Source: Promethearchaeota archaeon
GTDB taxonomy: Archaea; Asgardarchaeota; Lokiarchaeia; Sigyniarchaeales; SOKP01
NCBI GenBank assembly: GCA_016839705.1
Contig: JAEOTR010000016.1
Location: 54,819-118,818 of the forward strand
DNA length: 64,000 nucleotides
Reading direction: 5' to 3'
The position numbers were made by a program, and so were the translations under genes. The notes under the pieces were generated by a model, which worked only from the letters and a program-made list of their open reading frames with translations, ran no database searches and had not been told where the DNA came from. Positions within the stretch are counted from its first letter, which is position 1, and every line of letters begins with the position of its first letter. Below, one piece after another: positions 1 through 64,000 of the stretch.

Positions 1-1
1 C

Positions 2-859
2 TCATTATACCGTTGTTTTAAAAAATACCGAGTAATTTATTTTGGGACAAAATCTGTAAATGCCCGTAAATTTGGCTATTTATTAGGCATATCGGTTATA
101 TTTTTCATATCTATCTATTGGATTAGTTTCTATTCATTGATCGATTTTTATGAATCTCTTATAATACCACTTCATTTTTTACTAGATCTTAATCTTCTAA
201 TACTGCTTGTGAGCACTATTCTAATAATAATTATTGCAGGATTATTTGGGTCACAGACTCAATTACCCCAATTAACAAGAGATTATATAGCACAGCGTAG
301 GAATAGATTAAACCAACTAACATCACCTAGAAGAAATAGTACACCTAATAGATATAGGGAAAGTGTTCGCAATACCACAAGGTCAAATCCAACACCTTCA
401 GCTAGCACGGTAACCCGTACATCAAGATCAGTGAACCATTCATCCCGATCTACACCAACCGCACGAAGACGTTCTACAACTACAAGAACTAAAACAAGTT
501 CTCGAACTGTGAGTAGAGGGCCAACAGGGACACAGGTAAGAAAGAAACAGAGTACTAAAAAAATAACTAACTTTAATATATATAAACCTAAAGCCGCGCG
601 TTTATCATCTGAGGACTTTAAGTGTATTTTTTGCTTTAAATTACCAAAAATTCCTGAGGATAACGGTAGAGGTATAATTTTATGTCCAAATTGTAGATAC
701 CCTGCTCATGCAGATGAATTTAAGGATTGGTTACAAAGTTCCAACCTCTGTTCTCGATGCAGTGCTCCTATTCCTACAACCTATAAGAGAAATCCAAGAA
801 TAATACCGATTAAAACTTATTTAGTAATTGTAAAACATTTTATTGGCAATAAGAGATAA
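2..859 (+). CDS. Membrane protein with Arg/Ser/Thr-rich linker and C-terminal RING-variant zinc finger (5'-truncated by window edge)
   Basis: The frame is open from position 2 (SLYRCFKKYRVIYFG...GYLLGISVIFFISIYWISF), so the TTG at 137 is not the true start. Hydrophobic segments are followed by a low-complexity R/S/T tract and CIFC-x16-CPNC-x4-H-x2-E-x3-W-x6-CSRC. Confidence 0.7.
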   Translation, partial: SLYRCFKKYRVIYFGTKSVNARKFGYLLGISVIFFISIYWISFYSLIDFYESLIIPLHFLLDLNLLILLVSTILIIIIAGLFGSQTQLPQLTRDYIAQRRNRLNQLTSPRRNSTPNRYRESVRNTTRSNPTPSASTVTRTSRSVNHSSRSTPTARRRSTTTRTKTSSRTVSRGPTGTQVRKKQSTKKITNFNIYKPKAARLSSEDFKCIFCFKLPKIPEDNGRGIILCPNCRYPAHADEFKDWLQSSNLCSRCSAPIPTTYKRNPRIIPIKTYLVIVKHFIGNKR

Positions 860-882
860 ATTGGTAATAAATATTTAAGAAT

Positions 883-1827
883 CTAATTTCCTGATTTTAC
901 CTTTTTTTTTAGTTCCCCTATTGTTGTTTTTAACTCAGCATACACATTATGAGGATGGATAGATTCAAAACTTTCAATTTTAAATTCTATTTTAAAATCC
1001 TCTTCTAGATTTGGGAACTCTCTTAAAATAAAATTTTTTGCCATTTCTCTAATGACATCCTCTGAAAACAAAGGTTTTAAATGAGCGCTTCTTACTAGTT
1101 CGGCTTCTTCAGGGCGTTTCAGCACAGATTGTATTTTGCCGCTCATAGATTCTTCTATTACATCAATGATGTCTAAAACGTCAATTTTTTGGCCTGTCAA
1201 ATCCTTTATCTGAACAATAATCGTACCATTTGACCTTTGATTATGTGAAGAGAAGGGAAAGATATTGATGAGTTTTTTAAGATCTTCCTCAGAAACATGT
1301 ATATCTTTTCTGGTTTTGACAACTTCGGTTGCATATTCTTGAGACATTTCTTTTGCGCAAGGACACACTGTCATTCCTACAGCAGTTGCCCCAATATAAT
1401 AAGTGTATTCAATTTCTCCAGATGATTTTCTTTTAGCTTTAACAAAAGATAATATATCATATGATTTTTGGATATTTCTAGTATTATTTTCCCGAACTTG
1501 AACTATAATCTTTCCTTCTAATTTAACTTCCGCTTTGGAAGTATAAGGGTGTCTTTCTAACAACTTTTTAATGATTCTATCGCCTACTAATTCTATTGTC
1601 GGGGTTGGCTTGTATATTACCTCATTTATGACTTCTTCAATAGTTTCGGAAGTCCGCGACATGTGAATACCTCGTTGCTGGGCAGGAAGAGCAATTAATG
1701 CGGAGATTTTTGGGTAAAACGAGTATTTTTTATTCTCTTGTACTATTTCTACTTTTTTCTCTAGCTCAACTATTCCAACCTTGTCAATAGCGATGTCTAT
1801 TGCTGACCCAGAATCTTGTAAGTCCAT
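883..1827 (-). CDS. mptA: GTP cyclohydrolase MptA (FolE2/GCYH-IB family)
   Basis: Motifs DLQD, RGIHMSR, TVCPCA, SHNQR, LKRPEE, P-x-F-x-ED-x-xRE and ESIHPHN. Confidence 0.9.
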   Translation of the reverse strand: MDLQDSGSAIDIAIDKVGIVELEKKVEIVQENKKYSFYPKISALIALPAQQRGIHMSRTSETIEEVINEVIYKPTPTIELVGDRIIKKLLERHPYTSKAEVKLEGKIIVQVRENNTRNIQKSYDILSFVKAKRKSSGEIEYTYYIGATAVGMTVCPCAKEMSQEYATEVVKTRKDIHVSEEDLKKLINIFPFSSHNQRSNGTIIVQIKDLTGQKIDVLDIIDVIEESMSGKIQSVLKRPEEAELVRSAHLKPLFSEDVIREMAKNFILREFPNLEEDFKIEFKIESFESIHPHNVYAELKTTIGELKKKVKSGN

Positions 1828-1946
1828 TTTGAATTTAGGAATTTTGTATCACCAGTAACAAAAAATATTTTATTTAGTTCTAATCTTAAAAAAGATTAGA
1901 TATAATATAAAATAATTTCAAAAAAATTGAATATCTTAAGAATTCG

Positions 1947-3116
1947 ATGCCATTAAAAAGCATTTTTAGCGAGTATGCATTAATTGGAGAGGATTTAGAA
2001 CTTAAACAAGATGTTTCAATAGAAATTGATGAAAATGGAATCATTTCAAAAATAACGTATACAAATCCAGAGGATTCCTTAATAAGTTTTGAAAGAAATC
2101 ATTGCTATTTACTAATACCGGGTTTTATTAATTCTCATACTCATATTGGAGATAATTTTGCGAAAGAACTAGGTTTTAATAAAGAATTAACGGACATAGT
2201 AGCTCCACCATTTGGTCTTAAACATAAACTACTTAGACAAACACCAAGAGATGTTATTATTAAAGGGATTAAAAATGCTGCTTCAGAAATGCTCTCTAAC
2301 GGGATTACTTGCTTTATTGATTTTAGAGAAGGTGGAGTCGAAGGTGTAAATCTTATTAAAGAGGCTTTAGAAATCTCTCCAATAAATTGTTTAATCTTTG
2401 GTAGGTTTATGGATGAAAGCGAAATAGAATTAATTTTTAATCTAGCTGATGGAGTGGGATTATCTAGTTATAAGTTCATATCTGATTCAACTAAGACCTT
2501 TGTAGAGGAATCAAAACAAAATTATAAAAAATTAATTGCTTGCCATTGTGCTGAGAAAAATCGTTTTCCTGAATTAATCAATAGAGTACTTACTGACAAT
2601 TTAGTTGATATCATCATTCATGGTACGAAATTTACTAAAGAAGATTTAGGGAGGATTCAAAGAGCGATGAAATCACTTGTTTTATGCCCCCGATGTAATG
2701 GATATTTTGGAGTAGGATTTCCTCCAATTATAGAGATACTAAAACTTGGAATTCCTATATCTTTAGGTACAGACAATTCGATGGTAAATAGTTCAGATTT
2801 ATTTGAAGAAATGCGTTATCTATATAGAATTTCTAGAATACTTGGTAATTATGATAAAACAATACAATTAACATCAAAAGAACTCTTAAAAATGGTGACA
2901 GTGAATGCTGCAAAAAATTTTCGTTTAGGGATTGAACGTGGTTCAATTTCGGAAGGCAAATTCGCAGATTTTTTTGCAGTTGATTTAAAAGAACCAAATT
3001 TTTATACACTCGACTTAAATGAAAGCAATGTTTTTGATGTGATTGTACAAAGAACAGGAACAGGGAATATTAAAAGAACTTATATAAGAGGAGAAGTAGT
3101 TTTTGAAAGAAACTGA
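1947..3116 (+). CDS. Metal-dependent amidohydrolase (deaminase-like)
   Basis: Motifs PGFINSHTHIGD, HCAE, IHGT, LGTDN and GKFADF. Confidence 0.8.
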   Translation: MPLKSIFSEYALIGEDLELKQDVSIEIDENGIISKITYTNPEDSLISFERNHCYLLIPGFINSHTHIGDNFAKELGFNKELTDIVAPPFGLKHKLLRQTPRDVIIKGIKNAASEMLSNGITCFIDFREGGVEGVNLIKEALEISPINCLIFGRFMDESEIELIFNLADGVGLSSYKFISDSTKTFVEESKQNYKKLIACHCAEKNRFPELINRVLTDNLVDIIIHGTKFTKEDLGRIQRAMKSLVLCPRCNGYFGVGFPPIIEILKLGIPISLGTDNSMVNSSDLFEEMRYLYRISRILGNYDKTIQLTSKELLKMVTVNAAKNFRLGIERGSISEGKFADFFAVDLKEPNFYTLDLNESNVFDVIVQRTGTGNIKRTYIRGEVVFERN

Positions 3117-3774
3117 AAAACCTTATATCATCTTAAGCTGTGCAATGACTATAGATGGGAAGATTGCCTCAAAATCAGGAGATCCGGGCATTTCGGATGA
3201 TGATGACTGGAAGGAAGTTCATAAACTTCGTACGGAAGTAGATGGGATCATGGTAGGAAAGGGTACAATATTGAAAGATAATCCCAAATTACATATTAAA
3301 TATTATTATCATCAAGGATATCTAAGAATTGTTGTAGATAGTAATTTAACCATTCCAATTGATTCCAATGTCATTTCATTTCAACCAGAAACCTACCCTA
3401 CTATTATTTGTACGACTGAAAATGTACCAATTAACCAAATCAAAAAATATGAAGAAAAAAATGTTAAAATCATACAAGCAGGGAAAGGCGACCGAGTAGA
3501 TTTAATAAAGCTTATGCCACTTCTAAAGAAATTGGGATTAAATTCTGTACTTTTAGAAGGCGGGGGAACTTTGAATTGGAGTTTCATAGAAAAGGATTTA
3601 ATTGATGAAATCCGCTTAACTATAGCACCTTGGATTATAGGTGGGAAGGATGCTACAAGTCTGGTAGATGGTATTGGTTTTAGTATAATGAGTGAAGCCC
3701 CGAAATTTGAGTTACTCGAAGAAAGATCTAGAAATAATTATGTCATTTTAAGATATAAAAGGAAAACAAAATGA
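3103..3774 (+). CDS. arfC: 2,5-diamino-6-ribosylamino-4(3H)-pyrimidinone 5'-phosphate reductase (RibD C-terminal family)
   Basis: Motifs AMTIDGKIA, VHKLR-x3-DGIMVG-x2-T-x3-DNP, LLEGGGTLN and P-x-IIGG. Confidence 0.88.
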   Translation: MKETEKPYIILSCAMTIDGKIASKSGDPGISDDDDWKEVHKLRTEVDGIMVGKGTILKDNPKLHIKYYYHQGYLRIVVDSNLTIPIDSNVISFQPETYPTIICTTENVPINQIKKYEEKNVKIIQAGKGDRVDLIKLMPLLKKLGLNSVLLEGGGTLNWSFIEKDLIDEIRLTIAPWIIGGKDATSLVDGIGFSIMSEAPKFELLEERSRNNYVILRYKRKTK

Positions 3775-4871
3775 GTCAAGAAGAGATCGGGGATTTAAAT
3801 CTCCTAACAATAGAAGAAATAAAGAGAAAAGTAAAGGAGATAAGGACTCACTTACCGAGAGATGAGCGTTTTTTCATTACCTATTCAAAAAATTTTACCC
3901 TTTCATTATCAAATTATTGTCAGAATTTTTGCGGGTATTGTTTTTACAATCATAGAATCCCTAAGCCGAATGGACAAGAAAATGCAATCTTACTTGAAAA
4001 TGAGCAAATGCAAACTGCAATTCAAAGAGGTATTAGTCATGATTGCAAAGAAGCATTACTTATGTCTGGAGAAAGGCCTGACAGTTTTAAAGAAGTAAAG
4101 GATGAATTAGAAAAGCGGGGTTGTAAAGATTTTATAGAATTTGTGAAGGAGATTTCTAAATATTTATTGGACTTCAAAATATTACCCCATACAAATTTAG
4201 GTATTCTTACCTATAATGAATTAAAAATACTAAAAGGCTATAATGCTAGTATGGGGTTGATGTTAGAGAGTTCCAACCCGGAATTATTAAAGACTGGTGG
4301 AGTCCATGAAGAATCTCCAGGAAAAATTCCAGATATACGTATAGAACACATAAATAACGCAGGAAAATTAAAGATCCCATTTACCACTGGGCTGTTAATA
4401 GGAATAGGTGAATCTTTTGAAGATAGAATAAAGGATTTGTATTTAATTAAGAAAATTCATAAAAAATATGGTCATATTCAAGAGATTATAATTCAAAACT
4501 TTGTGGAGAAACCAGGAATTCCTTACAAACCGGGGGAAGTAATTATGATTAAAGATTTATTAAGAATCTCAGGAATTGCAAAAATAATCTTAGGTAATGA
4601 GATTGCCATCCAAGTTCCACCAAATCTGATTTCAGGTCATGAAAAGGAGTTTATTGAGATGGGTGTAAATGATTTCGGTGGGATCTCACCCTTTACTATT
4701 GATTATATAAATCCAAGAAAACTATGGCCTCAAATTGATGAATTAAAAAAGATTTGTGAGATGCAAGGGTATCACCTCAAAGAAAGGTTGCCCATTTATG
4801 ATAAATATATTCAAAGAAAAGATTTCTGCTCAGAAAATATTAAAAAAACCATTGATAATATTATTTATTAA
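3771..4871 (+). CDS. cofG: FO synthase subunit 1 (radical SAM)
   Basis: ITYSKN, CQNFCGYC radical SAM motif, PHTNLG, NASMGLMLE, PFTTGLLIGIGE, QVPPNL and DFGGISP; directly upstream of cofH. Confidence 0.92.
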   Translation: MSQEEIGDLNLLTIEEIKRKVKEIRTHLPRDERFFITYSKNFTLSLSNYCQNFCGYCFYNHRIPKPNGQENAILLENEQMQTAIQRGISHDCKEALLMSGERPDSFKEVKDELEKRGCKDFIEFVKEISKYLLDFKILPHTNLGILTYNELKILKGYNASMGLMLESSNPELLKTGGVHEESPGKIPDIRIEHINNAGKLKIPFTTGLLIGIGESFEDRIKDLYLIKKIHKKYGHIQEIIIQNFVEKPGIPYKPGEVIMIKDLLRISGIAKIILGNEIAIQVPPNLISGHEKEFIEMGVNDFGGISPFTIDYINPRKLWPQIDELKKICEMQGYHLKERLPIYDKYIQRKDFCSENIKKTIDNIIY

Positions 4872-4885
4872 AACCCACCACTAAC

Positions 4886-6001
4886 ATGCTTAATCAGATA
4901 GACCCAGAAATTAAAAAAATTTTAAAAAAATCGTTAGACAATGAAGATTTGACTTCTAAGGAAGCTTTAAAATTGTTAAAAGTTCATGGTAAGGAATTTA
5001 TTGCTTTACAAAATGTAGCAAATGAAATTTGTTTTAAAAAAAAAGAAGATATTGTGACATTTGTTATTAATCGAAATATAAATTTCACAAATGTGTGTTT
5101 TCAAGGATGTAAATTTTGTTCATTTAGTCTACCTCCTACTCATGAAGATGCTTTCCTACTTACATTAGAAGAAATTAAAGCTAAAGTCATTGAAGCGAAA
5201 GAATCAAATTGTTCAGAAGTGTGTATTCAAGGGGGAATAAACCCTGAGTTAAATTTTGATTTTTATTTAAATATTCTCAGAGCTGTCAAAGAAGTTGATA
5301 AAGGTATGCATTCTCATGCCTTTTCTCCTCAAGAAATTTATTATATGTCAAAATTATACCATAATTCAGTAGAGAATACTTTAAAGGAATTAAAAAAAGC
5401 CGGATTAGATTCAATCCCAGGTACCGCAGCTGAGATTTTGGTTGATAATGTTCGGAAGGTTGTATGCCCAAATAAGGTTACTACTCAACAATGGATTGAG
5501 ATAATAACAACTGCTCATAATTTAGGAATTCCAACGACTTCAACTATCATGTATGGGCATATTGAGTCACTTAAAGATAGAATTCAACATTTAGAGGTGT
5601 TAAGAAATATTCAAAAAGAAACAAATGGTTTTTCAGAGTTTGTACCTTTACCCTTTGTAAAGGAAAATCCTGTTCTATCTAAGTTGGAAGAATATCCATT
5701 AGTGCCCAGTTATGGGATGGCTGATTTAAAATTATTTTGTGTGTCTCGAATATATTTGAATAATTATATTGATAATATACAATGTTCATGGCCAAAATTA
5801 GGCCCCAAATTTTCACAAGTCTCTTTAAATTATGGTGTAAATGATTTTGGTGGTACATTGTTTGAAGAAAACATTTCTAGAAGTGCTGGAGCAGAGTTTG
5901 GTCAATTTTTATCTTCAGAAGAAATTGTTACAATAATAAAAACGGCGGGTAAACACCCTGCTCTGAGAGATACTTTATATAATATAAAAAAATACTTTTA
6001 A
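4886..6001 (+). CDS. cofH: FO synthase subunit 2 (radical SAM)
   Basis: NRNINFTNVCFQGCKFC, HAFSPQE, PGTAAEIL, TIMYGHIE, DFGGTLFEENISRSAGA and RDTLY. Confidence 0.92.
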   Translation: MLNQIDPEIKKILKKSLDNEDLTSKEALKLLKVHGKEFIALQNVANEICFKKKEDIVTFVINRNINFTNVCFQGCKFCSFSLPPTHEDAFLLTLEEIKAKVIEAKESNCSEVCIQGGINPELNFDFYLNILRAVKEVDKGMHSHAFSPQEIYYMSKLYHNSVENTLKELKKAGLDSIPGTAAEILVDNVRKVVCPNKVTTQQWIEIITTAHNLGIPTTSTIMYGHIESLKDRIQHLEVLRNIQKETNGFSEFVPLPFVKENPVLSKLEEYPLVPSYGMADLKLFCVSRIYLNNYIDNIQCSWPKLGPKFSQVSLNYGVNDFGGTLFEENISRSAGAEFGQFLSSEEIVTIIKTAGKHPALRDTLYNIKKYF

Positions 6002-6004
6002 AAA

Positions 6005-7861
6005 CTAAAGTGCTTGTAGATATTCTAGAATATAGCGTTGGGTTATTAGATCCGAATTAACCATACCCAACACTTTTCCTTCTTGAACAACTGGCATCGC
6101 AGAAATCTGATACTGCTCAAGTTCTCTTACAATATCTAACAAAGAGAAATCTGGTGATGCTGTAATAACTTCCTTCGTCATTATTTTTTCAAGGTTGACA
6201 ACTCCCACTCCCTCAGCAGTAGCTTTAGTTATATCCCAGTCTGTTACAACACCTACTAATCTATCGCTAGAAAGAACAGCAACTATTCCGCTATTATTTT
6301 CAATCATCAAAGTCGCAGCATCTTGAATACTCCTGTTAACATCAATTGTTGGTATTGGAATCATGATATCTTCTGCTTTACGCTCACTTTCCTTTGCAGT
6401 CAAACGTTGGATACTGATACGTTCAGCTGCTGTGCTTGGGAGCATATCAGGATTTGTTGCTAATAAATTAACCAATTCTATCATATTATGATGAATCACG
6501 TCTTCGCGATATTCTTCTCCAGCTCTTAACCTTTGCTTTGAAAGTTCTACGAACTCATCAGAATGATTATTTAACCATTTTTCTACTTTTTTGCGATCTC
6601 CTAACATTCTTTCTGGTATTTGTAAATGATCTGGAGATTTGACGATGTGTTCTTGTGCAGCAAAAATCACACCTCCAGAATTGACTAAGTAATCATTAGC
6701 AATCATAACTCCCTTTTCTCTATATACAATTTGTTCCATTCTAGTTCGGGCTGCTTTTCTATTTGGATCAGGGCTATACGTGTTCGCTCCTTCCACGATT
6801 AACGACCACTTCCCCATACGATCAACCGTAGTCGAAGGGGATTCGGAAAGCCTTACTCCTAAATAATTGAATACAGGGGCTGCAGGAATTAAACAAAAGG
6901 CATTCTCAAGAAGTAAATTATTTCGATTCGTTGAAAATTTAGTTGGATGTTTATATCCTTCAGATATGATATTTTTCTGGAAATATTTATTAGTTACGAG
7001 ACGATTTTCTTGCCATAACCTAAAAAGATCATCTGTTGGCAAACCAGATTCATTGTATAAATAACCTTCTAAATCACTAATACCAATAACTTTAGATTCA
7101 GAAATTCTTTCTTTCAGAATTCGTGCTACGTGAGCCCCAACAGCTCCAAATCCTTGAATCAAAATTTTCAAATCACTGATCTCGGGAATTTCTAAATTAG
7201 CGAATTGAGAGAGTACTCTCAATCTAGGCATGATTTCTAATAATGTTTGTAATGCAATTACAACACCCCCCGCAGCGGCGCCAAGTTCATCAATTCGATT
7301 TCCACCCATGTCAGCTGGTTTTGATACAGCACTATCTAAACCATTTTCTATTGCTATAGTCTTCATATCAGCATCATTTGTTCCTACATCTGGCCCGGGT
7401 ACATAAATATCCTTGTATCTATTAATCAATCGGGCAAACCCACGGATTACTTCATCATGATCCTCCGGCGAGAGATCTCGGTCAGCAACTATCCCCGCCT
7501 TCCCGCCACCATATGGTAAATTAGCCGCTGCGTTTTTTAGAGTCATTCCACGAGCCAAATTATGAATATCTGAGGGTAATATATCAGGTAGCATTCTAAT
7601 TCCCCCCATACTCGGTTTTCCCATACTTAAATTATCAACAACTAAATATCCACCAATTTCCAATAGGGATTCTTCATCCCATATACAAGCGACTAGATGT
7701 GGGCCTAATTTATCAACAACTATCCGAAGTCGAGACAATAGATGCTCATCTACATTACTAAACTCTAAATAACACCTCCCCTTATCCTTTTTAAGCCGAG
7801 TTTTAAGAGTAGCTTCTGGTAATCGCTCTTTTAAAAAAGTTTCCATTTCCTTTGGGATCAT
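6005..7861 (-). CDS. Glu/Leu/Phe/Val dehydrogenase family enzyme fused to a C-terminal CBS pair
   Basis: GGIRM, MTLKNA, GGGKAG (catalytic Lys), PGPDVGT, QGFGAVG, EGAN and NSGGVI. The last ~125 aa contain LVGVVTDWDI...IMTKEVIT...ISAMPVV...GMVNSDLI (two CBS repeats). Confidence 0.85.
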   Translation of the reverse strand: MIPKEMETFLKERLPEATLKTRLKKDKGRCYLEFSNVDEHLLSRLRIVVDKLGPHLVACIWDEESLLEIGGYLVVDNLSMGKPSMGGIRMLPDILPSDIHNLARGMTLKNAAANLPYGGGKAGIVADRDLSPEDHDEVIRGFARLINRYKDIYVPGPDVGTNDADMKTIAIENGLDSAVSKPADMGGNRIDELGAAAGGVVIALQTLLEIMPRLRVLSQFANLEIPEISDLKILIQGFGAVGAHVARILKERISESKVIGISDLEGYLYNESGLPTDDLFRLWQENRLVTNKYFQKNIISEGYKHPTKFSTNRNNLLLENAFCLIPAAPVFNYLGVRLSESPSTTVDRMGKWSLIVEGANTYSPDPNRKAARTRMEQIVYREKGVMIANDYLVNSGGVIFAAQEHIVKSPDHLQIPERMLGDRKKVEKWLNNHSDEFVELSKQRLRAGEEYREDVIHHNMIELVNLLATNPDMLPSTAAERISIQRLTAKESERKAEDIMIPIPTIDVNRSIQDAATLMIENNSGIVAVLSSDRLVGVVTDWDITKATAEGVGVVNLEKIMTKEVITASPDFSLLDIVRELEQYQISAMPVVQEGKVLGMVNSDLITQRYILEYLQAL

Positions 7862-8018
7862 AAACTCTCTCCTTTGAGATATTATATCTTAGCAATTTCT
7901 TTAAGATTTTATAATTAAATATTTTTTCACTTTTGTTACTTTTACAATATGATAAATCTAATTTTTTTTATAGGTAAAACCATTTAAATAAGTAATTTAT
8001 TTAAATCGAAAATTTGAA

Positions 8019-8351
8019 ATGGTGTTATTTATGGCAATAATAACTATCGCAATTCTTAACGTTAAAGAAGGTAAGATGGAAGAAGCTAAGGAAGCCTTAA
8101 GGAAACTCGTCCCGAAAGTTAAAGAATCAGAACCAGGAACATTAGAATATATCCCTCATACATTTAAATATAATCCTAATTCTATTATTTTTTATGAAGT
8201 GTATGAAGATGAAGACGCAGCCAAGGCCCATTCAGCTAACTTACCGAAAAATATGGTAGAATTCGGGCCTTTGTTGGATAGAGGTATGGTGCTTCTTAAT
8301 ATAGTTAATGATAAATTAGTTTCCGTAAGAAACATAGAAAAAATAATATAA
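8019..8351 (+). CDS. ABM (antibiotic biosynthesis monooxygenase/putative quinol monooxygenase) family protein
   Basis: VKEGK, EPGTLEY and FYEVYEDEDAAKAH pattern. Confidence 0.75.
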   Translation: MVLFMAIITIAILNVKEGKMEEAKEALRKLVPKVKESEPGTLEYIPHTFKYNPNSIIFYEVYEDEDAAKAHSANLPKNMVEFGPLLDRGMVLLNIVNDKLVSVRNIEKII

Positions 8352-8365
8352 ACATTTTTTTTTAT

Positions 8366-9922
8366 TTATTCATCTTGAATATAAGGTTTTCCAAGAAGTA
8401 AAGATATTTCAGCTTTTTTAAGTTCTCTTCCCAAATAATTTAAATGATACATATCCCTTGTTAAATTTTGCTTAATTACTTCTTTACTAAGAGCTTCAGC
8501 ATTTTCCCCCATAAAGGTATAGAGCAATTTTTCTTTATTTGAATAAAATAGAACAAAAATTTTTCTCGTAAATTTATTTACATAGATTCTAAAATAACCT
8601 TTATCATCGGGAACATAATCTTGCGTTAATTTATCTACAAGAATCGCATTATCGTCTTTAATTTGAGGTATTTTTTGATCTGTTTTACCTTTAGCTTTAA
8701 ATAAAGATAATCCTTGATTTATTGGAGGTGTTTTTTTGTATTTTGCTAAATAGTTAAGCTTTATGCTATCTTTCAATTCTCTTACCCCACCAAATAGTTT
8801 AGGGCTATGTTCAACAGTAAATAATACACCCATATCTAATTCAACGGCAATACTTGCAAGTAGACCGTTGATTCCCACAGAATCTACGTCCATTAATTCA
8901 ACCACGTTTGAAATTCCAAAAAAGAGAGGTAACTGTTCGTTCAGGGGAAGTTTATTGTATAGAAAATAGCCCTCGAATGAATTACAAATACCGGGAGATA
9001 TTGGGGTTTCTAGTAAAGGGTCAGCAATCAATTTAGTAAATCCATGATTTTTCAATTTTTTTGTTAAAATCTGTAATTTTTCAACTCGAGTTCCAGGATC
9101 CCTAGGAAAATTTCCCTCCTTAATATTTGTTGGGAGAATGACAATTGGGATATTTTTAGGGATATCGACAAAATCTTTATAATTTCCAATATCCAGGCTA
9201 AGGATCATATCAATATTCACATCTACAGCTGCTAATATTTCAGAAGGATCCATAGAATCTATGCTAAGTAAAATCTTAAAATTACTCCTTAAAATTTGGA
9301 TAATTTCTTTAACTTTTAGGGGATTTGGCTTATTTGACACGCACCCAATATCAATTATATCGGCTCCTGAATCAATATAATGTTTAGCCTTCTTGATAAT
9401 ACTTTTATCACTTTTATCCGTACAGTTTACTATTTCGGCTATAATCGGTGGTGGGAGGTCTCTTCCTATTATTAATTCGGATTTTTCCTCATTAATATAA
9501 AAGGTTTGTAGTCCTAGATCTTTCTTTGCTGTATCATATCGCTCTTTTACTATTTGGTTATAGAGATCTTCACCGGAGAATTCGATTATTTTATTAGCGG
9601 GGATAACATTAGATAAATCTACATTTTCAATTTTTTTTAATAAGGCGGGGAGTTCTGAGGCGAATTCAGGTCCTTTCCGTATCCTAACAGAGAATTTTTC
9701 TTCCAAGGAGGTTGAGTCCCATTGTACAAAACCGGGTAGTAAAACAAGATCATAATTTAAAATTGATTTAGTATTAAGAATTTCTTCCGTTAAGGATTCA
9801 TCTAAAAATGCCGATACCGAAATTGGAGCTTCTTCAATTTCTATTGTGTGAATTTTAACTGAATTTATGATTTTTTTTATAATTGGATAACTTTGTGTAC
9901 CTGTAATGATAAGTATTTTAAT
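8366..9922 (-). CDS. Dihydropteroate synthase-like protein (methanopterin-pathway type), probable ATT start at 9922
   Basis: PPPIIAEI, GADIIDIG, SIDS, IADP, NVVELMDVDSVGING, and a C-terminal DDKGYFRI...HLNYLGRELKKAE...YIQD domain. The frame stays open upstream of the 9706 TTG to 9922 and encodes the family-like N-terminus IKILIITG...APISVSAF...YDLVLLPG. Confidence 0.8.
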   Translation of the reverse strand: MKILIITGTQSYPIIKKIINSVKIHTIEIEEAPISVSAFLDESLTEEILNTKSILNYDLVLLPGFVQWDSTSLEEKFSVRIRKGPEFASELPALLKKIENVDLSNVIPANKIIEFSGEDLYNQIVKERYDTAKKDLGLQTFYINEEKSELIIGRDLPPPIIAEIVNCTDKSDKSIIKKAKHYIDSGADIIDIGCVSNKPNPLKVKEIIQILRSNFKILLSIDSMDPSEILAAVDVNIDMILSLDIGNYKDFVDIPKNIPIVILPTNIKEGNFPRDPGTRVEKLQILTKKLKNHGFTKLIADPLLETPISPGICNSFEGYFLYNKLPLNEQLPLFFGISNVVELMDVDSVGINGLLASIAVELDMGVLFTVEHSPKLFGGVRELKDSIKLNYLAKYKKTPPINQGLSLFKAKGKTDQKIPQIKDDNAILVDKLTQDYVPDDKGYFRIYVNKFTRKIFVLFYSNKEKLLYTFMGENAEALSKEVIKQNLTRDMYHLNYLGRELKKAEISLLLGKPYIQDE

Positions 9923-11069
9923 CTAAATCACTCATCAATTTATCTTTATCAAATGGAATAAAAATATTATCTAAAATTGAACCTGACGCTTGTTTTATTT
10001 TTAGATTATTAATTATATGCTTAAATCTTCCCCCTAAAAGCCCGTTTGCTATAAAAGTTGCACCTTGAGCAGCACGCTTAGCTATTTGACTATACGTTTT
10101 CATTATTCTCACAGGCGCTACATCACTCAATCCTTTTACAATCCTATCATTTAAATATCTAAGATCTGCACCTCTTCCTGCTAACAATATCTCCTTAATT
10201 TTTTCTTTTTTTGAAAAAGAAGAAGAAATTCCAAAAACTGCCTTTTTAACACTTGATATGTAAGCCTTTAGAGCAATTTTTACTTGTTCGTCATTCTCTG
10301 CTAATAAAGTGATTTCCTTGAGACTTAAATCAGAAAAACCTGCAATCGAAGCAACTCCTCCTTTATAGATGTTTTCTTTATGTATTTTTTTAATTAAATA
10401 TGCTAATTCACCGTCAAGGCTTCCACAAGCCCTAAAACCCATAATGTTGGAGCCTCCAATTCCATCAATTATTTGCCCATTTTCAATTGCTAAAACAGCG
10501 GTAAAACCATATCCAATTTCAACCATTATGAAATTTGTATCCTCTGGTTTACATTGATATGTTTCTATCTGATCTCTGATCCCCACAACAGCAGTGCACA
10601 ATTTATCCGCAGTTCCCATATCAATCTTGTTAATTTTACGATAATTAGGAACAGTGGGAAGGTGTTTAACACCGGGGACAATTACAGCTTTAGTCTTTTC
10701 TGCTTTAATAAGCCTTAGAATTTCACCGAGTCCTAGAAGTTTTTTTTGATCTTCTCTTTCAAATTTTAGTAAGGTAAAAAAAATGTCTTTCTCAGTTATA
10801 TCCTTGACATCTTTTAATGGAAGGCCAAAACCACTTGGGGCAACCATTAAATCAAGATTTTCAAGAGATCTAATCAGGTTTATAACTTTTTGAGGTTCTT
10901 GAACTATTTCCTTAGTAGGAACTGAAGTATCCAAAATTATTTCATTTCCTTTTAAAGCAAAGAAGTCCCACGACTTCGAACCAGGATCCACACCTAAGGC
11001 AGATAATTCTCGCAGAGTCACTTTATTCATGTTTTTAAATAAATCTATGATTTTAGAAAATTTAATCAA
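9918..11069 (-). CDS. DUF1464 family (acetate/butyrate-kinase-like ASKHA fold) protein
   Basis: GVDPGSKSWD, APSGFGLP, PGVKHLPTVP, KINKIDMGTADK, IIDGIGG and AAQGA. The true start may be slightly downstream. Confidence 0.75.
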   Translation of the reverse strand: MIKFSKIIDLFKNMNKVTLRELSALGVDPGSKSWDFFALKGNEIILDTSVPTKEIVQEPQKVINLIRSLENLDLMVAPSGFGLPLKDVKDITEKDIFFTLLKFEREDQKKLLGLGEILRLIKAEKTKAVIVPGVKHLPTVPNYRKINKIDMGTADKLCTAVVGIRDQIETYQCKPEDTNFIMVEIGYGFTAVLAIENGQIIDGIGGSNIMGFRACGSLDGELAYLIKKIHKENIYKGGVASIAGFSDLSLKEITLLAENDEQVKIALKAYISSVKKAVFGISSSFSKKEKIKEILLAGRGADLRYLNDRIVKGLSDVAPVRIMKTYSQIAKRAAQGATFIANGLLGGRFKHIINNLKIKQASGSILDNIFIPFDKDKLMSDLD

Positions 11070-11186
11070 TAATAAGGATATTCATTCTACTTTTAGATTT
11101 TAAGTTAAAATTATTTATATTTGGATGACTTTCTAGTCATAATTCAATTATACAAATAAAATGAATGAAGTAAATTCAATTTAAAA

Positions 11187-11735
11187 TTGGGAGTAAAAAT
11201 TATGGCAGTTACAGTTTGGGTATGTAAAATATGTGGAGAAGCCTATATTACTACTACGGATAAACCTGCAAGATGCCCTTTTTGTGGAGCTTATGAGAAA
11301 TATCTCATAGATTCAAAAGATTATGATGACACTGGAGATTGGGATGTTGAATTAAATGAAACTGATAAAGCTAACGCTGAAAAGGCTATAGGGGTAGAAA
11401 TTTCTAATGCACTTTTTTATAAATGTTCTGCAAAAAAAGTTAAGGAAATCGATGGTATAAAGCTATTTAAGATACTAGCTAAGGTTGAGAGTGAACATGC
11501 AGCTGTATGGAAGAAAATCTTAAAATTAGATAAGATTAAATGGGAACCCGCAGAGAATTGTGAAATAGACTACAAAGCAGACTTAAAAGATTCTCATGCT
11601 AGAGAGGAGAGAGCCATAAAGTTTTATGGTGAAGCTGCTGCCGCTGCAGAGAATCCTCGAGTAAAAGAAATTTTCCAGGCTTTTGTTGAGGTTGAAACAG
11701 ATCATTTAAAATTATCTGAAGAAAGGCTTAAATAA
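11187..11735 (+). CDS. Rubrerythrin-like protein (N-terminal rubredoxin-like domain plus ferritin-like domain)
   Basis: WVCKICG...CPFCGA followed by diiron motifs E-x-EH (VESEH), EERA and VETDH. Confidence 0.85.
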   Translation: MGVKIMAVTVWVCKICGEAYITTTDKPARCPFCGAYEKYLIDSKDYDDTGDWDVELNETDKANAEKAIGVEISNALFYKCSAKKVKEIDGIKLFKILAKVESEHAAVWKKILKLDKIKWEPAENCEIDYKADLKDSHAREERAIKFYGEAAAAAENPRVKEIFQAFVEVETDHLKLSEERLK

Positions 11736-11781
11736 TTAGTATTAGTTTATATTTTTTTTTCTATTTTATTTATTTAGGAAC

Positions 11782-12771
11782 ATGGTTGAAACAGAAGAAG
11801 GATTTATCTTTAATATTCAACGGTTTTCGACCGAAGATGGACCTGGCATTCGGACTACTGTGTTCTTTAAACAATGTCCATTAAAATGTATTTGGTGTCA
11901 TAATCCTGAGTCAATTTTAAAGGATAGACAACTTGAATGGTTAAAACATAAATGTATTGGATGTAATAGCTGTATTGAAATATGCAAACATAAGGCACTT
12001 TTCTTCAACGAAAGTGGATTAATAATTGATAGAGATATATGTACAAGTTGTGGGGAGTGTTCGGATGAGTGTCCTAGTACTGCTCTACATATGTGGGGTG
12101 AATATTGGAATTCAAATGATTTATTTAAAGAAATTCAAAAAGATAAGGTGTATTATACTCAATCGAAGGGAGGGGTTACTGTTTCTGGAGGTGAGCCTAC
12201 AATTCAATCAGATTTTATCCTAAAATTTCTGAAAATGTGTAAGGAGGACGGCATTAACACTGCTCTTGATACGTGTGGATATGCCCCAGAACATATTTAC
12301 CGAAAACTATTACCCTATGTTGATCTTGTGTTATTTGATATCAAGGAAATTGATATGGAGAAGCATAAACAATTCACGAGTATACCAAATGATTTAATCT
12401 TACGGAACGCTATTTGGCTTGCTGATTACATACGAAATAATAACAAACAGTTATGGGTAAGAACTCCTATAATTCCAAATTATACCGCAACTGAAGAAAA
12501 TATTAGAGCTATTGGAGAATTTATAGTGCATAAGTTGGGTAACACCCCCGAACGTTGGGATCTACTGGCTTTTAATAACTTATGTTCTGCAAAATATGAA
12601 CGTTTAAATCTTGAATGGCCCCTTAAAGATGAGCATTTAATGTTGAAAGCCCAAATGGAACACTTTTTAGAAATCGCAACAGGTACAGGAGTTAGAAATC
12701 CAAAATGGTCAGGTTTAGTTAAAAAACTAGAAGATAAAGAAGAAAATAAAAAAAGTATGGGAGTATTATAG
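11782..12771 (+). CDS. Glycyl-radical enzyme activating enzyme with ferredoxin insert
   Basis: IQRFSTEDGPGIRTTVFFKQCPLKCIWCHNPES, two ferredoxin-like Cys clusters, GGVTVSGGEP and DTCG. Confidence 0.9.
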   Translation: MVETEEGFIFNIQRFSTEDGPGIRTTVFFKQCPLKCIWCHNPESILKDRQLEWLKHKCIGCNSCIEICKHKALFFNESGLIIDRDICTSCGECSDECPSTALHMWGEYWNSNDLFKEIQKDKVYYTQSKGGVTVSGGEPTIQSDFILKFLKMCKEDGINTALDTCGYAPEHIYRKLLPYVDLVLFDIKEIDMEKHKQFTSIPNDLILRNAIWLADYIRNNNKQLWVRTPIIPNYTATEENIRAIGEFIVHKLGNTPERWDLLAFNNLCSAKYERLNLEWPLKDEHLMLKAQMEHFLEIATGTGVRNPKWSGLVKKLEDKEENKKSMGVL

Positions 12772-12776
12772 TTCCT

Positions 12777-13478
12777 ATGAGTTTTGATCCATTAGATTTT
12801 GGATTAAAGAAAGATTATTTGTATGAAATAATCGCCACTTCATATTCGATCACTAACGATGGTACCACAATCAAGCCAAATGCTTCCTGCATGGGCATTA
12901 GATTGGTAGAAAACAATATAATACAGATAAAACCATTTTACACGACATCCACTTATCAAAATTTAAAAAATAATAGTATTATTACTCTAAATTTTATTGA
13001 TGATGTGTATTTATATGCTATTGCTGCATTAAAAGATCCTAATTCTCCAATAGGGTTAGTTGAATTTCCCATTAAATATTATGAATTTAAACATCTAGAA
13101 TCTCTTAGCATGGATATACCATATATTAAAAGTGCTTGGGGCATTTTAACCTGTAAAGTTTATAAAGAATTTCAGGAAATTAAAAAAAACGATTTAGGAG
13201 AAACAATTGTACCAATTTTTCGTTTAGAAGTCATTTCAAGTGATTTATTTGAAGTATCCCATAAACTGTTTAATCGAGCAGAAAATTTAGCTTTAGAGGT
13301 AATAATATTAGCGACACGTTTAAAAATCGCTATAAAAAACAAGGATGAGCCCTTAATCTCAAAAATTTTTAATAAAATTAAGGAAAACTTCAATGATGTT
13401 AAAAGATTCGGTAAAAATGAAAAAGCTATAAAGACAATCGAATTAGTGGATAATTATATTAGTAAGTTAATGCAGTAA
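12777..13478 (+). CDS. DUF447 family protein (split-barrel/FMN-binding-like)
   Basis: YEIIAT...PNASCMGI...T-x-T-x2-N and FNRAENLALEVIILATR. Located next to mptD and the RFAP synthase. Confidence 0.7.
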   Translation: MSFDPLDFGLKKDYLYEIIATSYSITNDGTTIKPNASCMGIRLVENNIIQIKPFYTTSTYQNLKNNSIITLNFIDDVYLYAIAALKDPNSPIGLVEFPIKYYEFKHLESLSMDIPYIKSAWGILTCKVYKEFQEIKKNDLGETIVPIFRLEVISSDLFEVSHKLFNRAENLALEVIILATRLKIAIKNKDEPLISKIFNKIKENFNDVKRFGKNEKAIKTIELVDNYISKLMQ

Positions 13479-13498
13479 TCTTATATATAAAAAAACAA

Positions 13499-13894
13499 TT
13501 ATTCAAATTTACTTATTTTTTCAATAAACATGAGAGGATATTGTAATTCTTCAATCCAATCCACCTTTGCTAGAACTTCAATATCTTCATACCTAAGAAT
13601 TAGTTCGGCACGAATAATTTTTCCTGTAATCTCATCATAATTAAAAGGTGTATTTTTATTTGCGACGATTTTCTCTTTGTCTAGAATAATCATTACTGAC
13701 TCCACAAAGGGTTGACAAGAGATTGCGGCTTCAATTCCTTTTTCAATTGAATTAATTATTTTGTCATCAGAACTTACAGGAATCCCACTCATTATATGAT
13801 AAAGCGCACCGAGTTTTATACCTGTTTCAAAACAGGCTCTTTCTCTATTAGTTAAATCTGGTGAAAAATATATTTTTTCAATATTATCGGGCAT
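13499..13894 (-). CDS. mptD: Archaeal dihydroneopterin aldolase
   Basis: RERACFETGIKLGALYH, SIEKGIEAAISCQPFV and ELQYPLM. Confidence 0.82.
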   Translation of the reverse strand: MPDNIEKIYFSPDLTNRERACFETGIKLGALYHIMSGIPVSSDDKIINSIEKGIEAAISCQPFVESVMIILDKEKIVANKNTPFNYDEITGKIIRAELILRYEDIEVLAKVDWIEELQYPLMFIEKISKFE

Positions 13895-13900
13895 CGAAAA

Positions 13901-14920
13901 TCAATCAATATATTCTATTCTTGCTCCAGAATTATTTGGTTTACAAATATAAATATGACCCCCACCATTTTTCTGATTCTTTTGAACTGTTTTCAAGAGT
14001 TCTTCTGCTTCTGAATCTGATTCTACAATTCCCACTACACTAGGGCCAAAGGAAGACATCCCATAAGCTTTTAAACCATACTCTTCGAAGAATTTTAGCA
14101 AATCCTTTACTATTTGATGTTGTAGGTTAATTTCTATTTTTTTAAATCCAATAGATTGTATCCGTTTTAAACCATCCCCAAAACACTTTAAATCATTCTT
14201 AATAATTCCGGGAATGATCTTCATTATTATTTGATGAGAAACCTCGTTTACTTCTCTTTGAGGAATTGGGGCATAATTTTGAAAAACTCTGATTTCTTCA
14301 TCTCCGTAAGCTCCTTTCTTAACATTTGGGATCACTAAAACAAATCGCCAATTATCAGGTATATTATGTCTAGAAAGTGTTATCGCGGGATTGGACGAAG
14401 ATGAGGCAGATGATGGTAAAAAACTTTCCTTCTCTTTTCCTTTCCCATAATCATGTCCACCGTCTAAAATGAAACCTCCCGTTTCAAAACCCCTCCAGCC
14501 TATTCCAGAAGTTCCCCCTCGCTCAACGAGTTGAGTCAATTCTTTAATCGAAAGCTTGTTATACTTCTTTAACTTAGTTATTGCAGTAATGATTGCTAAA
14601 GACAATTGAGTTTTTGAACCCAACCCTACATGTGAAGGAAAGTATCTTTTAAGATTGAAGTGGAAATTTTTGTTACTGATATTAAAGGTTTTAAAAACTT
14701 TTGAAGCAATCTCATTTATTACTTCTATTGATTCTCTATAGTATTTATGAGCTTCAATTGAAAATTCTTCAGCACTGTTTGAGGCTTCAAACACGACGTT
14801 AGGGCGATCTAACATAAGACCTATACCGCCATCAACTCGACCGGTGTACCCATTCTCGTCTATTAAGGAAAGGTGTATACGACATGGGGTTGTTATTCTT
14901 AAGGAAGTCATATTGTTCAA
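13901..14920 (-). CDS. mptG: Beta-ribofuranosylaminobenzene 5'-phosphate (RFAP) synthase
   Basis: PCRIHLSLID, GRVDGGIG, HVGLGSKTQ, RGGTSGIG, GGFILDGGH, FLPSSAS and GMSSFGP. Confidence 0.88.
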   Translation of the reverse strand: MNNMTSLRITTPCRIHLSLIDENGYTGRVDGGIGLMLDRPNVVFEASNSAEEFSIEAHKYYRESIEVINEIASKVFKTFNISNKNFHFNLKRYFPSHVGLGSKTQLSLAIITAITKLKKYNKLSIKELTQLVERGGTSGIGWRGFETGGFILDGGHDYGKGKEKESFLPSSASSSSNPAITLSRHNIPDNWRFVLVIPNVKKGAYGDEEIRVFQNYAPIPQREVNEVSHQIIMKIIPGIIKNDLKCFGDGLKRIQSIGFKKIEINLQHQIVKDLLKFFEEYGLKAYGMSSFGPSVVGIVESDSEAEELLKTVQKNQKNGGGHIYICKPNNSGARIEYID

Positions 14921-15123
14921 TTTAGAAGTACACTTTCAACTATGGTTTAGAATTTTTATAATAATATAAATATATTTTAAAGCAGAATTTTAAAATTGAA
15001 GGCTTTTTAACATAAATTTCCCTATCACCCAGAGATAGGCTCTTTATTAACAATCAAAGAATTTTTCTATTAGATTTTGCTATAAAGTTTATTACTTAAA
15101 TTCATAATTTTTAGGTTATATTA

Positions 15124-16518
15124 TTGAGTGATCTAGAAGGATTAACAAGAAATTTATTAAAAAAAGGGTATACGGACCAGCAAATCATTCAAAGACTAGT
15201 CAAGGAATATCATGACTTTAAAGAAATTGAGGATGCCTCAGCTATAAAACTTGCGACAGCCATCTTAGATGAATGTCAAAAAAGCGACAAAAATCAAATA
15301 AAGGACTCTTTTATTAAAGAATTATTAGACATAAATAAAGCCGAAGTTACAGTAGGCGAGCAAGGTGTGGGATGTAGAGGTGCAGGAGATTTTTTTGTTC
15401 ATAAAATAATCGCTGAATTATCAGAAACAGGATCCAAAGCTTTTTTAGCACCCACCTCCCTAGATGATGCAGGAGCAGTCAAGTTGCAAGATATTAAAGA
15501 TAGTAACAATTTTTTAGTCTCTGGAGAAAATTTGTTTATTGTAACAAAAATGGAAGGGATTCATTCTCGTTTAAGCGATTTTCCATTTATCTGTGGATTT
15601 CATGTCACTCGAGCGTGTTTAAGGGATTTACTTGTTAAAGGAGCCAAACCTATTTCTATAATGGTTGATGTTCACTTAGGTGATGATGCAGATGTAAGTA
15701 AACTTTTTGATTTTATGGCAGGAGTCTCTTCAATTTCAGAATTAGCAAAAGTTCCAATTACTGCAGGTTCAACATTGAGAATAGGCGGTGATATGGTAAT
15801 TGGTGATCGATTAGTCGGAGGTGTAAGTGCTGTTGGCATATGTAATAATTTATTAGCCAGAAGAAATATTTCAATTGGTGATAAAATATTAATGACTGAG
15901 GGTGCTGGTGGAGGCACAATAACTACAACCGCAATCTATTCTGGTAATCATAATGTTGCAAAAGAAACCATAAATATCAAATTTCTTGAAGCTTGTGAAT
16001 TACTATTAAATTCTGATTATCTAAAAGATATTAGGGCTATGTGTGATGTTACTAATGGGGGTCTTCGAGGGGATCTCTATGAAATAAACTATGAGGCTAA
16101 TTGTGGGGTGACAATTTATGAAAAAGAGGTTAAAAAACTTGTGAATCAGAACGTGTTAAATCTTTTAGAGAAAGTGCAAATAGATTACTTGGGTGTATCT
16201 CTAGATGCACTCCTAATTTATTGCTCAGAATCTATTTCAAAAAAGATCATTTCAGATTTAAAGAGTATAAATATTGAATGTGCTGAAATTGGTTTCGTCG
16301 ATGGTTCTAGGGAAGTATCCATGATCTATTCCGATGAATTGAAAAAGAAAATCTTGCCACGATTTAGAGAGTCAGCATATACAAAGGTGAAACAAGTGAT
16401 TGGTGAAGAAACTCCAGAATTAATAGGAGAAATGGAAAAGAAAATTGAAGTAGCAGCCAACGCTGCTTTAGAAAAGCGGGAGAAGATTATCAAATATATT
16501 AAAAATATTCATTCTTAA
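15124..16518 (+). CDS. AIR synthase-related protein (PurM/HypE/ThiL superfamily), archaeal type
   Basis: DLEG, GVGCRGAGDF, DDAG, GIHSRLSDFPF, GSTLRIGGDM, DVTNGGLRGD and PRFRESAYT. Confidence 0.8.
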   Translation: MSDLEGLTRNLLKKGYTDQQIIQRLVKEYHDFKEIEDASAIKLATAILDECQKSDKNQIKDSFIKELLDINKAEVTVGEQGVGCRGAGDFFVHKIIAELSETGSKAFLAPTSLDDAGAVKLQDIKDSNNFLVSGENLFIVTKMEGIHSRLSDFPFICGFHVTRACLRDLLVKGAKPISIMVDVHLGDDADVSKLFDFMAGVSSISELAKVPITAGSTLRIGGDMVIGDRLVGGVSAVGICNNLLARRNISIGDKILMTEGAGGGTITTTAIYSGNHNVAKETINIKFLEACELLLNSDYLKDIRAMCDVTNGGLRGDLYEINYEANCGVTIYEKEVKKLVNQNVLNLLEKVQIDYLGVSLDALLIYCSESISKKIISDLKSINIECAEIGFVDGSREVSMIYSDELKKKILPRFRESAYTKVKQVIGEETPELIGEMEKKIEVAANAALEKREKIIKYIKNIHS

Positions 16519-17339
16519 TTGAGTGTAAGAACTTCATTCATCGAACCAGAGCGAAACCCTTCTAAGTCAAAAGTGACGTAACTAAAACCTAATTCCTTAA
16601 ATTTTTCTTTAATTAAACTGATGTTTTCAGGTGTTAGAACTTTCTGAAAATCTTCTTGTAATAATTCAATTCGAGCTAAAGAATTTTCATGGTGTCTAAC
16701 TCTTAATTGTTTCAGATTAAAAGTGTTTTTCAAAAATTTCTCTCCTTCCCTTATCCGATTTAATTTTTCCTCATTTATCTCCTGTCCATATGGAACTCTT
16801 GAGGAAAAGCAAGCCATAGACGGTTTTGACTGAACAGATAAGTTAAAAAACTTGCTAAGTTCCCGAATTTCTTGTTTGTTTATATTATATTCAATATATG
16901 GGGTAAAAATGTTTAACTCCTTCAATGCTTGCATTCCTGGACGATAATCTAAGAGATCATCTGCATTTGATCCATCCAAGATGGTATCAAATTTTTTTTC
17001 TATTCTCACATTAATAATATCTTCATAAAGACCAGTTTTACATAGATAGCATCTATTTTCTGGATTACATTGGAAATCTTTATCTTTTAACGGATCTCGT
17101 TCAATTATTCTATGAGGGATATTATGTGAATTAGCAAAGTGACTTGCTTCATCAATTTCCTCATCAGGATATAGGATGGTTTTTTCAGTTATAAGCAAAG
17201 TTTCTTTAGCATACCTACTTGAGAGATAGGCTAAGAGTGAGCTATCCACGCCTCCAGAAAAAGCCACAATTACTTTTTTTCCCTTTAGATATGAAATAAT
17301 ATTTTCTAACTTCTTTTCTATGTTATTTGGGAGTTCCAT
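16515..17339 (-). CDS. larE: LarE-family ATP-dependent sulfur transferase
   Basis: PP-loop AFSGGVDS, RCYLCK, DGSNADD-x2-DYRPG, ACFSSR, RVRHH and GFRSGSMN. Confidence 0.88.
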   Translation of the reverse strand: MELPNNIEKKLENIISYLKGKKVIVAFSGGVDSSLLAYLSSRYAKETLLITEKTILYPDEEIDEASHFANSHNIPHRIIERDPLKDKDFQCNPENRCYLCKTGLYEDIINVRIEKKFDTILDGSNADDLLDYRPGMQALKELNIFTPYIEYNINKQEIRELSKFFNLSVQSKPSMACFSSRVPYGQEINEEKLNRIREGEKFLKNTFNLKQLRVRHHENSLARIELLQEDFQKVLTPENISLIKEKFKELGFSYVTFDLEGFRSGSMNEVLTLN

Positions 17340-17450
17340 AATACAGTTTTAAAATCATTTGATAGAAAATGTATAGTATTGTACAAAATAAAAATTTCGA
17401 TTATAGGTTAAAAATTATAAAATCGAAAAAAAATGTAAAAATGAGGATAT

Positions 17451-18254
17451 TTACCATTTAAAGTTAGGATTAAAAAACAGTATAGAGTTAAGCTTCTGTA
17501 ACGTGATGAAAACTATTACATAATACCAGGTTAAAGCACTAAAAAGCATTATCCATTCCAGAAATTGTCTTGTTAATGGTTCTGGGGCAATCATAAATAC
17601 TATCGAAGCAGTTGATGGACCCAATATCATAAAATAGCCAACTGCTTTTGGAAATAATCTTCTTTTTAATACAATCGCGAGGCCTGTGAAAAATGCACCA
17701 AAGGCGAAACCTCCAAAGGCTAATGAAGAAAAGTAAAAATGGGCATCCAATGGGGAACGATCTAAGCTAAACACACCAACAAAGAACATACCAAATATCC
17801 CCACAAAAAGACATACAACACCCATATATCCAAAAATTCTTCTAAATTTGATTACATTCCGAGAACGTTTTGTGTTATCTATATCTTCAATCATATGTGA
17901 ACTATAGAGCCTACTAAGATTTAAAATTAAGGGAACAATGAAAATTGCAGATATAGTACATGTTAAATCAAGAATATACGGTGCGGGAGTATATTTAATT
18001 GAACCTAAATCACTAATCCAATTCAACCATAAGTTATAAGGAATTGGACCATAAGTTAGTGCAATAATCAGACCAAGGATTATACCTGGTAAAAAGGTTG
18101 CTAAACTAATATAAATTGAAATTTTCACAATTTTCGGTTCAGTTACCTTTTCATAAAACTTCTTACTATTTCGCTTAATTCTCATGAACTTCGGATTTAC
18201 AAAATCCACACAAAATTTATTAAATCGTTCCAAATAAGTTTCTTTTTCGCTCAT
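17451..18254 (-). CDS. Multi-pass membrane protein (DUF998-like)
   Basis: About 5-6 hydrophobic segments with NWISDLG, VGVFS...H and LEW motifs. Confidence 0.6.
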   Translation of the reverse strand: MSEKETYLERFNKFCVDFVNPKFMRIKRNSKKFYEKVTEPKIVKISIYISLATFLPGIILGLIIALTYGPIPYNLWLNWISDLGSIKYTPAPYILDLTCTISAIFIVPLILNLSRLYSSHMIEDIDNTKRSRNVIKFRRIFGYMGVVCLFVGIFGMFFVGVFSLDRSPLDAHFYFSSLAFGGFAFGAFFTGLAIVLKRRLFPKAVGYFMILGPSTASIVFMIAPEPLTRQFLEWIMLFSALTWYYVIVFITLQKLNSILFFNPNFKW

Positions 18255-18427
18255 TTTATTTCTCTATAATAGTTTCATTAATTTATCATCGATAATAAAG
18301 TTTCTCTAACTCCAAAATTGATTTCAGAGTAAAATTAACCCGTTTTTCTTATTTATGTTATAGATTTTATCTATTTATTTCTACCTTTTTCATCAAATTC
18401 TTTTTAAATTAAAAAAAAATACGAAGA

Positions 18428-18454
18428 TTTAAATACTGTGTTTAATATAGTATT
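18428..18454 (+). promoter_or_regulatory. Putative TATA box (TTTAAATA, 18428-18435) overlapped by an inverted repeat AATACT-N11-AGTATT (candidate PadR operator)
   Basis: Sequence acgaagaTTTAAATACTgtgtttaatatAGTATT lies about 60-85 nt upstream of the PadR gene. The arms extend to a 9/11 match. Confidence 0.5.
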
Positions 18455-18512
18455 CATAAGATAATATAGAATAAATACTATATAAATTAAAAATAAAACA
18501 AATAAAAAGGAG

Positions 18513-19064
18513 TTGATAGCTATTATTAAACGCGTAAAGGAATTAGGGTCTAATGCGTTAATCGCTTCAAGAGAATTTCGAGATTACGTTGAAAAACAAG
18601 AAACGGAGATTAATCGAGGAATAAGCTCTCTTTGTATATTATCAATTCTAATGCAAACAGAGGAAAAAGAACTCCATGGATATAAAATTTTAAAAGATCT
18701 CACAAAGAAGACAAATGAGATGTTAATTATCGAAGAGGGAACACTTTACCCAATACTAAGAAAACTAGAAGAAGATAACATCATTAGTTCAAGAAAAGAA
18801 GAAACTGGAAGAAAAAAGAAATTCTATTGCATGACTGAATATGGAAAACAAGTCTTTAATCACCTCGCAGGATTTTATTCAAAACTAACTGAAGCGATCG
18901 CACCTTTATTTGATGTAAAGGTTGATTTACAACAAGAAAAATACTTTTATTGTCCAATGTGTGCCAATAAAATTGATCTTTCGAATAAAGAACTAAAATT
19001 TTGTACAATTTGTGGTTATAATATTGAACAAGAATTAATTGAAAGAGGTTTAAGAAATGAGTGA
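18513..19064 (+). CDS. PadR family transcriptional regulator with C-terminal double zinc ribbon
   Basis: LHGYKI, EEGTLYPILRKLE and RKKKFYCMTEYG; C-terminal CPMC...CTICG. Confidence 0.88.
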   Translation: MIAIIKRVKELGSNALIASREFRDYVEKQETEINRGISSLCILSILMQTEEKELHGYKILKDLTKKTNEMLIIEEGTLYPILRKLEEDNIISSRKEETGRKKKFYCMTEYGKQVFNHLAGFYSKLTEAIAPLFDVKVDLQQEKYFYCPMCANKIDLSNKELKFCTICGYNIEQELIERGLRNE

Positions 19065-20073
19065 AATTGAAATGAAAAATTTGATTAAGGAATATTTGAA
19101 GGAAGTTAAGGCAAAATTACCCGAATGGTTAAAGGATAAAAAAGAGCATAAGGAAATTTTAGCTGAACTTGAAGAACATATTTGGAGTAAGGCAGAAGAA
19201 TTATCGAAAACAGGTCAACCCACTATAAATTCGGTTCGCGAGGCAATTGATCATATGGGAACACCAGAGAGCATCGCCAAAGAATATAAACGTCGAGGAA
19301 CTCCAAAAGTTTACATAACTGAGGAAATGTGGCCTTTATACAAAAAGGTTATAGGTTTTGTGTTCTCGTTAATAATCGTCATCGCCGTTATAGTACAAGT
19401 GATAAATTTAGTTTTTGGAAATTATCATAACTTTTGGGAGGGATTCACGGGCATTCAAATTGGATTACTTATTGCGTTTGCCGTTATAACAATAATTTTT
19501 GTTCTTCTCTCTATGGAAGGATATTTTCCAGAAGATTTCATGTCTGAAAAAGAGCTAAAAAAGAGGAAAGAAGAACCTGGTATAGAAGATGAAAGGGAAA
19601 AACCGTTAAAACCCTTTATAAAACCGGTAGGAGAAATAATTGGGGGCTCATTAGGATTAATATTTGGAGTGTTTTTGATTGTACAACCACTCCCATTCAT
19701 TTTTAGTCTTATTGACAGTGAGTTTCTTTTATTCCTTCAATTTGCGGGTATTTTCATGATTGCTGAGGGTACTTTAGATATGATTAGAGGTTTAATCGGG
19801 AATCGACAACCATTAGCCCATCAAGTCGTTCATGCCATTACTGTAGGTGTAAAGCTAGCTTCTATTTCAGTAGTAGTTTTGATGATGAATAGACCAGAAA
19901 TATTCCCTATATTAATTGTTCAGGACCCGTCAGGTCCCCTGATAAATATCGGTATTGCCCCAGAGTTTTATAATCTTTTTAGAATAATTGCAGGAATCAT
20001 TATTGCTGTGGTTGCTTTAAGTACTTTAGAAAACTTCTATAAGATTTACAAACTCGAAAGTTATAAAAAATAG
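19057..20073 (+). CDS. PadR-associated membrane protein (N-terminal HAAS-like helical domain)
   Basis: IKEYLKEVK...ELEEHI...MGTPESIAKEY followed by about 6 TM segments; overlaps the PadR stop codon. Confidence 0.7.
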   Translation: MSEIEMKNLIKEYLKEVKAKLPEWLKDKKEHKEILAELEEHIWSKAEELSKTGQPTINSVREAIDHMGTPESIAKEYKRRGTPKVYITEEMWPLYKKVIGFVFSLIIVIAVIVQVINLVFGNYHNFWEGFTGIQIGLLIAFAVITIIFVLLSMEGYFPEDFMSEKELKKRKEEPGIEDEREKPLKPFIKPVGEIIGGSLGLIFGVFLIVQPLPFIFSLIDSEFLLFLQFAGIFMIAEGTLDMIRGLIGNRQPLAHQVVHAITVGVKLASISVVVLMMNRPEIFPILIVQDPSGPLINIGIAPEFYNLFRIIAGIIIAVVALSTLENFYKIYKLESYKK

Positions 20074-20084
20074 GAATAAAAAAA

Positions 20085-20110
20085 TTTTTTTTTTTTTGCT
20101 TTTTTTTTTA
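20085..20110 (+). terminator. Oligo-T archaeal intrinsic terminator candidate
   Basis: A 13-T run and a second long T run lie just after the 20073 stop, between convergent genes. Confidence 0.45.
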
Positions 20111-20153
20111 TTAAGTCTTTTTTCTTTTTGATTTTAGTACATATAGAAAAAAA

Positions 20154-22406
20154 TTAGTATGAAGTGTGAGTACTACTCATGTTAACTAATCTTGGTAAAA
20201 CTATGCAAGAAGGATAATCTGGACCTACAAGTAGTGTATTATTAGCGATATTGTAGTTTAAATAGCTATAAGCTAATGGTGCCCCTGTATTTGGATTTGC
20301 TGCGAAACGAGGATAATTAGAACTCGAGATTGCAATTCTTATCTTATGACCTTGTGCAAAAACATAGGCTGTGGACCATAAATCAACAAATAATTCATAG
20401 ACATCGGTTTGATTCCCTGACATAAATCCTTCAGAGGTATAATTATTTCTTGAACGAACTGTTAAAGAACCATCTGTTATTAACATCGAACGTCCATCTG
20501 GATAAACATCAGTAAGTTTTACTGTAAAATCTGTATCCGTACAATTGGAAGTAACAAATAAATTCCCAAAAATTCTTCCTACGGTCTCCACTGATTCTGG
20601 TAATGCTGTGCTTTCAAAGATTAGAACATCAGGTCTACTCTCGGTAGACCTCTGATCCATTGGGCCTGCTAAGTCGAAAGGTTGGTTTTGTCCCCCTAAA
20701 TTTGGAACAGGATCTCTTGGATCGTATAAGTAAGAGAAATTCTTATTTATAGAAGGAAGAGTACTATTAATTAAACCGCTAGTTGACGTGAAATACCACT
20801 TATCATCCACATGATCAAGAGGCCAATCATAAGCATATCTCCAGTAATTCCAATCATCAGAAGGAGTATCTACATCGCCCATTAGATAATAGGCGACCCT
20901 TTCTCTGTTCCAATTTGTAGACTTCCCTAAAAGAGCATAATCAAAAACAGCCATTTCCCAATTCAAAGCAAGATTAAAGCCAATTGAGTTCTTTGGATAA
21001 CTTAATTCTCCTTGTTTTACTGAATCAAACAAGTTGACATGAGTCCATGGTCCCATTATTAATCTTTGTTTACCTTGAGCGCTAAGGGCACCATAATCAT
21101 CATATCCAATGTATCCATCGATAGTACCTTGTAAAAAATGGTCATACCAGCCACCCACATGTATTCCCGCAACAGAAACGTTCGAATAGACTGGTCCAAT
21201 TGGTATTGATAACGATGTTGAATTGTATAGTGTTTCATCTTTAGGATTTGAAAACGATAAAAGAGTTTCGATTTGATATTTCCAATTGTTTGGAGCATTA
21301 TCTTGAATCCATGTCTCAACGGAGGATTTATGGTAAGAGCCTTGATAGATTGCATGATCGTATAATTCTGGAGTTCCAAACCATAGTTGTTGGGCGACTA
21401 ATCCCTCAGGAGCCATTCCTGCATAGAAATATTGATTGATACAGAGTGCGGAAGGTCCAGCGCTCGCAATTTTGCCATTACACCAACTTTGGTCTAATAT
21501 CCAATTGATAGTGTCAACGCCATCTAAATAGGAATCTTTAAAGAGTAAGAATTGACTTCCTCCTTCAGAATCATGAGTTCCCCTTAAATCTTGTACTACT
21601 GCATGGTATTCTTGAGTTGTATAATACTGTAAAGCCAAATCAGCAGCCCAACCTGATTTACCATAAGGAGTTCTTACCATAACAACTGGTTTTGGGGTTC
21701 CAAAAGAACCCGGAGAAAAATATAAATCAGTAGCTAATTTGACACCATCCCTCATCTCAACCATATATGTCTTTTTTGTGGTAGGAGCGTATACTAGAGT
21801 AATTGTAAGAATAGTGGAAGGGATTGCTATTAAAAGTATTAAACTTGCAGCTTTAACTGGTCTTGGAAATTTATTCAACCATCTTTTATCATATTTAGTG
21901 ATCAACTTTGAAAGCGAGAGATTAGAAATTTTTAACCCATAATGGAAGTAGGCTAGTAGACTTATCCCGACTGCGGCTATCGAGTAATAATTCACTTCAA
22001 TAAACAGAAACCAAATTATTCCTCCCAAAGGTATAAGTATATTGAATAGTTTTGCTATTTTATCTATATACTTAAATCTTATATTTTTGCTGATGTGTTT
22101 AAGATAATTGGTTGTCATCAATAATGAATAAAAAGAGATGAATACCGCAATAGGGGATAATACAATTCCAATTAAAATTATTGAAACCTGTTTTAAGGTA
22201 AAGTTAATAATTTCATTTTTAGTAAATAACTTCTTCCCTTCTTCCAACTCTTTATTAAAATCTTTGTAATAATTGAAGTAATACGCACCTATGTATAATC
22301 CGCGGCAGATTAGTAGCATTAGTAAATTAGTGGTAAAGATTTGTTCGAAGTTTAAGTACCCTAAACTATATAGCTGAAAAAATATCATTATAATCCAATT
22401 AATCAT
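20154..22406 (-). CDS. CocE/NonD family (S15-like) serine hydrolase with N-terminal membrane domain
   Basis: MRDGVKLATD, RTPYGK, QDLRGTHDSEG, WCNGKI-x3-GPSA, GGWYD, GPWTH, DTDFTVKLTDVYPDG and SSNYPRF; hydrophobic first ~200 aa. Confidence 0.88.
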   Translation of the reverse strand: MINWIIMIFFQLYSLGYLNFEQIFTTNLLMLLICRGLYIGAYYFNYYKDFNKELEEGKKLFTKNEIINFTLKQVSIILIGIVLSPIAVFISFYSLLMTTNYLKHISKNIRFKYIDKIAKLFNILIPLGGIIWFLFIEVNYYSIAAVGISLLAYFHYGLKISNLSLSKLITKYDKRWLNKFPRPVKAASLILLIAIPSTILTITLVYAPTTKKTYMVEMRDGVKLATDLYFSPGSFGTPKPVVMVRTPYGKSGWAADLALQYYTTQEYHAVVQDLRGTHDSEGGSQFLLFKDSYLDGVDTINWILDQSWCNGKIASAGPSALCINQYFYAGMAPEGLVAQQLWFGTPELYDHAIYQGSYHKSSVETWIQDNAPNNWKYQIETLLSFSNPKDETLYNSTSLSIPIGPVYSNVSVAGIHVGGWYDHFLQGTIDGYIGYDDYGALSAQGKQRLIMGPWTHVNLFDSVKQGELSYPKNSIGFNLALNWEMAVFDYALLGKSTNWNRERVAYYLMGDVDTPSDDWNYWRYAYDWPLDHVDDKWYFTSTSGLINSTLPSINKNFSYLYDPRDPVPNLGGQNQPFDLAGPMDQRSTESRPDVLIFESTALPESVETVGRIFGNLFVTSNCTDTDFTVKLTDVYPDGRSMLITDGSLTVRSRNNYTSEGFMSGNQTDVYELFVDLWSTAYVFAQGHKIRIAISSSNYPRFAANPNTGAPLAYSYLNYNIANNTLLVGPDYPSCIVLPRLVNMSSTHTSY

Positions 22407-22473
22407 AAACTATATTGAGATTAGCTTACTAATAAAAGTATTTGATTGTTTAATCAACCAAATTTCTTTATAA

Positions 22474-23901
22474 TTGATGAGAAATACAATAGAATCTTCA
22501 GAGGAAAATCTTCATCGAAGGTCTTATGGTGTTCATCTAACCTCAAGCGATATTTTCTTGAAGTTTATTTTCCCTGAAATAAAGGAAAAAATATGGGGAT
22601 ATAAATGGGTTGATTTATATGCTGGAGAAGGTAATCTAATATTGCCTATATTGAAATCAATCCCCCCCGCGGATAGGATAAATTTTTTTAAAAATCATAT
22701 TTATTTATCCGATATACAGGAAGAAATGTTAGAAAAATGCATTAAGAGAGCTTCGGATTATGGTATTCCTCCTGAAGTGGCTTCACGCAATGTAGAACTT
22801 AGGGATAATCTAGAACAATCACCTGATTTTTTAAAGGATAATCGAAAATCGATATTCCATATTACTAATCCACCATACCTTTATTTAGGATATATTAGAA
22901 AAAATGAAGAAACTCAGAAATATCTAAAGTTATTTGAAGGGAAAAATGATGGTTATCAGGATTTATACCAAATTGCGATGCTAAATGATTTAAGGAATCA
23001 ATTGGACAATCTTATCTACATTATCCCTTCTAATTTTTTATTTGGAGCCTCTGTCTCTAATAAATTTCGAAATGATTTCTTACAATTTTATAAAATTAAG
23101 AAAATGATAATATTTGAGACGAGGATATTCGAGTTTACGGGAACCAACATCTGTATTGGTTTTTTTGAGAGAAAAAAAGTCCCTAAATCAGAGAATGTTG
23201 AATTTATGGGCGTTAAATTTAAACAACACAATAAAGAAATTAAAAAAAAATATTTGCTTAAACCAGAATACAAATACCGAGCCGGTTATGAATTTGATGA
23301 TTTTTTAGATAAAAATCGAATAAAAATTCCTCTGACTACTAATTATTATTTATTAAAAAAGGAAGTAAAAAACAATATAGGAATTAACAAGTTAAGTGTT
23401 ATAGACGCTAATAATTATAAAAATAATCATTATATTAAACTCGATCTTAAGGTAAATGATAATTTAAAAAACAAAGTCGAATCCAATATATTATATGTTC
23501 GAACTGTTGATACTGGATCAATAGATGGCAGAGTTGGATTAGGAATAATTGCAGAAGATTTTAATGTTGATGGAATATATGTATCTGGGAATACTTACAG
23601 AACTCATCCAATCCAACTATTTTTTGAACCAAATTTATCGCAACATGAGCAATTTTTATTAAAAGATTATTTTAATTTTATTTTGGAATATTTTAGAGAG
23701 AAATTAGATAGTGAATTTCTCACTACCTATAAATATTCTAACGCTGATTATACAAGAAAATATTTAGGCTTAACTCAAGTCAGAAAATTAATTCAAACTT
23801 TCCCTTACATGATGATGAACGAAAAATTCAACCAGAAGTTGGCATCTTTAATTGAAAAAAAAGATTTGGATGATATTTTAGATTTATTTGATGCTTGCTA
23901 A
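22474..23901 (+). CDS. Amino (N6-adenine-type) DNA methyltransferase, orphan
   Basis: Motif X (YGVHLT), motif I (VDLYAGEGNL), motif IV (ITNPPY) and YIIPSNFL. Confidence 0.75.
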   Translation: MMRNTIESSEENLHRRSYGVHLTSSDIFLKFIFPEIKEKIWGYKWVDLYAGEGNLILPILKSIPPADRINFFKNHIYLSDIQEEMLEKCIKRASDYGIPPEVASRNVELRDNLEQSPDFLKDNRKSIFHITNPPYLYLGYIRKNEETQKYLKLFEGKNDGYQDLYQIAMLNDLRNQLDNLIYIIPSNFLFGASVSNKFRNDFLQFYKIKKMIIFETRIFEFTGTNICIGFFERKKVPKSENVEFMGVKFKQHNKEIKKKYLLKPEYKYRAGYEFDDFLDKNRIKIPLTTNYYLLKKEVKNNIGINKLSVIDANNYKNNHYIKLDLKVNDNLKNKVESNILYVRTVDTGSIDGRVGLGIIAEDFNVDGIYVSGNTYRTHPIQLFFEPNLSQHEQFLLKDYFNFILEYFREKLDSEFLTTYKYSNADYTRKYLGLTQVRKLIQTFPYMMMNEKFNQKLASLIEKKDLDDILDLFDAC

Positions 23902-24759
23902 AAGAAAAGCTATTAAACCTAGATATGCCCCTATCTTCAAAACTAAGCTAATTTTTTTAAAATTCTCTCTCATTAAATTACCTTTAGCCATTAAAATAAC
24001 AGCAAACAAAACTACAATAAAACCAAAAGCCATAGAAATTAAGAAGAGTAATGGATTTAGAATATTAGTAAAATAAGGTAATATGTAAAAGACCATTGCG
24101 AAAATTGCAAATACCATAGCAATATAGGTTGATTTTTTTGTTCCAATCCTAATAGCTAAAGTTTTCACGCCTTCTATTTTATCTCCTTCAATATCTTCAC
24201 ACCCTTTAATAATTTCTCGAGAGAGCAGAGCGAAGAATGCCGCTGAAAAGAAGAAATATATATAAAAAGGCACATTCGAATTATTTAAAATTGCCCCATA
24301 GATAAGTCCGATAGAAAATGATGCACTGACAATAATATTACCGATAAATCCACTCTTCTTACCCCAAGCAGCGTATAACCATCCAATAAAAACCATTAAA
24401 ACCACTATAATAATATTTATAAAAAATATTTGAAATAGAAAACTATGAATTATTGCTATAACTATACCAATAAGGGCGGTGGTTATCCATAAAGTCTTTG
24501 CTTGCTTTAAAGATATTGCTCCTCTAGGAATGGGCCTATCTGGACGATTTATTTTATCTATTTCTATATCATAATAGTCGTTTATGATGTTTCCTGCACC
24601 TGCCAAAAAAAAGTATGTAAGAACACCTAATATTATATTAAAAATCAAAGTTACTGCATTGACCCCAATCCTAGTATTTAAAATTCCTATGATTACACTT
24701 AAACTACCCATTATATCGTTAAGTGGTCTGAGTATTTCAATAATATCTTTAAACTTCAT
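23884..24759 (-). CDS. Digeranylgeranylglyceryl phosphate synthase (UbiA family)
   Basis: ILRPLN, NDYYDIEIDKINRPDRPIPRG and REIIKGCEDIEGD; in an operon with GGGP synthase. Confidence 0.88.
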   Translation of the reverse strand: MKFKDIIEILRPLNDIMGSLSVIIGILNTRIGVNAVTLIFNIILGVLTYFFLAGAGNIINDYYDIEIDKINRPDRPIPRGAISLKQAKTLWITTALIGIVIAIIHSFLFQIFFINIIIVVLMVFIGWLYAAWGKKSGFIGNIIVSASFSIGLIYGAILNNSNVPFYIYFFFSAAFFALLSREIIKGCEDIEGDKIEGVKTLAIRIGTKKSTYIAMVFAIFAMVFYILPYFTNILNPLLFLISMAFGFIVVLFAVILMAKGNLMRENFKKISLVLKIGAYLGLIAFLLASIK

Positions 24760-24783
24760 GATTTAATTCTTAATAATATTCTA

Positions 24784-25608
24784 TTAAGTAGAAAAATTCT
24801 TCTTCTGAGCTTTTCCTGCTTCTTTAATTTCTTTAATAATTAATTTTAGAGAATTTCCATTATCTTTAAGTACATGATTTTCGAGATACGTTCCCATAAC
24901 GATGATATCTGCTCCTGCTTCAACAAATGCTCTTGCGTCTTCTTTATTTTGAACGCCACCTCCAGCTATTATTGGAATATTTAGGATTTGTGAACATGTA
25001 GTTATATGGTCTATAGGAATCTTTTCACTACCTGATCCTGCTTCCAAATAGACCATTTTAAATCCATACATTTCAGCAGCTAATGCATAAGCAGTCGTTA
25101 ATTTAGGTTTGTGTCTAGGCAATAGTTTTGCATTTCCTATCCACCCTGCACTACCACCGGGTTCTATTATTAAATATGCCATTGATATATATTCTAAATT
25201 TGCACTTTTAATTGTAAAAGATGCAAGAGCTTGTTGCCCAACAATAAAATAAGGATCTGAGGAATTTAATAATGACATAAACAAAATAGCATCAGCATGG
25301 TGAGAGATATTGCTAATCCCTCCCGGAAAAATAATTACTGGCACATTAGCTTCACTTTTCACAGCAAGTACAGTTTTATCTACAAATCCTTGATTAAAAA
25401 TAGTACTTCCGCCAATTAATATAGCATCTGTTCCCGCCTCTTGAGCAATTTTAGCCATCTTTGCGGCTTTGTTTGGATTTTGCCTCATTGGATCCGGATC
25501 GATTAGAGAAAAATGCAAGGCACCCTCACTATTTAGTTTTTTTATGATATATTCATAAGTACTTTTTTCAATATACTCATCTATTACAATATCAACCATA
25601 TTATTCAC
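24784..25608 (-). CDS. Geranylgeranylglyceryl phosphate synthase (group II-like)
   Basis: HFSLIDPD, TDAILIGGS, FPG, FMSLLNS, YLEAGSG and AGGGV. Confidence 0.9.
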   Translation of the reverse strand: MNNMVDIVIDEYIEKSTYEYIIKKLNSEGALHFSLIDPDPMRQNPNKAAKMAKIAQEAGTDAILIGGSTIFNQGFVDKTVLAVKSEANVPVIIFPGGISNISHHADAILFMSLLNSSDPYFIVGQQALASFTIKSANLEYISMAYLIIEPGGSAGWIGNAKLLPRHKPKLTTAYALAAEMYGFKMVYLEAGSGSEKIPIDHITTCSQILNIPIIAGGGVQNKEDARAFVEAGADIIVMGTYLENHVLKDNGNSLKLIIKEIKEAGKAQKKNFST

Positions 25609-25621
25609 TCCTTAATCCTTA

Positions 25622-27013
25622 TTACTTTTTTTTAGTTTTCACTATCATTTTCTTAATTTTATCATAAACACTAATTACCCTCTCTTTCCATTCAGGAAAC
25701 TTATCTAATCCCTTTGGAAAGCTTTTATAGAGTTTGTTTATTTCATTCATTTTAATTCTGAGAAAATTCAGATCTAACAATAGTTTTGGTCGAGAAATTC
25801 CTTTAATGGTTTTTGCAGCCAAACTAATTATTGATAAATTTAATCCTCCTTTCGAAGAAATTTGTAGGATTTCCTCTCCAGTTAATATATCACGTTCTAA
25901 TCCAAAATTTAAATCATCATTCGAAAGAGTTTGAAGCACAATCCGTAATAAGTCTAATGCAGCGAATTCTGCTCCAAAACTAGTCATAATTCGATGATTA
26001 TATTCCCATAATGCATTGATTGAATAATCATTTTTTTCGATAGCATGTGTTGCTGAATTAGCAGCATAATATCCAGCTCTCATGGAAGGGTCAATCCCTC
26101 CACCATGGAGAGGATTAACTTGGCAAGCCGAATCCCCAATGAGTATGATCCCATTATCAGCACAAGACCATAATGGCCTACGTACAGGAACTACGCCCCC
26201 ACCTGTGGAAATTATATTGTATTTCGAAGTTTTAATATATTCTTGAAAGACATTTTTATGGTAAAGGTCCTTTACTTTTCCTTTATAGTCCATAAAAGCT
26301 CCTAACCCAATATTTACAGAAGATTCATTTTTTGGGAAATACCAGATATACCCCCCTGGGGCTTTTTCTTGATCAAGGATAATTGAGATATACTCAGGAT
26401 CTTGTACTTCTAAATCTTTAGGGGAAAATTCTACAATCTCCCGATAACATAAGATGCTATCCTCTCTTGGGAGATTTTTTTCGATTAATGAACTTTTTAC
26501 AAGTTTCCGTAAAGGAGAATAGAATCCACTAGCATCAATTACAATCTTAGACTTAAAATTAGTTTTTTCTCCATTATTTAATTTTACTTTCAGTCCTGAC
26601 ACAGTGTTATTTTCGTAAATTAAATCTAGAGCCATAGTTTTATCTAAAAACTGATTTACTCCCGCATCGACAGCTTCATTCAATAAACGTTGTCCAAATT
26701 CTAATCTGTTTACGATATAACCAGCTTGCTTTGGATCGACTAAAGTAAGGCATTTCTTTAGACTTGGGGAGTATAGTTTTGCTCCTTTAATATGACAGGA
26801 TAATTCCTCACCTTTAGGGTGATTGATATTCAATAACCCGAAGATTTCGTTTCCTACAGCATCTCCACAAATTTTGTTCCCAATTTGATCTCTTGGTTTA
26901 CTGTCAATTAAACACACGTTTAAACCATTTTTTGCTGCAAATCTCGCAGCAATGGCACCGCCAGTACCTGCTCCAACCACTATAACATCAAAAGAGTGTT
27001 GTATGTTTTCCAT
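25622..27013 (-). CDS. Geranylgeranyl reductase family FAD oxidoreductase
   Basis: VVGAGTGG, KICGDA, PGGYIWYFPK and GDSACQVNPLHGGGI. Confidence 0.88.
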   Translation of the reverse strand: MENIQHSFDVIVVGAGTGGAIAARFAAKNGLNVCLIDSKPRDQIGNKICGDAVGNEIFGLLNINHPKGEELSCHIKGAKLYSPSLKKCLTLVDPKQAGYIVNRLEFGQRLLNEAVDAGVNQFLDKTMALDLIYENNTVSGLKVKLNNGEKTNFKSKIVIDASGFYSPLRKLVKSSLIEKNLPREDSILCYREIVEFSPKDLEVQDPEYISIILDQEKAPGGYIWYFPKNESSVNIGLGAFMDYKGKVKDLYHKNVFQEYIKTSKYNIISTGGGVVPVRRPLWSCADNGIILIGDSACQVNPLHGGGIDPSMRAGYYAANSATHAIEKNDYSINALWEYNHRIMTSFGAEFAALDLLRIVLQTLSNDDLNFGLERDILTGEEILQISSKGGLNLSIISLAAKTIKGISRPKLLLDLNFLRIKMNEINKLYKSFPKGLDKFPEWKERVISVYDKIKKMIVKTKKK

Positions 27014-27081
27014 GGCAACTGGGTATTATAATCTACTAAATTTGATATTTAATTTGATTCTGATTAAAAAATTGATATTGA

Positions 27082-27828
27082 TTATATTAAAGCTAATAGA
27101 TATATTATAATCGTACTACCTAATGGAACTGTTAAATCATCATACGTACTTGGAGATATTAACTCTATTATAGTTGCAATTCCACTAGTAATTAATGAAT
27201 AGATTAAAATTGTGATTAGAGATAAGGGTTCTTGAACAGGTATGAGTAATCCAAATAGGAAAAAAGAGAGAAAACACAATATCAAAGCAGTTATGAAAAA
27301 GGTAGAAGACCCCTCTAAGGTTCTTTTCGAATTTGTCCAAGGCAAACTGATATTGATCTTTCCCCAACGTTTGCCTATGACTGAAGCTAATGTGTCTGAA
27401 ATAATCATAATTAAAATTCCCGCAATAGGAAAATAAAAATTCTCAGGAGCAACAAGCCCAAAAATAAAAACTAATGTTGTAATTGAAAGGCAATAGTAAA
27501 AAGGACCCTGAAGAAAGGCTCTTTTTAATCCTTCTTCCTGTTCTTCTGATATAGCATCATAGAGATCTTTAAATTGTTTTACCTTTGAATCTTTAGAACT
27601 AAAAAATACGAATAATGTAAGTGTTCCTGCAATAATAGTTGGCCAAAATGGCCAAAAGTAGAAAGGGGAGCTTAAAATGGCTAATCCCGCAGAAAAATGA
27701 ACAGTCTTTCGTGCGGAAAATTTAGAAATCTTATTTTTTTTATATAATATCAAAGGGATAAAAATTGTCAGCAATACATAAAAGTAAGTAATTCCGACAA
27801 TTCCAAGGTCAGAGATAAATCTATTCAT
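27082..27828 (-). CDS. Phytol/dolichol kinase-like CTP-dependent polyprenol kinase (membrane)
   Basis: ARKTVH, GPFYY, DTLASVIGKRWG, KRTLEGS and E-x5-YDDLTVP; multiple TM segments. Confidence 0.78.
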   Translation of the reverse strand: MNRFISDLGIVGITYFYVLLTIFIPLILYKKNKISKFSARKTVHFSAGLAILSSPFYFWPFWPTIIAGTLTLFVFFSSKDSKVKQFKDLYDAISEEQEEGLKRAFLQGPFYYCLSITTLVFIFGLVAPENFYFPIAGILIMIISDTLASVIGKRWGKINISLPWTNSKRTLEGSSTFFITALILCFLSFFLFGLLIPVQEPLSLITILIYSLITSGIATIIELISPSTYDDLTVPLGSTIIIYLLALI

Positions 27829-27943
27829 TTTGGTATGTAATCTATTATCTATTAAACCAAAGAAGTATTCTTGCTTTATAGATTTTTTTCATATTCCTTT
27901 GTATGATTATTACGAATAATATGATCAAGAGTATGAATATTCC

Positions 27944-29197
27944 TTATGGAGGTAAAGGGGGAACTTCGTTATTTTTCCATTGATTCACAATCGGAAAAGT
28001 CCACCAATGTTCAGGAACATTAGAATAAACGCTATATTTTTCTAAACCCTTAGTAAAAGCATTAACGTTTGATTCTGGGGCTTGAATATGATCTGTTTGA
28101 GGATAGAAATATGCTCCAAATCCTCCTTTTCGAGTTCCCAGATTACGAACCATGTGCCAAACTTCTCGTTCACATTCTTCGGGTGTCCCTTGTGTATAAA
28201 TCGATTGAATATTGATACATCCCCACATCATTATCTTTCCACGAAATTGACTCAATTCCTTGTAACCAGTCATCCGAGGACTATCAAGTTCCAAGGCATC
28301 TAATCCCCAATCAATTAACAATGGCATGATTGGATCAATTTTACCACAGCAGTGCAGATGAAAATCACACCCTAAATCATGTGCAGTATCAATTAGTTGT
28401 TTATAAACTGGTTCATAAAATTCCTCGAAGATCTTGGGGTTGAAAAATGGCCCTTTTTGTTCGCCTAAATCGTCATATAATACAAAACCGTGGGGATTCG
28501 CCCCATGTTTAACCCACATTTTTTCTTGTTCAATAAAAATATTAGTAATAATCTCTAAAAGTTGTTTAAGCTCTCTTTTATTTTTATAATGATCTACTAA
28601 AAAGGTATTAAATCCTCGCATAGAACTTGCAACATAAAACGGTCCAAGACCGAGACTATACATACGATATTTATTTTTTGCTCTTTCCTTACTTCTCTCA
28701 ATAACATAAGAGTATCGATCCTCTTCATCCATGTTTGGTGTATATTTCTTGAAATATTCCTCTAATTTACTGTAATCGGTCAATGAAGGTCTTCCAGGGT
28801 GTCCCATAGTATTAATACCACCTATAATCCATATAGTCCCAAATTCGTCAATTTCTTCTCTTGGTAAATTCAACCAATCCTTATATTTCGGATCTTTAGC
28901 CCATTCAGGTTTATCCCATTCCCATAATTTATAGTTTATTAAATAATCAGGTACATGAGGAAATAAGCCTTTTTCATTTTCATAATGTCCGGGTTGCCAA
29001 GATTTAGAAGGTAAAGAAGCAAGGGTATAAACATCGCTTCCTCGACTGAATTTCCAAATTGGAACTTTATCTGGTCCTTGAAAATTGAGAGCAGCTTTTA
29101 CACGTTCGATTGAGTTTAAGTTTTCCACCTTGAAAAAAAAAGTTATAATTGAATGTATAAAATTAAAATTTTTATTAAAACTTTTATTGAATATCAA
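27944..29197 (-). CDS. Uroporphyrinogen decarboxylase/cobalamin methyltransferase (URO-D/MtaA-like) family protein
   Basis: ERVKAALNF-x2-PDKVP, DEFG, YDDLGEQ and HLHCCGKI. The true start is probably ~25 codons downstream of the listed one. Confidence 0.75.
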   Translation of the reverse strand: MIFNKSFNKNFNFIHSIITFFFKVENLNSIERVKAALNFQGPDKVPIWKFSRGSDVYTLASLPSKSWQPGHYENEKGLFPHVPDYLINYKLWEWDKPEWAKDPKYKDWLNLPREEIDEFGTIWIIGGINTMGHPGRPSLTDYSKLEEYFKKYTPNMDEEDRYSYVIERSKERAKNKYRMYSLGLGPFYVASSMRGFNTFLVDHYKNKRELKQLLEIITNIFIEQEKMWVKHGANPHGFVLYDDLGEQKGPFFNPKIFEEFYEPVYKQLIDTAHDLGCDFHLHCCGKIDPIMPLLIDWGLDALELDSPRMTGYKELSQFRGKIMMWGCINIQSIYTQGTPEECEREVWHMVRNLGTRKGGFGAYFYPQTDHIQAPESNVNAFTKGLEKYSVYSNVPEHWWTFPIVNQWKNNEVPPLPP

Positions 29198-29270
29198 ATT
29201 TCAATCCCAAAAGAAGTAGATCAATATTAAACATATAAGTAACTAAGAAAGTTAAGTATGTGAAAATAGA

Positions 29271-31952
29271 TTGACAAAAAAGGCTTTTGGTTCTGGGTAT
29301 TTTGGTGAATGGATTGAAGATGAGTTTGGTTTGCCTGCCTATCGTTATAATTGTGATCAGCTAAAGGATCCCAAAGCAATAACACCGATGAATGAAGCTT
29401 GGCGTTCAAAAACAGACCATATTCACCTAGTTGGAAATGACCGTTTAGCTGGAATTGCCTCTAATTATGGATATATACAAGTTCGTCAGGATGAAGGAAG
29501 TCCTAAATATCTTAATGAATATAATCCTGATCAAGGCCACTATGCTGGCGGGTTTGGTTACCTAACTGATGGTAAGGATTATCTGAGCACATTCTATCCA
29601 GGAACTGGTGAGAATTTCGATAGAATTTTCGGGGTCGGTTACTACCAAAAAATTGTGACTGGATTCGACCTGTGTGCCGATCAAGTTATTTTTGCTCCAT
29701 ATGGAGATGATCCCATCTTAATATCTCGGATAAAGTTAACAAATAATAGAGATATGTCTGTTGATCTTCGTTGGGTTGAATATTGGGGTTGTCAAATGTA
29801 CCAATTTTCTCCGGATGCATATCTTATTGCGATGCGAGACAAGAATGTATCTCTTGCAAGAGATTATAGGCACCAATTTTGCAATAAATTTAATCATGAG
29901 TTTGAAATAATAAATGATGGTTCAGGTATAATTGAGACAAAATATTTTGAAAATCAAAAAGACGGAAAAAAATCTGCAATACCTAAAATAACTATGAAAG
30001 ATATGAATCCTCCTCGAACATTTCTCGTTTCGTTGGATGCTAAAGCCGATGGGATAAGCATGAGTGAAACCGATTTTTTTGGGAAAGGTGGTGTGTTAGC
30101 TCCTGATGGGCTTAGAAATCCATTGAAGTCAACTAATGATGAAAATAACGAGGAAAAAGCAATGCTCTTGGAGCGTAAAATCCATTTAGAACCTGGTGAG
30201 AGTCAAACAATTCATTTTCTATATGGTTACCTCCCTGAAGGCTTCGCATTTGAGGTTTTAGTTAGTAAATATATGACTGATTTACCAAAACTATGGGAAG
30301 TTTCGAGTAATAAATGGAAGGAAAATCGAATTAGTTTATTGATTCCAGACGAACCTTGGGTAAATCGTGAACTATTATGGCATAATTATTATTTACGTGG
30401 AAGTATGACATATGATAATTACTTTAAGGAACATATTCTTTCCCAAGGTCAAGTATATCAGTATATTATTGGATTTCAAGGAGCTTTACGCGATCCAATG
30501 CAACACGTTATGCCTTTCATTTATAGTGAGCCAAATATAGTGAAAGAAATTATCAGATACGTCTTAAAAACCACCAATCCAGAGGGGGATATACCTTATG
30601 GGATAACAGGTAATGGTATGATATTACCTGCGGGTTATAAACCATCAGATCAACAAATGTGGTTGTTGTGGCTAATTAGTGAATATATTTTTACTACAAG
30701 AGATATTGATTTTCTTAATGAAGAGGTGCCGATTTATCCGGTATATGGAAAAAATTTAACTACCAAACAGATAAAAGAAATATTGTTAACATGTTATGAC
30801 TACTTTACCAACACTTTGGGGTCGGGACCACATGGTCTTCAACGTATATCTAATGCGGATTGGAATGATGGCGTAATTTTAGGAAATATTTCAAGAGAAA
30901 AACACGATGAGATTGTTAAAAAAGGAGAGAGTGTACTAAACGCAGCAATGGCATCTTATGTACTTATGGTTTATGGAGAAATGTTAAATTACACTGGAGA
31001 TAAAGAGAAGTCTAGGGAAGTATTGAAATATGCAATGGATCAAAAGAAAGCCGTCCATGCTCAATGGAACGGAAAATGGTTCAAAAGAGCTTGGTTAACA
31101 GATGAAATTGGATGGATAGGAGAGGATCAGTTATGGTTAGAACCTCAACCTTGGGCAATTATTGGAGGCGCCTCTGATTTAAAGCAGACTAAAATTTTAG
31201 TAAAATCAATAAATAAATATCTAAGAAAATCAACAAAAATAGGAGCTAAACTAATGAGTAAGGGAGTAGCAACAATGCAACGTGAGTTAGGAATGAGAGT
31301 AAACGGCGGGGTCTGGCCTTCTATTAACGGAACATTAATCTGGGCTTTTTCAATTATTAATGAGGATTTAGCCTGGGATGAATGGAAGAAAAATACCCTC
31401 GCATATCATAGTGATAATTATCCTGAAGTTTGGTATGGTATATGGAGTGGTCCAGATGTATATAATTCAGACTTATCTGAATATCCGGGTCAAACTCATT
31501 TTACAGAGGAATTGGTGAGTTGGAAAAGAGAGAAAGAAGCAAAAATTCATGACAATACCTTTGCTGTGAACTGGACGGATTTTCCGGTAATGGATCTACA
31601 TCCTCATGCTTGGCCCTTATTTAATACCATTCATCTTATTGGAGCACAATTTACATCTGAAGGTTTAGAGCTTGCACCTATATTACCACAAGATGTATAT
31701 AGGTTCTCATCTCCAATTTTAGGTCTTGAAAAATCGAGTAATAATTATTCAGGTTGGTACAAGCCTCTGGCTAAAGGTACATGGGAAATAAGATTGAAAT
31801 TAAAAGGTGAAGAAATAAATAATATTGTCTCTTTAGAAGTGAATGGTAAAGAAGAGAATTTCCTCATTGAAGATAATACAGTTAAATTTAGCGGAAGAAG
31901 TGAGATTCATAATGCTTTAATGTGGAAAATTACTCTATCACAAAACATTTAA
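29271..31952 (+). CDS. Glycoside phosphorylase/hydrolase of the GH94 (GH36-type C-terminal) family
   Basis: GALRDPMQ, SDQQMWL, GPHGL-x5-DWND, GESV, WNGKWFKRA and NGGVW (alpha/alpha)6-barrel motifs. Confidence 0.7.
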   Translation: MTKKAFGSGYFGEWIEDEFGLPAYRYNCDQLKDPKAITPMNEAWRSKTDHIHLVGNDRLAGIASNYGYIQVRQDEGSPKYLNEYNPDQGHYAGGFGYLTDGKDYLSTFYPGTGENFDRIFGVGYYQKIVTGFDLCADQVIFAPYGDDPILISRIKLTNNRDMSVDLRWVEYWGCQMYQFSPDAYLIAMRDKNVSLARDYRHQFCNKFNHEFEIINDGSGIIETKYFENQKDGKKSAIPKITMKDMNPPRTFLVSLDAKADGISMSETDFFGKGGVLAPDGLRNPLKSTNDENNEEKAMLLERKIHLEPGESQTIHFLYGYLPEGFAFEVLVSKYMTDLPKLWEVSSNKWKENRISLLIPDEPWVNRELLWHNYYLRGSMTYDNYFKEHILSQGQVYQYIIGFQGALRDPMQHVMPFIYSEPNIVKEIIRYVLKTTNPEGDIPYGITGNGMILPAGYKPSDQQMWLLWLISEYIFTTRDIDFLNEEVPIYPVYGKNLTTKQIKEILLTCYDYFTNTLGSGPHGLQRISNADWNDGVILGNISREKHDEIVKKGESVLNAAMASYVLMVYGEMLNYTGDKEKSREVLKYAMDQKKAVHAQWNGKWFKRAWLTDEIGWIGEDQLWLEPQPWAIIGGASDLKQTKILVKSINKYLRKSTKIGAKLMSKGVATMQRELGMRVNGGVWPSINGTLIWAFSIINEDLAWDEWKKNTLAYHSDNYPEVWYGIWSGPDVYNSDLSEYPGQTHFTEELVSWKREKEAKIHDNTFAVNWTDFPVMDLHPHAWPLFNTIHLIGAQFTSEGLELAPILPQDVYRFSSPILGLEKSSNNYSGWYKPLAKGTWEIRLKLKGEEINNIVSLEVNGKEENFLIEDNTVKFSGRSEIHNALMWKITLSQNI

Positions 31953-31970
31953 TTCGATGAGGAAATATTT

Positions 31971-33341
31971 ATGAAAAAAATAACTTTCCCTATTGATTTT
32001 TTATGGGGTACTGCTACTGCTAGTTATCAGATAGAAGGAGCTTGGAATGAAGATTTGAAAGGTGAAAGTATTTGGGATATGGTTTCTCACACCCCGGGTA
32101 AAATAAGAAATGGAGACACTGGGGATATTACGTGTGATCATTATCATCGTTATAAAGAAGATATACAAATAATGAGACAACTTAATCTTAATGCTTATCG
32201 ATTTTCAATATCCTGGCCTAGAATCTTTCCTTTGGGAAAAGGAAACATTAACAAAAAAGGTGTAGAATTTTATGATAATTTAATTAACGAGTTAATATCT
32301 AACGATATTGAACCGGTCGTAACACTTTACCACTGGGACCTTCCTTTAGCACTTCAAGAGATTGGTAGTTGGGAAAATCGTGAGGTTGTTGACGCATATG
32401 TGGAATATGCAAAATTTATGTTTGACCATTATGGTGACCGTGTAAAAAAATGGATTACTTTCAATGAACCTGCTGTTTTTACTGTGTCTTTTTATGGTGG
32501 TGGTGTGTTCACGGGTAATAGGGATCTTAGAGGAGGGTACATTGCTTCTACAAATGTTAATGTTGCTCATGCAAAGGCGGTGAAAGCTTATCGGAATTCT
32601 AAAAATCCAGATGGTGTTATTGGAATTACTCTAAACTTAACACATGTATATCCGAAAATTAAATCTTCCTTAAATTCAGAAGCTTCTTATTTTATAGATG
32701 GAATATCTAATAGATGGTACTTAGATCCCATTTTCAAAGGAGAATATCCTGAAGATATTCTAAATTTTCTAAAAACAAAGTTCAATTTTCCTGATATACC
32801 TCAAGGAGATTTAGAGTTATTGAAAGAAAATCCTATTGATTTTTTGGGTATAAATAATTATTCTTGCACATGGGTTGCGGCTGAAAAACCGGAGGACCTT
32901 ACAAGAGTAAGCAAATTAATAAAAACTGAAAGGATTGAGGGACGGGAGTATTCAAAATATGGTTGGGAAGTATGTCCTGAAGGATTCTATGATCTCCTTG
33001 TGAGAATAGATAAAGATTACGATCATCCCGTAATTTATATTACAGAAAATGGATATGCCGATAAAGATGATAATATTGAAAATGGGATTGTACAAGATGA
33101 TGATCGTTTGAATTATCTTAGACGATATTTTAAGGCAGCCCATGATGGTATTAAGGAAGGTGTAAAGCTTAAGGGATATTTTATTTGGTCATTACTAGAT
33201 AATTTTGAATGGCTTCAAGGATATTCTATACGTTTTGGACTAATACGAGTAAATTTTGAAACACAAGAAAGAATATGGAAAAAAAGTGCCCAGTGGTATA
33301 GGGATTTGATTGCTCAAAATGGATTTGATCTAGATTTATAA
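31971..33341 (+). CDS. GH1 beta-glucosidase
   Basis: FLWGTATASYQIEG, YRFSISWPR, TLYHWDLP, TFNEP (acid/base), ITENG (nucleophile) and WSLLDNFEW. Confidence 0.95.
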   Translation: MKKITFPIDFLWGTATASYQIEGAWNEDLKGESIWDMVSHTPGKIRNGDTGDITCDHYHRYKEDIQIMRQLNLNAYRFSISWPRIFPLGKGNINKKGVEFYDNLINELISNDIEPVVTLYHWDLPLALQEIGSWENREVVDAYVEYAKFMFDHYGDRVKKWITFNEPAVFTVSFYGGGVFTGNRDLRGGYIASTNVNVAHAKAVKAYRNSKNPDGVIGITLNLTHVYPKIKSSLNSEASYFIDGISNRWYLDPIFKGEYPEDILNFLKTKFNFPDIPQGDLELLKENPIDFLGINNYSCTWVAAEKPEDLTRVSKLIKTERIEGREYSKYGWEVCPEGFYDLLVRIDKDYDHPVIYITENGYADKDDNIENGIVQDDDRLNYLRRYFKAAHDGIKEGVKLKGYFIWSLLDNFEWLQGYSIRFGLIRVNFETQERIWKKSAQWYRDLIAQNGFDLDL

Positions 33342-33344
33342 CTA

Positions 33345-34088
33345 TTATTCTTCTTTCTTCTTAGGATAAGGAATTTTCGGTGGTAAACCTATATATTTTT
33401 CCATCAGATTTAGATAGTTTTTAACTTTATCCCATAATGTATTATCGGAAAAGATTGGGTCAGGCAATGAGAATGAACGACTTGCTATTATCCCCATTAG
33501 TGCATTTCCTATTTGATTTACATGTAATCCATCTAACATCAGATTTCTATAGGTATTTGGATCTTTTTCATAAAATGGAGAAAAATACTTATATTGATCT
33601 ATTAGAGGAATTTCCATCTCTCTTGACAAATTTCTATTTACTTCAACAATCTCAGGAAACCGTTGGAAAATTCTATCCATTCTATTATAGAGAAGGCAAT
33701 AATATGTCTGAAGAACAGGCAGTGCTTTTATTTCCTTAATTTTTTCAACTGCCTGAGTAAGATAATTCTGGTATTCTTGAATTGTCAACCCTTTCCATGC
33801 GTCGTTGCCTCCTATTGTTATAATAACGAGATCTGGATTAAAAGAGAGCACATCTCTATCAATTCTCTTTAAAAGATCTTTTGAAGTTTCTCCACCAATA
33901 CCGGAATTGATTGTTGTAATATGTCTTCCAATCCATTCTCTCATGGCACTTGATAACCACGAGAACCAGTTAAAATACCCTAATGAATGCCAATGAAGTT
34001 CAGTATTACTTGAACCAAAAGCGACAACACGAATAGGTTTCTGAGGATTAAGTTTCCATTTATTCCCTATACTTTCTAAATTCTGCAT
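33345..34088 (-). CDS. SGNH/GDSL esterase-lipase
   Basis: FGSSNT, NSGIGGET, IGGND and DGLH blocks. Confidence 0.85.
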   Translation of the reverse strand: MQNLESIGNKWKLNPQKPIRVVAFGSSNTELHWHSLGYFNWFSWLSSAMREWIGRHITTINSGIGGETSKDLLKRIDRDVLSFNPDLVIITIGGNDAWKGLTIQEYQNYLTQAVEKIKEIKALPVLQTYYCLLYNRMDRIFQRFPEIVEVNRNLSREMEIPLIDQYKYFSPFYEKDPNTYRNLMLDGLHVNQIGNALMGIIASRSFSLPDPIFSDNTLWDKVKNYLNLMEKYIGLPPKIPYPKKKEE

Positions 34089-34222
34089 AAAAATCTCAAG
34101 TATTTAAAATTTCCAAATCATAAAAGATTTTCTAAAGAACTTCCTTAACTTTAGGTTAATTAAAAATAGAACAAATTAAAAAAAAAGTAAATTATGGTAT
34201 TTTTTTCGGTCGAGAAAATCAC

Positions 34223-34660
34223 TTATTCAAGAAGGTCTGCACCGAGTTCCATAGCGAGAGCAAGAATCTCTCCATATGCAATAGCATCCTGCAAATTCCC
34301 TTCAATAACAAGATCCCCAGACATATATGCACTTGTAGAATCAATTTCGCCTGAACTCATTCCTGTCCAAGTAGTTTGTGATGCTTTCATAGTAACACTT
34401 GCTTCATCACTTGCTCCTTCAGCATAATCAACAGATCCTTCTCCAAATTTTATCCAATATTTAAAGTCTTTATCAGTTACTTCTTGTTGGACAATTATTG
34501 TGTCAATATCCTCAAGTTCTTCTTTAAGTTCTTCATTTTCCTCTGCTAGCTGCTTAATGAATTCATACATTTTAAGAGCACCAGAAGGTTCGCCTGGACC
34601 CTTCTCTCTCATTTCTTTTAATTCTTTTATTAAGTTTGCGTCAACCATTTTGATTATCAA
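34223..34660 (-). CDS. SCP2 (sterol carrier protein 2-like) lipid-binding domain protein
   Basis: ASVTMKAS...GEIDSTSAYMSGDLVIEGNLQDA pattern. Confidence 0.75.
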   Translation of the reverse strand: MIIKMVDANLIKELKEMREKGPGEPSGALKMYEFIKQLAEENEELKEELEDIDTIIVQQEVTDKDFKYWIKFGEGSVDYAEGASDEASVTMKASQTTWTGMSSGEIDSTSAYMSGDLVIEGNLQDAIAYGEILALAMELGADLLE

Positions 34661-34791
34661 CCTTTTTTTTTAAAAACTAAAAAAAAACTTAGTTATAAAA
34701 TGCAATGTCATTTACTTTTAAAGTTTTATTTTAAAACTGGCTTCTAGGTATAATAATCAATATTGATATTTGAGCAAATCTATAGATTTCC

Positions 34792-36000
34792 TCATCTTAA
34801 ACAACAATCTTTGTACTTGCTTCCGCTTCCACATGGGCAGAGTGCATTACGACTAATTTTTTTTACTTTAATTTGAAATGATGAATTCAAATCGTTATTC
34901 TTTTTAATTTGATCTGCTAATATTTTAAATCGAGGTAGAGTATTAACATAAAATTTCTTCCATCCTTTACATAATGTACTTAAGGTTCTTGAAGAGTTTA
35001 AAATATTATATCGATGCTTTTGGCAGTCTCCATGACAAAAAGAAATAAATGGACAATTGTTACACCTACTATTGAATTCTGCTTTTTGATTACCAAAAGT
35101 GTGATAAGTTGCCGAATCTAAGAAATCATTCCAAGTATGTGTTTTTACATTACCTAACAAAAGGTCTTTACGAACAAAAAAATCACATGGATAAACACCG
35201 CCATCATATTCTACCACGAAATATTGACAGCAATTATTACTCATATAGCAAACGCTATACGTTCCTGATACTAAGTAATTTAAAATCGAGTCAAATAGTC
35301 GAATAGAGACCTTATTGATATCTTCTTTTATCCATTGCTCAAATAAATCGCATAGAAAATCCCCCCAATCTTCTCCCGTTATTGAAAATGGTTTGAGTTT
35401 ACCTCGATCATCATATTCAACACAGGGGATATATTGGTGATAGAAAAAACCCTGATCTTTTAAATAGTGGTAAATCTCACTAGCTCTCCTTACCGTTTTA
35501 TCATTAACTAAACTAAGGATATTAAATTCAACATTATGTTTTCTTAAGTGATTTATTCCGCGTAATACTTGGGAATGAGTTGGTTTAAGACTGATTGTTT
35601 TTCTATAAAAGTCGTGGAGATATTCCGGTCCATCAAGGCTTACACCAAGAAGAAACTTGTATTCTGCAAAAAATTTTGCTATGTCATTGGTGATAAGAGT
35701 TCCATTTGTTTGCAATCCATTACTTATAACTGCATTAGGAGGTGCATATCTTGCCTGTAGTTCTACAACTTTTTTAAAGAACTTCAGTCCCATCATGGTT
35801 GGTTCGCCACCCTGCCACCCAAAAGCATAGTTATTGTTTTGATCAGTCTGCATATAACCAGCTATCATACTTTCTAATATATCTTCTGACATTCTTGGGT
35901 GATCTTTCCCAATTTCAAGGTGATCAATATAGAAACAATAATGACATCTAAGATTACAATCAGCAGAAGCAGGTTTGATCAGTAATGAGAATGGTTTCAT
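34792..36000 (-). CDS. Anaerobic sulfatase-maturating radical SAM/SPASM enzyme with C-terminal SEC-C motif
   Basis: KPASADCNLRCHYCFY, WQGGEP, QTNG, SPASM cysteines (YPCDF, CNNC-x4-CHGDC) and SRNALCPCGSGSKYKDCC; downstream of the sulfatase. Confidence 0.9.
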   Translation of the reverse strand: MKPFSLLIKPASADCNLRCHYCFYIDHLEIGKDHPRMSEDILESMIAGYMQTDQNNNYAFGWQGGEPTMMGLKFFKKVVELQARYAPPNAVISNGLQTNGTLITNDIAKFFAEYKFLLGVSLDGPEYLHDFYRKTISLKPTHSQVLRGINHLRKHNVEFNILSLVNDKTVRRASEIYHYLKDQGFFYHQYIPCVEYDDRGKLKPFSITGEDWGDFLCDLFEQWIKEDINKVSIRLFDSILNYLVSGTYSVCYMSNNCCQYFVVEYDGGVYPCDFFVRKDLLLGNVKTHTWNDFLDSATYHTFGNQKAEFNSRCNNCPFISFCHGDCQKHRYNILNSSRTLSTLCKGWKKFYVNTLPRFKILADQIKKNNDLNSSFQIKVKKISRNALCPCGSGSKYKDCCLR

Positions 36001-36031
36001 ATTTTTTATTTTATACGACTTCAGTTTTGAT

Positions 36032-37807
36032 TTATTTTCCCTTAGTTTTAACCAATTTAGTCATGTTTCTAATTAGTGGGATATAGTTTTTAGGAAGAAT
36101 TTTTTCAAACATTTGTACTAGTAAATCTTCGTCGATTTCAAGGGTACCATTCTTTTTAATCTCTTGTTCTATTTGTAAACTAGTTTTTTTTTGGAACTGA
36201 GAGGGAACATATCCCACAATAAGAGAATACATGCTCTTTCCTTTTTTATTCCATACTATTTCAGTATCCCCAATCTTATCCTTCATTCCTGAGCGATTTT
36301 CAATTAAATCTAAATGATCTTTTGTAATTTCACCATCATAAGGAATTCCAAGGCGCTCGAATTGCTCAACTGGAGAATCATTTTCCTTCATTTCTTGGGC
36401 CAATGCCTTGATCATCCTTTTCTCGATTTCAACATTAATTAGTGGATTTTCTTGGTGTGGATCATCTTGAAGATCAAAAAGTAAACTGCCAAAAATGTAA
36501 GGATTTAGATATCTAAGTCTTGTTTCCGTTCTCATGGGTTTAATTCCCTTCGTAAAACTAAAGGGATCTGCTAATTCGATTGTTTTCAACTCATTTATTG
36601 AAAAAAATCCACGCATATGGGTGGGTAAAAGCGTATAATCATAAAGTGGTTTATTTAAAAGATTTGTAGGCCCTCTCATGTAAACGTATCGTCCATCTGT
36701 AATGTTTACATGAGCTCCATGGGTCCCAAATAATGCAAATTCCCGTATTTTTGCATCTGAAGCAATAGTTTCTTTTAAAACTTTACCCTGCATACTTTTT
36801 GTGCGTTTTATCTCAAAAAACTCAAGAATTGTAGGTACAATATCCGTAGTTTGTACAAGAGCTTCTCTTCTTTCATTTTTCTTACCTGATCTTGGATCCC
36901 ATATAAATAAAGGTATTTGAGCGATTTCATTATATATAGGTTGCACTCCTTTCGCCCACCAATCTTTTTCCCCCAAGAGAAAACCGTGATCCGTAGTAAC
37001 AATTAGCATTGTATCTTTCCACATATCTCTTTCATCCATAAGGTCAAGAATCTTGCCAAGATAAGTATCACACATACTGATAGAAGCAGCATATTCTTTT
37101 CTAACATGTTGTACTTGCTCTTCAGTTTCAGTTACTATCCCATAATTTGGCCAATCGAAATGTGGACCGTTATATTCATGTTTATAGATATTTTTATATT
37201 TCTGTTGTGTAAAGAAAGGTTCATGGGGATCGAATGTTTCGATATGTAGAAACCAATTATTCTCCAGATAGTTTTTTTCAATGAACTCCATGGCAAGTTT
37301 AAAAGTTACTGCCTGAGGCTGATCTTCCTCTCTTTGCATATATTTTCGATTTACCCAATCTTGACGCCAATGAGGCCAATTCTCTCGCATATTAGGGACG
37401 GTTTCAGGGATGTCAGGGTCTTTTACTTCTCCTTTCCAAGGATCACCTTCATGTCCTCGAATAATTTCCCATGAATTGTATCTATTATGGTACGTAGCAC
37501 CTCCATCTTCCCAATAATGATAATGATCGCTTACAAGATGGGAGTATACATTATTTTTCTTTAATATTTCTGGCATTGAATCATCAAACGGTTCTAATGG
37601 TCCCCAACTTCTATGTAAAAAGTTATGTCTTCCTGTATGAAGTTCTCTTCTAGCAGGGATACACATTAAACTCCCAGAATAACAATTGTCAAAAATTACC
37701 GTTTTTTCTGCTAGTCTTTTAAAATTTGGTGTATGTACCCAATTATTCCCATAGGGAAGTAAAAAATGTTTATTTAGAGTATCAAAAAGAATAAAGATTA
37801 TTTTCAT
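36032..37807 (-). CDS. Cys-type formylglycine sulfatase
   Basis: FDTLN, TPN, CIPAR (C-x-P-x-R), DPHEPF and TTDHG. Confidence 0.88.
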   Translation of the reverse strand: MKIIFILFDTLNKHFLLPYGNNWVHTPNFKRLAEKTVIFDNCYSGSLMCIPARRELHTGRHNFLHRSWGPLEPFDDSMPEILKKNNVYSHLVSDHYHYWEDGGATYHNRYNSWEIIRGHEGDPWKGEVKDPDIPETVPNMRENWPHWRQDWVNRKYMQREEDQPQAVTFKLAMEFIEKNYLENNWFLHIETFDPHEPFFTQQKYKNIYKHEYNGPHFDWPNYGIVTETEEQVQHVRKEYAASISMCDTYLGKILDLMDERDMWKDTMLIVTTDHGFLLGEKDWWAKGVQPIYNEIAQIPLFIWDPRSGKKNERREALVQTTDIVPTILEFFEIKRTKSMQGKVLKETIASDAKIREFALFGTHGAHVNITDGRYVYMRGPTNLLNKPLYDYTLLPTHMRGFFSINELKTIELADPFSFTKGIKPMRTETRLRYLNPYIFGSLLFDLQDDPHQENPLINVEIEKRMIKALAQEMKENDSPVEQFERLGIPYDGEITKDHLDLIENRSGMKDKIGDTEIVWNKKGKSMYSLIVGYVPSQFQKKTSLQIEQEIKKNGTLEIDEDLLVQMFEKILPKNYIPLIRNMTKLVKTKGK

Positions 37808-38059
37808 ATTATTCTCCTAATAAAATTTGTAATCTAAATTGTTTAATTTATTTTAGTCTAATTGTTTACCATATATATAATTTGAATTAATGAAAATTTT
37901 TTCAATTTCCCTTTTCATGGTATTTCATAAAAATTTGTAAAATATTATCAATTAAAGATTGAATATTTTTTGATTTTTGAAAATTTAGAAGTTTGACTCA
38001 AATTTTACTAATTATGTAGGATGACAAATTTCATTAATTAAATTAATTTATAGTTCTCA

Positions 38060-39727
38060 ATGTCAGCAAACCAAGATGAATTTAATTCAAGAAAGATTTA
38101 TGAAAGAGCCTTGTATTATGGATGTGGTTATTCTTCTGATGACCTAAAGAAGCCTAAAATCGCTATAGTTAATTCATGGAACGAAATTAACCCCGGGCAT
38201 ATCCACTTACGGAAGTTAGCTGAATTTGTTAAGCAAGGTGTTAAAGAGGCCGGTGGTACGCCTATGGAATTTAATACAATTGCTTCTTGCGATGGGATTG
38301 CGAATTCTGGGGATAATTCAAGATATATTCTACCTACTCGTGAGATCATCGCTGCATCTGTTGAATGCACTATTAAAGCGTATAATTTTGATGGGATGGT
38401 AATGATTTGTACCTGTGATAAAATTATTCCTGGAATGCTATTAGCAGCAGCTAGATGCGATATTCCAACAATTTTTTTAACTGGGGGAATAATGCTTCCT
38501 AAAACTTTTCAAGAGGGACGACTTAAAGGAAAAACTTTTGTAACTTCTGACGTTAAAGAAGCAATGGGACAATTCAATGCAGGACTATTATCAGAAGAAG
38601 AACTTCTACTGATAGAGTCAGAAACCTGTTGTTCCCCTGGAGCATGTAATATGATGGGCACTGCAAATACCATGGCTTGTATTGTTGAAGCGATGGGTCT
38701 TTCTTTGCCTGATTGTGCAACCTTAAGTGCTGTGAGCAAAGAACGCGAGATATTATGCATGAATACTGGCAAGAGAATAATAAACCTAGTTAACCAATCA
38801 ATTAGTGCTCTTGATTTAATCACTCATGATTCTATTGAAAATGGTATAAAGATGGCTTTATCATTTGGGGGTTCTACTAACATGATACTCCATATGTGCG
38901 CGTTATCGCATGAAATAGGTGGGAAATTGACCCATTTTGATTTTGATCGAATGAGTAAATCAGTACCGCTATTAGTAAAACTCAAACCTTCTTCGGAATA
39001 TAATCTTACGGATTTTCATGAGGCTGGAAGTGTAAAAGTATTGCTGAAAAAATTATCAAAAATATTGAATTTATCAACTAGATCTATTATGGGAGTAAGT
39101 TTGAAAGAATATCTTGATAATATTGATTTTGAAGATTACCAAATTATACGAAACTTTGAAGATCCAATTACTAGGCAGGGAGCAATTGCTGTATTAAAAG
39201 GATCTTTAGCACCAGAGGGTGCTATTGTGAAACAAAGCGCAATTAATCCCGCAATGAGATATCATAAGGGAAAAGCTAAAGTCTTTGAATGTGAAGAAGA
39301 TTTAAAAGAAGCGATATTGTCAAATACTATAGATGAGGGTAATGTATTAGTTGTTCGTTATGAAGGTCCAAAAGGGTCTCCTGGAATGAGAGAGATGTCG
39401 ATACCTGCTGCTATTTTAATGGGTATGGGATTAGGGGACTCTGTTGCTATAATTACAGACGGTCGTTATTCTGGTGCTACAAGAGGCCCCTTTATAGGAC
39501 ATGTATGTCCTGAGGCAATAGAAGGGGGTCCAATAGCAATTGTTAATGATGGTGATGTTATAGAGATAGATATTGATAACCGACAACTGAATTTGCTTAT
39601 TCCTGAACAGGAAATAAATTTAAGATTAGAAAATTGGATAAAACCAGAACCTAAAATTACAACAGGTTATTTAAATATTTATAGGAAGGTTGTTAGTTCT
39701 GCTAAACTAGGAGCAATAGTTAAATAA
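38060..39727 (+). CDS. ilvD: Dihydroxy-acid dehydratase (IlvD/Edd family)
   Basis: [48 protein letters not shown] and TDGRYSG. Confidence 0.85.
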
Positions 39728-39869
39728 TTAGTATTATCCAGATTAAAATGATTAACGAAAAACACATTTATAAGAGCTTAAAAAAATTTTCTTTTCCTAG
39801 GCAATCAGGAATGGAATTTGAAAAAAAAGGTTGTAATTTAGATAACCAAAAAATACGTGTTGATTAAGA

Positions 39870-41417
39870 ATAGAGCTGAATAGAAAGGATTACGGGACAG
39901 TTCTCACACCCCCTAAAACCGCAGAATATATTGTATCGAGATTAGGACCATTCAATGAAGAACAAAAGATTTTGGATCCGTGTGTGGGTCCTGGAATCTT
40001 TGTATCTAAATTATTAGAAGCAGGAATTAATAAAAATCAAATTCATACATTTGATGTGAATGTAAATTATAAACCTGAGATGGAAAAGTTAGGAGTTTCC
40101 TTTAAAAAGCAAGATACTCTTCTAACTTTATATCCTGATTCTTATTATGAATATGATATTATTCTAGGAAATCCTCCCTACTTAAATAAATCAAGCGTAT
40201 ATGTTAAACAAAATAAAAATACATTAAGAAAAATTTATGGAAAGGTAAATGCTCACGAAACTTATTCAATGTTCATATTAAATAGTATTTGGAGATTAAA
40301 GGAAGGAGGAAAATTGGGTTTTATTACAAGTGACTCATTTTTAACCCTCAGTACTCATCAAAAGCTAAGAAGATTTATTCTAAATAACTGTGAAATTAAT
40401 GAAATTCTTCTTGCCCCAAAGGATTTGTTTTCTAATCAAAATGTAAGTACTAGTCCAGTTATCATTATTTTAACGAAATGCACTGGTCGAAAGAATAAAA
40501 GGATCAGAGAAAAAAATAAAATGAAGATTATCCCTCGAGTTAATAGTGAGGATGATTATCTATCATTGGGAATTGTAAATGAAATAGAGCAAGAGAAATA
40601 CAATACTTTCCCATTTAATATATTTTATAATGATGTTGAAGAAGAAGTAATAGAACTGTTTGAAAAATCCCCTAAATTAGAAGAATACTTAAAAGGATTT
40701 ATTGGAATGCATACACATAATAATAGAAACTATATTGGGGCAGTTGAGGGAACAGAATTAGCTGAGATCTTTACAAAACGAAATAGAAGCATACTAGATC
40801 CTGATCAAGAATATAGAATCGTTTCAAGAAAGGATTTAGGGAGTGATCATTGGAAACCTTATTTGAAGAGGGGAGGTGCTGAACAATATTACCGGCCAAT
40901 AATAGAAGCCTTAAACTGGAGAAAAGAATCAAAAGAAGTATATGATATTCCAAAAAACGTCCCTTTTGAAGAAGAAGGATTAGTGATTAGTGGTGTGAGT
41001 TCCAGATTAGCTGCTCGATACATGCCAAGAGGTTGTTATTGGGATTCGAATAAAGCAATTGGTTTTATAATCAAGAATAAATCTATTTCTATTCATTATA
41101 TGTTGGGGTTGCTGAACAGTTCACTATATAACTACTTCGCGAAAGGGATTATTAACAACACTAATAGTATCCAAATTTCAGGAATTCATGCTTTACCGTT
41201 CACTATCCCTAATGAAGAATTAAAAGAAGAAATTGAAATATTAGTTAATAGAATTATACAAGCAAGGAAAAATAACCTAAAATTCGATATTATAAAGCAG
41301 CAAAAAGTAATCGATGAAAAAATTTTCGACTTCTATGCCAAGAGATTCAGACTTCCCATGAAACTTAAGAAAAAACTTGATGAGCAGTTTTCGATTTATA
41401 AACCTAATAGAGATTAA
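39870..41417 (+). CDS. N6-adenine DNA methyltransferase (Eco57I/TaqI-like, C-terminal specificity domain), orphan; start uncertain
   Basis: ILDPCVGPG (motif I), ILGNPPY (motif IV) and LGLLNSSL. The frame is open upstream of the 39972 TTG to a TGA at 39861-39863 and encodes motif X (RKDYGTVLTPPKTAEYIV). Confidence 0.8.
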   Translation: MELNRKDYGTVLTPPKTAEYIVSRLGPFNEEQKILDPCVGPGIFVSKLLEAGINKNQIHTFDVNVNYKPEMEKLGVSFKKQDTLLTLYPDSYYEYDIILGNPPYLNKSSVYVKQNKNTLRKIYGKVNAHETYSMFILNSIWRLKEGGKLGFITSDSFLTLSTHQKLRRFILNNCEINEILLAPKDLFSNQNVSTSPVIIILTKCTGRKNKRIREKNKMKIIPRVNSEDDYLSLGIVNEIEQEKYNTFPFNIFYNDVEEEVIELFEKSPKLEEYLKGFIGMHTHNNRNYIGAVEGTELAEIFTKRNRSILDPDQEYRIVSRKDLGSDHWKPYLKRGGAEQYYRPIIEALNWRKESKEVYDIPKNVPFEEEGLVISGVSSRLAARYMPRGCYWDSNKAIGFIIKNKSISIHYMLGLLNSSLYNYFAKGIINNTNSIQISGIHALPFTIPNEELKEEIEILVNRIIQARKNNLKFDIIKQQKVIDEKIFDFYAKRFRLPMKLKKKLDEQFSIYKPNRD

Positions 41418-41418
41418 T

Positions 41419-43242
41419 CTATAGCTTTTCTCCTCTTATTTCATTCTCATATTTCTTTCTACGTTCTTTAAGATATTCGGGAATAGGAACATCCCACCAT
41501 CCCATAGCGGGGCTCCCTGTGAATGGAAATTCACGATTCACTAATATTTCAATGACCGATGGTTTTGCTGATTTACTTGCCCTTTCTAATGCAGGAATAA
41601 TCTCTTCCTTCTTAGAGATCCTTTCAGCATAACACCCAAATGCTTCCCCAATTTCTGCGAAATTAGGTGAATAGCTTTTTCCATTTTTAGTTGTAAATGC
41701 TGTACCATATGCTCTATCTTCTCCATATGCTGATTGTTGCAAATCTTTAATTGCAATCCATCCATGATTATTAAGCACTAAAAAGAAAATATTTGTCATA
41801 TCTAATTGAACAGCTACTGACAGTTCTGAAATTGTCATCATAAAGTCCCCGTCTCCTATAAGGGCCACAACCTGTCGATTTGGTTTACCAATATCAATTG
41901 AACCTAATTTAGCACCGATCGCTGCGGGAAGGCTGTAGCCCATTGTTGAAAATCCTCCAGCAGTAATACAAGTTTTTGGTTCATAAAATTCGAGTTCTTG
42001 GATCATTTGAGCTTGTACATTTCCAGAGCTAGTCACAATTACAGCATCTCTTTCGAAAAATTTCCTTATTTCCCGAAGTACTGAAGAAATCATAACTGGG
42101 CTTTTTTCCTCATCTATATACTCATTTAAGAATTTAATCCAATTTTTCTTTTCCACCTGTATCTCCTTGAAATAATCTGTATTTCTATAATCTTTTGAAA
42201 ATCTCTCTTTGGCTAAAATATCAAGAATCTGCCTTAAACAGGATTTTGCATCACTAACAATTCCTATGCTAACTGGATAATTTTTGCCAATTTCATGAGG
42301 ATCTATATCAATTTGAATCAATTTCGTAGGAGGAATTGAAAAACTTACCCCCTCTTTGTATGAACTTGCAGTTTCATCAGCAAAACGACACCCCACTGAA
42401 ATTATCACATCAGCTGTAGAAGTAACTTTTAAACCGATAGATGTTCCTTTACTTCCAGTACTCCAGGCAAATAAGGGGTGATCATTTGGGAAAGCATCTT
42501 TTGCCATCATCGTAACTACTACTGCAGCCCCAATTTTTTCTGCTAATTCTTTAACTTCTTCAAAAGCCTCAGCGGAGACTATACCACCTCCTAACAATAA
42601 AACCGGTCTTTTTGAACCCTTTATTATTTTCACAGCTTTCTGAATGAGTGCAGGGTCGCCTAGAACTCGTCCATTGGATCTTCTCTCAAGCGGTTCAGGA
42701 ATTTCGACATCACTTGCAACTGCTTGTACATCCATAGGGAGGTCAATTACAACTGGACCATTTCTACCTGTTATCATCTGGTTAAAAGCTCTTTGTAAAA
42801 TTGTAGGTAACTGTGCGATTGAACTAACTTGCCATACACGCTTACTTATAGGTTCCAATATTCGATACATATCAGAATCTCGTCTTCGTTCAATTTCTTG
42901 AAGTACACCCTGTCCTCTCATATGGACATGAGTATCTCCTGTTAAGACTAAAACCGGCATACTATCAACATATGCATCCGCAACACCAATAGCTGTATTA
43001 ATCGCACCAGGTCCAATAGATGTAAATACACATAAAGGCTGTTTAGTTATTCTATAGTAACCTATTGCCATGTGAACAGCACTCATTTCCTGTTTGGGTT
43101 GAATTAAGGTGATCTTATCTTGATTTTTGTAAAATGCATCAGTTAAAGCTAAATTGCCGTGCCCTGGGATTCCTAAAACATATTTGACACCTTCTTTAAT
43201 AAGATACTTAGCAATTATCTCGCCACCAGTATAATTCATCAT
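41419..43242 (-). CDS. ThDP-dependent enzyme (acetolactate synthase large subunit/IolD-like)
   Basis: GIPGHGN, TSIGPGA, GPVVIDLP, QIDID, FSTMGY and GDGDF...NNHG ThDP motif. Confidence 0.85.
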   Translation of the reverse strand: MMNYTGGEIIAKYLIKEGVKYVLGIPGHGNLALTDAFYKNQDKITLIQPKQEMSAVHMAIGYYRITKQPLCVFTSIGPGAINTAIGVADAYVDSMPVLVLTGDTHVHMRGQGVLQEIERRRDSDMYRILEPISKRVWQVSSIAQLPTILQRAFNQMITGRNGPVVIDLPMDVQAVASDVEIPEPLERRSNGRVLGDPALIQKAVKIIKGSKRPVLLLGGGIVSAEAFEEVKELAEKIGAAVVVTMMAKDAFPNDHPLFAWSTGSKGTSIGLKVTSTADVIISVGCRFADETASSYKEGVSFSIPPTKLIQIDIDPHEIGKNYPVSIGIVSDAKSCLRQILDILAKERFSKDYRNTDYFKEIQVEKKNWIKFLNEYIDEEKSPVMISSVLREIRKFFERDAVIVTSSGNVQAQMIQELEFYEPKTCITAGGFSTMGYSLPAAIGAKLGSIDIGKPNRQVVALIGDGDFMMTISELSVAVQLDMTNIFFLVLNNHGWIAIKDLQQSAYGEDRAYGTAFTTKNGKSYSPNFAEIGEAFGCYAERISKKEEIIPALERASKSAKPSVIEILVNREFPFTGSPAMGWWDVPIPEYLKERRKKYENEIRGEKL

Positions 43243-43424
43243 AATTGTACTCCTAATTTTTATTTAGTTTAACATATAAAATTTTTAATTGAAAGTTAAA
43301 TAAGATTTTAATTATATTGAAACTCTAAAAGGAATTAGTCTTAAGTTTCCATATATTATTTTAATAATAATATGTAATACATTAATACTAAAAAATGTAT
43401 AAAAACAAAATAAAATGATTTTCT

Positions 43425-44459
43425 ATGGTTATTGAAACGGATATAACTAAAATGTTTGGAATCAAACATCCTATAATTGGAGCTCCCATGGGCCCTTTTT
43501 ATACAACAGATTTAACAATTGCGGTCTCAGAAGCTGGCGGCTTAGGAGTACTAAGCCATACCAACTTATTTGGAGGAAGCCCAATTGAGGAAATGAAAAA
43601 AAACATGCTATATGTGGTAGAACATACTGACAAACCATTTGGATTTAATGTTAGGACCGCACGTATGCAACCAGACGCTCCTTCACTTTGTAGAAAAATT
43701 CCACAATTCATAATGAATAATCCTAAAATTAAGGAACAATGCAGGTATGTAATCACAAGTGCAGGTTCCCCTAAAATGATGAAAACAAAAAGTTTTCAAA
43801 AGCTAAAAGAAAGTGGGTCAGAGATAAAACATTTTCATGTCGCCCCAGCATTATGGCTCGCAGATAAATGCATTGCAGCGGAAGTTGATGGTATGGTAGT
43901 AACGGGAGGCGAAGGTGGAGGACATCAATCATATGAAAAAGTAAGTACATTAGTTTTACTTCAACAGGTCGCAGAAAAATATCCAGATTTGCCTATAATT
44001 GCGTGTGGGGGTTTTGCGACAGGTATGGGACTAGCAGCAGCTTTAGCTATGGGTGCTGGTGCAGTAGCAATGGGTTCAAGATTCATTGCATCAAAAGAAA
44101 GCGAATTTCACGAAAATTATAAAAATGTTGTCCCCTCTGCTAAAGCTCAAGATACTATTCTAGTAACTGGATTTTTTGGACCTATTAGATTATGGAAAAA
44201 TAAATACGCTTTATCCCATGATCTTGTTGCCACTAAAGAAGAAAAAATCGCAATAGAAACTGCACTGACTGCCGAAGAAATGATGGACCAATTAAAAAAA
44301 GGTGAACTTGCTTATCAAGGAAATATTGAAGATGGGAGTATTCTTTTAGGTCAAAGTATTGGAATTATAAATTCAATTGAAAGTGTAAAAGATATTATCA
44401 ATTCAATTGTCTCTGATGCAGAGAAATCCTTAAAAAGTGCCTATACGCAAATTAAATAG
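43425..44459 (+). CDS. Nitronate monooxygenase/enoyl-ACP reductase II (FabK-like) flavoprotein
   Basis: HPIIGAPM, VSEAGGLG, KPFGFN, GGEGGGH, ACGG, MGSRF and GQSIG. Confidence 0.82.
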   Translation: MVIETDITKMFGIKHPIIGAPMGPFYTTDLTIAVSEAGGLGVLSHTNLFGGSPIEEMKKNMLYVVEHTDKPFGFNVRTARMQPDAPSLCRKIPQFIMNNPKIKEQCRYVITSAGSPKMMKTKSFQKLKESGSEIKHFHVAPALWLADKCIAAEVDGMVVTGGEGGGHQSYEKVSTLVLLQQVAEKYPDLPIIACGGFATGMGLAAALAMGAGAVAMGSRFIASKESEFHENYKNVVPSAKAQDTILVTGFFGPIRLWKNKYALSHDLVATKEEKIAIETALTAEEMMDQLKKGELAYQGNIEDGSILLGQSIGIINSIESVKDIINSIVSDAEKSLKSAYTQIK

Positions 44460-44640
44460 TTAAATTTTTAATAATATATCACTAAGTAAGCAGTTTTTTT
44501 GAATTTTGTTTTTTTTTCTCTTTAATCATTGTTAGAAAAAAAGTTTGAAAATTTCTATGCCCTTTCGATTTATAAATCAAAATTCAAGAGATAGAATTAA
44601 AAACGATTAGAAAAATTAGTGCAAATCTACTTAGAGATAA

Positions 44641-45966
44641 ATGCCATCTACTTTAGAAAAGATTCGAGTTTTGGGAGAAAATTCAAAATATGATATTTGT
44701 GCAAGTACCGCTTCAAGTCGTACCGCTAAATATCCAAAACTCTTTGGAGATACGAAAAAATGGATAGGAGCTACTGCAAGTGCAGGTATTTGCCATAGTT
44801 ATACTCCTGATGGTAGATGCATGAGTCTTTTCAAAACTCTCTATACTAACAAATGTATCTATGATTGTAAATACTGCTTTTCTCATTCCTGTAAGAAGAA
44901 GATGAGCTTCACACCAGAGGAATATGCACGTACTTTTATGAAACTTTATTCAATGAATACAGTAGAAGGAGTATTCATATCATCTGGAGTTTGTGGAAGT
45001 GCTGATAAGACCACAGAGGATATGTTGGAAGCGATAAGACTTCTTAGATTCAAATACAATTTTCGAGGATATGTACATTTTAAATGCTTACCTGGCGTTA
45101 GTAAATATCTACTAAAAGAAGCTATAACATTATCTGATCGTATCTCAGTCAATACAGAAGCTTCTACCAAAGATCATCTCTCTGAAATTGCGGATCAAAA
45201 AGATTTTAATAATGATATTCTAACTCGTCAACGCTGGTTAAAGCAGATTCGGATTAGACATAACGATGAAACTCTTAAAACAATGAAGGATTTGAAACAA
45301 GACAACAAATTAGAGTTCCAAGAAAAAATGATTAAAGATAGAAGAGCAAACGGATACAAAAAGTTCAGATGGGATTCTGCACCTATTTTAAACAGCGGTC
45401 AGACTACTCAGTTTGTGGTAGGGGCTGCTGAGAGTGAAACTGATTATGATCTACTTAAAAGAATTGATTGGGGATATCGGGAAATTGATTTAAGGCGTGC
45501 TTATTTTTCATCTTTCATTCCAATTGAAGGTACCCCTTTAGCAGGTAAACAAGCAGCCTCACTTGCGAGAGAACATCGTTTATATCAAACAGATTGGCTA
45601 CTTCGGATATATCATTATAATTTGAAAGATATAGAAGAAGTAATTACCGAAGAAGGTAATTTACCACAAGGAGATCCGAAAGTTCATTTGGCTAGGAAAT
45701 ATTTTAAAGATCATAGTCTGGTAGATCCAAATCTCGTATCATATAATGAGTTATTACGCGTCCCAGGAATCGGTCCCATTTCAGCGAAAAGAATTATAAA
45801 CTTACGAGCGAAAAAATTTTTTATTAAACGCCGTGAGGATTTAAAATCTGTTGGTGTAGTATTAAAAAGAGCCGATCCTTTTCTACAAATAAATGGCCAG
45901 AATCAAACAACACTTCAAAATTTTTTCAATCTTGAGAATAGCACTATGCAAAGTGAAATTAAATGA
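44641..45966 (+). CDS. Putative DNA modification/repair radical SAM protein with C-terminal HhH motif
   Basis: KYDIC-x-S, GICHSYTPDGRC-x-SLFK, CIYDCKYC, GQTTQFVVGA, REHRLYQTDWLLR and LLRVPGIG (TIGR03916-type architecture). Confidence 0.88.
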   Translation: MPSTLEKIRVLGENSKYDICASTASSRTAKYPKLFGDTKKWIGATASAGICHSYTPDGRCMSLFKTLYTNKCIYDCKYCFSHSCKKKMSFTPEEYARTFMKLYSMNTVEGVFISSGVCGSADKTTEDMLEAIRLLRFKYNFRGYVHFKCLPGVSKYLLKEAITLSDRISVNTEASTKDHLSEIADQKDFNNDILTRQRWLKQIRIRHNDETLKTMKDLKQDNKLEFQEKMIKDRRANGYKKFRWDSAPILNSGQTTQFVVGAAESETDYDLLKRIDWGYREIDLRRAYFSSFIPIEGTPLAGKQAASLAREHRLYQTDWLLRIYHYNLKDIEEVITEEGNLPQGDPKVHLARKYFKDHSLVDPNLVSYNELLRVPGIGPISAKRIINLRAKKFFIKRREDLKSVGVVLKRADPFLQINGQNQTTLQNFFNLENSTMQSEIK

Positions 45967-46625
45967 CAAAAAAAAGTTGTGAACAAGATCCGTTAGAAGT
46001 TGTAGGTCGTACTAAAGGTTATTCACATGAAGAATTAATTGAAAATCTTCCCCGTCATTGTAAATCATCTCCAATTCTAATCCAACAGGTACAGGAAATG
46101 CCTGAAGTAGTTTTACGCAATTCAGGCACGCTTATTGCTAAAAAAGTAAAAAAAATGATGGGAGAAGTTTATACAGAAGCTTATCGAGCAAGGCAATTTA
46201 CAAGGACAGAAATAAATAATCGGGGTGTATTATTTGGGGTGGTCTTGCTTAAACACAGAGTAATTGATCTTGTCCTTAATTATTTTCACGAAAGATTTCC
46301 AGAATGTATAATATGTTTATACAACGAGCATAACCATAAAACAACTACAATAGACGAAAAAGGAAATATTCGTGTGTATAAATCTCAATTAAATAAGGTT
46401 GTAAGAATAGTTAGTGATCCTCGCCCCATTGTTCCATATTTCGAAGACATCCAGTTTACTGGGAAACAAATCTTTGAAACTCTGTATACCTCACAATTTA
46501 TTCCTGAACGAGAAAACAGAGAATTTTTTAAAAGAATGATTCCAGACAAATGTTTTGAGTTACCTGGGATGAAAGAAGGAGTAGAAAAACGGTTTCGAAA
46601 TAAGAAATTGAGTGATTTTTTTTGA
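45963..46625 (+). CDS. DUF4130-like partner of the DNA-repair radical SAM protein
   Basis: ATGA overlap with the upstream gene. EAYRARQFTR, HRVIDLVLNYFHERF and LYTSQFIPEREN...RMIP resemble the DUF4130 pattern. Confidence 0.6.
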   Translation: MTKKSCEQDPLEVVGRTKGYSHEELIENLPRHCKSSPILIQQVQEMPEVVLRNSGTLIAKKVKKMMGEVYTEAYRARQFTRTEINNRGVLFGVVLLKHRVIDLVLNYFHERFPECIICLYNEHNHKTTTIDEKGNIRVYKSQLNKVVRIVSDPRPIVPYFEDIQFTGKQIFETLYTSQFIPERENREFFKRMIPDKCFELPGMKEGVEKRFRNKKLSDFF

Positions 46626-46627
46626 TT

Positions 46628-47404
46628 TTACATTATCTGAGCAAATATTTCTTTTGCTTCTTGATATGAAGAATTATCCTTTGGGAGATCTAACAAATTC
46701 CCTCCAGTCAGGTTTATCGCACTAATTTCATCATTATTTGATATGAAACCCAAAAGTTTTACATTTTGTTGATTTATCTTTTCTATTTCATCTATTAAGA
46801 TTTTTCTTAAATTAGCTGGGAATCGATTTCCTAAAACCCAAATAATTTCAAATTTTAAATCTACTTCTGAAGTAATTTCTAATATACGCTTTAGCGTGTG
46901 GATACCCATTTTTGAAGGATCTGTAACAATAACTAAATCTGTGACATTTCGTCCAGTTTTACGAGCAAAGTGTTCTAAACCTGCGGGAGAATCTAGTAAT
47001 GTAATATCATAGTTTTTCGCAAGTGTATCGACCACATTTTTTAGCACTGAATTAATGTAACAATAGCAACCTTCACCTTCTTGACGTCCCATTTCCAATA
47101 AGTCAAAATCATCCATTTCAATAAGACAATCATAGACATCACCTTCAATTATTTGGTTTTTTGGGACATCTAGAGGAAGTTGTCTCTTTTGGATTTTATC
47201 CTTTAGATCTTTCATTTTCCCACCAATAGTGTCGCAAAACTGAACCTCTTCGCCAATTACATCAGCAATATTAGCATCAGGGTCAGAATCTATTACTAAA
47301 ATATCCAGTTTATTTTTAGTTTCTATAATATATTTTAAAAAAAGTGCTAGAGAAGTAGTTTTACCTACACCTCCCTTTCCAGAAAACGCTACGATCCTCT
47401 TCAT
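46628..47404 (-). CDS. cooC: CooC/AcsF-type nickel-insertion ATPase
   Basis: Deviant Walker A GKGGVGKT, IDSDPD, EGCYC (metal-binding CxC) and AGLEH. Confidence 0.82.
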   Translation of the reverse strand: MKRIVAFSGKGGVGKTTSLALFLKYIIETKNKLDILVIDSDPDANIADVIGEEVQFCDTIGGKMKDLKDKIQKRQLPLDVPKNQIIEGDVYDCLIEMDDFDLLEMGRQEGEGCYCYINSVLKNVVDTLAKNYDITLLDSPAGLEHFARKTGRNVTDLVIVTDPSKMGIHTLKRILEITSEVDLKFEIIWVLGNRFPANLRKILIDEIEKINQQNVKLLGFISNNDEISAINLTGGNLLDLPKDNSSYQEAKEIFAQIM

Positions 47405-47557
47405 TTATAAAATTACACCTAAAATAATAATTTGCTATGTAATGTTAATGGAATTAAAATTAAAAATTTATTATAAATAATTTAGAAGACTTAAGAGTGA
47501 TTAGGAAAAATAAATTAATCGAATTAGACAAGAAACTAATATTAAATAGAAAATACT

Positions 47558-48022
47558 ATGGAAATCATGTCAATTCGTTATATTAAGAAATGTGAAATGA
47601 ATGATTTATTAACCCTTTATACTCAGCTTCACCGAAAAGACACACCTTTACCAGAAAAATCTCGGTTATTATCTATTTGGGAGGAAATCACTACTAACTC
47701 CTTATTACATTATTTTGTGGTAGAATATGAAGATAAAATAGTTTCTTCTTGTACTCTTTCTATCATACCAAATTTCACACGGAGTGGGAGGCCATATGGG
47801 TTGATTGAGAATGTAGTAACTCGTTCAGATTATCGAAGAAAGGGATTTGGGTTAAAAGTTCTCCGAGGTGCTCTTAAAGTTGCTTGGGAAAAAAATTGTT
47901 ATAAGGAAATGTTATTAACAGGCTCAAAGGATCCCGCAATTCATCAATTTTATGAAAAATCAGGGTTTAAACAAGGGGTAAAAACAGGGTTTGTTGCGAA
48001 TGCACCTGATTATCGGGGATAG
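47558..48022 (+). CDS. GNAT family N-acetyltransferase
   Basis: IENVVT-x3-YRRKGFG, CYK-x-ML and FYEKSGF. Confidence 0.85.
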   Translation: MEIMSIRYIKKCEMNDLLTLYTQLHRKDTPLPEKSRLLSIWEEITTNSLLHYFVVEYEDKIVSSCTLSIIPNFTRSGRPYGLIENVVTRSDYRRKGFGLKVLRGALKVAWEKNCYKEMLLTGSKDPAIHQFYEKSGFKQGVKTGFVANAPDYRG

Positions 48023-48035
48023 GAGGAGATTAATC

Positions 48036-48710
48036 CTGAGAAATAAAACCTTAGATATTAAAGGAATTATTTTTGATTTTGATTTTACATTAGCAGACTC
48101 TTCAAAGGGAGTAATTGAATGCGTAAATTATGCCATAAAGAAGTTAGGATTCACAGAATTTTCCGGTGAGAAGATAAAAAAGACAATTGGTCTTACACTT
48201 GAACAATCTTTTTCAAGTTTAGTAGGAAAACAACATTTAGATAAAACTGAGAAATTTAAGTATTATTTCGTTGAAAGAGCAGATGAAATTATGTCAGATT
48301 TTACTGAGTTATATAGAGTAACATCTGATGTAATCAAATTATTACATAATAGAGGGATTAAATTAGGGATCGTTTCTACGAAATTTCGCTATCGAATAAT
48401 GAATATTCTAAAGAGAGAGGAGCTTTTAGATTTTTTTGATATTATTATAGGTGGTGAAGATGTTCAGAAGCATAAACCTGATCCGAGAGGTTTATTAAAA
48501 GCGATAAAGAAATTGAATTTATCTATTTCACAGGCTATTTATGTAGGAGATAGCTTAACTGATGCTGAGACAGCCTTTAGAGCGGGAGTATCTTTCGTTG
48601 TAGTGCTTTCTGGTGTTACTCCTCAAAATGAATTTGACAATTATCATGTTATTCAGTTCCTAAAAGACGTTTCTGAGATTCCTAGATTATTAAATTTAAA
48701 TAAGGGTTAG
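48036..48710 (+). CDS. HAD-superfamily hydrolase (phosphoglycolate phosphatase-like); probable CTG start at 48036
   Basis: FDFDFTL, VSTK, KPDP and YVGDSLTD. GGAGGAG lies just upstream of an in-frame CTG, whereas the listed 47991 start lies inside the previous gene. Confidence 0.8.
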   Translation: MRNKTLDIKGIIFDFDFTLADSSKGVIECVNYAIKKLGFTEFSGEKIKKTIGLTLEQSFSSLVGKQHLDKTEKFKYYFVERADEIMSDFTELYRVTSDVIKLLHNRGIKLGIVSTKFRYRIMNILKREELLDFFDIIIGGEDVQKHKPDPRGLLKAIKKLNLSISQAIYVGDSLTDAETAFRAGVSFVVVLSGVTPQNEFDNYHVIQFLKDVSEIPRLLNLNKG

Positions 48711-48784
48711 AAACTAAATACATAGGGCTAATGGGTGTTAATTAAAATTATGTCTAGTAATTAACAATTTTCAATATAACCTAA

Positions 48785-49612
48785 TTATCTTCTTTGGTCT
48801 GGTCGTCTTTGCTCTTGTCGATAAACAGGTACGATTTTACTTGTGAATTCATCAACAGTATAGGGAAATTCTTCTAGACTATCTATCTTCCCTAATTCGA
48901 GCATAATTTTTCTTGCCAGAAGCCAAAAGGCTAAACCTAGTGCTTTTTTACCACGGTTATTCGCTGGAATTGCGAGGTCTATTCCATTTAATGTATCATC
49001 CGTATCAAATAGGGAAACTACAGGAGTTCGGGCTAATTTAGCTTCACGTAGAATAACTTTATCTGCATGTGGATCAACAATTACTACAACTGAGGCGTCT
49101 TTTATATAGGTATCTATAAGCGGATTAGTTAAGCTACCTGGTATAAATCTTGTTATAACTGATTTACACCCTAATACTTCACAAAATTTTTTAACAGGTT
49201 CTTTCCCGTATCTTCTCACTGAAGTTACTATAACTCGATCGCTTCCCTCCTCGATGTATTTGCTCAAGAATTTTGCTGCGATCTGTAATCTTTCATCAGT
49301 TTTAGTCAAGTCAATGACGTAAAGTCCATAATTTGTTTGTCGATATATAAACCTTCGAGCATCTCCAGTCAGTAGTTTAGTTCCGATGTGTATCCCGCAA
49401 CTCAAGTAAAGTTGTTTTCGTTCTTCGTCTTTATCAATTAATTCTTCTTTAATATCTAATTCTGATTCAATATCTTCTGTATCTAATAATTCAAGTTCTT
49501 CTTCGAGATCTAAATCTTCCTCGAAATCCACTTCCATATTTTCTTCGAAGTCTTCAATGGTTGCCTCTTTATTCTCACTTTCTTTTTCTGATTTTTTTTT
49601 CTTTCTAGCCAA
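48785..49612 (-). CDS. rps2: 30S ribosomal protein uS2 (archaeal) with acidic N-terminal extension
   Basis: YLSCGIHIGT, GLYVIDL, RFIPGSLTNP, DP and DLAIPANNRGKKALGLAFWLLAR. Confidence 0.93.
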   Translation of the reverse strand: MARKKKKSEKESENKEATIEDFEENMEVDFEEDLDLEEELELLDTEDIESELDIKEELIDKDEERKQLYLSCGIHIGTKLLTGDARRFIYRQTNYGLYVIDLTKTDERLQIAAKFLSKYIEEGSDRVIVTSVRRYGKEPVKKFCEVLGCKSVITRFIPGSLTNPLIDTYIKDASVVVIVDPHADKVILREAKLARTPVVSLFDTDDTLNGIDLAIPANNRGKKALGLAFWLLARKIMLELGKIDSLEEFPYTVDEFTSKIVPVYRQEQRRPDQRR

Positions 49613-49843
49613 GATAGTCGCCTTGCTTGTTTTTTCTTTTATTTCTTCTATTATTTATAACTTAATTTTAGAAAGCTATGAATAATTGAATAAATTTGAC
49701 ATAACTTTAATATTTTATTAAGAGTTTTGCTCTAAAATAAACCAGATCTTAAGTATTAATATAGCAAAAATGATTTTAATTATTAATATAATTTATCATT
49801 CATAATCATAATAAATCAAAACTATTTTGCACTGGTTATTACA

Positions 49844-50320
49844 ATGGCTTCCTACCGATTGATTTTTGGAATACTAATGGGAATTATTTTGAGCTTTTTA
49901 AGTGTGTTTTTTTTCAATATGGAAATTATTTTTAATCAAATCGAGAGTACTGCTGATTCTAATCCATTAAAGGCAATCGCATTGCTTATAGGAGCAAATT
50001 TTAAGTTTGATATTTTAGCTTTTTTTTCTGGATCTTCGGCTTTTTTAGTTGCTCAACTTCTTGCATGGCTTTTTATCGGATATATCGGTGGAACAATAGC
50101 TAAGGGATTCCGAAGAGGTATTATCGTAGGTTTATTAATAGTTGTTATAGATATATTATTGTGGATTATTTTTAACATAGTATCCGGTGAAGATTTAATG
50201 GCATTATTCAGCGTGCAATTATCTGAAACTTTGGGTGGAATTATAAGCGCACTCTTAGGAGCATTTATAGGAGGCTTAATTGGTGGGATAATTAGTGGTC
50301 CTTATGAAGAGTTCTATTAG
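49844..50320 (+). CDS. Hypothetical 4-TM membrane protein, Gly-rich C-terminal helix
   Basis: Four hydrophobic segments; no recognised family motif. Confidence 0.6.
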   Translation: MASYRLIFGILMGIILSFLSVFFFNMEIIFNQIESTADSNPLKAIALLIGANFKFDILAFFSGSSAFLVAQLLAWLFIGYIGGTIAKGFRRGIIVGLLIVVIDILLWIIFNIVSGEDLMALFSVQLSETLGGIISALLGAFIGGLIGGIISGPYEEFY

Positions 50321-50455
50321 GCTGTTATATTTGATACTCAAGTTTTCTTATCACAAATTTTAATCAATTAACACCATATTTTTAATAATTAGGTTTAAGT
50401 CATTGAGTATTTTCTAATAATAACAATAACCTTTTCAAATTAAATATCAAGAATA

Positions 50456-50992
50456 ATGTCTAAGAAAGAAGAAATTTTACCAGATCGGGAATTTGCTTTA
50501 AACTTGCTTAGAATGTTAAATATACAGCATTCTATTAGACAACATTCTGAAAAAGTTGCTGGTAAAGCTTTGGAGATTGCAAATACAATAACTAAAGCTA
50601 AAGTCGATAAGAATTTAATTGAAATAGGATCAATTTTGCATGATATTGGGAGAACAAAAACACATGGATTTGATCATGCATTAAAAGGTGGAAAAATATT
50701 AAGACAAAGAGGATTTTCTGAAAAACTTGCTAGGATTTGTGAGACACATATTTTAGGTGGTTTAGATAAAGAAGATGCTAAAGAATTTGGTTTACCTGAA
50801 AAGGAATACTTGCCAATAACTGTAGAAGAAAAAATTATATGTTTAGCAGATAAATTAATAGCCGGAACAAAAGAAGTTTCATTAGAGGAACGATTTGACC
50901 GGTGGTTTTCTAAATATGGAAGATCTCCTATTCTCCTCAAATCAAAAAGAAGAATTGAAAAAATCCAAAATGAGCTAGAAAATTTAATGTAA
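50456..50992 (+). CDS. HD (HDIG) domain metal-dependent phosphohydrolase
   Basis: HS-x2-V, LHDIGR, HA-x2-G, THI and EEKIICLADK. Confidence 0.88.
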   Translation: MSKKEEILPDREFALNLLRMLNIQHSIRQHSEKVAGKALEIANTITKAKVDKNLIEIGSILHDIGRTKTHGFDHALKGGKILRQRGFSEKLARICETHILGGLDKEDAKEFGLPEKEYLPITVEEKIICLADKLIAGTKEVSLEERFDRWFSKYGRSPILLKSKRRIEKIQNELENLM

Positions 50993-51006
50993 TTAGGATA
51001 ATTTTT

Positions 51007-51498
51007 TTATACCTTCTTTTTTAATTGATTTAAGATACCCCCATATTCTAAAATTTTTGTTAAAAATTCTGGTAATTTATTGAACTCCATCTTGTAGTTT
51101 TTAGTTTTGTTAATAATTTCACCCTTTTCTAACACTATTTCTATATAATCACCACGGGAAAAAGATTTTTCATCCCAAATTAATTGAATTGCGGGTATAC
51201 CTAAATTGATTAAATTCCGAAAATAAATTCGAGCAAAAGACTTTGCAATAATTGCTTTAATACCAAGGATTTTAAATACATTTACGGCCTCCTCTCTAGA
51301 ACTGCCTGTCCCAAAATTTTCACCTGCAATTATTATATTATACTTCTTAACTTTTTCAACGAAATCTGCATCAATATATTTTAGGGTATATTTGGCCATT
51401 TCATTAGTGTCTCTAATTGTTAACGCGTTACTAGGCACAATATCATCTGTATTAATATCATCTCCTAAAAGATACACATTTCCTTCAATTTTATTCAT
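51007..51498 (-). CDS. leuD: 3-isopropylmalate dehydratase/homoaconitase small subunit
   Basis: GDDINTDDI, GENFGTGSSRE and SFARIYFRN. Confidence 0.85.
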   Translation of the reverse strand: MNKIEGNVYLLGDDINTDDIVPSNALTIRDTNEMAKYTLKYIDADFVEKVKKYNIIIAGENFGTGSSREEAVNVFKILGIKAIIAKSFARIYFRNLINLGIPAIQLIWDEKSFSRGDYIEIVLEKGEIINKTKNYKMEFNKLPEFLTKILEYGGILNQLKKKV

Positions 51499-51501
51499 TG
51501 A

Positions 51502-52767
51502 TTATAAAACCTCCCGAGGATCTGTTATTTCTCCTTTTAACGCAGAAGCAACAACTGTTGCGGGTGACGCTAAGTAAACTTGAGATTTTGGGGAGCCCAT
51601 TCTGCCAGTAAAATTTCGATTAGAACTACTAATACATATTTCTTCAGGTCCAAGAACACCCAAATGGCCACCGATACAAGGACCACAGGTAGAATGCCCA
51701 ACAACCGCTCCCGAATTTATAAACACTTCAATTAATCCTTCTTTTAAGGCTTTTTTGTATATCTCTTTAGAAGCGGGAATAATAATCAATCGCACTTTTG
51801 GGGCTATAGTTTTTCCTTTTAGAATTTTGGCAGCTACACGGAAATCTTCCATTCTACCATTTGTACAACTGCCTAGAAATGCCTGATCTATTTTAATTCC
51901 TTCTACTTCTTCAATGCTTGCAAGATTGCCAGGATTGGATGGTTTTGCCACAACAGGAGTAATCTCTGATAGGTCATAATCGAAGTTTTTCTCATAGACA
52001 GCATCATTATCAGGATGTACAAACTCAAATGGCTCGTTAGTTCTTCTTTTTACCCAACTTTTCAACTTATTATCTGGCAAAAATACCCCAAATTTTGCAC
52101 CTGCTTCTACCACCATATTTGCGATAGTCATACGCCCATCTATAGATAACTCATTCGCACCGTTTCCATGGAACTCAAGAGATTTATAAATCGCCCCTTT
52201 AGTGGATATATCTCCTATAATTTTTAAAATTATATCTTTTGACATTACACCAGTAGATAGATTTCCTTCAAGGTTTATCTTAAAAGTTTCAGGTACTTTA
52301 AACCATAGTTTTCCAGTAACAAATACAACGGAAACATCAGTAGCACCAATACCCGTAGATAAACAATTAAAAGCGCCATATGTAGTGGTATGGCTATCTG
52401 ATCCTACTATTAACATACCAGGACGAGAAAATCCCATCTCCGGTAAAACTTGATGACAAATTCCTTTATCAAGTTGATATCCATAATTATGAACAAATTT
52501 GTACTTTTCGGCAAAATTTCTCGCATCTTGATGCATTTCAGCAGCAGAAATAGTTGGTGCAGGTACCCAATGATCTAAGATGAAAAAAATCTTATTTGGA
52601 TCCCACACATAGTCAATTGCCAGTTTTTCATACTCTTTATGTATTCTCCCTCCTAATTGCTCATGAACCATTATCATATCAATTTCACAATTAATAAATT
52701 GTCCGGGAGAAATTTCTTTAAGGTTTGAATGATTTAGAAGTATTTTTTCAGCAATTGTATAACTCAG
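51502..52767 (-). CDS. leuC: 3-isopropylmalate dehydratase/homoaconitase large subunit; probable CTG start at 52767
   Basis: DH, GICHQ, DSHTTTYGA, GSCTNGR, CGPC-x-G and NRNFTGRMG. An upstream in-frame extension (L)SYTIAEKILLNHS...PGQFI matches the usual family N-terminus. Confidence 0.85.
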   Translation of the reverse strand: MSYTIAEKILLNHSNLKEISPGQFINCEIDMIMVHEQLGGRIHKEYEKLAIDYVWDPNKIFFILDHWVPAPTISAAEMHQDARNFAEKYKFVHNYGYQLDKGICHQVLPEMGFSRPGMLIVGSDSHTTTYGAFNCLSTGIGATDVSVVFVTGKLWFKVPETFKINLEGNLSTGVMSKDIILKIIGDISTKGAIYKSLEFHGNGANELSIDGRMTIANMVVEAGAKFGVFLPDNKLKSWVKRRTNEPFEFVHPDNDAVYEKNFDYDLSEITPVVAKPSNPGNLASIEEVEGIKIDQAFLGSCTNGRMEDFRVAAKILKGKTIAPKVRLIIIPASKEIYKKALKEGLIEVFINSGAVVGHSTCGPCIGGHLGVLGPEEICISSSNRNFTGRMGSPKSQVYLASPATVVASALKGEITDPREVL

Positions 52768-54053
52768 CTATCTTCACCTTCAATTTGTTCATTTTTACAT
52801 AAAATTTTATAATCTTTATCTAATAATATTAATGCTTTTCGAACTATTAAATAAGCTTCTAATAAGACTTCTGGGTCAACTTTATCTGGTGTGTCAAATT
52901 TGCTATGGGTAAATTTTGCTCCTGCTCTCGTAATGAGATCGATAGAATAAAAACCTCTTTGATGAAATGGGACAGAGTCAGTATGTGCTCCAACGGTTGA
53001 ATGAAATCCTTTTACATTTACACCTTCTTCTAATGCTGCTTTATTCATATAGTTACTGAGCAAAGGAGCTATTATCTTTCTTGGGTAAATCCCATATGAT
53101 TTAAAAAATTCGACTTGATTATTCAATCGATCTTTACATGAAATCATTTCTAAATTTATTTGAAATGTGTTCCCTTTAGTATACTTGTCTTCATGGTTAT
53201 TCACAAAAATCCTTGATCCCATTGTTCCTAATTCTTCAGCTGAAAATTGACAGAACCAAAGGTTAAAATTCTTAGTAGGGTTTTTTCGGAAATGTCTACT
53301 TAATTCAAAAACAATTGCCATCCCTGTAGCATTATCCAATGCTCCTGGGGAATTGTTATTAGTGTTAAGAAATAATAAAAAGAGATTTGATAGTGATACC
53401 ATAATTGTAAATACCCAAATTCCAGTACTGACAATAATGAAATTTAATTTTAAGGGCGTATAAATATGGATGATCAAAACAAATAAGAACCCGCCAAGAA
53501 AAATCCCGCTGTATAACCAAACTCGATAAAGAAGGACCCTCCAATAAGTTCGAAATGTTTGAGATTTGGAATCTAAGTGCCCTGAGATGATTATATTTCC
53601 AGCATCCTCTTGAGATAGATTATTGGCAGGAACTTTTACAAATATATTTGTTGCATCTCTCGTTTTTCCGTAATATTCTCCCCAAAAACCAGGATTCTCT
53701 GGATGCTTTAATCCCTTAATAATTAATAAAACAACGATGGTCATTACTCCGACTATTAACATAGCAATAGTGAAATTGACATAGATAAACATTAAGAGAA
53801 ATAAGGAAAATGTTAAATTAATAACCATTATTAATTTAACCAATGTTGTTGAGTAGAAATCGGAAAACTCAAATGGTTCTTTTTGTATTTGGGTAGATTC
53901 AAATCCTATTTCTTGAAATGTCTTGATAGTGAGTTTAACAGCCTCTTTCTCTCCCTCTGTTCCCGCTAAACGAGGAAAGCTAAATTTGTTTACTAAATTC
54001 GATAACCTTTCGAAATTTTCACTCTTATTCTGACTTGAACTCTCTTGCTTCAA
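52764..54053 (-). CDS. M28 family metallopeptidase with internal TM segments
   Basis: PRLAGTEGE, GHLDSK, PGALDNATG, AEELG, NLE, TDSVPF and HSKFDT. Confidence 0.82.
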   Translation of the reverse strand: MKQESSSQNKSENFERLSNLVNKFSFPRLAGTEGEKEAVKLTIKTFQEIGFESTQIQKEPFEFSDFYSTTLVKLIMVINLTFSLFLLMFIYVNFTIAMLIVGVMTIVVLLIIKGLKHPENPGFWGEYYGKTRDATNIFVKVPANNLSQEDAGNIIISGHLDSKSQTFRTYWRVLLYRVWLYSGIFLGGFLFVLIIHIYTPLKLNFIIVSTGIWVFTIMVSLSNLFLLFLNTNNNSPGALDNATGMAIVFELSRHFRKNPTKNFNLWFCQFSAEELGTMGSRIFVNNHEDKYTKGNTFQINLEMISCKDRLNNQVEFFKSYGIYPRKIIAPLLSNYMNKAALEEGVNVKGFHSTVGAHTDSVPFHQRGFYSIDLITRAGAKFTHSKFDTPDKVDPEVLLEAYLIVRKALILLDKDYKILCKNEQIEGEDS

Positions 54054-54149
54054 TTTTAATCGAGGTTTTTGCGCTTATTTTAATAAAACTTTTCCAATAC
54101 TTATAGTAATTAGATTTATTTATGGATTTTTATTTAAATTTATAATCTT

Positions 54150-54752
54150 TCACAAGTTTCTTAGGTTATCCAAAACAATCTTTTGGATCTTCTCTTGGAC
54201 TAATTCTATAATATCATCAGAACTAATAGTGTAATAATCTTCTTGCTTAGCACGAGTTAGATAAAGGTTTCTCACTTTTTCAAGAAATTCAAAGTCTTCA
54301 AATTTTTCTAGCTGTTCTTCATTTTTACGAGCTAAAGCAATTTTAGGATCAACATCTAAAATTATTGTTAGATCAGGTTGTCCTACAAATTTATTTAGCT
54401 GTTTTATCCATTCAATAGAAATATTTTCTGATTGAATAGATTGATATATTATAGATGATTCTAAATAACGATCTGAGATTACAATATATCCTTCATCTAG
54501 TTTTATCTTTATTTCATTATGATAATGAAGATCCCTATCCGCAGCAAATAATAAGGCATCGGTGGAGGGAGGAATTTCTTTGTTTTTCAAGAATTTTCTT
54601 AAAATTTTTCCTATTTCACTTTTTGAGGGTTCGTGAGTTAAATATACCTTAAAGCCTTTATACTCTAAAAACCCTTTTAAAAGTTGACTATGTGTGCTAG
54701 TTCCAGATCCATCCCCACCATCTAAAACTATAAAATAAGCCTTATGTGTCAA
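54150..54752 (-). CDS. tmk: Thymidylate kinase
   Basis: DGGDGSGTST P-loop variant, THEP, LLFAADR, SDRY-x2-SS-x2-YQ and PDLTIILD. Confidence 0.9.
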   Translation of the reverse strand: MTHKAYFIVLDGGDGSGTSTHSQLLKGFLEYKGFKVYLTHEPSKSEIGKILRKFLKNKEIPPSTDALLFAADRDLHYHNEIKIKLDEGYIVISDRYLESSIIYQSIQSENISIEWIKQLNKFVGQPDLTIILDVDPKIALARKNEEQLEKFEDFEFLEKVRNLYLTRAKQEDYYTISSDDIIELVQEKIQKIVLDNLRNL

Positions 54753-54956
54753 AGTGATTTGTATTCAATAAATAATTAATATTTCAAGAGAATATGAATC
54801 ATAAGTAATTATTAATTTTAATGTTAATTAACTCAACATGGGAACAACTAACAATTAGAGTATTATAGAGCATTTAAATCCAAAAAAATATCAGTCTACC
54901 AAAAAGATTAAAATGATTGAATATTTTAAACAAAAATAAATTAACCAAATCTGAAA

Positions 54957-55304
54957 ATGTCAACTAGTAATCCTACCGCCTTTTGTCCGCGTTGCAATCA
55001 ACAAGTTTTATTAGCCCGTAAACAATTTGACACCTGTCTAGCGATAGTATTATTAGTTTTTACAGTAATTGGCTTTTTTATCTATCTGGCTGTCTATTAT
55101 AGTAATACTGAAGACAGATGCGTGCATTGTGGCACACAAATCACTTTCTCACAATCAGCCGTACAATATCAAACACCTCAAGCTCAATATCAAACATCTC
55201 AAGTACCACCTGCTTCAAGTACGCTTAATTACTGCCCATTATGTGGGGAAAAATTAGACACTCAAGTAAAGTTCTGTCCAAATTGTGGTGGCAAAATAAT
55301 ATAG
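54957..55304 (+). CDS. LITAF-like (CxxC-hydrophobic-CxxC) protein with C-terminal double zinc ribbon
   Basis: CPRC...LAIVLLVFTVIGFFIYLAVYY...CVHCG, then a Q/S/P linker and CPLCG...CPNCG. Confidence 0.65.
   Translation: MSTSNPTAFCPRCNQQVLLARKQFDTCLAIVLLVFTVIGFFIYLAVYYSNTEDRCVHCGTQITFSQSAVQYQTPQAQYQTSQVPPASSTLNYCPLCGEKLDTQVKFCPNCGGKII
55164..55205 (+). repeat. Imperfect 21-bp tandem duplication (QYQTPQA/QYQTSQV)
   Basis: caatatcaaacacctcaagct followed by caatatcaaacatctcaagta. Confidence 0.75.
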
Positions 55305-55449
55305 GATTTAATTTTAAGTGATATTTTGCTTTTTAGCCATTATCCCTCAAGTACCAAGAAAATATTCCTTTCAAAAATTGGACTCGAGATCTTTTTAGTA
55401 TCCTTTTTCTTTTCATTGAATTAACTAATAAGAAAAAAAAGGTAAAAAA

Positions 55450-55824
55450 ATGTCATTAATGTATTGTCCGAAATGTAAAATGAATGTCGAGACAAAAAAA
55501 GAGGATTTTAGAGTCGGTTTAGCCATAATACTAATTATATTTACGGGAGGTCTTGGATTACTGATATATGTTGCTATATATCTAGATAAAAACAATAATC
55601 GTTGTATTCATTGTAATAGTGTTTGCAATGCTCAGCTAGTTAACAATCAATCAAATTCAAATTACCGATTGATTAGTAGTTCTAATCAGATATCAAGTCA
55701 AAAGGCTGTAGTACAGACTCAATTAGTTGAGGGTCCCATTAAATATTGTTTTAGTTGTGGTGTTGAGCTAGATCCGAGAGAAGAAGCTAAATTTTGCAGA
55801 TTTTGTGGGACTAATATTAATTAA
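55450..55824 (+). CDS. Second LITAF-like plus double zinc ribbon protein (tandem paralog)
   Basis: CPKC...LAIILIIFTGGLGLLIYVAIY...CIHC, then an N/S/Q linker and CFSCG...CRFCG. Confidence 0.65.
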   Translation: MSLMYCPKCKMNVETKKEDFRVGLAIILIIFTGGLGLLIYVAIYLDKNNNRCIHCNSVCNAQLVNNQSNSNYRLISSSNQISSQKAVVQTQLVEGPIKYCFSCGVELDPREEAKFCRFCGTNIN

Positions 55825-55887
55825 ATTTAAATCTCTTTTTATTCTTTTTTTAAACTTCTTGAACTTAACAATTAGGATTAATGTTTT

Positions 55888-57093
55888 TCACTTTTTTAAA
55901 TTGTCTTTAATTGATTTTAAAATTGTAGATTCAACAGGTGTGCACCCTTTTATAAATGTTCCATTCTCTTCTAAATTAGAGGTACAATTTCCAATGAGAA
56001 AAGTATCTGAGTAAAGATCTGATTGTTTTATCCCCTTACCTATTGCTAAATTCAGGGGATTTTCAGGAGTGAAATTTTCATCAATAAATTTTTTATTATT
56101 TTTTAGTAAATTAAATACTGTTGATAAACAAGCGGAACATGAATCAATATCAATAAGATTAACATTTTTATATTTTATCGTAATTGAAGTTGGGGGGGGT
56201 TCTAATGGATTTAAAAATTGATCTATATTTTGAGGTATGGTTTTAATATCATCTTGCGTTTTTGGCATGCCTTGTATTGATTCTGAGATTAATTTTAAAT
56301 GGGGAACTTCCTTTAGAGTCCACTCTGGCTGCGTCAATGCAAGAGCTATGATGTCTGCTGCAAGAAAGTTTGTTGATGCAATTATAGTGTCCATCCTTAC
56401 ACAATTCCCCGAAGATGGGCCCATTCCTTCTTGGACATAAGATGCGTCTATAATAACTAAGTTAGGTTTTATTATATGTGCAAGATCTGCTATGGCTACA
56501 TCTAATTCCTTGACGTTTTCCATTGTATTTTTAATTTGGTTTATTAAGTCAGAATTTTGGAGGTGATGCAAAGAAATTTTCTCCCTCCTATAAATTAATC
56601 CTTTTAAGTTTTTGAAGCTTAAGGAGGCACCAGTATGCATATGCATTTTAAGTACAGGGATTGATATGATATAATCAATATCGTTCCAGTAACCTGATAA
56701 TTTTATTTCTTTTAACAGTTTACCTTTGGGGATCTTCTTTAGGGTTGGGGGGCGTTCATCTAAATCTAAGAAACTAAGTTCTCTCTCTCCTAATAACTTA
56801 GAGTAACCTGAATTTTTGAATGCGGTTTGGGAATTAGTATTAATGATTGGAGAATCACCTATAAAAAATTTAGCGTTATATCGTTCCTTTATGTAAGTAT
56901 AAACTGCGGATACCACATCAGGGTTTGTATTAATACCTGATCGCGGTTCGGCATCTCTTCCGACATTAGGTTTTAACAGAACGTTCTTCCCCGTCATATC
57001 TGGGATGTTAAGGTTATCAAGACATGATATTACTGCTTCATGAATATTCTTATTTCGAGCTAGTGAAACAACCGGTATATCTTCTTTTAGCAT
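55888..57093 (-). CDS. DUF362 family protein with C-terminal Cys cluster
   Basis: LLKPN, TNPDV, P-x-LKMH, SFKNLKG, IDA-x4-EGMGP and CSAC...GNCT...GCTP. Confidence 0.78.
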   Translation of the reverse strand: MLKEDIPVVSLARNKNIHEAVISCLDNLNIPDMTGKNVLLKPNVGRDAEPRSGINTNPDVVSAVYTYIKERYNAKFFIGDSPIINTNSQTAFKNSGYSKLLGERELSFLDLDERPPTLKKIPKGKLLKEIKLSGYWNDIDYIISIPVLKMHMHTGASLSFKNLKGLIYRREKISLHHLQNSDLINQIKNTMENVKELDVAIADLAHIIKPNLVIIDASYVQEGMGPSSGNCVRMDTIIASTNFLAADIIALALTQPEWTLKEVPHLKLISESIQGMPKTQDDIKTIPQNIDQFLNPLEPPPTSITIKYKNVNLIDIDSCSACLSTVFNLLKNNKKFIDENFTPENPLNLAIGKGIKQSDLYSDTFLIGNCTSNLEENGTFIKGCTPVESTILKSIKDNLKK

Positions 57094-57962
57094 TATTTTA
57101 TCCCCAAAAACTCAATAATCTTCTTCTTCATTAGACTTCTATTAGGTCTATGATTTGTCCACCATTCAAACGCTAATATTCCTTGATTAACAAGCATATC
57201 TAACCCCCCTAGTGTTTGACATCCAATTTCTGCTGCTTCCTTCATCAATCTTGTCTCTAGGGGATTATAAACAACATCAAATACAAAAAGATCTCCATGG
57301 AGCGAATTTTTTATTATGGGACTTTCTTCTACATTTGGATACATCCCAATCGGGGTTGCATTGATAAGAATATCTGCTTTCTTCAAGCCTTCGTTAATAT
57401 TTTTATCATTACTTATTTTTCCTTCAACATCTGCATTCATATTTTCTTCTATTTCATTAGCGATTGAAATTGCTCTTTCTTTAATCAAATCGGTTAATGT
57501 TATATGATTGGCTTCTTCTGCCATAATATAAGCCAAAGACCTAGCAACACCACCTGATCCTAAAAAAAAAATATTCTTTCCAGATACATTACAACCCGCA
57601 TCTATAAGAGCCTTTTTAGCACCGCTTGCATCAGTATTTCTTGCTTTTAAAATTCCTTCTTCGTTTTTTATTGTATTTATCGCTCCTATTTTTAATGCAA
57701 TTGGATCAATTTCGTCTAAGTGTTTAATGACAGTTTCCTTATGAGGTATTGTGACATTAATTCCTTTAATATCTAAAGCTCTTATACCTTTGATGGCTTT
57801 TTCAAGTTCATTTGGGTGAACATCAAAAGCTAAGTACACGTAATCAAGTCCTAATTCGTGAAGGGCAGGATTCCACATTATAGGAGACATACTATGTTCT
57901 ATAGGATGCCCTATAACACAAAAAATCTTGGTTTTTGAAGTAATAAGTTTATCAGATGACAT
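57093..57962 (-). CDS. aroE: Shikimate dehydrogenase
   Basis: GHPIEHSMSP, NVTIPHK, GAINT, NTD, GSGGVAR, NATPIGM and GLDMLVNQG. Confidence 0.93.
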   Translation of the reverse strand: MSSDKLITSKTKIFCVIGHPIEHSMSPIMWNPALHELGLDYVYLAFDVHPNELEKAIKGIRALDIKGINVTIPHKETVIKHLDEIDPIALKIGAINTIKNEEGILKARNTDASGAKKALIDAGCNVSGKNIFFLGSGGVARSLAYIMAEEANHITLTDLIKERAISIANEIEENMNADVEGKISNDKNINEGLKKADILINATPIGMYPNVEESPIIKNSLHGDLFVFDVVYNPLETRLMKEAAEIGCQTLGGLDMLVNQGILAFEWWTNHRPNRSLMKKKIIEFLGIK

Positions 57963-58067
57963 CCTTAAAGCAGAAGTTTTATATTTTATTTAATAATATG
58001 TTTAAGAAAAAATGTAATATATAATTATTTAGCTAATATCAAGGAACAATAGGAGGAAAATAAGAAG

Positions 58068-58634
58068 ATGAGTAAAATATCTTTAAGCCCGGGATACTCC
58101 ACTTTCCCTATGCCAGCAGCAGTTATTTCTGTGGGTACAGGAGATGAAGCCAATTTAATTACTCTTGCCTATGTTGGAAAAGTGTGCTCAAAACCACCAA
58201 TTATTGCTATATCTATACAACCGATACGTCACTCTTATCATATAATAGAAAAACTTGGAGAATTTGTAATCAATTACCCAACCATCAATCAGTTAAGAGA
58301 AATGGATTATTGTGGTACGAGATCTGGGAGAAATGTGAATAAATGGAAAGAGTTAAATTTAACAAAAGAAAAAGCATCAGTTGTAAGTGTGCCTTTAGTA
58401 AAGGAATTCCCTTGGAATATGGAATGCAAGGTTGTTAATAGAATAGAACTTGGTACTCATGTATGTTATTTTGGGGAAGTGGTGGCGGTTCATTCTGATG
58501 AAGAGTATGTTAAAAATGGTTCACTGGATCCTGACAAATTTAATTTTTTCGCTTATATTTCAGGTATCTATATTGCTTTGAATAAAGGAGCAATAGAAAG
58601 GCATGGATTTTCATTATCAAAACCTTTAGAATGA
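58068..58634 (+). CDS. Flavin reductase-like (flavoredoxin) FMN-binding protein
   Basis: PMPA, NLIT, RHSY, EFVIN, CGTRSGR and ECKV...GTH...GEV. Confidence 0.82.
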   Translation: MSKISLSPGYSTFPMPAAVISVGTGDEANLITLAYVGKVCSKPPIIAISIQPIRHSYHIIEKLGEFVINYPTINQLREMDYCGTRSGRNVNKWKELNLTKEKASVVSVPLVKEFPWNMECKVVNRIELGTHVCYFGEVVAVHSDEEYVKNGSLDPDKFNFFAYISGIYIALNKGAIERHGFSLSKPLE

Positions 58635-58647
58635 TCTCTATAATTAT

Positions 58648-59202
58648 TTGAATAATAAAGTTAGAAGAATTATGTCTAAAAGTAATATCGCGCTAATTGG
58701 GTTTATGGCAACAGGGAAAACTACAGTAGGGAAGGCACTGGTAGATTATCTAGGAAGCCCATACTCCTTCATTGAAACAGACCAAATAATAATAGAGAAT
58801 GTTGGAAAGGATATCCCAAAGATTTTTGCAGAAGAAGGTGAAAATAAATTTCGGGAATATGAAATATCTGCATGTAAACAAGTTTCCTTATTAAAAAATG
58901 TTGTGATTTCATGCGGGGGTGGCGTTGTGTTAAACAAGGTAAATATTGATAATCTAAAGAAGAATTGCTATATTATGTTATTAAAAGCATCGACCCAAGA
59001 GATATACACTAGAGCTATGAAGGATGGAAAGGAAACTAGACCTATTATTAATAAAGAAGATCCCAAAAGTGAAATAGAGGATGTTCTAAAATTCCGGAAT
59101 CCCTTATACAATAGTGCTGCAGATTTTGTTATTGAAACAACTGGTAAGAAAATTAGTGATATTGTTATAGAGATTGTTAAAAAAACCCATCTAAAAACCT
59201 AA
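58648..59202 (+). CDS. aroK: Shikimate kinase, bacterial NMP-kinase type
   Basis: IGFMATGKTTVG, GE-x2-FREYE, SCGGG, RP and R-x-PLY. Confidence 0.9.
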   Translation: MNNKVRRIMSKSNIALIGFMATGKTTVGKALVDYLGSPYSFIETDQIIIENVGKDIPKIFAEEGENKFREYEISACKQVSLLKNVVISCGGGVVLNKVNIDNLKKNCYIMLLKASTQEIYTRAMKDGKETRPIINKEDPKSEIEDVLKFRNPLYNSAADFVIETTGKKISDIVIEIVKKTHLKT

Positions 59203-59258
59203 ATTTAAATTTATAAAGCCTACTAATATTGTATAAAACATGGTTAAGAGTAAAGATT

Positions 59259-59467
59259 ATGACGGAATATAAAAGGACTAAATGCCCAAAATGTAACAAT
59301 GAGAATCCACGCATGCTCCATGATGAACCCGATAAGAGTAATATTCTTTACTACAGTATTGAAAACGTTATTTAAACTTTTCGCTGAAGCAGGGAACACC
59401 AGTTTATGCGCGAATCATAAAATGTGGCGATTGCGGAAACACATTTTCAAAATCTGCCCCAGCTTAA
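59259..59467 (+). CDS. Small zinc-ribbon protein (59 aa after splicing), two exons 59259-59359 and 59389-59467; not in the ORF track
   Basis: The joined sequence translates to MTEYKRTKCPKCNNENPRMLHDEPDKSNILYYSMQGTPVYARIIKCGDCGNTFSKSAPA*, with paired CPKC/CGDC. The unspliced frame stops at TAA 59373-59375 with only one CxxC. Confidence 0.75.
59360..59388 (+). other. Candidate 29-nt bulge-helix-bulge (tRNA-type) intron in a protein-coding gene
   Basis: Central 4-bp helix CAGU(59354-57)/GCUG(59383-86). 3-nt bulges AUU(59358-60) and AAG(59387-89). Intron stem GAAAA/UUUUC plus GUU/AAC. Cleavage after the second bulge nucleotide on each side gives AT|G and restores the frame. Confidence 0.7.
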
Positions 59468-59526
59468 CATTCTAAAAAAAGATTACTCTTTCTTTTTTTA
59501 ATTCTTATTTATTTAAGTGAAAGAAG

Positions 59527-60279
59527 CTAAATGCTAAGATTTAACAGGTTCAGAATTTCTCTTAATTTAGTAATACTTATTTGACCTGATGCCGTTTTTT
59601 CTAAATAGGAACCATATGTTAAGAAAGACTTGCTAAAATTGCACAAAATTCTTGACAATAGTCCCACTTCACCCATGCAAAAGGAGATTAATCTTAATTT
59701 TTTACTTGATTTTATTTTGCATAATTGTAAAGGAATTAAATTATCCTCAAAAGATTGAGCTGTAAATATAAGTTTGAAAATGCCTTTTTCTACAATCTTT
59801 TGATCAATTTGAACGTTTTGTTTCAACTTTTTCAAAGAATCTTCTAAAATTTCAACTGCTACATCGTAAGTAGGAGTTTTTTCAAAATCGTGAAGAGAAA
59901 ATATTAGGTTTACCTTATTATGTGATGCTAAGCGAATTATTTCACTTAAAATACTACTTTCAGTATTAATTTCAATATCAAGATATCTTGGCTCTGATTC
60001 AATTATAATTTTTATTATTTGAAGTCGCTTACTGACTTCAATTTCTATCTGTCCACCTTCAGAGTAATCTCTAAAAGTACAGATCACGGGAATTTTTGGT
60101 TGAATTCGATTTATTAGATCAATTATAAAATCTTTAGTAATTTTTTGGATATCGGAAATATAATCAAATCTTAGTTCGATAAAGTCGGGATTAAGAATTA
60201 TAACTTTTTCAATAGTTGGGGCGATCTCGCTGACCACTACAGATTTAATTGGGATTGGTACACAAATATTGTACTTCAT
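59527..60279 (-). CDS. aroD: Type I 3-dehydroquinate dehydratase
   Basis: ICVP, ELRFD, TFR-x3-EGG, DIE, S-x-HDF-x-KTP, K, MGE-x-G-x2-SR and TASGQ. Confidence 0.88.
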   Translation of the reverse strand: MKYNICVPIPIKSVVVSEIAPTIEKVIILNPDFIELRFDYISDIQKITKDFIIDLINRIQPKIPVICTFRDYSEGGQIEIEVSKRLQIIKIIIESEPRYLDIEINTESSILSEIIRLASHNKVNLIFSLHDFEKTPTYDVAVEILEDSLKKLKQNVQIDQKIVEKGIFKLIFTAQSFEDNLIPLQLCKIKSSKKLRLISFCMGEVGLLSRILCNFSKSFLTYGSYLEKTASGQISITKLREILNLLNLSI

Positions 60280-60306
60280 AGTAAGAAATTAATTTCCTAA
60301 TAAAAA

Positions 60307-60951
60307 TTAAATATTCAATATTTCTTTTATATCTTTTTCGGTGAATTTCAAGGTGTTTTCAGCGTTTACTTTTTTGAGGATTCCCATTTTTTTATAATAC
60401 TTAATAATCGGCTTTGCATTCTTTTCATAAGCATCTAATCTGTTTTTCAGTGTTTCTTCATTATCATCACTTCGTTGTTCAAATTTTATTTCAGAACCAC
60501 ATGCATCACATATACCTTCTACCTTAGGTGGAAGAGTATATTTATTGTAAAGCTTATTACAATTAGGACAGGCGTATCTACCTAATATTCTTTTCATTAT
60601 TAAGTCTCTTGGAACTTCTAGTAGAAGTAATAGATCAACTTCAGTTATATTTGTTAACGCTTTTGCCTGAGATATCGTACGAGGGAATCCATCAAGAATG
60701 AAACCTTCTGCCTTCACATCTTCTCTAGTCAGTCGATCTCGTACCATCTCGATAGTCACATCATCAGGAACTAGCTCACCTTTATCCATATAGCCTTTAG
60801 CTTTCAATCCTAAGGGTGTTTCATTTTTCAAGTTTTCCCTAAATATATCTCCTGTACTGATATGAATAATATCTGGCAAAACTTTTCTAATCTGTGAACT
60901 AAAGGTACCTTTTCCCGCGCCAGGCGGACCAAACAGTATTAATTTTTTCAT
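60307..60951 (-). CDS. adk: Adenylate kinase, bacterial long type with zinc-binding LID
   Basis: GPPGAGKGT, HISTGDIFR, GELVPD, GFILDGFPR, CPNC...CDAC and RSDD. Confidence 0.92.
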   Translation of the reverse strand: MKKLILFGPPGAGKGTFSSQIRKVLPDIIHISTGDIFRENLKNETPLGLKAKGYMDKGELVPDDVTIEMVRDRLTREDVKAEGFILDGFPRTISQAKALTNITEVDLLLLLEVPRDLIMKRILGRYACPNCNKLYNKYTLPPKVEGICDACGSEIKFEQRSDDNEETLKNRLDAYEKNAKPIIKYYKKMGILKKVNAENTLKFTEKDIKEILNI

Positions 60952-60985
60952 AATTATCTAGTAAAATTAATAGAATAAAAAAAAC

Positions 60986-61573
60986 TTAACCCGTAAAATA
61001 GGATTTTTCCACTTCTTTTATCAAATTTTCCACTTGTCTCTTTTCTCTCCTACTAAAAAGAGTAGCAAAATCTTTTTTTATTGAAGAACCATAATAAGAA
61101 TTTCCAAAAAAGGTACTGGATTTATCTATTGCTCGTAATAATAATTTTAAACCTCCCATGTGAAGATATATTGAAATATCATTAATAATAATTATAGAAG
61201 TTGGTTCTTCATTAAAAGAATTAAGTACTTTAACGGTCTTCTTAAAATTTTCATATGCATTTTGGTACAATTCAGTTTTATTACTTGATTTAAAGCGGGG
61301 AGGGATAATTTCTCCTTTAAATGAGATATTCCTACATTTGGTACTACCTGTGTAGAAATCTAGGATTTTTCCCCCAATTTTTAGATGGTTAAATGTTGTT
61401 AATTTGGGAGCAAAATCTAAAATACTAACATCCTTAGGTGATGCATTTTTTGATTCTAAAAGATATTGAACGAATTTAGATGTTAGGTAAGTCTTTTTTG
61501 TATTAGTATCTCCATATAATAAAGTATGGTGACCAAAAAATTCATTAAAATCTAAATCTTCACGGTGCGTCAT
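60986..61573 (-). CDS. Hypothetical protein with degenerate P-loop
   Basis: TLLYGDTNTKKTYLT (Walker A-like), ILDFAP and IIINDISIY (Walker B-like). Confidence 0.55.
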   Translation of the reverse strand: MTHREDLDFNEFFGHHTLLYGDTNTKKTYLTSKFVQYLLESKNASPKDVSILDFAPKLTTFNHLKIGGKILDFYTGSTKCRNISFKGEIIPPRFKSSNKTELYQNAYENFKKTVKVLNSFNEEPTSIIIINDISIYLHMGGLKLLLRAIDKSSTFFGNSYYGSSIKKDFATLFSRREKRQVENLIKEVEKSYFTG

Positions 61574-61604
61574 AAATAAAATTGAAAAGCATTAAATTTA
61601 ATAT

Positions 61605-62171
61605 TTAAAAGAAATCTTCCCATGTTATTTTTGCTCGTTTTAAAACTACTAAAACAAGAAAGCCCATTATCGCTCCAGGAATAGAGCTCAATGCAAATAA
61701 GCTCCAATATATATATAGGCTTTCTACTGTAAAAATAGTCCCAATTGGCGCAATTAAATGCCCTATAGTCCCACCTAAGAAAACCGTACCAATAGGTTCA
61801 GCTAATGCTGCAAATTCTAAGTATTTTGGATAATTTTTACGTAGAAAATAAGATATGGTACCAACAACAACTGCACCCGTTATTCCTCCATGAAAAGCAT
61901 GGATTGTGCCAATCGAAAGTGAGAATCGAAGTGATGCAATCCCAAGAGCAGTAATGCACGATGAAGTAAGTCCGATTAGAACCCCTGTAATAGCATTAAA
62001 GAAGTGTGCAAAAGGATTAATTTTAGTTCCAAATATAGTAAAATAAGCAAAGGGATTAATAAAACTTAAAACTAATCCTACGGCAATAAAAATTGCTATT
62101 GCTGCTACTTTTTTAGTCAAAAAATCCGAAGGAAATACAATTTCTTTAACATTAGACCTATTTTCGCTCAA
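61605..62171 (-). CDS. thiW: ECF transporter S component, ThiW-like
   Basis: P-x2-H-x2-N-x3-GVL-x-G, LR-x4-GT-x2-AF-x-G and EPIGT; adjacent to the ThiN gene. Confidence 0.72.
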   Translation of the reverse strand: MSENRSNVKEIVFPSDFLTKKVAAIAIFIAVGLVLSFINPFAYFTIFGTKINPFAHFFNAITGVLIGLTSSCITALGIASLRFSLSIGTIHAFHGGITGAVVVGTISYFLRKNYPKYLEFAALAEPIGTVFLGGTIGHLIAPIGTIFTVESLYIYWSLFALSSIPGAIMGFLVLVVLKRAKITWEDFF

Positions 62172-62258
62172 TTTAAAATCAACCGATATTACTCTTCTAA
62201 ATTATTAAAAATTATGATTTTCTATATAAAGTTTGTTTTTGCTTTTAAAGGCGGTATC

Positions 62259-62858
62259 TTAGTCATTATTGATTAATTCAAAAATTTTCTGAAGCTTTTC
62301 AATAATATCAGCTGAACTCTTCCCAAATAACCGTATCATTGGTTCTTTACCAATAGATCCTCTATCCCAGATGATATCCGAAATCTTACCATTCCTATCT
62401 ATACTTTCTTTAATTAACCACTGCATCGTAGAAAATTCCTTTTGCTTAATTTCTTCTGGTTCTTTTTCTCGATTAATTTCTTTTAATTCCAAATCCGTTT
62501 TTTTCTGAATATCTTCTATTAATTCTGGGGTATATTTTAAATTCATGACAAAATTAACTGATGTATCAAACTCTTTTGCTGTAAGAAGTAATCGTGCTGT
62601 ATGTTCAGCAACTCCAAATTTAATATCTCCTGCGGCTATAGGAAGACCATCAACAATGGTTATTCTCCCATCAATTCCAGCCACATCTCCCTTTTTTTTG
62701 GCATCTGGTAAAGCTCCTGCGATGTTTGTTCTTACTTCTGGTATTAATTTTATGAATTTCTTTATTTTTATGAAACTGTATATTTCTTTGATCTGGTCAA
62801 TAACTTCTAATTTTTCTTCAGAATTAGGTGGTTCTCTAAGCTCGTTGTTTTCCATCAA
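62259..62858 (-). CDS. thiN: Stand-alone ThiN-domain thiamine-phosphate synthase family protein
   Basis: LIPEVRTNI, DVAGIDGRI, FGVAEHTAR, MNLKY, R-x2-EP and D-x-G-x2-GKEPMIR. Confidence 0.78.
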   Translation of the reverse strand: MMENNELREPPNSEEKLEVIDQIKEIYSFIKIKKFIKLIPEVRTNIAGALPDAKKKGDVAGIDGRITIVDGLPIAAGDIKFGVAEHTARLLLTAKEFDTSVNFVMNLKYTPELIEDIQKKTDLELKEINREKEPEEIKQKEFSTMQWLIKESIDRNGKISDIIWDRGSIGKEPMIRLFGKSSADIIEKLQKIFELINND

Positions 62859-62905
62859 ATCTATAAGGAATATAAGTTTATTTAATTTATCGTTTATTCA
62901 ATCAA

Positions 62906-63616
62906 TTGGATGGAGAGAACAGCCTTATGATACAAATAGGAGATACTTTGATAAATCCAACAAAGATTATATGTTTGGGTACTAACTACATGGATCATGT
63001 AGAAGAGACAGGATTAGAAGTTCCAGAAGAACCTCTAATTTTTCCTAAGACATTAAATTGTTTAATTACTCATAACCAACCCATAATCTATCCAAAATAC
63101 CTTTACAACAATAGAAAGTATAATAGGGTGGATTATGAAGTAGAATTAGCTTTTATTGTTAAGGATAAATGTAAAAACATTTCTGCTGAGAATGCTTATG
63201 ATCATATTTTAGGTTATACTGTTTTTAATGATGTAACCGCTCGTAAAATGCAGACAAAGGACATTATTTCGCAAAAACCGTGGTTTAGATCGAAGTCCTT
63301 CGATAGTTTCGGACCAATTGGTCCTGTGATAAAAAAGGTTGATGAGATTAAAGATCCTCATAACCTTGATATCGAATTGAAGGTGAATGGAAAAACAAAA
63401 CAATCATCAAATACAACACATCTATTATTTAAGATACCCGAGATTTTCGAATATATTACTAAATTTTTTACTATGGAACCTGGTGATATCGTTGCTACAG
63501 GTACTCCTGGTGGAATAGGTCCTGTTAATCCTGGAGATTTGATTGAAGCAAAAATAGAAAAGATAGGCACTCTTACAAATAAAGTAATTTTGGAAGGAGA
63601 AGAAGCGAATTTATGA
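62906..63616 (+). CDS. Fumarylacetoacetate hydrolase family protein
   Basis: KIICLGTNY-x2-H, DYEVEL, NDVTAR, KSFDSFGPIGP and GDIVATGTPGG. The start is probably the ATG of MIQIGD. Confidence 0.9.
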   Translation: MDGENSLMIQIGDTLINPTKIICLGTNYMDHVEETGLEVPEEPLIFPKTLNCLITHNQPIIYPKYLYNNRKYNRVDYEVELAFIVKDKCKNISAENAYDHILGYTVFNDVTARKMQTKDIISQKPWFRSKSFDSFGPIGPVIKKVDEIKDPHNLDIELKVNGKTKQSSNTTHLLFKIPEIFEYITKFFTMEPGDIVATGTPGGIGPVNPGDLIEAKIEKIGTLTNKVILEGEEANL

Positions 63617-64000
63617 GAATTGGAAATACAGAATTCAACCCAACTAAAATCATTTGTATCGGGCGTAATTATTTAGAGCATGCTAAGGAACTAAATTCTC
63701 CAGTGCCCACCGAGCCGGTGTTTTTTGTAAAGACTCTAAACTCTATTATCACCAATGGAGCGCCAATAATATATCCTCGAATTCTATATGAAAATGAAGA
63801 ATTCAACAGAGTGGACCATGAAGTAGAACTTGCTTTCATCATGCAGAAGAACTGTAAAAAAATTTCGGCTACAAATGCTTATGATTATATTCAAGGTTAT
63901 ACTATTTTTCTAGATATAACAGCTAGGAAAATGCAAATTAAGGATCGTAATTTGAACTTACCGTGGTACAGAAGTAAAAATTTCGATTCTTTCGGAGTTT
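63613..64000 (+). CDS. Second FAH-family protein (tandem paralog, 3'-truncated by window edge)
   Basis: ATGA overlap with the upstream stop. Translates as MRIGNTEFNPTKIICIGRNYLEHAKE...VDHEVELAF...LDITAR...WYRSKNFDSFG. Confidence 0.85.
   Translation, partial: MRIGNTEFNPTKIICIGRNYLEHAKELNSPVPTEPVFFVKTLNSIITNGAPIIYPRILYENEEFNRVDHEVELAFIMQKNCKKISATNAYDYIQGYTIFLDITARKMQIKDRNLNLPWYRSKNFDSFGV

What the first reader, a model, noticed from the sequence alone, without database searches (positions are those of the whole stretch)
59259..59467. Candidate tRNA-type (bulge-helix-bulge) intron inside an mRNA of a probable Asgard archaeon
Seen in sequence: the apparent gap between aroK and aroD holds two halves of a zinc-ribbon gene in different frames. 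Exon 1 reads MTEYKRTKCPKC...ILYYS-AT and runs into TAA at 59373. The second half, G-CAG GGA ACA CCA GTT TAT...TGT GGC GAT TGC...TAA, carries the missing CxxC. The intervening 29 nt (TGAAAACGTTATTTAAACTTTTCGCTGAA, 59360-59388) form a hairpin (GAAAA/UUUUC, GUU/AAC). It is closed by a 4-bp helix CAGU/GCUG flanked by AUU and AAG triplets. Established: archaeal splicing endonuclease (EndA) cuts BHB bulges after their second nucleotide and RtcB ligates the exons. Such introns are typical of tRNA/rRNA and are rarely described in mRNA (the crenarchaeal cbf5 intron is the classic case). Applying that rule gives AU^U and AA^G and joins AT+G into a Met codon, yielding a complete 59-aa C4 zinc ribbon. The structure-predicted and frame-predicted junctions coincide, which is hard to explain by chance. 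The exon-exon helix beside the 3' bulge is imperfect, so this is a relaxed BHB/BHL form. Inference: splicing may gate expression of this protein. That would loosely parallel the short, RtcB-ligated, frame-shifting XBP1 intron of animals.
Basis: partly seen in the sequence, partly recalled or inferred. Interest (0 to 1): 0.95.

Follow-up and report, generated by a model that had tools for sequence, protein, structure and literature searches.

The report
tRNA-type intron inside an archaeal mRNA
A tiny zinc-binding protein gene of an Asgard (Lokiarchaeia-type) archaeon is interrupted by a 29-base intron of the kind normally cut out of tRNAs, a very rare arrangement for a protein-coding gene, but its removal from RNA has not yet been observed directly.

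Summary
Window 59259-59467 (+) encodes a 59-aa C4 zinc-ribbon protein. A 29-nt insert (59360-59388) splits it and puts the two halves in different frames.

- The orthologue was found in 49 of the 54 genomes of the genus. 35 of those 49 carry a 29-nt insert at exactly this site.
- The other 14, and all 12 orthologues examined from other genera of the order, are uninterrupted. They read ...YYS-M-QG(T/S)PVY..., with M, Q and G invariant.
- Only a cut after the second nucleotide of each bulge rebuilds that ATG.
- The insert folds as a relaxed bulge-helix-bulge motif. The central helix is 99% paired, and 7 of the 8 intron-stem pairs show compensatory double changes.
- Both exons are under purifying selection (pN/pS 0.14 and 0.17). 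Exon 2 has no start codon of its own in the window.
- No locus has a slippery heptamer where a frameshift could join the frames.
- The genome encodes a crenarchaeal-type EndA catalytic subunit and RtcB.
- Three relatives carry further inserts in exon 2. One is a near copy of the first intron at a second CAGTAT site.

No RNA data were available, so splicing is inferred. This is a new member of a known kind, after the crenarchaeal cbf5 intron. Confidence is about 0.87.

The parts
59259..59359 (+). Exon 1: ATG, 33 codons (first CxxC knuckle ... LYYS), plus AT, the first two bases of the split Met codon.
   Evidence: Orthologues start at this ATG.
59360..59388 (+). 29-nt bulge-helix-bulge intron. 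It shifts the frame, and unspliced reading stops at TAA 59373.
   Evidence: An insert of the same length sits at the same site in 35 of 49 genus orthologues. It is absent from 26 of 26 uninterrupted orthologues examined.
59389..59467 (+). Exon 2: G (third base of the Met codon), 25 codons (QGTPVY ... second CxxC) and TAA.
   Evidence: pN/pS is 0.17 among 33 intron-bearing species.
59354..59357 (+). 5' strand (CAGU, exon 1) of the central 4-bp helix H.
   Evidence: Pairs with 59383-59386. 99.3% of cells are paired across 35 sequences, including CG to UA and UG to UA/CG changes.
59383..59386 (+). 3' strand (GCUG, intron) of the central helix H.
59358..59360 (+). 5' three-nucleotide bulge AU^U. 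The predicted cut is after 59359.
   Evidence: Geometry. The same rule places the intron of this genome's own tRNA-Ser(CGA) genes at the canonical 37/38 position. The cut position between the 2nd and 3rd bulge residue is stated in PMC2738675.
59387..59389 (+). 3' cut-site triplet AA^G. The predicted cut is after 59388. It lies in an internal loop (relaxed form).
59361..59382 (+). Intron hairpin h': 59361-59369 pairs with 59375-59382 (C59366 is bulged). The loop is 59370-59374.
   Evidence: 7 of 8 pairs have changes on both sides, and 0 of 500 shuffles reach the observed score. RNAalifold finds the hairpin unaided.
59344..59349 (+). Possible outer exon-exon helix, 5' strand. It would pair with 59391-59396.
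   Evidence: Seen in the minimum-energy fold of the 69-nt region and in the RNAalifold register. Support is weak, because the same complementarity is common in uninterrupted genes.
59391..59396 (+). Possible outer exon-exon helix, 3' strand.
58648..59202 (+). Shikimate kinase gene directly upstream on the same strand. It is a conserved neighbour and confirms that the loci are orthologous.
   Evidence: PF01202, E 5.9e-39. It sits next to the zinc-ribbon gene in nearly all 3-kb loci of the genus.

Best explanation
The 29 nt at 59360-59388 are an archaeal bulge-helix-bulge (BHB) intron inside the coding sequence of a small C4 zinc-ribbon protein.

Proposed mechanism:
1. In the pre-mRNA, exon bases CAGU pair with intron bases GCUG to form the 4-bp central helix.
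2. An 8-bp intron hairpin stacks on one side of this helix.
3. The two cut sites sit two nucleotides 3' of the central helix on each strand. The 5' site is a clean 3-nt bulge. The 3' site lies in an internal loop, which makes this the relaxed form.
4. The splicing endonuclease EndA cuts AU^U and AA^G. In this genus EndA is the two-subunit, crenarchaeal-like type.
5. RtcB joins the exons. This rebuilds the ATG codon and restores the frame, so a 59-aa protein with both CxxC knuckles can be made.
6. Unspliced RNA can give only a 38-aa fragment with a single knuckle.

Shown here: the anatomy, its conservation, covariation, agreement of the junction with uninterrupted orthologues, purifying selection on both exons, and the presence of the enzymes. 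Inferred: the cleavage and ligation themselves. The function of the protein is unknown.
For: **(1) Distribution.** The orthologue was found in 49 of the 54 genomes of the genus at E <= 1e-8.
- 35 of those 49 have a 29-nt insert at the identical site.
- The other 14, and 12 of 12 orthologues examined from other genera of the order, are uninterrupted.

**(2) Junction.** In the alignment of 25 uninterrupted orthologues (A3, which leaves out G029), M35, Q36 and G37 are invariant.
- G029 reads the same across this site.
- Only removal of exactly 59360-59388 recreates AGT-ATG-CAG. By my own reading, a shift of one base either way would give Ile or Lys instead of Met.

**(3) Structure across 35 sequences**.
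- 93.8% of cells are paired.
- 8 of 12 pairs changed on both sides, against a shuffled mean of 4.0, and 0 of 500 shuffles reached the observed value.
- Sliding the partners by 1 to 3 columns leaves only 15-48% paired.
- RNAalifold recovers the central helix and the hairpin unaided.
- 23 of 35 minimum-energy folds contain both. The BHB-constrained fold lies on average 2.2 kcal/mol above the minimum.
- G000 and its two closest relatives differ by an A-U to G-C double change in the stem.

**(4) Chance.** The BHB core at a fixed length occurs at 2.5e-4 of genome positions.

**(5) Selection among 33 intron-bearing species.**
- Median dN/dS is 0.077, with dS about 1.2.
- pN/pS is 0.14 for exon 1 and 0.17 for exon 2.
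- Mean intron divergence is 0.23, against 0.62 at synonymous sites.

**(6) The cut rule checks out on this genome.** The same geometric rule puts the introns of its own tRNA-Ser(CGA) genes at the canonical 37/38 position. It is also the rule stated for the cbf5 introns (PMC2738675, passages).

**(7) Enzymes.**
- EndA with both Pfam domains is present. Its best solved relatives are the catalytic chains of crenarchaeal EndAs, 3p1z_B and 3ajv_B. That these are heterotetramers is my recollection.
- RtcB is present at 564 bits.
- 44 of 54 genus genomes have at least two EndA paralogues.
- Asgard EndA is reported as (alpha-beta)2 with the loop that gives broad specificity (PMC5829648, passages).

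**(8) Further inserts in the same gene.**
- G029 has a 32-nt insert with a textbook BHB: UUAU/AUAA central helix and an 8-bp stem.
- G015 has a 31-nt insert that shares 24 of 29 columns with its first intron.
- By my reading of the sequences printed, removing either insert gives a PVY....KCG stretch like that of the orthologues.
Against: - There is no RNA evidence of any kind. No RNA run was listed for this stretch, so excision, ligation and the circular intron are unobserved.
- The motif is not a strict hBHBh'. The 3' site sits in a 4x4 internal loop, and a competing pairing (columns 12-13 with 49-50) would bury it.
- The outer exon-exon helix has little independent support. Similar complementarity is seen in uninterrupted genes.
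- An 81-nt fold of the window does not show the motif (z = -1.7).
- Only one EndA paralogue was found in this 93%-complete assembly.
- In all 35 loci the two frames overlap by some bases, so stop codons alone do not exclude a frameshift.
- A covariance model of the intron found no other convincing copy in this genome.
- A genome-wide scan for BHB-bounded inserts that rescue open reading frames gave no excess over a decoy. The gene may therefore be an isolated case here.
Confidence: 0.87

Rival explanations
1. Programmed -1 ribosomal frameshift, or another recoding event such as bypassing. The ribosome would change frame inside the 29 nt, with the hairpin as stimulator, and make a protein about 10 residues longer without any RNA splicing.
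For: - The exon-2 frame is open before the exon-1 frame stops in 35 of 35 loci.
- A conserved hairpin is present.
Against: - 0 of 35 loci have an X_XXY_YYZ heptamer at a position where a -1 shift would join the frames.
- The productive zone lies inside the hairpin itself, not upstream of it.
- The product would lose the Met that is invariant in 25 of 25 aligned uninterrupted orthologues. It would also insert about 10 variable residues into the turn of the beta-hairpin.
- The 4-bp exon-intron helix and the exact BHB geometry would have no role.
- For bypassing, I saw no matching take-off and landing codons at the junction (my reading, not computed).
Confidence: 0.04
2. Only the exon-1 open reading frame is expressed, as a 38-53 aa one-knuckle peptide. 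Exon 2 would be an untranslated remnant.
For: - Gene callers would call only the exon-1 frame.
- Exon 2 has no start codon of its own in the window.
Against: - Exon 2 is under purifying selection (pN/pS 0.17) although synonymous sites are near saturation.
- Its second CxxC is kept in the 33 intron-bearing species with an uninterrupted exon 2.
- The residues read past the junction vary, and the frame stops at different places.
Confidence: 0.03
3. A decaying pseudogene, or a sequencing or assembly error in this metagenome-derived genome.
For: A frame break in a short gene of a draft genome is the usual signature of either.
Against: - The same 29-nt insert is present in 35 separate species-level genomes, with no other frame break in exon 1 and none in exon 2 of 33 of them.
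- Median dN/dS is 0.077.
- The two exceptions, G015 and G016, carry additional inserts that again fold as BHB or BHB-like motifs.
Confidence: 0.01

Closest known systems
cbf5 pre-mRNA intron of Crenarchaeota (Desulfurococcales, Sulfolobales). Sources: Watanabe et al. 2002, seen only as a citation; Yokobori et al. 2009, PMC2738675, abstract and passages read.
   Same: - A short intron lies inside a protein-coding sequence. The cbf5 introns are 16-44 bp; this one is 29 nt.
- The BHB is unconventional or relaxed.
- The predicted cut falls between the 2nd and 3rd bulge residues and agrees with the exon borders.
- The lineage has a hetero-oligomeric EndA.
- Presence is patchy among relatives, which implies gain and loss.
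   Different: - The host gene differs: a zinc-ribbon protein of about 57 aa and unknown function. The cbf5 gene of this genome is uninterrupted.
- The phylum differs: Asgard/Promethearchaeota rather than Crenarchaeota.
- At least four insert sites occur in one tiny gene across the genus, and one insert is a near copy of another.
- For cbf5, the paper reports EndA-dependent cleavage and says cDNA sequences of spliced mRNA from five species fit the predictions, citing these as unpublished. Here nothing has been shown in RNA.
Non-canonical (HBh'-type) tRNA introns of Asgard and TACK archaea. Sources: PMC5829648, passages; preprint 10.64898/2026.10.13.758758, abstract and passages.
   Same: - The motif and geometry are the same, and so are the presumed enzymes.
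[quoted passage not shown]
- This genome's own tRNA-Ser(CGA) introns obey the same cut rule.
   Different: - The host is an mRNA, so removal must also restore a reading frame.
- The covariance model of this intron finds no tRNA-borne relative in the genome.
- The preprint's main text does not contain the word mRNA.
BHB intron in the 5' UTR of Haloferax volcanii HVO_1309 (PMC7714728, passages).
   Same: An mRNA is an EndA substrate, and removal seems to matter for expression.
   Different: That intron lies in the untranslated leader and does not interrupt the coding sequence.
XBP1/HAC1 unconventional splicing in eukaryotes. This comparison rests on my own knowledge. PMC13149111 mentions it in the passages read.
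   Same: A short frame-shifting intron is removed from an mRNA by a protein endonuclease without a spliceosome. In animals the exons are joined by an RtcB-type ligase.
   Different: - The endonuclease is IRE1, which recognises twin stem-loops rather than a BHB motif.
- That splicing is stress-regulated.
- Nothing here shows regulation, and no IRE1 search was made.

Membership tests
Archaeal BHB (EndA/RtcB-spliced) intron | A 4-bp central helix flanked by two 3-nt bulges on opposite strands. | tested here: met
   - Central helix 59354-57 with 59383-86: 99.3% of cells are paired in 35 sequences.
- The 5' bulge is exact.
- The 3' triplet lies in an internal loop, so this is the relaxed HBh'/BHL form and not the strict hBHBh'.
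Archaeal BHB (EndA/RtcB-spliced) intron | Cuts after the 2nd bulge nucleotide give the true exon junction. | tested here: met
   - The predicted junction rebuilds the ATG that is invariant in 25 of 25 aligned uninterrupted orthologues. G029 shows the same.
- The same rule reproduces the canonical 37/38 position in this genome's own tRNA-Ser(CGA) genes.
Archaeal BHB (EndA/RtcB-spliced) intron | An intron-side helix h' adjoins the 5' bulge and is kept by compensatory change. | tested here: met
   7 of 8 pairs changed on both sides, and 0 of 500 shuffles reach the score. RNAalifold agrees.
Archaeal BHB (EndA/RtcB-spliced) intron | An outer exon-exon helix h. | tested here: inconclusive
   Two registers are possible. 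The one covarying pair (columns 6/56) is also often complementary in uninterrupted genes: 7 of 14 in the genus.
Archaeal BHB (EndA/RtcB-spliced) intron | The organism encodes the splicing endonuclease and the RtcB ligase. | tested here: met
   - EndA at 97.8 bits and RtcB at 564 bits.
- A second EndA paralogue was not found in this assembly, but at least two are present in 44 of 54 genus genomes.
Archaeal BHB (EndA/RtcB-spliced) intron | The intron is absent from the mature RNA, and a circular or linear excised intron exists. | not testable with these tools
   No RNA run was listed, and read laying could not be used.
cbf5 intron of Crenarchaeota (the orthologous intron) | The host gene is cbf5. 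| tested here: not met
   cbf5 of this genome matches TIGR00425 over positions 5-319 of 322 in one open frame without stops. The host here is a zinc-ribbon gene.
-1 programmed frameshift site | A slippery X_XXY_YYZ heptamer a few bases upstream of a stimulatory structure. | tested here: not met
   0 of 35 loci have one in the productive zone.
C4 zinc ribbon (the product) | Two CxxC knuckles on a beta-hairpin scaffold. | tested here: met
   - C10, C13, C47 and C50 are invariant.
- The AlphaFold2 model has pLDDT 78 and three strands.
- No Pfam or NCBIfam family reaches its cut-off.
- The best Foldseek match to solved structures has E 0.33.
Ribosomal protein S27ae (the name some sources give this family) | Reaches the NCBIfam equivalog cut-off. 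| tested here: not met
   PRK00432.1 has a best E of 0.00059 among the 25 members. Member 1 scores 16.7 bits against a cut-off of 54.

The most novel reading that the evidence does not exclude
In this Lokiarchaeia-type genus, EndA/RtcB-spliced mini-introns are still being gained in a protein-coding gene.
- One intron has been kept in 35 species for long enough to saturate synonymous sites.
- A near copy of it sits 46 nt downstream in one species, at a second CAGUAU site that can form the same exon-intron helix.
- Unrelated BHB or BHB-like inserts sit within a few bases of that spot in two further species.

This would be spread of BHB introns in mRNA, for example by reverse splicing into sites that can pair with the intron, in the closest prokaryotic relatives of eukaryotes. 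Splicing would be an obligatory step, possibly a regulated one, in making the protein.
Probability: 0.35. Interest if true: 0.9.

Novelty: new member of a known kind. Interest (0 to 1): 0.8.

Why it matters
In the literature I could search, BHB introns that interrupt an archaeal coding sequence are known for one gene only, cbf5 of Crenarchaeota. A 2020 paper still calls it the only example besides a 5'-UTR case (PMC7714728). Five full-text searches found no report for Asgard archaea.

A second host gene in the archaeal lineage closest to eukaryotes matters for three reasons.
- It shows that protein-only mRNA splicing is not a crenarchaeal oddity.
- It offers a natural set of 35 intron-bearing and 14 intron-free orthologues in one genus for studying how such introns are gained, copied and lost.
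- Its predictions are sharp and cheap to test: one junction, one peptide and a 29-nt circle.

It is also a practical warning. Gene callers truncate this gene, so small proteins split in this way are missing from Asgard proteomes.

Tried and rejected
**1. RNA evidence.** The look-up of sequencing runs for window 58648-60279, kind rna, listed no RNA holder. Read laying was therefore never used.

**3. Other copies of the intron.** I searched with covariance model R1 in the own genome and in 54 genus genomes.
- Besides the 35 known sites and the second intron of G015, the weak hits proved false.
- Six are orthologous hits, including G000:C82:8842-8879. They lie antisense to a continuous, conserved open reading frame.
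- One further hit that I translated by eye, G028:C62, reads straight through an open frame on the hit strand.
- The remaining weak hits were printed but not analysed further.

**4. Genome-wide scan of G000 for BHB-bounded inserts of 18-100 nt that rescue an open reading frame.**
- There were 16,694 candidates against 16,124 with a parallel-pairing decoy.
- No excess appeared at any ORF-length threshold.
- None appeared after removing candidates with start codons nearby: 573 against 577.
- My extension of the decoy to longer stems was not a fair control, and I do not use it.
- Five top candidates translate to serine- and proline-rich sequences that look like antisense frames.
- The scan recovers the known intron but has little power, so a few further cases cannot be excluded.

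**5. Function of the protein.** Nothing reached a cut-off in Pfam, NCBIfam, Foldseek against solved structures, or the protein atlas.

**6. Spliced product in protein databases.** None of the 118 comparable proteins matches the exons of an intron-bearing species better than 49 of 53 residues. No ready-made spliced product was found.

**7. Rfam.** No match in 58600-60300 at E <= 1.

**8. Bacterial-type promoter and terminator scan.** Nothing above chance. The scan does not cover archaeal promoters.

**9. Gene tree of the exons** (58 rows, 159 columns; G015, G016 and G029 left out because of their extra inserts).
- Intron presence is clustered and needs at least 3 changes. 0 of 500 shuffles were as low.
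- The gene is too short to tell one gain from gain plus loss.

**10. Second EndA subunit in G000.** Not found with PF01974 or PF02778 at E <= 10, nor by tblastn with the first subunit.

**11. Supplementary files.** I did not ask for the supplements of the papers. Those of PMC2738675 (intron table) and of the Asgard tRNA-intron preprint may bear on the comparison and on novelty.
Full report
**What is in the window**

- On the + strand, ATG 59259 opens a frame that encodes MTEYKRTKCPKC...ILYYS. It then reads IENVI and stops at TAA 59373.
- The frame one base back is open from 59363. It encodes ...KQGTPVYARIIKCGDCGNTFSKSAPA and stops at 59465-59467. It has no start codon of its own upstream of the second CxxC.
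- The upstream gene is shikimate kinase, on the same strand. The gene downstream on the other strand is type I dehydroquinase.
  - CAGU 59354-57 and GCUG 59383-86;
  - the triplets AUU 59358-60 and AAG 59387-89;
  - the hairpin 59361-69 with 59375-82.

**Relatives settle the question**

- I searched the two halves separately against whole genomes of relatives. I fetched the loci and read them.
- The genus holds 54 genomes, and an orthologue was found in 49 at E <= 1e-8.
- In 35 of those 49 the gene is split exactly as in the window. A 29-nt insert lies between AG(T/C)-AT and G-CA(G/A)-GG, and the frame relation is the same.
- In the other 14 the gene is continuous at this site. The same holds for all 12 orthologues I examined from other genera of the order. 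That is 12 of the 24 out-of-genus genomes; the rest were not looked at.
- The continuous genes read ...Y(Y/F)(S/N/A)-M-QG(T/S)P(V/I)(Y/F)...
- In the alignment of 25 uninterrupted orthologues (G029 left out), M35, Q36 and G37 are invariant.
- Removing 59360-59388 recreates the ATG. By my own reading, a cut one base to either side would give Ile or Lys.
- Names attached to identical or near-identical proteins are Promethearchaeota, Promethearchaeia or Candidatus Lokiarchaeota archaeon. 'Probable Asgard archaeon' is therefore right.

**The insert is a conserved RNA structure**

I aligned the 35 inserts with 20 nt of exon on each side (A1) and counted pairs on the BHB core.
- The core is paired in 93.8% of cells.
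- The central helix is 99.3% paired. Its changes keep the pairing: CG to UG or UA, and UG to UA or CG.
- 7 of the 8 hairpin pairs show changes on both sides.
- No shuffle out of 500 reaches the observed covariation.
- Sliding the partners by 1 to 3 columns leaves only 15-48% paired.

Other structural results:
- RNAalifold, given no hint, predicts the same central helix and hairpin.
- Folded alone, 23 of 35 sequences have both elements in their minimum-energy structure. The BHB-constrained fold costs 2.2 kcal/mol on average.
- The window's own clade has a different stem (GAAAAcGUU/AACUUUUC) from most of the genus (AGGUAAAGCU/AGCCUACC). It differs from its two nearest relatives by an A-U to G-C double change.
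- In this genome the BHB core at a fixed length of 29 occurs at 2.5e-4 of positions. Its coincidence with a junction fixed independently by homology is not chance.

**The cut rule**

- The rule that EndA cuts between the second and third bulge residue is stated for the cbf5 introns (PMC2738675, passages).
- I also checked it on the organism itself. The same geometric rule places the introns of its two tRNA-Ser(CGA) genes at the canonical position one base after the anticodon.

**It is a relaxed motif**

- The 5' bulge and the intron hairpin are exact.
- The 3' triplet lies in an internal loop between the central helix and a possible outer exon-exon helix.
- Two registers compete for that outer helix. 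Its one covarying pair is also often complementary in genes without the intron.
- Relaxed motifs of this type are reported to need the two-subunit or the epsilon-type endonuclease. Asgard archaea are reported to have the two-subunit type with the specificity loop (PMC5829648, passages).
- This genome encodes an EndA whose best solved relatives are catalytic chains of crenarchaeal EndAs. That those enzymes are heterotetramers is my recollection. It also encodes RtcB.
- A second EndA paralogue is missing from this 93%-complete assembly. At least two are present in 44 of the 54 genus genomes, including the two closest relatives.

**The split gene is functional**

- Among 33 intron-bearing species, median dN/dS over 53 codons is 0.077, at a dS of about 1.2. 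The two species with extra inserts were left out.
- Taken apart, pN/pS is 0.14 for exon 1 and 0.17 for exon 2.
- The four cysteines are kept.
- The intron evolves more slowly than synonymous sites: 0.23 against 0.62.
- This excludes a pseudogene. It also excludes an exon 2 that is never translated.

**Frameshifting is the only serious rival**

- The two frames overlap by some bases in all 35 loci, so stop codons alone do not exclude it.
- However, no locus has a slippery heptamer in the productive zone (0 of 35).
- That zone lies inside the hairpin, not upstream of it.
- The product would lose the invariant Met and would gain about ten variable residues in the turn of a beta-hairpin.

**More inserts in the same small gene**

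- G029 lacks the first intron. It has a 32-nt insert a few codons downstream with a textbook motif: UUAU/AUAA central helix, 3-nt bulges and an 8-bp stem.
- G015 has the first intron and also a 31-nt insert 46 nt downstream. It follows CCAGTAT, the same exon hexamer as at the first site.
  - The two introns share 24 of 29 columns, and no shuffle out of 2000 aligns as well.
  - The covariance model finds this insert at 28.7 bits.
- G016 has a 30-nt in-frame insert with a stop codon and a weaker, AU-only motif. Its exact borders are uncertain.
- By my reading of the sequences printed, removing each insert gives a PVY....KCG stretch like that of the orthologues.
- The G015 copy suggests that the intron spreads to sites that can form its exon-intron helix.

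**Limits**

- No RNA run was listed, so excision is inferred.
- The intron model finds no other convincing copy in this genome.
- A crude genome-wide scan for BHB-bounded inserts that rescue open reading frames shows no excess over a decoy.
- The function of the protein is unknown.
  - Only sub-threshold generic zinc-ribbon matches were found.
  - The model has pLDDT 78 and three strands, with the intron site in a hairpin turn.
  - No solved structure matches below E 0.33.
- The name 'ribosomal protein S27AE' given by one source is not supported.

**Comparison and novelty**

- The closest known case is the cbf5 intron of Crenarchaeota. Shared features are a short intron (16-44 bp), a relaxed motif, the same cut rule, a hetero-oligomeric endonuclease and patchy presence (PMC2738675).
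- The cbf5 gene of this genome is not interrupted.
- A 2020 study states that cbf5 is the only BHB intron reported in an archaeal mRNA besides a 5'-UTR case that the study describes (PMC7714728).
- A 2026 preprint on Asgard tRNA introns does not mention mRNA in its main text.
- Five full-text searches gave no report of such an intron in Asgard archaea. I did not see supplements or subscription journals.
- I therefore file this as a new member of a known kind. It has a new host gene and a new phylum, and the repeated gains within one gene are unusual.

Noticed in passing
L045:378-437 (+), genome G029: An orthologue without the first intron carries a different 32-nt insert in exon 2. It has a textbook BHB: UUAU/AUAA central helix, 3-nt bulges and an 8-bp stem. 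By my reading, removing it gives a PVY....KCG stretch like that of the orthologues.
   Followed up: partly
L041:273-331 (-), genome G015: A second, 31-nt intron lies 46 nt downstream of the first, after the same CAGTAT hexamer. It shares 24 of 29 columns with the first intron, so it looks like a copied or transposed intron.
   Followed up: partly
L008:1637-1694 (+), genome G016: A 30-nt in-frame insert with a TAA lies in exon 2. It folds only into a weak, AU-only BHB-like motif. It is probably an intron, but its borders are uncertain.
   Followed up: partly
whole genome G000 (/data/genome.fa): ARAGORN finds only 27 tRNA genes in this 3.36-Mb, 93%-complete genome, and 12 of them have introns. 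This fits reports that Asgard tRNA genes are heavily interrupted and that standard tools miss many of them.
   Followed up: no
G000:C56:35901-36491: Only one EndA paralogue is present in this assembly, whereas 44 of 54 genomes of the genus have at least two. The second subunit is probably on an unassembled or unbinned piece.
   Followed up: partly
G000:C82:8842-8879 (-) and five orthologous loci (L081, L083, L085, L086, L087): A conserved stretch matches the intron model weakly (20-29 bits). It lies antisense to a continuous, conserved open reading frame, so it is a look-alike and not an intron.
   Followed up: yes
window 59210-59217: TTTATAAA lies about 40 nt upstream of the ATG. It may be an archaeal TATA box, which would give the small gene its own promoter behind aroK. 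The promoter tool covers only bacterial types.
   Followed up: no
proteins P0007, P0012, P0029 and others: One source names members of this zinc-ribbon family 'ribosomal protein S27AE'. The NCBIfam S27ae model scores far below its cut-off, so the name is probably an annotation artefact.
   Followed up: partly
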